NCBI GenBank assembly: GCA_964106645.2
Contig: OZ067047.1
DNA: 64,000 bases
Reading direction: 5' to 3' (one strand)
Source of the DNA: Podarcis pityusensis
Lineage: Eukaryota
In this document: piece after piece, positions 1-64,000 of the stretch
Numbering within the stretch: position 1 is the first letter of the stretch
Layout: each line of letters begins with the position of its first letter
Made by a program: the position numbers and the translations under genes
The notes under the pieces: model-generated
What the model was told of the DNA's origin: nothing
The model's input: the letters and a program-made list of their open reading frames with translations, nothing else
The model's database searches: none

Positions 1-15
1 TCTCATCAGTCACTA

Positions 16-403
16 TGTCACAGTCTGGTTCACGGGCGATCGGAGTCCCGGCAGGGGACGTCAGGACTGGGGGCAAGATGGTGGGGTGGGAGCAGGAATG
101 GGGGTCCACAAGCCAAGAGTCAAGAAGTCAAGGGTCCGAGGATCAAGAAGCAGGGAGTCAAGAAGCCGAGATTCAAGTATCAGGAAGCAAGAAGCCAAAC
201 CCAGCAAGGCTGGAAGCGTGTTGCTATGGCAAAGAGCTGAAAGGAAATGCTGACCTTATAACCCTTCCCAGCTCTTGCCACCAGGTGCTGTGAGTTACCA
301 ATCAGCCTCACCTGTGTGGCCACGCCTTGCCTCTTCAGAACAAGTCCCAGTCCTGCAAAGTCCTATTGGTCACATGGCCTGGCTCTTGCACGCACACCTG
401 ACA
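16..403 (-). mobile_element. Solo LTR (Gypsy-like), 388 bp
   Basis: TGTCA...TGACA termini; perfect 5-bp TSD CACTA (11-15 and 404-408); CCAAT and TATAA on the - strand; internal degenerate tandem repeats (CAAGAAGC units). Confidence 0.85.
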
Positions 404-2794
404 CACTAGCCTTATTCTCCGTGGTTAATTGTTGCTTAATCAAATAGAGCTACTAGCCATGATGGTCTCACTCTCCTTCCACAGTTAAGAGCCAGTATTG
501 CTTCTGAATACCAGCTGCTGGAAACTGCAGGAGCAGGTGGAGCTCTTGTGCTTGGGTCCTGGTAGTGGGTTTCCCATTGGGGCATCTGCTTGGCCACTGT
601 GAGAACAGGACGCTGGGCTGGATGAGCCATCATCCTGATCTAGCAGGCTCTTGTTAAGATTGCATGAAGAGGGCATGACGTTGCTTCCCATTGGCCCTGC
701 CCCACCACCGAGACGACTGCCAGCTCCACCTCCATGCCATGTTGGAGAAATGTCTGCAATGGGGAAGCCTGGTGAATGTGTGCATAGCCTTTCCTTTGAT
801 CTCCATTTGCCTGTGGCAGCGATGGAAATGGATAATCTCCCCATTCTATGTGATGCTTCCCCTGCCGTAATAAATTTGTTCTTGCTACTGTAACATGGGA
901 TCCAGTCACACTCCTTCACTCAGTTGCAGAGATTGTTACAGCTCCACCCCTTCCCGCTTTATTTATTCAGCATTGACTATATTGTGCGGATGGGATATTG
1001 CACTACAGTCACTCAAAGGCAGCGCTGTTCACAAAAGGTAAAATGTGGCATGCTTTGAAGCAACCGTTACTTTCCCTGTAGCCTTAAGATCCATCCTTTC
1101 CCCTTCAAACTGCGAAGAAATAAAAATTAGTTGTCTTTGTTCGCTAACACTCTGGCAGATTTGGCATTTTGCAAAATAAGCCTCTCACAGTTCTGACACC
1201 AGCGTTGGATCATCAGTTTCTATCAGGCCTTCTTAATTAGTGTGGCATTTCTGGTGATGTTTTCAATTAGAAAGTGCCACACAACTATTTCAGCGGCCAT
1301 CTTCAACGGAAAAGAAAACCGGTTCGAAAAAACACACACAGGAAGCTTCGAAAAACAGCATACGCTTGTGCAAAGATTATGAGTGTTATTTGCTTGAAGT
1401 GGGATATCATTACAATGGCTTCGTTTCTCTTGAATTGTCCTTTTAATAACTAACACCTTTCAAAACTTTTCTTTCTTGTTGTTAGTAAAATTGTACTCAG
1501 ATTTTTAATAGCTAGCTCAACAATTATAGAAAATTTAGGAGCCAATTGACTGGAAAGCTCAGGAACCAAGAAAACCAAAAGAATGGGGGGAAATGATCTA
1601 GGAGACCACTGTAAGCAGATGAAAACATTAGCAGGATTGTAATAACACTTGTATGTAGCAAATACTAAGGTTGATATGGAGAGATATAAAATGTGGACTA
1701 TGAAATAATATGCAGTTGAGAAGGTGGACAATAGGACCCATGGACGGGAAGGTGGGAAGTCTAGAGATTTGGGAAATATCTCTAAATATGGATATGTAAT
1801 TTGTATTGTTATAGTTCTATACTTGTAAAATCAAATAAGAATTATTTTTTTAAAAGAAAATTTAGGAGCCAAAAATAGTCCTAATGATTAGCACTACGAG
1901 AGTTACATGATCTTACTTTGGAGCAAATAGAGAAAGTTGCCTGTCAACACAGTTGCATATATCAAGAGGTTCCCAAATTGGCTCATGGATCACCAGTGGC
2001 CTGAGAGCTCCATGCTGGTGGTCCACAGTGTGAAGAACGGCAGAAACAGCAGCTGCTCCATCATAATCTAAGCCTAAGCTTTGCGGTGTAGCTTGACCAC
2101 CCGCACTTCACGTGGATAGCAAAGCAGTCAGCATTCCCCTTATCTCTTTTTCCCAGCTCTAGCTGCAGTGGCTGTGGAAAACAGGTAAGCGGCATTCTCC
2201 TCAGGATGTACACCAGTTCTAGACCACATTCACTTTATATGTTTAAAGCCCTCTGATACCACTTTAAATGCTTTCCACAAAGAATTCTGGGAGCTGTAGT
2301 TTGTTATGGGTGCTCTGTTGCTAGGAGACTCTCCGTATTCCCCTCAGATAGCTACATTCCCCAGAATGGGTTATCGATAAAATCCCTCATGACAGGGAAC
2401 TGTATGTATGAAGTGAATATGGCCGCTGTGGCCACTTCCACACTCTCTCTCTGTGCATGTGCATAAAGCGACTTTTCAGGCACACAGTCAGAGAAATTAG
2501 GGCTTGACAAATAGTGTCACAACTATTGTCCTTCTCCTCTTATGCCCCCCAGGTGTCCTTCCCTCCTCCCCCATTTTGATGCCCTCCTCCCCTGTCTCAC
2601 TGTTTGAAGCAGAAGTCTAATTTCCCCCTCAACAGCCTGAACACTCTTAATATGGCTGGTGCCGTTGAGAGACACAGGGAAGCTTTTAAAGTCTGAGGTT
2701 TCTTTCCCCCCCCCCTCTTTCTTTCCCTCTGTATTTTTGTTGGAAGTTGCCCAGAGTGGCTGGGGCAACCCAGTCAGATGGATGGAGTATAAGA

Positions 2795-2835
<41 letters not shown>
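2795..2835. repeat. (ATT)n microsatellite (LINE tail)
   Basis: Seen directly. Confidence 0.9.
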
Positions 2836-2836
<1 letters not shown>

Positions 2837-3639
2837 GAAACCAACCATGGAAATCAAGTCCCTTCAAGTCTCAATTCCACTCAGCATATGAACTTGCCTT
2901 CTTGCTGCTCCACAGCATCCCATGGCTGGGCGATTACCTCCTTCCGTCTGCCATGTGGACCACCTGAAGGTTGAACATCACAGCAGTTGCCAACTGCGTT
3001 CTGGTAGGAAGAAGGGGATGGACCTCCTTTATATCCACCCAGCAGCATTATTGCTTTTGTGACATCACAGGCAGTCCACAGCCAATGGCAGTAGCTGTGG
3101 AAGCATCATCGTGACCTCAGCAAGACCTCACAATGGTGGGTGCCGTTCAGCAGCCTTTATCTGCACTGGTACCAGAGAAGACATTTTGATACCCAAGGCA
3201 GAATCCAGCCCAATGGCTGCATCCCCTTGTAGTGACTATTCCAGGGGCTGAGTGCCAAGAGTGGGTGAAATAATGGTTTTTTAAAATAAACAATAAACAA
3301 TAAAACTGAAGTGAAAATAACCAGTGTAGATGATAAACCAACAGGGTACAAATTAACAAACTGACAGGAATGAAACATTGGGAAAGGCCTGGTGTCATGA
3401 ACAGGTTAGAGAGTCCAAAGTGTGGGCAAAGGAGGCAGGGGGCAGGAAGATGATCCAGGAGAAAGGACTGGTGATTTGTGGGGTTCTGTGCCATTCATGA
3501 GGCAGGGAGAAGAGGAAGAGGCTGGGCAGTCAGAGACAGGAGAAAAAGCTGCAGGGAGGCACAGAGGTGGAAGAGACAGTCCCAAAGAGAGTTGGGCCAT
3601 TAAAATCTCCTTTCTCCTTCTCCCACTGTCTGTAAGATA

Positions 3640-4018
3640 AGTAAAGGTAAAAGACTTCTGGACGGTTAAGTCCAGTCAAAAGCGACTATGGGGTTGTGAC
3701 GCTCATCTCGTTTTCAGGCCGAGGGAGCCGGCGTTTGTCCACAGCTAGCTTTCCAGGTCATGTGGCTAGCATGACTAAACCACTTCTGGAGCAACAGGAC
3801 ACTGTGATGGAAACCAGAGCGCACGGAAACACCATCTACCTTGCCGCTGCAGCGGTACCTATTTATCTACTTCCACTGGCGTGCTTTCGAACTGCTAGGT
3901 TGGCAGGAGCTGGGATAGAGCAATGGAAGCTCACCTCATCACGGGGATTTGAACCACCGACCTTCCGATCGGCAAGCCCAAGAGGCTCAGTGGTTTAGAC
4001 CACAGCGCCACCTGCATC
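3640..4018 (-). mobile_element. Sauria SINE
   Basis: tRNA-like head, core GCCAACCTAGCAGTTCGAAAGCA and ACCTTT tail, reverse orientation. Confidence 0.85.
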
Positions 4019-5761
4019 TGTATCTGAATGCAAACGGTATGTGGGGATAGTGGGGCAGATGAAACAATGATGTTTGAATCTGCGCACGGGAATATCAACT
4101 AAAAGAGGAGTTCTCACAAGATCCGTGAAGCTACATTTAGGGTGGTTATCCTTCTGGCTGAAGTAAGAACTGTCCTGTTTGTAATAACAGGATTCCTTCA
4201 AATTTAAATATGCTGTTTGTCTCCACCAAATATCTCCAGTCAAATTAGGAGAATGCAATGAAAGGAAGAGGTGTAAATCAAAGTCGGCAGGAAACACTTT
4301 GGAGATTTCAACTCCATTACATTTGGATTTTCTCCCTTTTCTGCCTCACAACAATAGAGACATTTCTTTGTATGACAGAGTTAATGTCCTCCATTCCCTT
4401 TTCCCACAGCATAAATCCGCAAGAGGACACAAACAGAGTGAAGTCATTTGCAAATGAAAACAAAATGGTCAAATAAAGTGAAAACAGGACAACCCCAAAG
4501 GGCATTTTCTTGATCAACTTTAATTCATCCATACATCTGATTCTAAAACCAGATTTAACAAATCTAGCCCTGTGGGCATTAGTGAAAAATGCAGCCTTTT
4601 AAAGTATCTGTTTAAACACCATTTGATTAGTATTCAGCCTTTGTAAAATATTTTTGTGTAGGAGAGATGGCCAAAGCAGGATCTAAAATGTGACATGTTG
4701 ACACAGTTGCCAGAAGTAAAGTTTAAATTGCTTTAAGCGATTTCAGCATCTGTAGTTGAGATTTAAAAACCAAATTGCCCGGAGTTCTCTCCTTTCCACT
4801 GTGCAAGTGACAAATTCCAGAATTATAGTGCAGCTCTGCATAAGTTTAACCTGTAAATCCCATTCATTGGACCATGCACACTTACACGGCAATAAGCCCT
4901 ACTGGAATTTGTTGACTTCTGAGTAGGGATGGAGGAGAACTTTGATTCAGTACACATTTAAAGCCTTATCTATTAAATTTGCACTTGCCAAAGCAATACG
5001 AGAACCAAAACACAGATGTTCAACAAAAATCAGACTCGGCCAAACTTTGTGGTGCAGTTCTCCAACCAAATAAAGTTTACACAAAAATGAACGTGTTATG
5101 GAAAAGTGTGGATACGATAGTGACAATAACATATGAAAACACCTAAATTTAGGGGGAAAGCTTGCAAAAATGTGTACATTAGTTAGAACATACAAAAATA
5201 TGCATGCACTAAAAATGCGGATGGATTTTCAGGAGGATTTTCTAGAAAAGATTCACAAATTGCCGTAGAAATGGGAAGAACTTAATTTAAGGTTGGAAAC
5301 TGAGAAACTGGGAGAACTGAAAAAGACAGATCCTTCCATCCTTACTTCTGAGTAAACCATGCATAGGCTTGCACAGTCAAAGGAATTTTTTATTATTATC
5401 ACTGCCTACCTATAACGCAACACAAACTCTGAGAAGCCAAGACTCCTCTTTCCATAACTACTGCTCAGAAGAAGGGGAAATCCAGTTTGCCATGAATAAT
5501 TTGGGTTCTTCCCTTTCGTATTAGTCTGGTACCCTATTCCCTCCACTAAGAAATGTGCCATTGGAAGAGCACAGTAGGTGAGAACAATGATGCACATACC
5601 ATTCTTAGAAAAGTGGAGCTGCTCTGGGAGGTCCACCATCCCTGAGACAGCTTCACCTCCTGCTTCACCTTCAGCTCCTTGAGAAAAATTCTAGTCCAGA
5701 GATTTAAAATACAATTCCATGCATTTTTAGCCCTGAGTTTAATGGGGTTTATTCGCAAGTA

Positions 5762-5999
5762 CAGTGGTACCTTGGGTCTCAAACTTAATCCGTTCCGGAA
5801 GTCCGTTTGACTCCTGAAACAGTTCGAAAACCAAGGCGTGCCTTCCAATTGGCTGCAGGAGCTTCCTGCACTCAAGCAGAAGCCGCTTCAGACGTTCAGC
5901 TTCTGAAAAACATTCGAAAACTGGAACACTTCTGGGTTTTCAGCATTCGGGAGCCGATTTGTTTGACAACTAAGCCATTTGAGGACCAAGGTACCACTG
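5762..5999. mobile_element. Tc1/mariner-type MITE
   Basis: TIR CAGTGGTACCTTGG...CCAAGGTACCACTG with TA on both sides. Confidence 0.8.
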
Positions 6000-6212
6000 T
6001 AAGTGGCTACAGGGTTGCAACCTACGACTGCTTTCCTATGCCCACATACAGAAAAAAACACTGGTTCACTTCCAAGTTGATCAAAAAACATTCAAGTCTT
6101 CTTCAACACTGCCTCTTCCCCCCGCCCCTCCTTGTCCAAATCAGTTGGACTCATTGCACCTAGGACAGGTTTACTGGCGGGATGCAAACCGCTGTCAAAG
6201 CATTTCCCATTA

Positions 6213-18516
<12,304 letters not shown>

Positions 18517-18565
18517 GGCTTCAGCTGGAAGTGGAAATAAAGCTGGCTTTTCTTCTCTCTATCTC

Positions 18566-18574
18566 TTTTATATA
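18566..18574 (-). promoter_or_regulatory. Nothepsin TATA box
   Basis: TATATAAAAG on the - strand, about 50 nt upstream of the ATG, implying a TSS near 18540. Confidence 0.7.
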
Positions 18575-19023
18575 CTTTGCTGGATTACAACCAGCTGTTT
18601 GTGGGGTCAGTCAATGACTGCAGGTCAGTTGCTTGGCAGGACATTTGTAATGTGCTGGACAAGGACCCGTCAATTTGTGTAAATACTGCAATCTGTTACA
18701 ACATGGATGGGGAACTGGTGGCCCTCAGGATGCTGTTGGACTCCAACTCCCATCAACCCCAGCCAGCATCGCCAATAGCCAGGGATGCTGGGAGTTGGAG
18801 TTCAGCGACATCTAGGGGACCACACGTTCCCCACCTCTGCATTAGAACACTCAAACAAGGGAGTGATGGAGGCAGGTAGTAGCAGTGCATGTGGTAGAGC
18901 TTGACGCTGGTGTGGTTGCTTACCTGAATGGGGCTGAGGTGCCAAGAAGGGCGAGACTGTGCAGTTGCACTGACAGGAGTGCTGGACCAGCAGGGATGCT
19001 CCCACTGGTGCAACCACCCTACC

Positions 19024-19742
19024 TGTGCTGGTCCCGGGGGGGGGGGAAGGTACTAATACCGTAGCCGAAGTTCAGTCCAGAGTCACTAGCAGGGTAGACA
19101 ATCACTAGATGAGACGCGAGGTCCGAAACAGGGAGCCGGGCGGGGGAGCAGGAACGCTGGTAGGGCAGCAGCAGGAAGCCAGGCGGGTAACAGGAACACT
19201 GGTAGAGCAGAAGCAGGGAGCCAGGCGGGGAACAGGAACACTGGTGGGTCAGCAGCGGGCAGCTGGTCGAGGAACAGGAACACCGGAGAGTCAGGAGCAG
19301 GAAGCCGGGCGTGGAACAGGCACACTGGGAGTGCAGATCTAGGTCTGGGTAAAGCAGGTACTCCACAACGACGTTGCTCCCGCAACCTGGGACCGGGCTG
19401 CCTGACCTTTATCTTCTTCTAAGGCCCCGCTTGGCCTTAAGGCGAGCACTCCTCCTGGGAGAGACCAGTTCCCTTCGCCTCTCTGCCCTAAGCCTCTGCA
19501 GTTCAGGAGAGGCCGAAGGGTTACTGGGCCCCGGGGGAGGCTCACCTGTAGCCACTGAGTCCTCCAGCACCTCTGGGGCCAGAATGGTCTCACTTGGTGC
19601 CTGCCCCTGAGGATCTGGCACAGGTGCAGGCTCCTCAGCATCTAGGCCTTGCCCCAGTTCAGCCGGCCCTGGAGGCGGGGACTCCTGTGCCAGCTGGGAT
19701 TCCTCCGGTTCACTCTCAGACTCGGAATCCCAGGCCATCACA
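19024..19742 (-). mobile_element. Solo LTR (Gypsy-like), 719 bp, upstream of nothepsin
   Basis: TGTGCTGG...CCATCACA inverted ends; perfect 5-bp TSD CTACC (19019-19023 and 19743-19747); TATA-like GATAAAAGG near 19405-19413 on the - strand; GC-rich; internal 42-bp tandem array. Confidence 0.85.
19130..19330. repeat. 42-bp minisatellite (about 5 copies) inside the LTR
   Basis: Repeating GGAGCCAGGCGGGGAACAGGAACACTGGTAGGGCAGCAGCAG-like unit, also visible as a 14-aa period in ORF 19109..19342. Confidence 0.8.
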
Positions 19743-20214
19743 CTACCCCAACCTCGCCACTATCGCCCTGCCCCAGTGCTCTCCAAATAAGGAGCAGTGA
19801 CAGAGGTGGATTTAGGGAAGCGCGACTGGTTCACCCACACTAGTGAGAGGGGGCTGCAGGGGGCTGCAACAATGACTTATAATGAAAATCGAAAAATGTG
19901 GATGGGGGTGCCAATTTTTGTTGTGTTGCGCAGGGCGCCGTTGAAATTTGAAAGTCTGCCTCTAGCAGACTGCGTTGTAAGGAGGTTGGCTATGTCTCAC
20001 CACACATGCCTTAAGAATAATGAGTCTTTTTCAGTGTGGACTAAGTAAGTATAAACCAGGTCTTACCATGACCCAGGTCTTCATAGGTGAACCTATGCAA
20101 TTCAAAGCACTATAGAAAGATGCAGGGTAAATGGGCTCATCTGAAATATTCCACACCATAACAAGCAATTTGACCTTTCCTTATGTCACCTGGGTTTTCT
20201 CATTAGCTATTACT

Positions 20215-20562
20215 GACACGGGTGGCGCTCTGGGTTAAACCACAGAGCCTAGGACTTGCCGATCAGGTCAGCAGTTTGAATCCCCATTACGGGGTGAGCT
20301 CCCGCTGCTCAGTCCCTGCTCCTGCCAACCTAGCAGTTCGAAAGCACGTCAAAGTGCAAGTAGATAAATAGGTACCGCTCCAATGAGAAAGTAAATGGCA
20401 TTTCTGTGTGCTGCTCTGGTTCGCCAGAAGCAGCTTAGTCATGCTGGCCACATGACCCGGAAGCTGTACGCCAGCTCCCTTGGCTAATAAAGCGAGATGA
20501 GCGCCGCAACCCCAGAGTCGGTCACAACTGGACCTAATGGTCAGGGGTCCCTTTACCTTTTA
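20215..20562 (+). mobile_element. Sauria SINE
   Basis: Full-length copy GGTGGCGCTCTGGGTTAAACC...CCCTTTACCTTT. Confidence 0.88.
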
Positions 20563-21964
20563 ACCTCTCCCCAAGGCAGCAGGTGCAAAGCTTGCACTCT
20601 AAGGCTGTTTAGACACTATATACCTTTAAACCCCATTTTAAGCATATTCTTTCCCTCGAAGGATTCTGGTTGCTGTAGTTTACCCCTCATGGAGCTATAA
20701 TTCCCAGCTCCTCATAAACAAATGACAGGGTCCAGAATTCATGGAGAGAAAGAATGTGCTTCAAAGGTACAGTTTGTCTGCAATCCAATTCATCAGTTCA
20801 AGTTATTCCTACAAAATGTATCGGGGATGGGGAACCTCAATCCTAGGGGCTACATCCATCCTTCCAGATAGGCTGTCTCCAGGTTGCTCCTCCTCCTCCT
20901 CCTCCTCAGCCACACAGCCTCTCCCCAGGCCATGCCTCTCATTAGCCCTATTTTGAACCCTCCTGGAGCTCAAGTGCGTCCTTGAACTCTGGCAATGCCT
21001 CTTCCTTACCTCTGGCCCTGCCCATCACTGGCATGTGGCCCCCAGAAGGCTGCCTGGAAACGAATGTGGCCCTCTGAAAAAGCTTCCCTTCTCCTGACAT
21101 ATATAATGTGGCGTTGAGTAATCCTTGTGTCAAAAACTGTTGCTCAATGGCTCTGGCCTTTGGCTTGCACATCTAACGCAAGCAGGTTTGCAAAGACTTC
21201 AGGGCAAGCCCAGTGAGTAACAGAGACTATACAGGTTCGTCCCTTAGGGAAAATGGCTCACTGCCCCACCAAACCCAAACTTGGCTGGCTGCTTGCTTAC
21301 ACCTATAGCCCAAGGGTTAGCATTGCCTATCGCTTCCCTCCTCCTCCCCAGTTTCTCTGTTCGCATTGTAAAACTCAGCAGGGACAAGGATGGGGTCCAA
21401 ACAAATTTAATTTTAATAATAATAATAATAATTTTTATTTATACCCCGCCCTCCCCAGCCAAGGCCGGGCTCAGGGCGGCTAACAAGCAATAATAAAAAC
21501 AAGTTGAATGAATACAGCTTAAAAACAAGATTAAAAATACAACATTAAAATCTTTAGTTGGCTCTGTTTGTCATTGGCTGTGGCTCCACTTCCTGTTGGC
21601 CTCCCTGCCTTGCACTCCAGCAGTCCCAATGGGCACCAGTGGATGGAGTCACTGCATGACCATTTGGGGACACAACCCAAGTTGAATCAGGATTAAGTCA
21701 ACACTCACATCTGATCATATGCAGAGGGCTACGTGAATCAGCTCTTGTTCTCTTGCAGACAAAGGTGCAACTACTGTCTGTCTCAAGACTTTCACCTCTG
21801 AGAGGCAGAGCATCCTACATTAACTGGTCTTCACACACACCCCCATCACTCATTAAGGTCCTCAAAAGTCCAGACTCTAGGCTATTTTTTCATTGCCTTG
21901 ATCTCATTAGCCCACTGCAAGGAGACTTTGGCTTGCCAACATAGTCACAAGGTGCAGCAATCTA

Positions 21965-21979
21965 AGGTCATTGTGATCT
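21965..21979. promoter_or_regulatory. Near-consensus estrogen response element
   Basis: AGGTCA ttg TGATCT, one mismatch from AGGTCAnnnTGACCT. Confidence 0.55.
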
Positions 21980-22921
21980 GCATTGATAAGGCTAGATTAA
22001 TAGTTAAACTGTGAACCAGAGTTTTTACCCCATAATATATTTAAGTAAGTCCTAAATATGTTCCTTAACAACAAATAAATGTAAATAGGCATTCTGCATC
22101 CAGAAATAGCAAAATGCCATATAAATCAATGTCCAATTTAAGCAGTAGGATTTGCCTAATTGTGCCATGAAATTTGAAACCATCCATTTGGGATCAAATT
22201 AGATGTTAAATGTGTCTTTGAATCCCATGCTTAAGACTCCCACATATTTTTTAACCAAAAGCAGCCAATGCAGTCCAATTCAGTTCAGGTTTGCGGTACA
22301 GGTGTAGGGTGGTTTACATCAGGTATACTAAAGCAGTAGCACCTATCCGGAACGGGAACCTGTCACAGTTTAGGGCCAACAAGAATTGCTTGGCTGATGG
22401 TTGAACCCTGACTGAAAGACATGGCTGAGAGCCCTTCAGCTTGTGCCAGAGGGCATAAGATGATACTTGCAATGAATAAACACTTACAGTAGATGACATT
22501 TACATAAATGAGTACTGAACATGCCTCTCTCTCATGTTACTAGCAAGTGACTATAGCATAAAGCACCATTAGAGCAGAGCCTTTAGAGCAGAGCATGCTA
22601 AGGGGAACATTGGGACTGTTTTGGAAAATATGTCTGATTAACCACTGTGCAATCTCAGAACTTCACCTCGGCGTTTTCTGCTGCTTTTGCGCACGAGAGC
22701 TATTCCAAGGCAATGCCTGCATTTCTCATCAGCAGACACTCATTCAGTTATCAGGAACATTTCAGGGCTCTTGAGATTCATGATTGTTGCTATGTGGACC
22801 ATATATATTGCAGCAAGGAGGAGGGAACAGCACACAAAATAGAAGCCAGGCAGCTTCCCTGCTCCATAAACCTGATTCACCGGGTAGCGAAGAACCAATG
22901 TAACTTTCCAAAGTTGTTAGG

Positions 22922-23752
22922 ATGGGCAACGCTTTCCGAACAGTCATTGCTTTCTTCCCATCAGATGCCTGCCAGAAATACATTCTGGGAGACCTTGAAG
23001 AGATGCCAATTGATAAAATGTTGGATCTGAGCAGCAGGCAGGTGAGGAGGTTCCCGCTGCACGTTTGTTCTTTCAGGGAACTGGTCAAATTGTACCTGAG
23101 CGACAACAATCTGAATCATCTGCCCTCTGAGCTAGAACAGCTGCAGAACCTACAGATCTTGGCACTGGATTTCAACAATTTCCAAACGCTTCCCCCGGTG
23201 GTGTGCACCTTGAAGCAGCTGTGTATCCTTTACCTGGGCAACAACAGACTTGGAGACTTGCCAGTAGAGCTGCGCCAGCTGCAGAACCTGAAGACACTCT
23301 GGATTGAGTCCAACTGTTTGTATCACCTGCCCAACGTGGTGTGCGAGTTGAAGCAACTCAAAACGCTGCATGCCGGCTCCAATGCGCTGCACTCCCTGCC
23401 TGCGCAGCTGTGGTACCTGAAGGACCTGCGCAGCATCTGGCTCTCAGGCAACCTACTGCCTGAATTCCCCCCCGTGTTGCTTCACATGCCATTCCTGGAA
23501 ATTATCGACGTCGACCGCAACGTCATCACTTACTTCCCCAGTCTCGTGCACCTGAGCAGCTTGAAGCTGGTGATCTATGACCACAACCCCTGCAGAAACG
23601 CACCCAAGGTAGCCAAGGGGGTGCATAGGGTTGGGAGGTGGTCTGAGGAAAGCCCCGAACCTAGGAAACGATCTGGTATGGATAGGGACAAAGGATCTGA
23701 GGACATCGACTCTATTCTCCCTCCTCCAGGCCATCTCAGTCTAGCCGAGTGA
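22922..23752 (+). CDS. LRRC10: Leucine-rich repeat-containing protein 10 (single coding exon), 276 aa
   Basis: Intronless ORF starting MGNAFRTVIAF, with tandem LxxLxLxxNxL repeats and C-terminal YDHNPCRNAPKVAKGVHRVGRW; tail-to-tail with CCT2 as in other amniotes. Confidence 0.95.
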   Translation: MGNAFRTVIAFFPSDACQKYILGDLEEMPIDKMLDLSSRQVRRFPLHVCSFRELVKLYLSDNNLNHLPSELEQLQNLQILALDFNNFQTLPPVVCTLKQLCILYLGNNRLGDLPVELRQLQNLKTLWIESNCLYHLPNVVCELKQLKTLHAGSNALHSLPAQLWYLKDLRSIWLSGNLLPEFPPVLLHMPFLEIIDVDRNVITYFPSLVHLSSLKLVIYDHNPCRNAPKVAKGVHRVGRWSEESPEPRKRSGMDRDKGSEDIDSILPPPGHLSLAE

Positions 23753-25231
23753 CAAAAATTTCCACTACTAGAGTGCAGAACTTGTAAGGTTGCCGCAGGA
23801 GCCCTCTCAGCCAGGGTGTTCATATCTAGATAAAGATGAGAATATATGGACTGTGTTTTCACAGGCTGCATGTGTTCGATTTCACTCGATTTCTATGGTA
23901 TTGTGTGCATGCCCAGCTTGGTGAGTAATTTAAATATCTTGAATTAGCAAGCCAGCTAATGTACCCCTTCTGATACCTGCAGCTCTTCTACGGAATTCAG
24001 ATGGAACAAAACCTAGTACACATTATAAACAAATCTTTAATTTGAGAAGGGGGAAAGGAATCCGTTTAAAGATAAAAATGCAGGTGCCTTGCCTTCTGTA
24101 AAATTAAAACCAATGCTGTAGCACTAGCCCTGTGGTATTAAACAAATTGTGTAGAAGTATTTTGAAGTCACTTTGAAGATATTTCATCCTGCAAATGTAT
24201 CCTGGTTTTGTGTGTGTAAATGAGAACTTTTAAGTTGGGGTTCACCAGTCACAAATCCAACTACATGGAGTCTATCTGCATACCAGCTTGAGCGCTGCTC
24301 AGGGAAATGTAGCATGTGTATGGTTAGGAGAGATAGGACCCCTAGCATAGTGTTCAGCACGTTCAGTCTTTGGGGAAGCCATGACTGGTAGAAAAGCAAG
24401 ATTTATAGATATGCCATTAGAATAGTTGTTTCCATTTAACTATTTAACCCGGTGGTATCCAATTAACGAAGTACTGCAGACCCCATTTTTCAATAGTCAA
24501 GCCAATGACCCTCCTACTTTTGAAAATGTAGGTATCTCTGCAGTACTTTTTGCTACGTGAATGGTACCACGGACCACCAATAGGGAACCACTGCTTTAGC
24601 CCATTATACATGCCTAACAACTAAGAGGATCTATGCAGTTAGTTGTTTTAAAAGGCGTGAAATATGTTGGCTGTGATCCTAAGTAAAGCTTTTTATTATT
24701 TCATTGGGAACCATTTCTCCTCCAACTTTCCAAGCTATTGCAGAACTCTGAAAGTAGACTACAGCCTACAGAAGCTCATGCCACAAGACATGTGTTCATA
24801 GTTACAGTACCACAGCACTCTATCACTTGCTGCCATCAGCTAATACGGTTACTTCTTCCAGATTTTTTTTTTAACATGCCAACTAGAAATTAACTTTTAT
24901 TGTCTTGAGGAAGTCATGTAGTTGAACCTCCAATTCCAGCAAAAACAGTGAGGGTTCAGATTACTTCCTCCTTGCCGAGATGTGATAAACACACAACTAG
25001 CTAAGGTTTAGTGGCCTGTATTATCTTCATGCAATGTTTAATAAAAGGATCACACAGGATGACATTTTTAAATACTAGCAGTAAACTTTGCTTTCATGAT
25101 CAGCCACCTGCCTATTTTCTGAATTGTGCTCTCATTGTTTCACACGTATGCATTGGAAGGTCTTTTCAATAAAAAGCGCAAACTCCGGTACTATACGAAA
25201 GTAAATGGAAAGTCAAAACAGATTTGAAACT

Positions 25232-25237
25232 TTTATT
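25232..25237 (-). terminator. Probable CCT2 polyadenylation signal
   Basis: AATAAA on the - strand about 210 nt after the stop codon. Confidence 0.6.
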
Positions 25238-25448
25238 ATGGGGTACTACAAAGAGGATGGTGGGGAAGTATAGATGTTATACAATAAGAATGAATTGGTC
25301 TTTTTGAAACAATATAAGTTAAACCAACAAAAGAATGATCACATTGCCAAAGCTCAATATTCCATCCCTTTATTCTTCAAATCGCTCTGAAGCGCACAAC
25401 GTATTTTGCAAACTTCTGGTCCACGTGTTTTTACTGACCACGGAATAC

Positions 25449-25479
25449 TCAACACGGATAACGATCTGGTACTCTTTTC
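25449..25479 (-). CDS. CCT2: CCT2 exon 16 (terminal)
   Basis: cag|G AAA AGA GTA CCA GAT CGT TAT CCG TGT TGA. Confidence 0.92.
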
Positions 25480-28400
25480 CTGAAAGAAGAATCAGAATTC
25501 AGTACACACAAATGTTGGGAGGAAAGAAGAGTCTCCAAGTTCATTGCAAGCCTAGAATGGTAAGAACCTAAAAGTGTTTGTACATGTTTGTTATTTAGTT
25601 CATCAGCAATAGCCTTCTCAGTCCACTCTTAATTGCCCAGGTAATCCCAGAGTAGGTTACAATGATATTTCAATTCGTAACAGTAGCAGGCAGAGATAAC
25701 TACAAGTCAAGAGGGTAAGACTACTACCACAGATGCCTACAAGAGAGTTGGCACCAGCTATATCTGAGGAGGGGGGAATTTGGCAGTCAGACAACCAGCA
25801 CCAAGAAAGTCCTCCCTCCTGCGTTGTTTATCAGTCAATTAATTGCAGCTCCATCAAGAGGATCTCCCCACAGATCTTCATGTACGAGCTCCCCACACGT
25901 TGGATCCCTTTGGCCAAGCCCTTCTGATTATTTTCAATCAGCCAAAAAAGGCAAGTGCCGAGAGGGTATGTTTTCAGTCCCGCTGCTTCAACTCCTTGGC
26001 CACATCCTCAGGCCTCAAAACCTGAAACAGATCCTACTAGACCAAATAGGACACTGATGGTACCTTGATGGGAGTATATCCTATCTTAGCAGGTAGCATC
26101 AAATGTGCAACCGTAACAAAATTTCATAAACATAGAAGCATACCTATTATAAGGAAATTATAGTTCAAATCAATTGTTTTTCTGATAAAGATTGATTACG
26201 GCATTGTCTCGCAAGAACTAGGAAAGCTTTGGGTTTTACCTTGGAGCTGCTTTAATAATATCATCGACACGGAGAATCACCTCTGCAGCTTCAGCAGCAC
26301 TCAGCAAAACTTGCCGTTTCACTTGAAAGCTTTCCACCACTCCCAGAGTTGCCATGTCTGCAATGGTAGCCTCCTTCATGTCTTCAAGAGATTAAAAAAA
26401 AAAAATTCTCAGTGTTAACAAGGCAAGCATCCCATTTCCATAGTTTTTTTGCATTTTCTATCTTGGCACTATTAAAATGATACTGATTTTAATTAAAGGT
26501 CTACACATTTTCAAGTGGAATTTGCATTTAGTGAAATTCAGTCTTACGCTTGATTTTAATTTTCACTGCTGTTGTTGAATGTAAAGCACCCCAAAGCAGC
26601 TTCTATTCCCACTGCAAGTGTTTATACACAAAGGTGTATTTTTTAAAAATAAAACATACAAACTATATATAAAAATCCTTACCAAGTCCATACGTGGTTT
26701 TCCCTTCAATATGAGCAGCTCGAAGCTGGGAAACCAAATCTGCACTGTCATAGCCAGCGTTATCAGCGATGATAGTTGGGAGCTAACAAAATAAAGCAGG
26801 CTTGTTAGACCATTTGGCAAAGAACAAACCTGCAAACTACATGCCAGTTGCAAAAATAAATAACAATAATGCACAGCACACATGTAAGCGCTATGAGTTA
26901 CTATTGTACTATTGCACTATCCTTACTCAAAATATGTGTATCCTTGATGCAGAATCTGAATTTGTCAATACTGACAATCTTTGGCAATCCCTCCCATTCA
27001 TTGAATAGAAACAAGTTTACAAGAGAATCCCAGATCTCTGCTTAGGTCAGGGCTAGAGAACCATTATCCCTGACCACTGGCCAGGGCTGATGGAAGGTGG
27101 AGTCCAACAACATCTGGAGGGCCACAGTCCTTCATTCCTGGTTCAAGGGAATCCTGCTACAATTGGTTTGGAGAGAGAGAAAGCCAACCCATGTTTTAAA
27201 AGCGCTTAGAAATAACACTATGTAAAGTCAGCCAAGCCAAAAGAAACATGGGAAAGGGGCTAGAGGAAGATAGGTAATGTTACTGTTCCTTGGTTAACAA
27301 GGGCAGAGTTTGGTTGCATGAGCCACAAACCTGAAAACTACCATCTCAAAAGACTTTGCAATGACCAACAACCAGTAAATGTTGTGTGGGTGCTCAGCCT
27401 CTTCATCATAATTATTAGCTTTCAGAGCACTGTGCTTCGTTATACTGGTAGTAAAGAGAACCAAACACTAGCTTACCGTGCTCAAGGCCTTAGCGAAAGA
27501 CTCCATTGCTACGGATTCTTTGCCTGGTGTTCTCTTTGCAAGCTCCCAGACAGCATTAGCCATTAACATCTCTGAGCAGCCTATGTGTTAGGAAACAAAC
27601 AGACACCTTGTAACCAACCTGGGCAAGTATTAAAGTTAATCTTTCAATTGCTGGAGCTAAAATAAGAACCCTGTATATTTACCTCCACCATACACCGTTC
27701 TAGTATCTTTTACAGTCTGGGCAAGAACACACAGTGCATCATGCAGAGATCTTTCCGCTTCATCTATGATCTGTTGTGTTGCACCACGCAGCACTACGGT
27801 GCATGCTTCACCTAAAAGGTATAAAAAGGTAAGGAAAAGCAATAAAAATATTTCCAACAAAATCCTGTCTCCTACATAGCGATATATAAAAGGACACTGA
27901 ACCTGCTGCCCTGATGTCTATCAAGCCAAAACCTAAAGCCGCATAGTGGTGACTGGTTGTTATTATTATTTTTATTAATTATTGTTAAAATATGTGTACC
28001 ACCCTTCATCTGCAGATCTCAGGGCAGCTCACAACATAAAAACACAATATAAAAGCATAAAAACAAGAAACAATAAACCAATAACCCCCCCCCCCAACTA
28101 GATGAACTGAGCTACTAGAGATGGTTGCTCTGTAGCTGCTTTTGTTGCATATTCAGGCATTTCCCTTTGCATACTTGCAAAAGGTGTTATTCTGTCTCGA
28201 GGTGGTAGAGGTGCTGGGGTCATTGCTCTTTCCATGTGTGGGTAACATATCAGCATTGCTGCTAACCACCATCCCCGATAGTTTCCAGGGACGTGCCTGT
28301 TGTTTTTAAAAATTTCAGACTGTGGGTATCTTCTCCCTTCCTTGGGTAAAGCATGAATGCAAGGTGGCAGCTGCTCCAGACACAGCAGTGGACAGTAGCT

Positions 28401-31400
28401 GGTACATATGATTGTTCTGTCCAACACTGAGCAGCAAAACCTACCCATGGCAACTCCAGAGAAATGAAGAAGTTTATCTTCACCAATCATGACTTCTTCA
28501 ATCAGCTTGCAGCTTCCTAGCTTCACCAATTCTGGATGGTCAAAAGTTGAAGCAATTTCACCACCTGAGAATGAATGCAACTTTGTGTTAGCCTTTTCCT
28601 CCCACAAGTGTAAAATAGTTTTAGTAACTGTTTACTTAGTAGACATACGAACCTGAACTTTGAAAAGAAGCTTTTATGAAAAGAAGTATGAGCAGATGTT
28701 CATCAGTCTCTGTCTCTGTCTCTCTCTCTGTGTGTGTTTTGTTTTAAAGAAACTACTATGCTAATATGCCACTTTTCACCTTAAATTATGGAGACATCCT
28801 CACTATCATTGTGCAATTTTTAAAAAAAAAATGTATTGGTAGCCACTTTCAGCTCTCATAGTTGGCCCGCAAACAGCAAAGAAGCTGGGTTCTGTGTAAC
28901 TTTCCTGAATAGCTAAGAAAGAAATCAGATTTACAATATGTTGCAAAAAAAAAAAAAATGAAGTGTAGGAGTACGAGTTCAGATCCTTTGTTCAATGGAT
29001 GGTACTTTGCCATCAAGGTAAGGTATTTACTATGTGATTCCTGGTTATTAGTGGCATGTTTTTTCTGGTGCTGCTGATTTACTTTTATTATGCAGTTGTG
29101 TTGTTTTTTGTTTTTTTTACTGTACCACATTCTGGGATCCCTTGTGCAACAAAAGGCAGGTTAAAAATAATTCTGTACCTGTAACAAGAGCTAGACGTTC
29201 AACTCCAGCAAAATCTGCATGTTCAATAGCCATAACACCAGCAGCAGCAAACATCTGTTCTGGGTAGTTATAGATCAATTGCCTGTAATAAGAAAAGGTG
29301 CTCATAATAACGTGGCAGGAAACATAACTTAATTTATCCCAGCAAAAACTTCCATAGTGCTTAACAGTACAATGATTTTTAAACATTGCGTATTACTTTA
29401 ACTGTTAACGACTAGTAACCAAGGTTTTGTTCTTGGGTTCAACAAGCTTTCACCCATGGTATGGCATGGCAGCAGCAGCAGGTATGAGGAAGGAGTGATG
29501 TGGGAATTTCTGAGCACCTTGCACCAACATGCTGTTTGCTCACACTAAACTACAGTTTGTTTTAAGCAGTGGTTTAAGGTGATGTGTGAACTGTGCCACT
29601 ATGTAGTTACAGGCTTGTCAGCAGAGGCTCTGAAGAGTCAATCAGCATGTTCCAAACATCCCTCAGCATAATGCATACCTGTTGATAAAGCAGTTTATTC
29701 CATGCTTCAGAATACGTTCAACCTTCTCCTTCATTTTCTCTTTTTCTGCTTGTTCAATTTCTGCCACCTTTGCTGTGGAATCCACTCTTACACGGGAGCC
29801 AAATATCTAAGAAATAAATATGGCAATATTAAGCAATAGCTCAAGTGCTTTGACTACACTACGATTTGCACCACAAAAATTACTTACCTTAATTTTATCA
29901 GTATCCATGCCAGTATTTGCAATAAGGATTTTTGCATTTTCAATCCTTTTTGGCTGGTTGACTCCAATTTTTTTATCCAACAGAAAACCTAAAATGAAGA
30001 AGAATCAGACAGGATTATCGGGCATATTTTATGAAACTGAACAGGTTGCCTGAGTCTCTTTTCACTCAAACAGTCATAGGAATAGATTCAACACTTAGTT
30101 GAATAAAACAAAGCGGTATTCCCCCCAAATCATATGAAGCATCAAGGAACACACAGGGCAGACCAAAATGAAACAGCAATAGAATCCGAAGATACTTAGC
30201 TTCTTAAATGTAGATAATTTGAGGCTACTTCAGATGCTTAATTCGTACAATACTTTATGAAGTGACCCAAGTGCATAAGTATGAAAAGGTTTCTCTCAGA
30301 ATGGGCAAACATTCAGTTTACATAGGTAATCCTGTGATTAAAAACCATTCAGGAAGCAATGCAAACATGATCCACTTACGTTTCACATCTATGGAAATAG
30401 CTTTCAGAGGCCCTTCTCTGCATGCAAAATATTACATCGGAACTTGCCTTCAAAATTTTACCAAGGCTAATAGAAACATACAAATACTGGCTGAACTAAT
30501 ATATCACAGTAAGCCATAACCCATCTTGTTCCTTCCATTTTCAGCACTATATCTGAACCAGTGATTGTGTTTGTTTCGCTCCTACAAACCATGAGCCGTA
30601 AGCAAAGAAGAAAATTTGGTTACAGATCAGTTTATTTAGAGTGAAACAAACTATGATCCCTGGTTTGGGCATAACACTGAGACAGGAATTGTGAGCGATT
30701 TTTCTCCCAGTGCAAGCCTGCAGGAATAAAGTAGGCACTATTTTGTTTGTGAACACTGTGTTATGGCTTACATGACAGCAAACAATGTTTTTTTAAATGG
30801 CTTAGTGGAAAGCCTGCTATTTTATCTTCATAGTAAGCAATGACAAGGTTCCTTGCTATGACATAATTTACTGAATTGTTACCAGTAAGCAAAATTATAC
30901 CTTCATCCAAGTAGGAGTCTATTAGACTTCCTCCTAGTTTCTTGATGATATGAATAGCTTCCAGATTACCAGATCCCTTCAGCCTAAGGACAGCATCTAC
31001 TGCAAGTTTTGCAAAGTGATCTTTATGATGAGTAAGCAATTTTGAAGAGAGTGTGGTTTCTGCAATATTCATTAAGTCTTTGTGAAATGAAGCTTCATTT
31101 CCCCTGAAAAGCAGAAAAAGTAAACTTAAAAGCACATCTTGGATCACTAAAATATATGGCCTTGATCCAGAGAACCATACAGCAAAGTTCTGCATATAAT
31201 TGCAAGGCTTCTGACACTCCACTTTCGAACAACAACCACCCACCTACACCAACCTAACAAGCCGCTACCCAAACTTGGAAGACATTATCTTCAAGTGTTA
31301 AGAACAAAAATACTGTAAGCCCTGGCAAATGCCTAATAGCATGTCCTGCACTATTTGTATCTTAGAAGAATGTAAAACTGTATTTTCACATAAAGATGTC

Positions 31401-34400
31401 CAATGTTTCATCTGCATATTGAAGAGACTAAATTAATCCATGAATCATGGGTTTTATTTTTTCAAATGCAGAACCTCCTCAGCATTTAAAATCCATGAAT
31501 AAACAGCAGTACAATAGGGTTTTGCCTCATTAATGTGCCATAGACCCAGTCCTTCCCTCTGTATCTAGCACATTTTTGAACTCTGGTATAAATCAAAGTT
31601 TTGTAACACAGGTCAATTTTTTCTAATACAAGACAATTTTATTCAAAATATAGAATAATGTCCTAGAACACTGTCCTATCCAGGTGTGAAGAAGTCTTGT
31701 TCACTAGGACAAAAGCATCTGAAATAGGGAGGCTATTCTTTCCACAATAGCCACTGTAAAATATTTAAAGTAGTTGGAAAAATAAAAAACTAAAGAGGGA
31801 ACAAGCCATTTGCATCAGACACCATTGTCTTTAAAACATGTTTTTCACAAATAAATACAGCAATATCTAAAATAATATGCTGCAGAATTCAGAATGTTTT
31901 TAATCTGTTGTGAGCCGCCCAGAGTGGCTGGGGAAACCCAGCCGGGTGGGCGGGGTATAAATAAATTAGTAGTAGTAGTATGTTCAGGATAAATTTCAAT
32001 ACTATTTTGCTTATCGGTAGAATATTACAACGAAGTTGTGTGTTTCAAATAGCAGGAAACACTTCTTTAAGTGTAAGCACCATTCAGCTCTTAATGCTAC
32101 TTTCCTTTTTTTGTTTGGCTGCACACACCTGTCATTAGTTACATGATATTGGACCATAACAATCTGAGAGACAAATGCCTGTTGTCTGTGACTAGAACTA
32201 ACCCATGATCCACAGCAGATTTCACCAAGGCTTCTCTTGCTGCTTTTGTGGCTTCTCTCCAACCTGCAATAATGGTCTGAGGGTGGATTTTTCTGGCAAT
32301 CAATAATTCTGCCTCCTAGAAAAATAAAAGCATTTAGTTTATCTTAATGCAGTTGCAAGTAAAACAACAGTAACTTCAAGTGTGCTTTCCGACAAACACA
32401 TGCCACTTTCTTGTTCCTTTTTTCAGTTGTCTCAATGACGTAACGGCTTAAATAAGATTACCTGGAATCTTCAACAAATAAAAGCTCCCTAATTTTTTTT
32501 TATCAGTATACCTTATACATATTCTATAAAGTTAGCTATATTAGTTTGTTCCAGCAAAAAAACTTCAACTTAGCATTTCAGCATACCTTTTCAGTGTTTT
32601 AAAAAATGGAACTATTTATTACCCTTAGCAATTCAGCTGCCAGAACAGTTACTGAAGTAGTTCCATCTCCAACTTCGTCATCTTGAACCTTGGACATATC
32701 TGTGAGGAAAACGTTACCACATAAGCTTTAATATTGAAGTATCATGTTCGCATTCTATATGGCTATACAGAAATCAGAGATAAAAACAGGATCTCTCTAA
32801 CTGCACTGTCATACTATAGGCAAGGCTGTATGTGCCCAGGATAGGGCACTATGTCATGAGAAGCAAATACAGCATTATGCAATGCTTAAGCAGCACCATC
32901 CAGCTTTTTCTTTACGTCTAAGTTTGACTGCTTTGGTTCAAGAACCAGCATGATGTGGTGAATAATGTCAGACTGGGAACACAGCGTAGTTTTCACAGGA
33001 AGCAGACAATCTACAATCTTTTAATTTAGCAAAATAAAATATCCCCGTAATGTATTTAGTCAAACATACCAACCAAAACCTTGGCTGCAGGGTTGTCCAC
33101 TCCAATAGCTTTTAAGATAGTTGCCCCATCATTGGTTACTGTCACTGTGCCTTCTCTTCCAGTACTAAGGAGAATCTTGTCCTGAAGGTCCATATTTGAA
33201 GATATTAAATATTTGACTCAAAAGTGGTAACAGTGACAAAACAATGTATTTCAGAAATTACAAATAACTTACCATGCCCTTAGGTCCCAAAGTGCTTTTA
33301 ACTAGATCTCCAATGGCAATAGCCCCAACAAAAGATGACTGGAATAAAAAAGGGGAAATTATAAATATGACCCCAAGCAGAATAAGCTCAAGCTTTCTTT
33401 TATAGCAAACATATACAGGTGCAACTACAGTTCTAGATATCAAGTATCAATGAATATTAGACTTGCCAAACGGGCTGTCTCTGCTCTCTCTTCATCAGCA
33501 CCAGCCTTGAAGATATTCACAGGTGCTAGGGATAAGGATGCCTGAAATAATAGGAAACAAAATGCCAATTAGCATATAGGAAAGACTTAATTTTCAAATA
33601 ACAATTTTACACCTTGCCATCCACTTACTATGAGTGTTATGCAATTTCTGAATTGCTCACATTGTGACTATTGCTCCTTTCAGGCATGATGTTCACTTAT
33701 AAATCCTACATACTAACAGGTACAAGAGCACTAAGTTCTGCCTCCCAGATCACCACTGTCATCGCCCTTCATGAGTCTGAAGTGGACAGCATTTTCTATT
33801 TGGGGGTTAGGGTGGAGGCTAACAGTGTGATTTAAAGTATGAATCAACCCAGAACCTGCAATCATCATCTGAGGTGCTTCTTTGAGCGCCTCCGCAAGAG
33901 GTCTGGAGGGTGGCAGCACAAGATCAGGTCTTTTCTGCAGTGGCTTCCCATTTGTGGAATGCTCTTCACAAGGAGTCCACCTGTCGCTTTCATCACACAT
34001 CTTTAGGTGCCCAGCAAAAATGTTACTCTGTAACCTGGTCTTGGGCTGATTTAACATTCTATGGCTTTTTAAATGTGTTTGCGGGAGAGAAACGATTGGT
34101 TTGTTTTCGTTTTATTATGTATTTTGTGTTTTCATTCTGTTTTGTTTTTTTAATGTGGTCAACTGCCCTGTGGTCGTCAGGTGAAGGGCGACAAACAAAT
34201 TTAATAAATAATAAAAGTAATAATAAAAAATCTTACAAAAGCAGGGTTCTAGATCACAGTAGGAGCACTTCATCCTCCAATTTGTGGAGGGCAACAGTAT
34301 GGTGATGTTTGGGGAATGAGCTGAGCATGTTTGTCCCTCCTCAGGTGTAAAATGTACACACAAATCGAACAACCAAACAAGAGCTTACAGCTGCAAAACA

Positions 34401-35695
34401 GCAATAAGGAATATCTGGACCGCAGGCCAAATAAAGCCCACAAGGCCCACCAGGCCATTTTGGTCAAGCCGCACGAGCCTGTCTCGTACCTGCTATTGTC
34501 AAGTGTGGGGCAGCTAAAGACACACTGTCCGCAAAGCTTCCCAAGCTCTGATCATCAGATTTTGCAAAGTCTTGTGCATGGGACTTTGAAAGACCCGCTG
34601 ATCAGACGGATGCTAGTTCTTGCAGAACGCCACACACATGGCGTCGACAGGCTCCATGATCAGACGATGTTCAGCACTTTACGCCCCTCTCTGCTTGGTT
34701 TCAAACAACAAGGGCTAATACAGGTAGCCTCGCCCACCTGTCAAACTTGGGGGGGGGGGGACAAGGATGTGGTCCACCCACCAGATCCAGGCCCCCCACC
34801 CCTGCTGCAGAATGCAACGTGAACTGCAGTGCAAATCGCTACAGTGGTATCTCGGGTTAAGTAATTAATTCGTTCCGGAGGTCCGTACTTAACCTCAAAC
34901 TGTTCTTAACCTGAGGTACCACTTTAGCTAATGGGGCCTCCTGCTGCTGACGTGCCGCCGGAGCACGATTTCTGTTCTCATCCTAAAGCAAAGTTCTTAA
35001 CCCGAGGTATTATTTCTGGGTTAGTGGAGTTTGTAACCTGAAGTGTATGTAACCCAGGGTACCACTGTACATCGGAATTTAAGAAAAAGGGTGGTGTGTG
35101 TGACGCCATAGGCATGGCAGCAGCCAGGCTCCAGTGAAAGGAGTCTTCACACAGATCCCCAATGAACTCGGGAGGCGACGGGACTCTCTTTCCTTGGGAG
35201 ATTTTGAATCATAAAAGGAAGCTCTACGTGAGATTCCTGCCTTGCAGGGGGTTGGGCTAGATGACCCCGGGATCCCTTCCAACCCTATGAAATGACAGCA
35301 TGGAACTACAACCAAGAGGCCTCTCCGGAGTCCCGTCCCCCCCCCCCCCCAGCTGCGGCTTCCTTTGTCTCTGGCGCTGGCTGCCTGCGCACCGAAGGGA
35401 GAGGGAGGCGACCCTTCCTCCTCGGGCCGAGGAAAGGCGACGGGGACGGCCTGAAGGGATGAAGGCCCCAGCATCCTATCCACCGTGAACGGCGCCGCCC
35501 AAGGCGAGAGCGGGGCCCAGGGGCCTCTCCATCCCCGGCCGTTGCCACCAGGGCGTCACCAGCTCCCCTCCCCCTTTCCGGTAATTCTGGAACCTTCGGT
35601 TCCCTTCCCTCCCCCCCTCAGCCACGCCGGGCTCCGGCTCCCCCTCAGCGAAGAGGGACGGAGGGGATGGGATTATCAGACTCGAGGCTCACCAT
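25449..35695 (-). CDS. CCT2: T-complex protein 1 subunit beta (CCT/TRiC chaperonin), 16 coding exons, 535 aa
   Basis: Exons sum to 1608 nt in frame. Motifs include [66 protein letters not shown] and the C-terminus [10 protein letters not shown]. Confidence 0.97.
26240..26381 (-). CDS. CCT2: CCT2 exon 15
   Basis: [46 protein letters not shown]; AAG acceptor. Confidence 0.93.
26683..26782 (-). CDS. CCT2: CCT2 exon 14
   Basis: [33 protein letters not shown]. Confidence 0.93.
27477..27580 (-). CDS. CCT2: CCT2 exon 13
   Basis: [34 protein letters not shown]. Confidence 0.93.
27683..27811 (-). CDS. CCT2: CCT2 exon 12
   Basis: [42 protein letters not shown]. Confidence 0.95.
28445..28564 (-). 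CDS. CCT2: CCT2 exon 11
   Basis: [39 protein letters not shown]. Confidence 0.95.
29179..29282 (-). CDS. CCT2: CCT2 exon 10
   Basis: [34 protein letters not shown]. Confidence 0.95.
29679..29806 (-). CDS. CCT2: CCT2 exon 9
   Basis: [42 protein letters not shown]. Confidence 0.95.
29888..29988 (-). CDS. CCT2: CCT2 exon 8
   Basis: [33 protein letters not shown]. Confidence 0.95.
30901..31103 (-). CDS. CCT2: CCT2 exon 7
   Basis: [30 protein letters not shown]...SYLDE. Confidence 0.95.
32203..32315 (-). CDS. CCT2: CCT2 exon 6
   Basis: [37 protein letters not shown]. Confidence 0.95.
32623..32699 (-). CDS. CCT2: CCT2 exon 5
   Basis: [25 protein letters not shown]. Confidence 0.95.
33070..33181 (-). 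CDS. CCT2: CCT2 exon 4
   Basis: [37 protein letters not shown]. Confidence 0.95.
33273..33338 (-). CDS. CCT2: CCT2 exon 3
   Basis: [22 protein letters not shown]. Confidence 0.95.
33467..33541 (-). CDS. CCT2: CCT2 exon 2
   Basis: [25 protein letters not shown]|gcaagt (GC donor). Confidence 0.92.
34842..35067. mobile_element. Tc1/mariner MITE in CCT2 intron 1
   Basis: Same TIR family; TA TSD. Confidence 0.8.
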
Positions 35696-35950
35696 GTTGA
35701 CGGCGCGGTGGGGCTTCCAGGCCGCTACTCGAATCTTCCCAGCCGCCTCGTGCCCGGAGCCGCAGCTGCGCGTTCGAGCGGATTCAACGAACACCGGAAA
35801 TGACGATCGCCGCCGGAGAAAGGAAGGGCAGAGCGGGCTCGTTGCATGCCGGGAAGCGTAGTTCCCCCCCCCCCACCGGCGGGTCCTTTATGCCGCTGCG
35901 TAGCGGGTTGGAGCCTAGCCAGGGACTGGCACGAGCTTGTAATGTAACGG
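35300..35950 (-). promoter_or_regulatory. CCT2 CpG-island promoter with ZNF143/SBS motif
   Basis: GC- and CpG-rich; ACTACGCTTCCCGGCATGC at 35844-35862 (- strand); ETS-like CCGGAAAT near 35794; GAAnnTTC at 35731-35738. Confidence 0.75.
35693..35695 (-). CDS. CCT2: CCT2 exon 1 coding part (ATG only)
   Basis: caacATG|gtgagc within the CpG island. Confidence 0.85.
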
Positions 35951-36637
35951 GTGGAGATGGGTTTTCAGATCTAGCTGCTACAGCGGCAAGAATGTTACTC
36001 GCCCCAAAATGGAAAGAAGTAGAAGTCCCAGCAAAGAGAGAATTGGGTACAAAAACTTATGGAGTATGCAGAAAGATTTCTTCCAGCGACCGGCCTACTT
36101 TGAATTGCAGCTGTTCTGGGTATAGCAGTCCCACACAGTGGTATCTATATTTTTTTTAATTAGGCAAAACCGAAGGTTCTAAATACTGTACTGGGTCGCC
36201 ACAAATGTCAGAGACCTGGACTTCAAGATGGGAGATAGTGGTTAGGAACCCCTCTGATCTGGCCCAATTTAAACTATGAGCAAAAATAATGGCCAGAAGC
36301 TATTAACAGACTCCACCATTTAAAGGTGGAGAAGGAAAACTTGCGTTTTTGAACGGTCCTACACAAAACCACTCTCTCTATAGAAACGACAAAGGGAGTT
36401 CACCAGTTTTAACCCAGCCATCAAGTTTCTCTGCTCAAGCACTAACTAGGTTTGGTGGCTTTCAATCCAAAACAGGAGAGACTATTGAATAGCTAATTAA
36501 TGTGATGTGTACTCAAAAGCAGATTATCTTTACAGTTGACTTGACTGTAAGAAAAAGTTCAAAATACAAACACCTGAAAACACCCTTCTCCCATCCACTC
36601 AAGAAGCACTGAACACTTACATAGTAAAAATCAATAT

Positions 36638-36643
36638 TTTATT
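36638..36643 (-). terminator. Candidate distal FRS2 polyadenylation signal
   Basis: GGCAATAAAATATTG at the end of a repeat-poor, AU-rich block that looks like 3' UTR (36630-37800). Confidence 0.45.
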
Positions 36644-38554
36644 GCCATGCTACAATTCGTATGAAGCTGGCACTGGTGAGGGGATGTTTTCAATATTACA
36701 TAATACATTTTGAAACTGACATCATCTGGTAAGCTCAATGACAAAGCACGCCAAAATTAAATGGTAGTATATGAATCTTGAAAAACAAAACATACTGTGT
36801 GTAGTATAAATGTCATTTTTGCTTAAAAGGAAGCATGGAATGTTTGAAACAAACCACAGTGGGAGAGGGGTGGTTTGAAACAAGTTTGTGAATTTTTCAG
36901 AAGGATTTTGGCAACTCTTTAGAATTTTTTATTTTTATAAAATAAACTCTAGAAAGCTACTTTTATACAAAGTCGCTATGTAGGATGTCTTTATGTAGGA
37001 AAAAAATTATAATGCAAAATTAGAACAAATAACAAATAACAACAACAAATTTACAGTATTTTACAACGTAATGACAAAAAAGTAACATACAAATACAGTT
37101 TTGGCTTTCATAGAAATGTATATTTATGCATTTAATAAATGCATTTGTGGCACACTGGTGATTACAGGAGTTATTGTCTGTTTTCATGCTAAGATTTTAG
37201 CTGGGCTGTACCATAACTTCGGAACCACAGTGCAGGGTTAGAGAAGCAATGTTTCAGAAGACATAGCTGAAGGTGATGCTACAATGAAATGACACGTTTA
37301 TGTTAAAAAAAGAAAGGCACCATACTTGCTGGTTGGGACATGCCATAATATGGTATACCATACAAACACTATTTCCTTTTACAAAATGGAAGCATTTCCT
37401 ATACATTCAGTAGCAATCAATGCCTTACAAACAAGACAACTGCCTGCATTCAAGGTTTGGCAAATATCAGGGGAAATATAGAATTAGTACCATATATGTA
37501 TCTTTATATAATATTATATATTTATATATATATGTATATATTGCATTGGAAATTAACAGGGAGTTCAGGTTGTTGACATCCGTTGCTAAACAAAAAGTAT
37601 AGAAATTCCTGAGTGAAGGACCTTCTCCATTTTTAAGATCATTTGTTTCACATACAATACCTCAAAACATCAAAGCACTAAGGAACGTGAAATTCAGAAA
37701 GTAACCTCAGTTCTGACCATAAACGGGAATAAAACTTTTTCAGTTACATTTTCAGGTCATTTGTGAATATATCGAAAAGCAACATCATCCTGTTTGATGA
37801 TGATACCTCATGTTCTCAGCTAAGACAATGTGGACATAAAAGCTCTGCATGAGAAGACTTTAATTCCTAACTCTGCCTCCCTTTCTTCACTGCAAAGAGA
37901 TTCTGGAACAGAGGAATGTTACTACCAATGCAAACTTGTGGCTAATTTTACACTACTGTGTTAATTTGTTTGAAACAAGCACAAAGTTGTCAGACATGCC
38001 TCATGTCTCATATATATTATGGCCTTAATCAGATTTATATTGATGTGCTCCAGCCCCTAGCCGCGGATCAAGGTTCTGGCCCCATTCACGGACACTTCTG
38101 TGGTAGATTTCAAAGGAACTCTTCATGAAGAAAGAAGCCATTCTATGGTAGGGCCTTTGTGAACACACAGGAAGACTGCCCTGTGCCACAGGAACCAACA
38201 ATTTCGTTCTTAATGACAGTCATACATTTTTTTACATAAAAGTACAACGGAACAGATATAGCAGAAGACATGTACTTCAAATATACATGTTACCAGCCTT
38301 AAAAATGATGAGAGTATTTCAACTGTGCTTTGTAAATACAGTTCAAAAAGTTGCTTTGTTTTTAATTAACATTTCAGGGACAATAAAAGGAACTTCATCA
38401 GATATTAATTTCTACTTTCCTTATTTCACACAAAAGTCTATGTTAAACTGGAGTAAACTTTGGGCAGGATCCAGAAAATTGTGAGGAGGAAGCTTGCAGA
38501 AGTGAATATTCCCATACACTCCTCCCTGTTCCACATCTCCTTTAGTCATAAAGC

Positions 38555-38699
38555 CAGTGGTTTTTTTCTGGGGGGAGTAGGTGTACGCATACCCCTAAAT
38601 ATTTTGTGAATCTAAGTCTGGCCTCATTGAGGGGCAGCATTTCAATATGAGTAGGAAAATGAGAGTACTCCTAAACATTTTTTAAGAAAAAAAGCACTC
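38555..38699. mobile_element. hAT-type MITE
   Basis: CAGTG(G)TTTTTTT...AAAAAAAGCACT ends; 8-bp TSD CATAAAGC/CATAAAGG; a partial second copy lies near 10580-10725. Confidence 0.7.
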
Positions 38700-40698
38700 C
38701 ATAAAGGTGATTCTCTTAGTGCTGCGGGTGGTTGTTGGGGGAGATGGGAAACTGCATAATAAACAGAGGCAACCACTTGCACAAGGTACCTCTCCTAGGA
38801 GGGTCCTCTGAGCCTCAAGTATGGCTTTTGAGGGGGTGGAGGCAGAAGGAAAGTCCTGTCTCATGAGCTTCTTCCCACTCTCCATTCCCTGTACCCAGCT
38901 TAGTATAATGTCATAATAGCCCAGCAAAACTATTGACAAACATTTCAGAAAAATCTTGACCATACCTGAAGTCCAAAGTCATTCCACTCACTAGATTTGA
39001 TAGTTAACACTGGTATGCATCATCTAAAAGAAGTATTTTCAGACTGGACAATAATGCAAGTTCAAGTTACCTTTTTTTTTTTTTTTACACCTTGAAACAA
39101 GCATCAGAAACATTCATTTGGGATATTTTAAATTAAAAGAACTGTAAAAAAATAAATTGGGGGACGGAATGTGAAATAAGGTGAACAGTTGCACAGAAGG
39201 ATAGCATTTTATATGACTGTTAAAGGTGTGGAAACTCTTTTGTTGTTTTTATCAAGTCATGCTACTTTGAAGAGAGAACAAAAGGTAAATACAGTCACTG
39301 ATCATTTTACCGCTAGTATAGTTATTATTACTTTTTAAGAGATGGGTTTTAGGTTCCTTGTGTTTTTTGGATTTTAAGAGGTGGGTATTTGCTTCAACCT
39401 TTACTTGGTAAAATTAAAAGGGATCAACCTTCACGAAATGGAAAAAAAAGGATTTATGAATCCAACACCGTAACCAAATTCACAAATGTGTCCTTTTAAA
39501 GGGAGATCACATGCAATACTGCTTAGGTCTAGCCCAATATAAATCTGTGTATCGTCAAATGCTGTTAAATAGTACCACTGACAACTGAAATTTCAAGCAA
39601 AGTATTTCTATCTTGTCTGTTTAATAAATGAACTTTGTACAATCTATGCACGCTACATGTGTCAGCACCAACACTTTCTCACATTGACTTCCATCTTTCC
39701 TTGGCCCACAAATAAAATCTGGGGAAGGAAGTATCCTGTGCATATGTGCTCCCCACATCCAGATTGCATGCAATTGCACCCATATACTTTCTAACTTAAT
39801 TCCAGGGTGAAGAAAACCCCCAGTAAGCATTAAATAAGAGGAGGAAAGAGAGAACAGGATACAAGACAACTGTGAAACGTGGTTGTACATAGCTGGTGCC
39901 TGGGACTGCAGAGTGCTCAGGTGTTCTGCCAGGATCATGCAGTACTCAGATGCTCTGCTTCTATTATAAGCCTTCCTAATTGTCAGGGACTGCTTGGATA
40001 CTGAGGAATGGGCACCAGAAGGGAGGTTGGAGACTGACTTGGAAAGAGAGAAGTGATCTGGGGCAGCCTGTAATAGCCAGGAGATGAGAGTCAGAGGCAG
40101 GAGAAGCTGCAGGGTTGGAGAGGAAAGAACAGGTGCAGGACAGGTCAGGCTGGTGTAGAGGAAAGGACGTCCACACCTCCTCCTTCTGCCCTCACCTCTC
40201 CTGCTCCACTGTTTCCAAGAACCAGCAAAGGATTGAAGCAGGAGGAGCAGAAACAAGTTACATGAAGACAGAGACATTGCCTCTTAGCACACAGAGGTCT
40301 GGAGTGGCAACTGCCTCATCCACTGCAGGCCTAGGAATAGCTGAGAGATGCAGGACTGATGGGCATACCTTTTCCTAACTTTTAAGTGTACCTTTGACAA
40401 TAAAGAGCTGATCCATCACTCTGGACATTACTTGCCTGACAGGGCCATAACGCTGATTTTGTCAGAGAAGTGAATGGGTGCAACAATGCAAGTTTGCTGA
40501 AAAATCGTAATAAAAGTGAACGGAGAATGAGAGAGAGGTGAAGCAGCAGTCACAAAGAGGGGAGAACACAAGATTCAATCGGCACCAACCACAGAATATG
40601 CTGTTATTAACACACGATGTTGTGCAGGAAAATTGAGCACCACCATAGAATTCATGGGGTGGTGTTTACTGTGCCCACTTTTGCATGAGTATCAGGTA

Positions 40699-40913
40699 CA
40701 GTGGTACCTCGGGTTAAGAACTTAATTCGTTCTGGAGGTCCGTTCTTAACCTGAAACTGTTCTTAACCTGAGGTACCACTTTAGCTAATGGGGCCTCCCG
40801 CTGCCACCGCGCTATTTCTGTTCTCATCCTGAAGCAAAGTTCTTAACCCAAGGTACTATTTCTGGGCTAGCGGAGTCTGTAACCTAAAGCGTCTGTAACC
40901 TGAGGTACCACTG
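40699..40913. mobile_element. Tc1/mariner MITE
   Basis: Same TIR family; TA TSD. Confidence 0.8.
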
Positions 40914-43900
40914 TACCACATTGTACAAAGAAAAAACAAACAAACCAATACAGCAATCAAGCAAACGCTTGTAAAGAGTTTTCCCTATGCTGATACTTTC
41001 TCCACTCATCTGTGTTAGGCGTGGCAATTTTTTGCCTTTAGTATAAAGCACTTTACTGAAAAATAGGTAGACATAAAAAGGTGGTTGGCAATATTATTCT
41101 CTTAAATCACATTTTACTAGACTGCTATTCAACTTGGGCTCATCAACTGATCAATTCAGCAGAGTATCCTGACCAGGTAATAGGTGGTTAAGGCTGAGTA
41201 TGTGTTCAGTATCTCTGCATGACTGCTGCACAAGCACAAAAGGTACAATTGGACCCAGAAATCTGGCACCCTGGGAATCAGTACCAGCTTCTTTTATTGT
41301 TTTCAAAGAATCTGGTAGCTGAAAAAAAGCTTGGAAATATGTGAAATCTATGTTATCTAAGGAAAGTCAGGACTTCCAGTGACCTAGGAACCTCATTTTA
41401 GTGCCTGCCACAGCTCTTTGCGCCTATTTCTCGACACCTGCGTCTACAAACCTAAATAGCCTCCATCCAATTAGCCCTCCCATTCTATTCTGTTACGGTC
41501 TTCCAAAATACAGTTCTGTTAGGAAAGCATGCAAAATCAGCATATGCACATCTGACTGGTGTAACAACAGAATTTGGATTTTGCTGACACACACAAAAAA
41601 CCCTGGAGATGTAAAATTCAGAGAGTGAGATTTATGATTTTAAAGGTATTAACTGAGGAGTTTCCAGAATATGCACATGTTCATTAGCACCTTGTTTTTG
41701 CAAGTATGTCAACCTATAACATCATGTCTTGTACTTTTCACAATTAAAATTATTACACTGTAAAGACTTCAAAATGAAGCAGTAGGTGCACCTACTCTGT
41801 GCCCTTCTGTGATATCCAAATGACTGGATGATTTACAGCTAATGTTATAATATAAAGATAGCAGAGAAATGGTGTCTTGTGTACTTTTCAGGCAAAAAAA
41901 AAAAAAGTGGATAGATAGTATTACTGAAAGGTTATTGCCACTTTTTGCAGGATATTGTGGAGGAAATGTCAACATCATGCAAGTTATTTCTCCAAAAAGT
42001 ATGTGTTCAGTGCTCTCCTACTAAGCACATTGCAGATCCAATGCAAACGTTAATACTGATGACAAACAGAGACTCAAATCTGCTAATGATGACTGCATCC
42101 CAACTTTGATGAGTCTCCAATAAAGTGCATATCTTGTCATTTGTTAGCAGCTAATTAGACACACTGTCTCCCTGAAGAGACAGAGATAAAACCATGAAAG
42201 CTATTTCGGATGTCAGAAAAGGATAAAGAGCTACCCTAGTTTCTTTCAAACATACATGCAAGGAGATAGTGTTCAGGTACATAAGACACAAAAGATGATT
42301 AGGGGGAACAATGCAAGACAATTGATCACATCTAAGCTTTTCTCAAAAATAAATTATGATTGTATCCTCTTTCCTTTTACATTCTACTGTATATTTCATA
42401 ATACCTATTTTCCTCAAGCAAAATTATAGAGCTTAACACCATGCAGTACTGCCAATCAGGATCCAGTTAGCTGAAATGTATTTAACAGGATTTCAGATTA
42501 TCCTGACACATTCAATGTACAGTTGCTTTCAGAGAGTATCAATAGTCCCTTAACTTCTCAAGTACCAGGTTATTTACTTCCAAGCACCATTCATTGATGG
42601 ACAGAGAAAAAGAAATAATTTATTTCCAAAACAATTCACAACGTCCCATTCCTTCTGTCATTTCCATCATGAAAGATTCTAGCTGTATATCTGACTACAT
42701 TCTCATATAAATATGAGCAGGAAGGTATTTTTAGGCAGCTGAGTTCTTAAAATGTTATCGAAATGAAGGCAATATTATAACTGAACAGAAAAGCAGCTTT
42801 GCCAGAGTCTTTTTTATATACTATGCCAAAACAATAATTTAAGTGATTTTTTTGGAGGGTTTGTGTATGGAACTCAACTTTTTTTGGAAGACACTTAGCT
42901 TTTTTAAAAAAAAATTGATCTGTTAACATAGTTTTGTTCAATTTGAAGGAAATGTATATAGAGACGTGACAGCCCAAAAGAAAAAAACCTGAATTATATG
43001 CATTTTTCCTGTATGTTAGTTTCTCATCTACAAGAAAGTTTTGGGAAACATAGAAAAAAAGTATGCAGCATTTTCTTTCAGAATGAGGAAAATACTTTTT
43101 AAAAACCAGTTTTAAAGTAAAATCACTATGCAGTCAGTTCACAGTGTTGAAAATCTCTCAGACCAAGGTAGTAAATGTTAATGATAAAAGCACTGCTGCT
43201 ATGATCGGAAAAGCAACACACTAAGACTTAATTCAAAATTCACAGGAAATTGGTCCTTGTTTGAAGTCCATGAAGTTCCAATTGAAAGTTTATAGATTCA
43301 GAACCTATGGATCTTTCAGAGCAAAAAAAACACAAGTTATGCTACTATCTGCAATTATATTTACTGAGATCATATGGGCTATAAATAAAACAAGTAACTG
43401 TTCAGGAGAGATAATTTTCTCTGCAGTTCCAGTGAATGCTTCAGCTGTTCCTATGCATGTTTACTCAAAAGCAAATTCCACTGAATTCAGTGACGCTCAA
43501 GCCAATTAACAGAGAAATCTTAACCCTGCCCAGGTAGGAACACGGCAGAGCACAGAATTGACCAGAGTGGAAGACAGGATTTTAATTTTTAAGCTACTTT
43601 GCTAGCTGTGCCTCCCCCTTCCCTCTAGCAATGTCCTGGTTTGGGCGTCCTACCCTTGGTATTAACAGCAGAAACACCACTAGCATTAACTACTCATTCA
43701 TCACCATTTCAGCAGCTAGGCCCATCCACTGGTGGAGCCTGGAAGATGGGATACCTCCACCATATTATAATCCCTCTTACAGCACAGATCAGGGGGTTAG
43801 AGCTGGTCTGTAACTTTGCATGGGTCTGGATTCCAAGTATAGTAACTGTTTAAGTATAATAACCCTATAACATATTATTAACAGACTATCCAAATGTAAA

Positions 43901-46900
43901 TCTGCTATTTTATTATAGGAAAGTGTACTTCCAGAGCTTCTCTCTTAAAATATAGCATATTCTGTTTCCGCATGAAAATATTTAAGTTTACAATACTATT
44001 TTAAGCCCATGCTTTCCTTTGTTTACTACAATATTGATCGCTTCAATACTGTATTTCATTTCATTTTTTCCTTATTTTTCCAAGTGAACATTGGCAAGGT
44101 ACCTTCGACATGGAATTTTAAACTGCTACACCCTAACCCTGGATAGATTTGCAATTATTGTTTAAATAAAATAAAGATGTTTATAACTTTAAATTTCATA
44201 AATAAACTAAACAGTACCAATATGTTCTAAAACATACTACATTTTGTGTTTTTAAAGAAGGAAAGTTTATGTTTGATAAGATAGTATGCTTATATATATA
44301 TATATTTCCGTTTTTTACATAACTTCTGGAATTCTTTTTCTGGTGAGGAAAACACACCAGAATCCCACCCCTGCCCCCAGGACCCTTTAAAATGTCTTGA
44401 AATTGTTAGATCTCTCCATGGTATCACACCAATTTTTAACAGCTATTTTTTCCTTTGCAATTGCAGGCTCAGCTACTCTGTGTTGCTGTGGTGTTGCTTT
44501 GCAAGCTTCTTTTACTGTGAAACTGAGGAACGACTGGATAAATTTACCAGGGAAGATCAGCAGATGCCAGATATACCGGGAATATTCAGTGATAGTTAAA
44601 CTAGCAAACAAAAAGGGTTACATTTATATATCCAGAGATATTACTTCCAGATATTCTCTGCATATTCAGTAGCTCCTCCATTCAAAGACTTACTCTGCTG
44701 GCAAACAAAACTTATGATGGAACACACTGATGTCAATAACAGAACCATATCACAAAAAGCACATTATGGCAGCACTGAAAGGATTTCATGCTTAGAAGCC
44801 TAGGCAGATACCCCATTGCAGATGTTTAGGACTGGGATCTCTGTTTCACAGAACCCAGATGCAGACAGGAACATAGGAAGCTGCCTTATACCAAAAGTCA
44901 CATTATTGGTCCATCTAGCTCAGCACTGACAGCACGAATTGGAGCGGCTATGCAAGGTTTCAGACAAGACCTATCTGGAAATGTTAGGGATTGAACCTGG
45001 CACCTTCTGCAAGCGAAGCAAGTGTTCTACCACTGAGCTGTGGCCCTTATCCAACTCAAGCAAACTATTACTTGTTCAACCACTTTACCGGCTTGTTTTG
45101 GTAAAGCATAGGATCTTTTCAAGCCCAGCATTCTGACTGCTACATTGACCTGCAAATGTTATCTGGAAGAAGCCAATACATGCTCACATCTCTATACGCC
45201 CCTCTCTAAGGTGCCAGGGAACTGTTTGTACTCAAACATCTATAATGCACCATTCCATTTGTGCAAGTAAAGAAGGCCTTTCTGATAAGGGACAATATTA
45301 TACGTGAGCCTCCCCAAAAGCTTTCCCATAACAACATGGAAATTGAACAAAAGGCAACATATAAAATACAATGAACAAGAGCTATGTACAGAATTAACAG
45401 TATGCAACTTAAAGGCTGTATAGGAGAGATGGCGACGCAAAATGAAAAGCAAGAAAGAGCAAAGACATTTTACAGAATGGAAAGATCTGACCATACATTA
45501 AATGTAATTGCGAATTACTTCACAAATATCTGTACAACTGTACAGGAAAAACCTGAAGCTGCCACTTGGAAGTCTGTAGTGGATCTAAGCCAAGGCCAAT
45601 TTCAGATTGTGATGAAAGGGAACACTGACGTAAAGAGAACCCTGGTGTGACCTCTCGCATGCAACAGTGGCAAGTCAATCCTGAAGCTCTTTTCTCAGGA
45701 TGGTCTGAAGAAACAAATCTAAGTTGGAATCCAAAGAGCTCTGTGCAACCGCAGCAGATAGTGATTCTGCATCTACATGGAACGGTTGCTGATTTTTTTC
45801 TTTCAGCTGCATGGGATGTTGCTCTCAATAGGTTTCTGGGAGCAGCCCTTTGTGGGGTGGGGGGCATAATGGGACAAAGAGGGCTCCAACAGTAAGTAAA
45901 GTCAGGAATGCCATCCACTGCATCCTGGCCAAAAACAATTTATAGCTCTTTATCAATACAGTACCATACCATATTCTTTATGCCACCTTTACACACAAAA
46001 AAGTGTGAGTTTATCTTACTTCCCTGCTAAATGGTACACTTTCTTCAGATTAGTCACTGCTACTTTTGATTTGACAAAGCAAAAAGCAAAAAACAAAACC
46101 TTGAACTGCAACACAGTGTCTTTCTGAAGTGCAAATGAATCTGTGACAAAACAGCATTTTTAAAAAATTACTACCTGCTGGATTTATGGTCAGTGGTTTT
46201 AAAGTGCATCTGGTCATTATTTCAAGGACTGAAACCAAGTGCTAAATGATACTCTAATATATTTATGAAACTGCTGATTTCATCCCTCCCAAGTCAGCCA
46301 CTCGTAAGTAATGGCACTCTACTCAGTATTAAAATTTCAAATTTAGTAATTGACTTTATTAATAGATTTACACAGTGCAGGACCGTCACAAGCTGCTCCT
46401 ACTGGAAGGGCTTTAGAGGATGACAGCTGCCTGTCATCCTCTCCCATCAACTAAGCACTGATTTATGTGCCAGACCATCATTAAGCCCACACATGCTAGA
46501 TAAAAGGAATTTGTACCCTGTTATGGCTCAACCCAAACTGACCAGAATCTCTCTCGTTGATGCCACATGATGCCATAAATTCAACTGGAATATGTGAATC
46601 TACAGGCCTATGCTATGAGAGAAAATACTGACCTGCTTGTTAATATGAAGTTTCAGGAGGCATTAAAAAAAGTGTCATAATGCCTTCAGTGACTTTAGGC
46701 ACATGGCCAAGTCTGCCAGAACTGGCATGTTATCCAACTTTCAGCCAATGCAATAGGCACTATAAGAAGATGGCAACACTGTCTGAAAGCTGTTAACTAC
46801 CATTGTAAAATGAAACAGTGTTATTCAATACTCTTTCTATCTTAAATTCCCTTTAAATAAGCACATGACATGAAGCATTCAGAAAAAATCTATCGATCTA

Positions 46901-46994
46901 TAACATGTGGTGTAGCATTTAAAAATCAAAACAGAGCATTCATTTTAAAAAAACTTCAAAAAGGTGCAAATGATTTAACTAATGCTTTCCAGGC

Positions 46995-47984
46995 TCACAT
47001 AGGCAGGTCAGTACTATTATGTCTAGTTTTCCTAGAAGTACCGTCGTCACGTGGCAGTGCTTTCTGCAAGCTTGACATAGCAGCTGTTCTTTCAATGTCT
47101 ATCACAGCATACAGCTCTGTGCGCCTGGTTGGAGTCTGTGGAAGTGGCGTGGTAGGAGTTTTTGGAGTCTGAGGGTTGTCAGAGTCACTGCCACCTTCCA
47201 AATCAACCTGTATATAATTGAGCTGCCTGTGTTCTGAACTTGGTCGCCTAATATCAAAGTTAAAGACCGTTGGGGTACAGTCCCGGCGTCTTGCATATTC
47301 TACTTTGTGAGCACTTGATGGCACCGTCACATTCTCTGTATTGACATAATTATGCATGGGGTCTAAATTATTGTGATAGCCATTCAGAGATGGTGTCTTT
47401 GGTCCTAAACTGTCATCCTCCTCTTTACTTAACTTGTGGGCTTCCCAAACTGGAGGCAAAGATGGCAGGTTTTCATAATTTAGCAATGCAGTTCTCCTCT
47501 GAGCGGAATTGTTGATATTCTGGGTATCAGAGGTACTGGATGATATCAGACGACCTCTCCTGAGTCCTGGGGCACCAGGAATAGACAACCTATTTACATT
47601 TTCATACGCTATTTTGTTACCAGAGGAAACTTCTTTGCGTTCGTCACTGTCGTACCCAGTGTCCCATTCATTGTTACTACTCGCACTAGCTTGAGTACTG
47701 TTGGCACTAGTTTCAGTACTGTTTCCACCACCTTGAGTACTGTTCCCACTGGATTCAGTTTTTTCTTTTTCCATTAACTGCCTCTGGACAGGCGTTGGAC
47801 CCAAAACAAATTTGACTCCTTCAGGTTCCAGTACGACCTGGGCATCTCTATCATCTGGACAAGTTTCATCTTCCCTTGCCTTGCTTGTTTCTGCATTAGA
47901 AACCCTTCGCTCCAGAGGTGTACGCACACTTGGCCTGTTTTTTCTTTCCTCCTGTACACCTGTTGTATTCACATATGTATGGAC
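46995..47984 (-). CDS. FRS2: FRS2 terminal coding exon
   Basis: VHTYVNTTG...TRHNSTDLPM*; 990 nt. Confidence 0.96.
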   Translation of the reverse strand, partial: VHTYVNTTGVQEERKNRPSVRTPLERRVSNAETSKAREDETCPDDRDAQVVLEPEGVKFVLGPTPVQRQLMEKEKTESSGNSTQGGGNSTETSANSTQASASSNNEWDTGYDSDERKEVSSGNKIAYENVNRLSIPGAPGLRRGRLISSSTSDTQNINNSAQRRTALLNYENLPSLPPVWEAHKLSKEEDDSLGPKTPSLNGYHNNLDPMHNYVNTENVTVPSSAHKVEYARRRDCTPTVFNFDIRRPSSEHRQLNYIQVDLEGGSDSDNPQTPKTPTTPLPQTPTRRTELYAVIDIERTAAMSSLQKALPRDDGTSRKTRHNSTDLPM

Positions 47985-50900
47985 CTGCAAAAGACAGAAT
48001 AGCGTGTCAGCTGTGGGGTCACATGGCTACTTCACACATTGTCTTACTCCATTTTTCCTTATGACCACATTTTCCGTCATATCCCAAAGGGGTAGGTACA
48101 AGGCAACATGAACTCAGTCCAGAAACCTGCTTCAGAGCACTTCTACCGTAGAGAACAAGACTGGCAACAATTTCAATAGAGATTTATACTATCACAGCAA
48201 TCATGAGAAAGCGGAAGAGAATTAAGACTGGGATATGACAACTGGCGTGCTCTAGTCCATGGGGTCACGAAGAGTCGGACACGACTAAACGACTAAACAA
48301 CAATGACAACTGTGAAGTCAAACCCCAAATCACTTACTTGCTCCTCTGCTACAAGCAGGGGATGTGTTGACTCTTCGCCTACTGAAGGAAGACGGGCACT
48401 CCCTACGGAAGGGTGTCTGCTGGAGGGATGTGATGAAGCATCTCCATAGGAAGGATACCTTGGATACCCATTGGGTAGACTCTGCCCACTCAACCCAGGT
48501 GCTGATTAAAAAGAAAATCCAGTTACCCTATTGTATTGAATGGCGCTCTTTTATTATTTGCTGTAACAACCAATTAGCATGCATGGATGCTTGGGAAATA
48601 ATAGCAGATATTCACCATCTGAAATCGATGAGGTCTAAATCTTATGATGAATTTTAAGACACTTCAAATGAGAACATGGCAAGTGAGCTCAAGTGTCATA
48701 TTCAACACTCAGAAAAAAGAAACTTACTGGTAGGTGTGCGGGGTGTTCTTGGAACGTCCATCTCTGTTTGATGTGGATTCCTTTCTACTACAGGCTCCTC
48801 AACCACATTTATACTATTATTCTGCATGATCTCTTGCAACATATTAAATAATTCTTCAGCACGAGCACACTTGAAGGCAAATATTCCTACAACAACATAG
48901 AATCTGTTAGATACCTTTAATGAATAAAGTAAGCTTCCAATAACAGGTGTTGTACAGTCCATTTAAGCACATACCTGTTAATAAAAAAAGACCTATCAAA
49001 CTAAATTATGTTAAACCCCTTTTATATATATACTGAAAAGTTTTAAATTACTCATGATCACAGATTTAAACAAAAGGTAAAGCGGATAAAGCAACAATAA
49101 CCAGAGAGAGAAAATTCAGGAAACAAAACTTTATTGGTAAGCAGTAGTCCCTGAAAGAGCACGGTTTTGCTGCAGCAAAATTGTATTTCAGATTTTCTGC
49201 TCGATATTTGTAACAAAATCAATATAAAATTCCTATACAAAGAGGTAAGAAGGATCTGACAAAGGGTACAAGTTTATGTGAAGGTTAAGGGAAGAAGGAA
49301 TATAAAACAGATTTGGGTGATACAGACAAAGCCAATTTGGTTTTGGTCTCAAGGATAGACACAGAAACAAAGTAGCCAATACCATGGATTTTCCTCTAGT
49401 ATTGTTCCACTTTGTCTTTTGACAGCAGAGGGAGCCCAACTTACCATCATCAGCAAAGAGAACCAGTGCAGTTGGCAGCTTTGGATTATTCTTCCATTGA
49501 AAGCATTAAGTTAAAGTTGACATTCTTGTTAACAAGTGTGTGTTTTTGCTACTGCCGAGCTTTAGCTTATCTAACATATCAAAACTATTGTCCACTACTC
49601 TGTTTCAGCCAACACAATTAGGTGTGGTAGCAGATTGTAAAACCTGAAAATTTTAGTAAATTGGTTGTGTGTTAAGAGCAGGAGTACCTTGAGCAAAATT
49701 CAAATATAATAACAAAAAAATTTCTAGACAGTATCTAATTGTGTCATGCACACTCTCAAATATTCATGTATTTATTCATCAACTAAATTTGGCATCATCT
49801 CCACAGTTGTCTACCACTTGTGCTCAACAACTCATTTATGCTATAAAACCTATTCAGAGAATGCTTCAGACTAAATGGACTGTGATCCACAGTGCTACAA
49901 AAAGTCCATATTTTTCCAAGGTAGCTGCTAAATAAAATAATGAATACACCAAAATTTGTCCACAACAGAAATGGAATCCTATTCTTAATGGGCTTTGAGT
50001 ACAATTAGTGGTTCATGGTCAATGTTAGCCATACTTAGAGTAGACCAGTGTTTCCCAAACTTGGGTCTCCAGCTGTTTTTGGACTACAAGCTAGCTAGCA
50101 GGACCTAGGTCAGGGATGTAGTCAGAAAACAGTTGGAGACCCAAGTCTGGGAAACACTGGAGCAGACCTACCAACATCAATAAAATTACTCAAGTCCATT
50201 TCAATGGTTCTGCTCTGACTATGAAACACTGGAAGCTCTTGTATTTTATTGCAACAGCTTTTGAACTTTCTGTCTTCAGACAACAGACAATTCTTTCCCA
50301 ACTGAACATCTACTGACGAACCCTACGCACTTGCCCTGAACATCTGCAGAGGCATGAACTAAACACAAGCCCTATAACTCATCCAACATTCTTCTGTGGT
50401 ATAACTGGTACACAGTACACTCATCTAATTATATCCTTTAACATCTGTGAAACTGTGGGTTGTATCCAACCCAGTTGTCCCACTAACGTAAGGACTTCCA
50501 CCTGGCAATGCAACTTTCTTTCCTTTTCCTCTCCCAAATCTGCTCCTGAGGGTTGGGGCAACCCCCAAACAGATTTGGAGCACACATGGGAAAAGGAGCT
50601 GGAGCTCCATTGCAAAATGCAGAAGCCCTGGCACTAAAAGGTAAACTTCAGTGGATACAAAGCATTGTTTTGAATACTGACTTTTGAATTTAGAAACATT
50701 TTTCAAAAATCAAATTCCTCTTTGTCCCTGCATTTTAGGAAATGACTAGCAAGTTATTTTATAGGAAAGCCTACCACCATTACTGATGCTCTCACTGAGG
50801 GACACCCAAAACACAGGTTTTACAGCAATGCTTTTGGTTAACTAACATATTAACCTGTTATATAGAAACAAGTTGTATTAATGCAACTTTCATGACAATC

Positions 50901-53900
50901 CTAAATATGCTTTATGGAACACAATACTACTTTGTTGGGGGGGGGGGGAGAGAATGTGACTTTTCCCAGTAGCAACCAATAGTGTCATCTGAACCTCATT
51001 AGGAATCAGGGGGCACATAAGAAAACAGCCATAACTGAACTGATTGAGAAGATGCTCATTCCCCACAGCAATTCTTTATGCCTGCTTCAAGAGAAGTTGA
51101 TCTAAAAGTTGAATCTATGTACTTGTGACCACTTTCTGAATAGAATATAATTGTAAGATTTGTGGCATTCCACTGTTATTTGGTAGATATCTTCTTTTTT
51201 ATGGAGGTCTGCTTTGCATTTTAAGAATTATGGTTCAACTGATACGACCTTTGAAAATGCTTTCATGGCCCACCAACTACAGACGACACTGTGAAGCTGT
51301 AGCTCATAATGTTTGGGTACCTTAAATATACACTACACTGTTGGGAAATTAAATTGTTCTCCTTATGATTGCTATTAAATCGAGCAACACTTAACACCAC
51401 AAATAAACACAGTCCCTCACACAGGTCGGAACACTGATGCTTACACAACAGGCTGGAGAGAAGAAGGATAATTTTTGGTAGTTACAGAAGACAAACCATA
51501 TAAAGACACTTCATTCTGCCACATTTAGTAATACTTAATGAGGATTAAGTGGGGATCTAAAGCATTGTTAAACAGTTGTCTCCAAATACATATACTTGCT
51601 TTCAAACATTAACCAAGAATGGTTGAAGATTCTTCTGATAAATTTTAGTACAAACAAACCAAACCATCATGAGCAATAAAAATGGCGCTGCACTTTTGAG
51701 GATTTACAAATGTTTCCAATTTATATCACTCATCCATACCAAAGTTTTAGGGGAGAGGTTAGAGCTGAGATACGATTTACAAAAGGCAATTTATGTGAGT
51801 TCCAAAACTCAATCAAACCCACAAACAAGGCATGAAAGCAGCAACCCTCTCCTATTTCTCCCCAACAACTGAGCATCTTTCAGTGTGGAGAATAGCCAAT
51901 GGCACAACTAGCATCCATGAAGTGGTTCTTAAAAGCAGTGTAAAACAATAGCCATCACCAAATATTATAGTATATGATTGTTGCTAGGATAAATGGGAAG
52001 GAAGAGAATCACAAGCATCTTAGAGGAAAGGTGGGATATAAATGTAAAATCTAAAAAGTTAAGCACTTTCGAAGAGGGATATTGTAAAGAGCTTTTTGGA
52101 ATTCCCAAGTATACCATGTCAATTGGATTATCTACATATTTGCCAAAGCACACCAAAGCTTTGAGAGTACTTCCTTTTTCAGAAGCCATACAGTACTGAT
52201 TCTTCCTCAAATATGTTCTTCTATGGATTGTATCCAATGGTGCCCATGCATGGACTTCTGCTCACAAAACGAGCCTCCACCTTCCACTCCTCCCATCAGC
52301 ATACTCCCATTTGCTTCAGAGACTTCCCCAGCCCTCTGGAGCAGATTTGGAGGACACGCAGGAGAGAGAAAATAAAAGTGAGGTCCTTTTGTGCAAAAAG
52401 AAGTCTGCTTGTGCAATGCTGGCTTCCACTCAGCATGTTTAATAAGTCTAGGTTTAATTATGCCTTCAACCAATTTACTTGGGGTGGAGGTTTGGCTAAT
52501 AAGCCTGTAATTTCCTGGCTGTCCATTGGTTCCCTTTTTAAAATGTGTGGCATTGGCTTCCTTCCACTTCTCTAGCAAGGAGGCCCATTTTTAGTGACAA
52601 GTTCTCTGCCTATTATTTTTAGATCATCAGTAATATCACATCTGACCTCTTTAAGAGGGTTGTTAATTTTTTGTCAAGTTTCCATATCTTGTCACCTCTA
52701 TTTCCCTTCTAATCCCCCTTCCCAAAAAAACCTGATTCAGGTGTGGATATGTACTAAATAACCAAGAATGATATCAAACATCCATTAGCTTCTCTGCAAT
52801 CTTGTTATACTCCTTCAGTTAACCTTCTGTCCAACTGCTTTCTTGTATGTTGATATTCTATTATTGTAAGTAGTTTTGGAGGCCCTGAGGCACAAAGGTA
52901 GGCTATTAATATTTTAAAGAAAACAAGCAATCTATCCAAGTTTTTGGCATAAGTGCTGCAATATATTCAGTATGCAATTGACTGGTCTCTGACACACATG
53001 ATTGTAATCCAATATCTTCCACCACCAGCACTAGTACCTCCCAAAAAAACCCCAACAAAACCAATCCAGTTTCTGTGCTTCCATGCTACAGGGGAAGTTG
53101 ATTTAGAAAGTGAGGGGTATTTCAGAAGTATGGCAAGATGGTCAGCAGGTCAAAGTAAACTACAAGGCTAGTGCAATTTCCCTGAGTGAACCAAGTAGCT
53201 CCATTTTATACAAGTCAGGATATTCTCAGACAGGTAAGATATGGTTCACTGCAGAGGTCTTACTAGCATATTGAAGTATTAAGTGATGATTGATCATTTT
53301 AAGGTTCCTACTTGGTGATCTGAATAAATCCTTTTCTGATTTCAGAAAGGTAGGAAGTACTAACCGGGATTTCATTAAAATGCAGGGGAGGTTTTTTGTC
53401 TGTTTGTTTTAATTTAGACCAACTGTTGTTCAAAATACAGGTGTTTAGTGACTACTCTCCCTTTCTCTTTTCTAGGTCTTCTATAGGAACAAGCAAAAAG
53501 CTATTATACATACCTGGTCCAGTTTGGCATCTTCGACCACTTTCAAATGAGAAGAGATTGGAATCGTAGCCATAGCGGCGCAGACAGAGGTAATGCCATT
53601 TGACAGAATCCCGTTTACGGGTATACAAGATTAGTTCTGTGTCTGTAAGTTCCATTATACCAGAACCCAACTCATTACCGTCATCATCCACATTAATAAC
53701 CTATAAAATAAAATGGATACTATATATTTAAAGCAAACCTCAATTTATTAAGCCACAGTTATGTACCTTACCTAACTCTACTGAACAAATATTTCTTACA
53801 AATATTTAAAACTATAAAATAAATCTATAAAACTAACAAATAAATTTGGCTTCCTGATATAATACAGTTCAAATGTATTTTATTTTCCTCTTAACATGGG

Positions 53901-54300
53901 GCCATGACTATGCAGGCCACATATATTTCCACCCTCCCTCAAGACTGGCTATTAGTGGTGGTTAACTATCTTTAGCTAATAATGCTAAGAGATGTGAAGA
54001 CAGAAATCTAGGCTGTCTCTGTGGTAATTAGACAAGAGTCGGTTACTATATGTAATACAAATACTATGGCTTAATTTATTTTTGAACAACCTATCTACTT
54101 AAAAAGCAAGTCCACCAAGAGAGAAAGAAAAATCCAAACATTTCCAAATTGCCCTACTGATTTCACATTTTCTGTCCCTAACCTGCCGCCACATAATCTG
54201 AATTCTGTGCCCATTAAAGGTGACAAAACCCTACCTTGAATTTGTTTCGATGGTTATCAGGGACTGCTTCTTTATCTGGACAGCTACAACAGCTACCCAT
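46995..54300 (-). CDS. FRS2: Fibroblast growth factor receptor substrate 2 (FRS2-alpha), 5 coding exons, 521 aa
   Basis: Exons 54300-54235, 53700-53514, 48886-48728, 48501-48338 and 47984-46995 sum to 1566 nt in frame. The product has the N-terminal lipidation motif MGSCCSC, an IRS-type PTB domain, YVN/YEN Grb2 sites, NYIQV/LYAVI Shp2 sites and the C-terminus RHNSTDLPM. Confidence 0.97.
48241..48303 (+). mobile_element. Bov-B/RTE LINE 3'-end fragment
   Basis: GTCCATGGGGTCACGAAGAGTCGGACACGACT followed by an (AAC)-type tail, the characteristic Bov-B 3' terminus. Confidence 0.8.
48338..48501 (-). CDS. FRS2: FRS2 coding exon 4
   Basis: PGLSGQSLPNGYPRYPSYGDASSHPSSRHPSVGSARLPSVGEESTHPLLVAEEQ. Confidence 0.95.
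48728..48886 (-). CDS. FRS2: FRS2 coding exon 3
   Basis: IFAFKCARAEELFNMLQEIMQNNSINVVEEPVVERNPHQTEMDVPRTPRTPT. Confidence 0.95.
50046..50159. mobile_element. hAT-Charlie-type MITE
   Basis: Long TIR CAGTGTTTCCCAAACTTGGGTCTCCA; 8-bp TSD GAGTAGAC/GAGCAGAC. Confidence 0.8.
52400..52800 (-). mobile_element. Degraded CR1 LINE ORF2 (RT region) fragment
   Basis: WKEANATHFKKG...PGNYRLISQTSTPSKLVEGIIK resembles the CR1 motif WxxAxVxPIFKKG...PGNYRPVSLTS. Confidence 0.7.
53514..53700 (-). CDS. FRS2: FRS2 coding exon 2 (PTB domain)
   Basis: VINVDDDGNELGSGIMELTDTELILYTRKRDSVKWHYLCLRRYGYDSNLFSFESGRRCQTGP. Confidence 0.95.
54235..54300 (-). CDS. FRS2: FRS2 first coding exon
   Basis: MGSCCSCPDKEAVPDNHRNKFK|gtagg; exon acceptor at 54326. 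Confidence 0.93.
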
Positions 54301-54817
54301 GACTTCTTTAGAAGACCATGTGATTGCTAAAACCAAAGTAAAAGAGAATGCATTTCAAAAAGAGAAATGAAAACAAACATGCAAATAACATATAAATTGA
54401 CTATGTACCCAAACCATTAAAGAAAGTTGGCAGAAGAAAGACAATTGTACATCAATGTCAAGACAGAATATAAGCATGTATTGTAGAAAACTACATTATA
54501 GGGTGAGCTCCAACATGGCATGAGTGAGTGCCCACTGGGGCAGTGGGATTCCCCGGTCCTCCTTCCCCCCTCCCCCCAAATCTGCTCCAGGAGTAAATTG
54601 GAAGTCCTGTTGCATTACTTCATTTTATGCAAGTGAGTGGACATAACTGGATCTTACTCACAATAAGATCCTGGAAGTCCTGCTCCTTGCTTTGCTGGTC
54701 TATTTCCACCTGGCTTGGGACCTCCAGCTACAAAAGTTGAGGCTGCTGAACAGACTTTTGGCCTGGGGATTTGTTTAGTATTTGTTGCTGTTACTCATAT
54801 TATTTTTTTGTGTTTCT

Positions 54818-54872
54818 TGTATTGTATTGTATTGTATTGTATTGTATTGTATTGTATTGTATTGTATTGTAT
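54818..54872. repeat. (ATTGT)n pentanucleotide microsatellite
   Basis: Seen directly. Confidence 0.9.
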
Positions 54873-55076
54873 TTTTTGTATTTCTTTTTAGATCTTATTA
54901 TGATTTATTTGAATTGTTTGATTTAGTTGTGAACTTTTCGATGTGCTTTATTTACTACATTTGTAATTATGTATTTATTTTCATGTTGCAAGCCGCCTTG
55001 AGCATGGTTTTTAACTATTCAGGCAAGTTCAGAAGGTGGTGAAGAGAAACATCCGGCCAAAGGTACGTACACTCAC

Positions 55077-55176
55077 CTAGATTTGGCCATTAATATTTCT
55101 AGCCTCTGGTACAGCATCAGTACTTCTGTCATACTTCAAAACATCATGTCGCCCTTCCACATAAATGAGTTACGAC
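55077..55176 (-). other. FRS2: Probable FRS2 5'-UTR exon (100 nt) carrying upstream ATGs
   Basis: Strong acceptor (actttgatttttag|G) and donor (CTAG|gtgagt), about 750 nt upstream of the ATG-containing exon. Vertebrate FRS2 is known to have several non-coding 5' exons. Confidence 0.65.
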
Positions 55177-56369
55177 CTAAAAATCAAAGTTTTAAAAACA
55201 GACTATTATAGAGGCTCAAGAAAGCTGTTTTGAATAAAAGTTGGTTCCGAAAGCAAAACAAATTAGATAAGTCATATTTGCAGAGAATAAGTGTGCACAT
55301 ATGTGCTGGCCATAACTCATTCTAAAAGGGGTAATTCATAAAAACACTATATTTTTTTGCTGTTACAGTATTTTTACCACCATTCTGTTCTTTAACTGAA
55401 GATTGCTACTTAATCGAGAAACACAAATAACATAAAAGACAGCATAAGATATTGCAAAGATGTCTTCTGCTGGAGGGGTGTGTGGATCAATTATTACATT
55501 TACTTTTCAATAATTCCACCAGGTTTCTGGCTGACCGCTTGCAATGTCTACTAGAAAAGCATCCAAGTGGCTAACTGAAGCAGCCAAATTATATAAGTAG
55601 CTAGCACTGCACTGAAGGGAAAGGGGAGGTCTTTTGAGATCACATAAAGCTTCAGAACTGCTCCAAACATCTATCAACTCCTCTCTTCCAGTTTTGAGCT
55701 AGATTCGCATACAGATTCTCTGAGTGTAAATTGGGGACTGTTGCCTAGTCTTTTCCTGAAGCAAAGATCTTTCAGCTTCTTGCTTTCTCCTAGCATTTGT
55801 TCCCACTATCTTCTCAAAGTCAGCCTCTTACTATGCTTGTTCTGTATGCTGCTATCTTAGAAGAACTACGTCTTCAAAGAATATACTACACATTGGTGCA
55901 GTATTATGTAGAAGTTCTTGTTCAAATGTGCAACTAGAGAACATCTCAGATGAGTCTCACATACAGCACTTGCAGTCACCACGTTGCAAAAGCAAATCAG
56001 GTCTGGTAAGTGACAGGAAACCATTGGTATGCTATCTTGGGATCCATGGTGGAAGAAATGTGAGACATAAATGTAAAAAAAATAATATTTAACCTACTCC
56101 CCCATAAAAGGTCCTAATACGTACATCCTTTCCCATTAACACAACACAAGGTGGTAATGATGTAACAGGTCTACTTCTCTCAGAAGCAGAATATAATGTG
56201 CACACTTTAAAAAGAACAAATGTACCGACTACACGTTAACTTGCATTGCAATATTACAAATATTCATTCTGTCAACATTACATATTTGGGGTGGGGCAAA
56301 AATATGATTCCATTAAATGAAAGCCTTTTGATAACTAAAAAAAAAATGGGTTAACATTGTGCAAATCCA

Positions 56370-56630
56370 GTGTAGGATCCAAAGCAATGGATTCAAATTT
56401 CAAGAAAGGAGATTCCAACTAAACATTTGGAAGAACTTTCTGACGGTAAGAACTGATCGAGCATAGAACGGGCTATCTCAGAAAGTGGTGGACTCTCGCT
56501 CTTTCAATATTTTAAAACAGAGGTTGGATGGCCATCTGTCAAATATTCTTTAGCTGATATTCCTCCATTGCAATGATTTGGCTATAGATGACCCTTGAGG
56601 TCCCTTCCAACTCTACAATTCTGCAATTCT
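56370..56630 (+). mobile_element. CR1 LINE 3' end
   Basis: GGAAGAACTTTCTGACGGTAAGA...GATGACCCTTGAGGTCCCTTCCAACTCTACAATTCT; shorter CR1 tails near 35200-35295, 59797-59855 and 63063-63122. Confidence 0.75.
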
Positions 56631-57146
56631 CAGGTTCCTTTGATGCTATCCTCCAAAAGAGCTGAAAATATGTGTTGTGGTCACCAACAGTGGTTTACGA
56701 AAGCTCCATTCAACATTTTTGTTTCTGCTTCAGTGTCAAGTACTAAGCCCCACCCTTCATTTGTGCAATCTAGTCTGTTTCTATTTAAACAGACACTTGG
56801 GTCAGTTCTTTTCATGTTATGTAAATTAAAATCAAGTACTTCTGCTAAGGCTGTAGTAAACATAAATTAATTCAGCACAGATGGACCAAATTATCAAGAT
56901 CAGAACCTGGCTCTTACTATACAGCCACTGTTATAAGAAGATTTTTTTTTTCACTCAAAAAGCTGTTTAATTATGTGTATTAAATAAAGCATTACTGTTT
57001 TCTAAAGTAAACATTCCCACTGGGCATTCCTTTCATCTTGCATAATTATATTGCACTGGGAAGACTTCGTTTGTGTTCTCTAAGTTTACACACAGCTATT
57101 ACTGCTTTTTTTATACAGCTCACACATCTGATCCACAATTCTAGAG

Positions 57147-58029
57147 CAGTGTTTCCCAACTGGGGGGCCATATGGCCCCCGGGGGGGGCCAGGATAATCC
57201 AAGGGGGCCACAGGTGAACATTATGTAAATGGGGGCACAGCAGGGGGCTAGGAGGTCACAGAGGGAAGTGAGAAGAAAAGAAAAGAAATATTTTAAAAAA
57301 AAGAAATCCTGATTGGCTGGCTATCTGCTTGGCCAATCACAACCAGGTAAGGGGGCATCCCACCAAGAGGCAGCCTACCTTTTTGCCACCTGCATTTTCT
57401 TGGAGCAGTCCTGGTTTGTTTCCAGCAAGGGAGGGTGATTGCTGAGGCTCCCATTTTGCCCACTGCTTGTAGCTGCCACCAGCGCTGGGCCAGGTGGCAG
57501 CCTGGGCCTGACTCTGCAAGGCGCGGGGTGTAATCCACCCCAGCGTCTAGCAGATCAGGGCCTTCAGATGTTGCCAAGGGGAACAGCAAAGAACCTGCAC
57601 AAGCAATGCTGACACCAAACCCTACATATAGTAAGTACAGTGGTGCCTTGCAAGATGAAATTAATTCGTTCTGTGAGTTTTTTCGTCTTGCAAATTTTTC
57701 GTCTTGCGAAGCACGGTTTCCCATAGGAAACCCTGGGTATTAACGGTTTTAAGAAAAAGGAAACAAACTTGCAAGACGTTTTCGTCTTGCGAAGCAAGCC
57801 CATTGGGAAATTCGTCTTGCGAAGCAACTCAAAAAACCAAAAACTCTTTCGTCTTGCGAGTTTTTCGTCTTGCGAGGCATTCGTCTTGCAAGGTACCACT
57901 GTAAAATAGAAACATCGCCACCCGACCCCCCCATCTCCCCCCCACCTCTTTCTACCAGTAGGATGGGGGGGGGCACAGGAAGGAAACATTTGGAAGGGAG
58001 CCATGATCAGAAAAAAATGGGAAACACTG
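57147..58029. mobile_element. Non-autonomous hAT-Charlie element containing a nested mariner MITE (57638-57901)
   Basis: CAGTGTTTCCCA...TGGGAAACACTG ends; 8-bp TSD TTCTAGAG/CTCTAGAG; inner TA-flanked CAGTGGT...ACCACTG element with TTCGTCTTGC repeats. Confidence 0.8.
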
Positions 58030-60211
58030 CTCTAGAGCACAGTCTTTCAAAACATCACAAACAGAAAAATATCTATGTCTCCTTTCTTTGTCACCAGAGT
58101 CTTCTTAAGGGACTCACAAGAGGGTGCCATTTTCATTGCCAAACCTTACTTAAAGGTTTGGTGAAACAAACTGTTCAGCTTTATCTGTTGCAGAACACAC
58201 ATAAATTATAGAGTAACAATATGGGCAATAGTTACCATGGATTTAAAAAGCAAATGTTGCTTAATGTGAGTCAACCATTCAAAGAATATGCCTATGAAGT
58301 TTATCCTATGATAGGGTGCAAATATATTAGTCTGATCCTTGGATAATCAAGTTTCTTAACTTTGACTAATTCCTAGATTCATTGTTGCCTACTACAAATG
58401 CAGGGCAACAATATTTATTGTAATTGAAGAATACTATAATTGAAGAAAAGGCTGTGATTATTTATTTTGATAAACCTAAGCACAGATGATGGTAGAGAGC
58501 TGGCAACTGAATGTTTGGTTCCATTATACTGCTATAGGAAAGTATCCATTTTAAAATGCTGGACCCTGAATGGCAGTTCTGCAAACAAAATGCCTTTTTT
58601 TTCTTTTAGAAATATATATGGAGTGCCGTCCTATTCACTCAGAACAAAAATAATTTGCATCATTATTGGAGGAAACAAATATCCAGTGGCTAAAAAGGGA
58701 GAAACAAATCATGGGCATACTTCCTGGTTCTAGTCACTGAAACTAGGGATACCTAAACTAACAAAAGTGGTTGATTTAAAAAAACCTGCTGTCTTAAGCC
58801 AACTACATCTCACTAGATCAAAATCTAGCAGACAAGCAGTTAACCACCAATGCACTGAATACTGATTTTAAAGATTGTTTTGTTTCTCAGAGAGGGCCTG
58901 GCTCTTCAACCAAGACTTCCTCTTGTGGCTTATTTTGAGAGAAACAAGCCAACATTCTGGCTTGTTTCATTCTGCCTTGGGAAAAGGAAGAGCAGGACAA
59001 GAGCAATTTGTCCAGCAGCACCCTTGGTCATTCATGGCAAGCCATAGTTTGGCTTCCTGTAACATGTGAACCAAGCCATTTTTTCATTCAAAGGCTAAGA
59101 AGGAATGCAGGAATTGAAGAAACTTACAAAGATAGTATTAGATTTGCCAGTTTTTAAAGACTTTTTTTTAACTAGAAGAACTAGCAAAAACAAAAAAACA
59201 AGCACACACCACTTTAGTCAGTCTAAAGTTTTAATATACAATAAGTGACTGTTATAATTTTCTTGTACCAGAATACAAAGAAGATGCTTAAACGTACTGT
59301 ATAATGAATAAACTGAGAGAAGTCAACAAAATAAGGTATTTACTAAGATTCAGACCGAAGTGCCAAAGCTGCCTGTTTTCAGAACATGAAAGAGAGACTA
59401 CATTCAGTTTCAAACTTTATGAACACATTCCTCAAATACCAGTAATATTAAAGGTCTCAGAAGAGGCAAGACCTTTTCCCCCAACCTTAACATCAGTTTA
59501 ATCCTTGGAACAGCTGATTAAAAAATGCCTGTAGTTTAGTTGAACTTGTCAGTTTGAGGAGAAAATCCAACATTCTGAAGGAGAAAAGCTGAAATCGTGA
59601 AACAGCTTTTACACTATTGATAAGTCTGAAACTTTTAGAAATCTCACTTCATGTTTGCTCCTTCAAATTCTAACATTTCTGCTGCAACAACATACAGTAA
59701 TTCTTAAAATGGTTATTTAACTCATTTTCACAAGGCCTGCACCATTTCATCATTTGAAATATTCCTTTGGTTAATATGGGTTACAAACTTTGATTAGAAT
59801 CACAGAATTATAGAGTTGGAAGGGACCATAAGGATCATCTAGTCCAACACCCCAGTGTCCTTTCATATTGTCCAGCTTGAGTGCTAATATTTACAGGAGA
59901 ACCCCGGTTAGGGTCTCCTACCCAATAAGATCGCTATGGTGGGGACTCATGGGTGGGCTTTATGGGTGTGATCCCACGCCTCTGCAATGACATTCCCTCT
60001 AAACCATGTCGTATCATGACATTGTTCTCATTTTATCATCGGGTGAATACACACATCAGCAGGGGGAGGGGGCTTTGAGAGAAGGTTCGGCTATTGCCAT
60101 TTGGTTTGTATGTAATTTATGTTGGCTTGTTTTAATATAGTTTATTGATTTTAGTTTTAATTTTGTGTATTTCTACCCTTGGACCTGCAGGTGAAGGGTG
60201 GTCTATAAATA

Positions 60212-60219
60212 TGATAGAT

Positions 60220-60259
<40 letters not shown>
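60212..60259. repeat. (GATA)n microsatellite
   Basis: Seen directly. Confidence 0.9.
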
Positions 60260-60260
<1 letters not shown>

Positions 60261-63136
60261 CTGCCTAGTTTATCTTTTCATCTCTATCTTTTGACTATAT
60301 CATTTAGAAATCAAATAATTTAGGTAACAAAAAAGCCAGTAATATAAAAAATCCATATGACTAAATCTACAGTTCCTTTTGAGATAAGTGTTATCCGAAG
60401 ATGGATTTGAATGTTCCTTGTCCCTGGGAAAGCCAAGTCATCAAAATCCAGAGGTTGGAGGTATCAATTATCTCTGCAGTTACAAACTGCGCATCACATA
60501 CAGCAGTGAGTCGCTCATCACTATTCCTCAAAATCACAAATGTACTGTTTTTCATAGTACACTCCAAGTGCTTTGGCTCCTATGAAAATGAAGTAATTGG
60601 AAGCCTCACACAAGCTTCAACAGAATTGTAAATTGCTACACACCGCCCACATAGCTTTGAGTGCTTGAGTGTGTGTGATTAGGAGGGCTGATGCATGATC
60701 ACACCAAATTCCTTCCCTTAACTCACAGATCAAAAACTTGCCCTCTCAGCTACATTCTTCTTTAAACAGTCACTGTTACCCTGGTAACCCTATGCTGCTG
60801 ACACAGGCAGCTGGTCCATTTAAAGTCAGCCCTAGCTGGCAACCAAAATGTTTGTTCAACCAGTTGGGAATAGTTTCTCTCAATTCCAGAGAAGTTGCTG
60901 CTTTGTACTTTTCAATGCCACCCCCATTTAAATGTTTTCATTTTGACACATTTTTTTAAAATACAAACTTAAACTACTCTGATTATTTATACACTGTTTT
61001 ATTCTTAGAAATACAAACTTACTGCAAAGCTTTAAAAACTTATGCTCAAATATAAGAGGGAAGGAGAAGGGAACCCATTTTAATTTTTTTAAGTACACAT
61101 AGCAAAAGCAATCAGATTCTTTTGTCTTCTGCATACATCTATAGTACAGATTGTTGTAAATATGAATGGAAGCCTTCTGCAAAAAAATATCTGAGTTCAA
61201 ACCCCATTTCATGAATTTCTGGTAGCCAAAAAAATGTATTTTTCCTGAATCAAGATTATAGGAACACATTTCAGTTACTTTGTAAGTTATCTCATAGAAT
61301 ACAATTTGTCTGCTTTGGCTTTTACTGGTAAAAAGAAGGGGGAAATGCAGTCCAGATATTGAGGTCCTTTCTTAATAAAGATAGGAATGAAATTACAAAT
61401 CCTCCAACTGTCCCTGCCAGACAAATACAGATAATGAGCCAACTTTATTTCAAGTGCTCAAAGATGTCCAGTTCTGCCCATTCACCCTCCCAGTTTAGTG
61501 CACTCTAGTCTTTACTTGATTAGGTAGAAATAATTTCTTTTGCTAACCACTTAATTTTATTGCTGAGATAATCAAATGGTACAAGGCCATAGCATGGGCT
61601 AACACTCCATGGCTCTGAAAAGAAGGATGGCCAACGTCTTAAGTCTGTGAAGATCTCTCCATTAACAGTGGTAGAAACACTGGAGAAGATTTTTAACAGG
61701 ATTTTATGAGGTTAATATCAACTAAGCACTTGTGCGCCACCTGGAAAGCACACAATACAAATGCAAAGAACTTTACAACCTACAAGTAGGCATTGCCAAA
61801 GCATTCTGCTTTCTATTTACATGCTTTTTTTGAATATGAAATGTCTTAAGAGTATTGGGGGGGGGGACCTTCCCACACCTATCAAGAGGTAATCTTTATG
61901 CTGAGAGTTCTTATACTTTACAGTGCTAGCATACTAATCTTGACTGTCAAAGCAACCAATAATGAAAGCAAACAAGCAATAATCTCTACTGGATGTGACT
62001 GAAACATGTAAACATCGGTACTGAGTCAAACAGGGTTTATTACTATTGCAGTACACAGAAAGAAGTAGTAGCAGACTTAAAATTGGGCCTTATGCCATTT
62101 ACAATAATGCACACGCAAAAGCCAGTCACCTGCTTTTTCTTGTCTCCTGTTCCTAAATCTGGCTGCACATCAGGGAGATCCTCTCCTTCCATTCTGGTAA
62201 CCATGCCATATCCAATTCAAATCATTCTTACTTGCTTTTCTTATTAGTTTACTGGCAGTCAATACATTTTTCTGTATCAAAAAATTAAATCCACAAACTG
62301 TTCAGGAAAAAGTAATTGCAAGGACAGAATATGTGTCATTATGTTTCACTGTCCATTGCATTTCTCTTGAAATTGCTTTCATGCTGCATACAGAGTTGTC
62401 TTAGGACATTGACACCTCAAGATAAAAGTAGTTGCCTGGTGGGGAGGGGAATATTTCTTGTTTGGATACTTCTAGAATCCAAAGAGATATTTAAGCTTAG
62501 GCTCTGTTGAACTTGATAGGAGGACTAGTGTGTCATCTAACAACAGTGTAAGATTCACAGAATTGGAAACAGTTCTTTATTTTCACTGCTGGTGCCAGAA
62601 TCCTCTCCTTGACAGAAACAGTATGCCAAAAGTACTTATTAAGGAGTAAGATAATCCAAGTCAGTTCCCATACGAATATTTTCTTGTAACCCCAAATTTT
62701 CTGGAAAGTATTGTTGGCCAAAAGCAGCCTCTACAGGAACTAGTGAGTTAACCTTGTTGGACTGTGATGACGCAAAAGTAGCTCCAACATGCTATCCTAC
62801 CGCTTGTCCAGCACCTAGTACTACTTGGGAGAGACAAGGGGACTCTTCAAATACCTTGCAGACCTCCAATAAGCTTTCTTTTCCCTGTCTAGCCACAAAA
62901 GCATGCCAATCTTTGTTGTTTACATACAAAGCAGAATCCTGCCAGAAATCCCTAGTTCTACAGAAAAAGGTCCATTCTAATATGCCATCTGTCCATTTCA
63001 AATTCTTTAAACAGGACACTGTGAAGGAACACTCACAGACTTATGAACCCAGCTCCTGACAGTCATAAAATCATAGAGTTGTAAGGGACCCAAGGGTCAT
63101 CTACTCCAACCCCCTGCAATGCATCCTCCTCTATAT

Positions 63137-63490
63137 AGGTAAAGGTAAAGGTACCCCTGACCATTAGGTCCATTTGTGGCCGACTCTGGGGTTGCGGCGC
63201 TCATCTCGCCTTATTGGCTGAGGGAGCCGGCGTACAGCTTCCGGGTCATGTGGCCAGCATGACTAAGCCGCTTCTGGCGAACCAGAGCAGCGCACAGAAA
63301 TGTCGTTTACCTTCCCGCCAGAGCGGTACCTATTTATCTACTTGCACTTTGACGTGCTTTCGAACTGCTAGGTTGGCAGGAGCAGGGACTGAGCAACGGG
63401 AGCTCACCCCGTTGTGGGGATTCGAACTGCTGACCTTCTGATCGGCAAGTCCTAGGCTCTGTGGTTTAACCCACAGCACCACCAGCGTCC
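63137..63490 (-). mobile_element. Sauria SINE
   Basis: Close to the reverse complement of the 20215 copy; AAAGGT repeats at the tail. Confidence 0.88.
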
Positions 63491-64000
63491 TACTCCAATT
63501 AGATAACAACAAAATTTGTGTTTGCCACCAGCTTCATGCCTCCCTGAAGGGAGAGACAGGGCACCTTCAGTGCCTCTGAAGTCCAGTGAGACTTCAGGGG
63601 TAAGTCTGAGCTGAAATGGGTAGACATGGAGGAACACTTGATATGACTGCAGCAAGCAACTTTTCTTTCTTATCTCCACTCTATAGCTGCCTTTCTACAT
63701 ATAGTACCAAAGGTGGCTAATGGTAATAATAAAAATACAGTAAGTCCATTTTATAGTTAGTAGAGAACACAAATCAAAGCCACATCGCACATAATAAGAT
63801 GAGCTGTAAAACCTATTAAGGCAAGCTGCAAATTAAGAAGTCAAGTCAGCTGAACCAGCCTGTCTAGGTTGCTTTTTTAAGTCTTTGTCAAGAAAGTGGA
63901 AGGGCACCTGAAATTGGCTAGACAGCCTTCCCAGGGAAGGACTTCCAAACTTTGGGCACAGCCACCAAAAAGGCCCCAAGCCCTATTCACTAAGAGGTAC

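Follow-up and report, generated by a model that had tools for sequence, protein, structure and literature searches.

Does a solitary long terminal repeat (LTR) in a lizard genome encode a protein of its own? The question is raised by a locus within 64,000 nucleotides of Podarcis pityusensis DNA (GCA_964106645.2, contig OZ067047.1; this whole stretch will be referred to as the window), where an open reading frame (ORF) lying inside an LTR ends in RRSARL, a motif that recalls the nucleosome-binding HMGN proteins. The initial annotation saw in it an intact U3 gene for a chromatin-binding accessory microprotein, spread through the genome by solo LTRs. We have followed up this proposal by comparing the LTR with its copies in the same genome, with the full-length elements to which it belongs, and with related elements of other species.

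The solo LTR and its parent family

The features of the locus are the following:

19024..19742, minus strand: solo LTR of 719 nt, TG...CA, subfamily A of a young Ty3/gypsy chromovirus (end-to-end matches; paired copies flank gag-pol)
19019..19023, strand not given: 5-bp target-site duplication, one side
19743..19747, strand not given: 5-bp target-site duplication, other side
19409..19738, minus strand: U3 reading frame, almost certainly an orphaned C-terminal Pol/integrase tail, with an acidic, Pro-rich linker followed by a basic end
19439..19456, minus strand: RRSARL codons (residues 95-100), with an HMGN-like RRSAR core
19408..19413, minus strand: TATA-like GATAAA box of putative function, about 30 nt upstream of the predicted start
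19374..19383, minus strand: 10-nt stretch able to pair with the primer-binding site of full-length elements; a predicted self-primer, coinciding with the predicted RNA 5' end
19129..19336, strand not given: tandem repeat with a 42-nt unit (4.9 copies), within the LTR's non-coding half

The perfect 5-bp duplication on both flanks identifies the 719-nt TG...CA element as a solo LTR, as originally annotated. The 109-aa ORF is equally real: it begins with an ATG 4 nt inside the LTR end, lies on the minus strand (19738 to 19409), and its stop codon overlaps the GATAAA box, as had been noticed; a plus-strand reading was rejected, as it is interrupted by stops. The product is polarised in the way first described, with an acidic, Pro-rich N-terminus (net charge -18 over residues 1-80) and a basic end (+12 over residues 81-109). 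On the other hand, the term "intact" is adequate for the open ATG frame but not for the last residues. The window copy is 31 nt shorter than L004 just after the motif, differing otherwise by 4 substitutions, and this private loss accounts for its altered end: GLRRR directly after the motif was found in 1 of 40 LTR matches, the window copy alone. The likeness to HMGN is also partial, as the RRSAR core is present but the full consensus RRSARLSA is absent, the tail reading RRSARLKA; no Pfam family, HMGN included, matched the ORF at E-values up to 10. Exact RRSARL arises in shuffled sequences with a frequency of 1.2e-4 (whole ORF) or 2.3e-3 (last 30 residues), in what is a post hoc test, and it occurs once across the six frames of the whole window.

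The surroundings include an old LTR of another chromovirus family (window 16-403, minus strand; 72-73% to L219/L222), in which the pol stop comes right after the chromodomain. Nearby host genes are represented by an aspartyl protease exon (11087-11392, minus strand), a single-ORF leucine-rich-repeat protein (22922-23752, plus strand) and a TCP-1 chaperonin exon (30761-31195, minus strand). An exon at 46995-47774 (minus strand), without a Pfam match, resembles the C-terminus of an FRS2-type adaptor.

A search with the LTR in its own genome yielded 1519 candidates, 40 of which were scored; all 40 span the whole query, at 94-100% identity. Eight LTR pairs flank full-length elements, with 5-bp duplications that are perfect in seven of them and carry one mismatch in the other. 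Since the paired LTRs of these eight elements differ by 0-6 substitutions, the family is very young; more than 100 of its copies bear the chromodomain, with near-identical LTR pairs. The full-length elements encode Gag and then Pol, the latter comprising protease, RT, RNase H, integrase, SH3_Tf2-1 and Chromo (Pfam). The chromodomain (PF00385, E 7e-15) occupies Pol residues 1084-1131, at the integrase C-terminus, with its aromatic-cage residues present, and the best PDB match of Pol is Ty3 Gag-Pol (E 3e-137). No env was found in the full-length elements, whose annotation gives gag and pol only; together with the presence of the chromodomain, this led us to reject an endogenous retrovirus identity. 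Judged from the domain order, the chromodomain and the primer-binding site of the full-length elements, the LTR belongs to a Ty3/gypsy chromovirus of the Tf1/Sushi type. Members of this group (V-clade Sushi-ichi, Amn) have in common with the lizard family gag plus PR-RT-RH-IN-chromodomain, no env found, and 5-bp target-site duplications.

Among the subfamilies, B (L105-L110, L113, L122) holds gag and pol in one 1623-codon frame, and in A and C (e.g., L031-L038) gag and pol mostly form two overlapping frames. A large share of the older chromovirus matches lies on one 38-Mb contig (C19), as expected for a repeat-rich, possibly sex-limited chromosome.

Reading frame and transcription start

The ORF had been taken as a separate gene filling U3, with the suggestion that it might extend into the internal region of full-length elements. 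Such an extension is indeed seen, and it removes the separate gene, as the upstream open frame is the end of pol. Three of the eight full-length elements hold a single stop-free frame of 1270 codons from the protease to the ORF stop; past the chromodomain, the pol frame crosses the polypurine tract (PPT) and then continues for 117 codons inside the 3' LTR, so that about 135 residues lie beyond the chromodomain, 117 codons of which are LTR-encoded. Among 51 distinct elements, found by LTR or chromodomain similarity (hence young) and taken without any frame filter, the frame is kept from the chromodomain to the motif position in 42, lost before the LTR in eight, and one has an in-frame deletion of the motif. 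Since the pol frame is continuous with the ORF in those 42 elements, the ORF is almost certainly the C-terminal tail of Pol/integrase, and not a stand-alone gene. As for the LTRs themselves, exact RRSARL lies in an open frame in 35 of the 40 matches, and one 12-residue end is common to 37 of them. The closest database proteins come from Podarcis muralis (84-90% identity), and a UniRef Pol of this species (P0002) carries the same tail.

Three Podarcis gene models (P0003, P0031, P0035) fuse the LTR tail to gag or to a host domain, and are probably annotation artefacts. In this sense, the thousands of lizard LTRs holding a ready-made ATG frame of about 116 codons, which seeds false gene models, are a warning for annotators; read as a solo-LTR microprotein, the finding would be an ordinary remnant.

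The position of the transcription start is also relevant. The sequence following the 5' LTR includes a 10-nt complement to LTR position 390-392 (window 19383 downwards), a site that follows the GATAAA box by about 30 nt and the stop (LTR position 355) by 26 nt. This complementarity between primer-binding site (PBS) and LTR, as a sequence signature, is present in nine out of nine young elements from four subfamilies, and two elements of a distant lineage possess different 10-mers, also complementary, at the very end of their pol frames. It is absent in L187, the one old D element assessed (L188 could not be oriented). The tail-less sister family has TATATAA at a place comparable to that of the GATAAA box. 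In the Tf1/Tj1 type of self-priming, the PBS pairs with the mRNA 5' end, according to passages of PMC4600332, and self-priming is described for the Tf1/Sushi group in parts of PMC6317226; an LTR-complementary PBS, as in self-priming, is thus shared by this group and the lizard family (PMC6317226, PMC4600332). We infer that LTR-initiated RNA would start downstream of the ORF, about 26 nt past its stop. With such a start, the full genomic RNA would carry U3 at its 3' end alone, and U3 would be translated only as the end of Pol. No sequence set recorded as RNA matched; among those presumed to be RNA, four sets of contigs include the LTR, and in two contigs the chromodomain is joined to the LTR start, contigs being material from which start, strand and level cannot be read.

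These data bear on the possibility that a separate chromatin-binding accessory protein of about 116 aa is made from solo LTRs or a subgenomic RNA, starting with the ATG at the LTR edge. That ATG is found at LTR codon 2 in nearly all copies examined, several other squamate tails have a V-M pair in the corresponding position, some Podarcis gene models start with the ORF, and a host promoter lying upstream could include the ORF in read-through transcripts. Nonetheless, the ATG belongs to the terminal TGTGATG, supplied by the LTR end anyway; plant CRM LTRs likewise start with TGATG, as mentioned in sections of PMC3059260. Furthermore, the predicted RNA start lies downstream of the stop, so that a solo LTR would not express the peptide from its own promoter, and the window copy has a privately altered end.

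The fate of the frame in old copies points in the same direction. Thirty copies of the older subfamily D, the query included, were chosen by their non-coding half (in a parallel D sample, solo-type duplications were seen in 16 of 30). Nine of the 28 full-length copies are frameshifted and 14 hold the motif in an open frame, and across the 30 copies 11 of the 16 coding indels have lengths not divisible by three. There are 73 private replacement changes, against 63 expected from synonymous rates (N/S 1.16), and purifying selection after insertion, as for a host-retained gene, was not seen in these D copies. Host selection had been considered from a within-D pN/pS of 0.59; this value was discounted because those copies were chosen by protein score, and the idea was rejected, as the sample obtained via non-coding DNA gave 1.16. 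On these substitution patterns, old LTR copies decay neutrally, a statement on subfamily D as a class and not on each copy, among which one co-opted copy may exist. With the frame being the end of pol, the start predicted downstream and the old copies decaying, the accessory microprotein spread by solo LTRs finds no support, and we consider it very improbable.

Selection on the tail and recurrence of its motif

As the end of Pol, the tail can be compared between subfamilies. In comparisons limited to 60 pairs each, drawn from 36 copies of equal length without interruption, dN/dS between subfamilies A, B and C amounts to 0.08-0.15 in integrase, against 0.45-0.65 in the tail. Differences between A and C are distributed 8/8/18 by codon position; the non-coding half of the LTR shows many non-triplet gaps. 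A pattern search for the PPT/LTR start (11 matches: seven unrelated, four of the family) provided the route to the older subfamily D, sampled at 30 loci with two duplicates dropped. Net pN/pS of the tail is 0.51 (0.30-0.91) for A-D, 0.46 (0.25-0.88) for B-D and 0.62 (0.39-1.04) for C-D; the intervals for A-C, B-C and A-B also include 1, as is the case altogether in four of the six pairs, which are not independent. The middle linker has a pN/pS near 1; in the basic helix, the A-D and B-D pairs show three differences, all of them synonymous, and the sole inter-subfamily indel measures 10 codons. Overall, these ratios indicate moderate purifying selection on the tail from one subfamily to another, with pN/pS around 0.5. 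The dN/dS below 1 and the frame-keeping indels that the initial annotation proposed to look for are therefore found between subfamilies, but not within old LTR copies.

The motif itself is kept as RRSAR in all subfamilies, the RRSARLK codons being identical in A, B, C and most D copies (A2 reads RRSARF). Across A, B, C and D, these seven codons are without synonymous differences and practically free of replacements, so constraint on the protein cannot be distinguished here from constraint on the promoter or DNA. The adjacent SPRR, regarded at first as a CDK site, is not conserved: subfamily C has APRR in its place, and most D copies have SLRR. This pattern bears on a second alternative, in which the tail, although made along with Pol, binds no particular partner, being a tolerated read-through or a generic basic end for nuclear localisation or DNA binding, RRSARL being kept as U3 promoter DNA about 60 nt upstream of the TATA-like box. 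Motif codons without synonymous change are compatible with it, as is the low dS that several of the pairs show in the basic end, and Ty1 integrase has known basic C-terminal nuclear signals (according to titles of works referenced in PMC3605345). The adjoining helix, with its exclusively synonymous differences in A-D and B-D, argues against it.

Further information comes from the tails of other chromoviruses. Other lineages in the same genome also read through the LTR start into acidic and then basic tails. Strict RRSxRL is absent from their tails (30 loci, and 17 further ones, some unrelated), and one family of this genome lacks any tail; chromoviruses as a whole can thus do without the motif. 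The same tail layout appears in proteins from Rhineura, Vipera, Crotalus, Naja, Salvator and Anolis, although many database tails are gene models, possibly spliced artefacts. Many lizard and snake tails have R/K-rich ends without the motif, which again suits a generic basic end. Among 138 non-family single-chromodomain proteins, 51 have a tail of at least 40 aa, and two of these (Anolis P0199 and P0111) carry the strict motif, both at the tip. Two tails with dissimilar linkers thus have RRSAR[LI] among their final 15 residues; this speaks against a generic end, a reading which we hold unlikely but worth keeping in mind. In P0199, the chromodomain is followed by GDSVM, a linker unrelated to the Podarcis tail (shuffle P 0.59) and the end RRSARIAAK. 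Shuffles expect 0.14 strict-motif tails against the two observed; the motif was in the query of both searches that yielded them, and, as these searches favoured motif-bearing proteins out of 5406 and 1163 matches, the shuffle P-values make the result look more significant than it is. P0111 may be such a chance promotion (a metagenome scan for its relatives gave 421 pattern matches, none confirmed), and the Anolis case weighs more, among about ten squamate tails. The presence of the motif in related LTRs, on which the initial annotation depended, is thus true of all the subfamilies and of an Anolis tail, but not of the other lineages in the same genome.

A second abundant lizard chromovirus lineage (L046-L071, L123, L124) has a strongly acidic tail of about 200 aa with Trp/Phe repeats, which crosses the LTR start and ends in R-rich and C-W-K/S-R motifs; its chromodomain lacks some of the cage aromatics.

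A candidate chromatin anchor on integrase

From the biological point of view, the preferred reading is that pol runs into the 3' LTR and that the basic RRSAR end is probably a second chromatin or nuclear anchor on integrase, rather than a separate protein. Pol, including its LTR-encoded tail, would be translated from the full genomic RNA, the tail being made only as the Pol end; the chromodomain would read methylated H3, and the flexible acidic linker would let the RRSAR arginines reach the H2A/H2B acidic patch, both contacts together tethering the integration complex to chromatin. RRSAR corresponds to the HMGN2 stretch resolved on the acidic patch, and the variants of Dsup (RRSSR) and Dot5 (RRSARI) also bind, as described in parts of PMC11741339 and PMC12871379; in foamy virus Gag, loss of chromatin binding redistributes integration sites, according to passages of PMC9040877. 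A complex prediction of tail residues 76-109 with host H2A/H2B gave a score of 0.03, on a scale uncalibrated for peptides, and counts neither for nor against binding. Specific binding of the tail to the acidic patch is a tentative proposal, to which we give less than even weight, a generic nuclear-localisation or DNA-binding role taking most of the remainder. Slightly more doubtful still is a two-point nucleosome reader on the integrase of some squamate chromoviruses, combining the methyl-lysine-reading chromodomain with an LTR-encoded, HMGN-mimicking RRSAR on a long acidic tether that has been kept or re-evolved across lacertids and Anolis. Thus, of the original chromatin-binding idea, the separate protein is lost, and what persists is a coding frame, selected during element replication, whose RRSAR recurs in a distant squamate tail.

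The tail resembles HMGN, Dsup and Dot5 in its three-arginine RRSAR core and in what is probably a disordered protein with acidic and basic halves. The acidic part of HMGN is C-terminal, a polarity opposite to that of the lizard tail. A reading frame covering U3 is also known from MMTV sag and lentiviral nef. These are separate genes with their own mRNAs, unlike the lizard U3 frame, which is continuous with pol. The arginine-rich chromatin tethers of foamy virus Gag, KSHV LANA and CMV IE1 may be likened to the tail (PMC9040877, in part), but they sit on Gag or on DNA-virus proteins, whereas the candidate lizard tether sits on integrase; in the available text of that review, the words "retrotransposon" and "chromodomain" are absent.

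With respect to the Tf1/Sushi group, the lizard family has about 135 extra residues after the chromodomain, and in most of the relatives retrieved (fish, frog and fungal-type) the protein ends or diverges soon after this domain. A pol frame reaching into the 3' LTR is shared with the plant CRM group A and with beet Bingo, and in CRM-A the LTR-encoded part is a presumed chromatin-targeting module (both from portions of PMC3059260 and PMC3605345). CRM-A has a CR motif instead of a chromodomain and a tRNA-Met primer, whereas the lizard family has a true chromodomain before the PPT and a self-complementary PBS, its LTR adding an acidic linker and the RRSAR tip. No such tail or motif was found described in the literature on RRSARL, HMGN or the acidic patch together with retrotransposon integrase, at the level of titles and abstract beginnings; nor was the tail found, among the matches listed, in that on squamate chromoviruses, vertebrate Sushi pol overlap or Podarcis LTR elements. 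In the text available from PMC12159745, the acidic patch is confined to a reference title. Hence, pol entering the 3' LTR is already known from plant chromoviruses, and a vertebrate LTR-encoded integrase tail with an HMGN-like end was not found described in the literature covered.

As judged by comparison of its copies, a very young family has an integrase tail that is encoded by the LTR, is under selection and ends in the HMGN/Dsup nucleosome motif. If the two-point reader is true, a retrotransposon integrase would bear an acidic-patch tether, something not found described in the literature searched; the corrected reading can in any case be tested, and bears on the way in which vertebrate chromoviruses select or retain their sites of integration.
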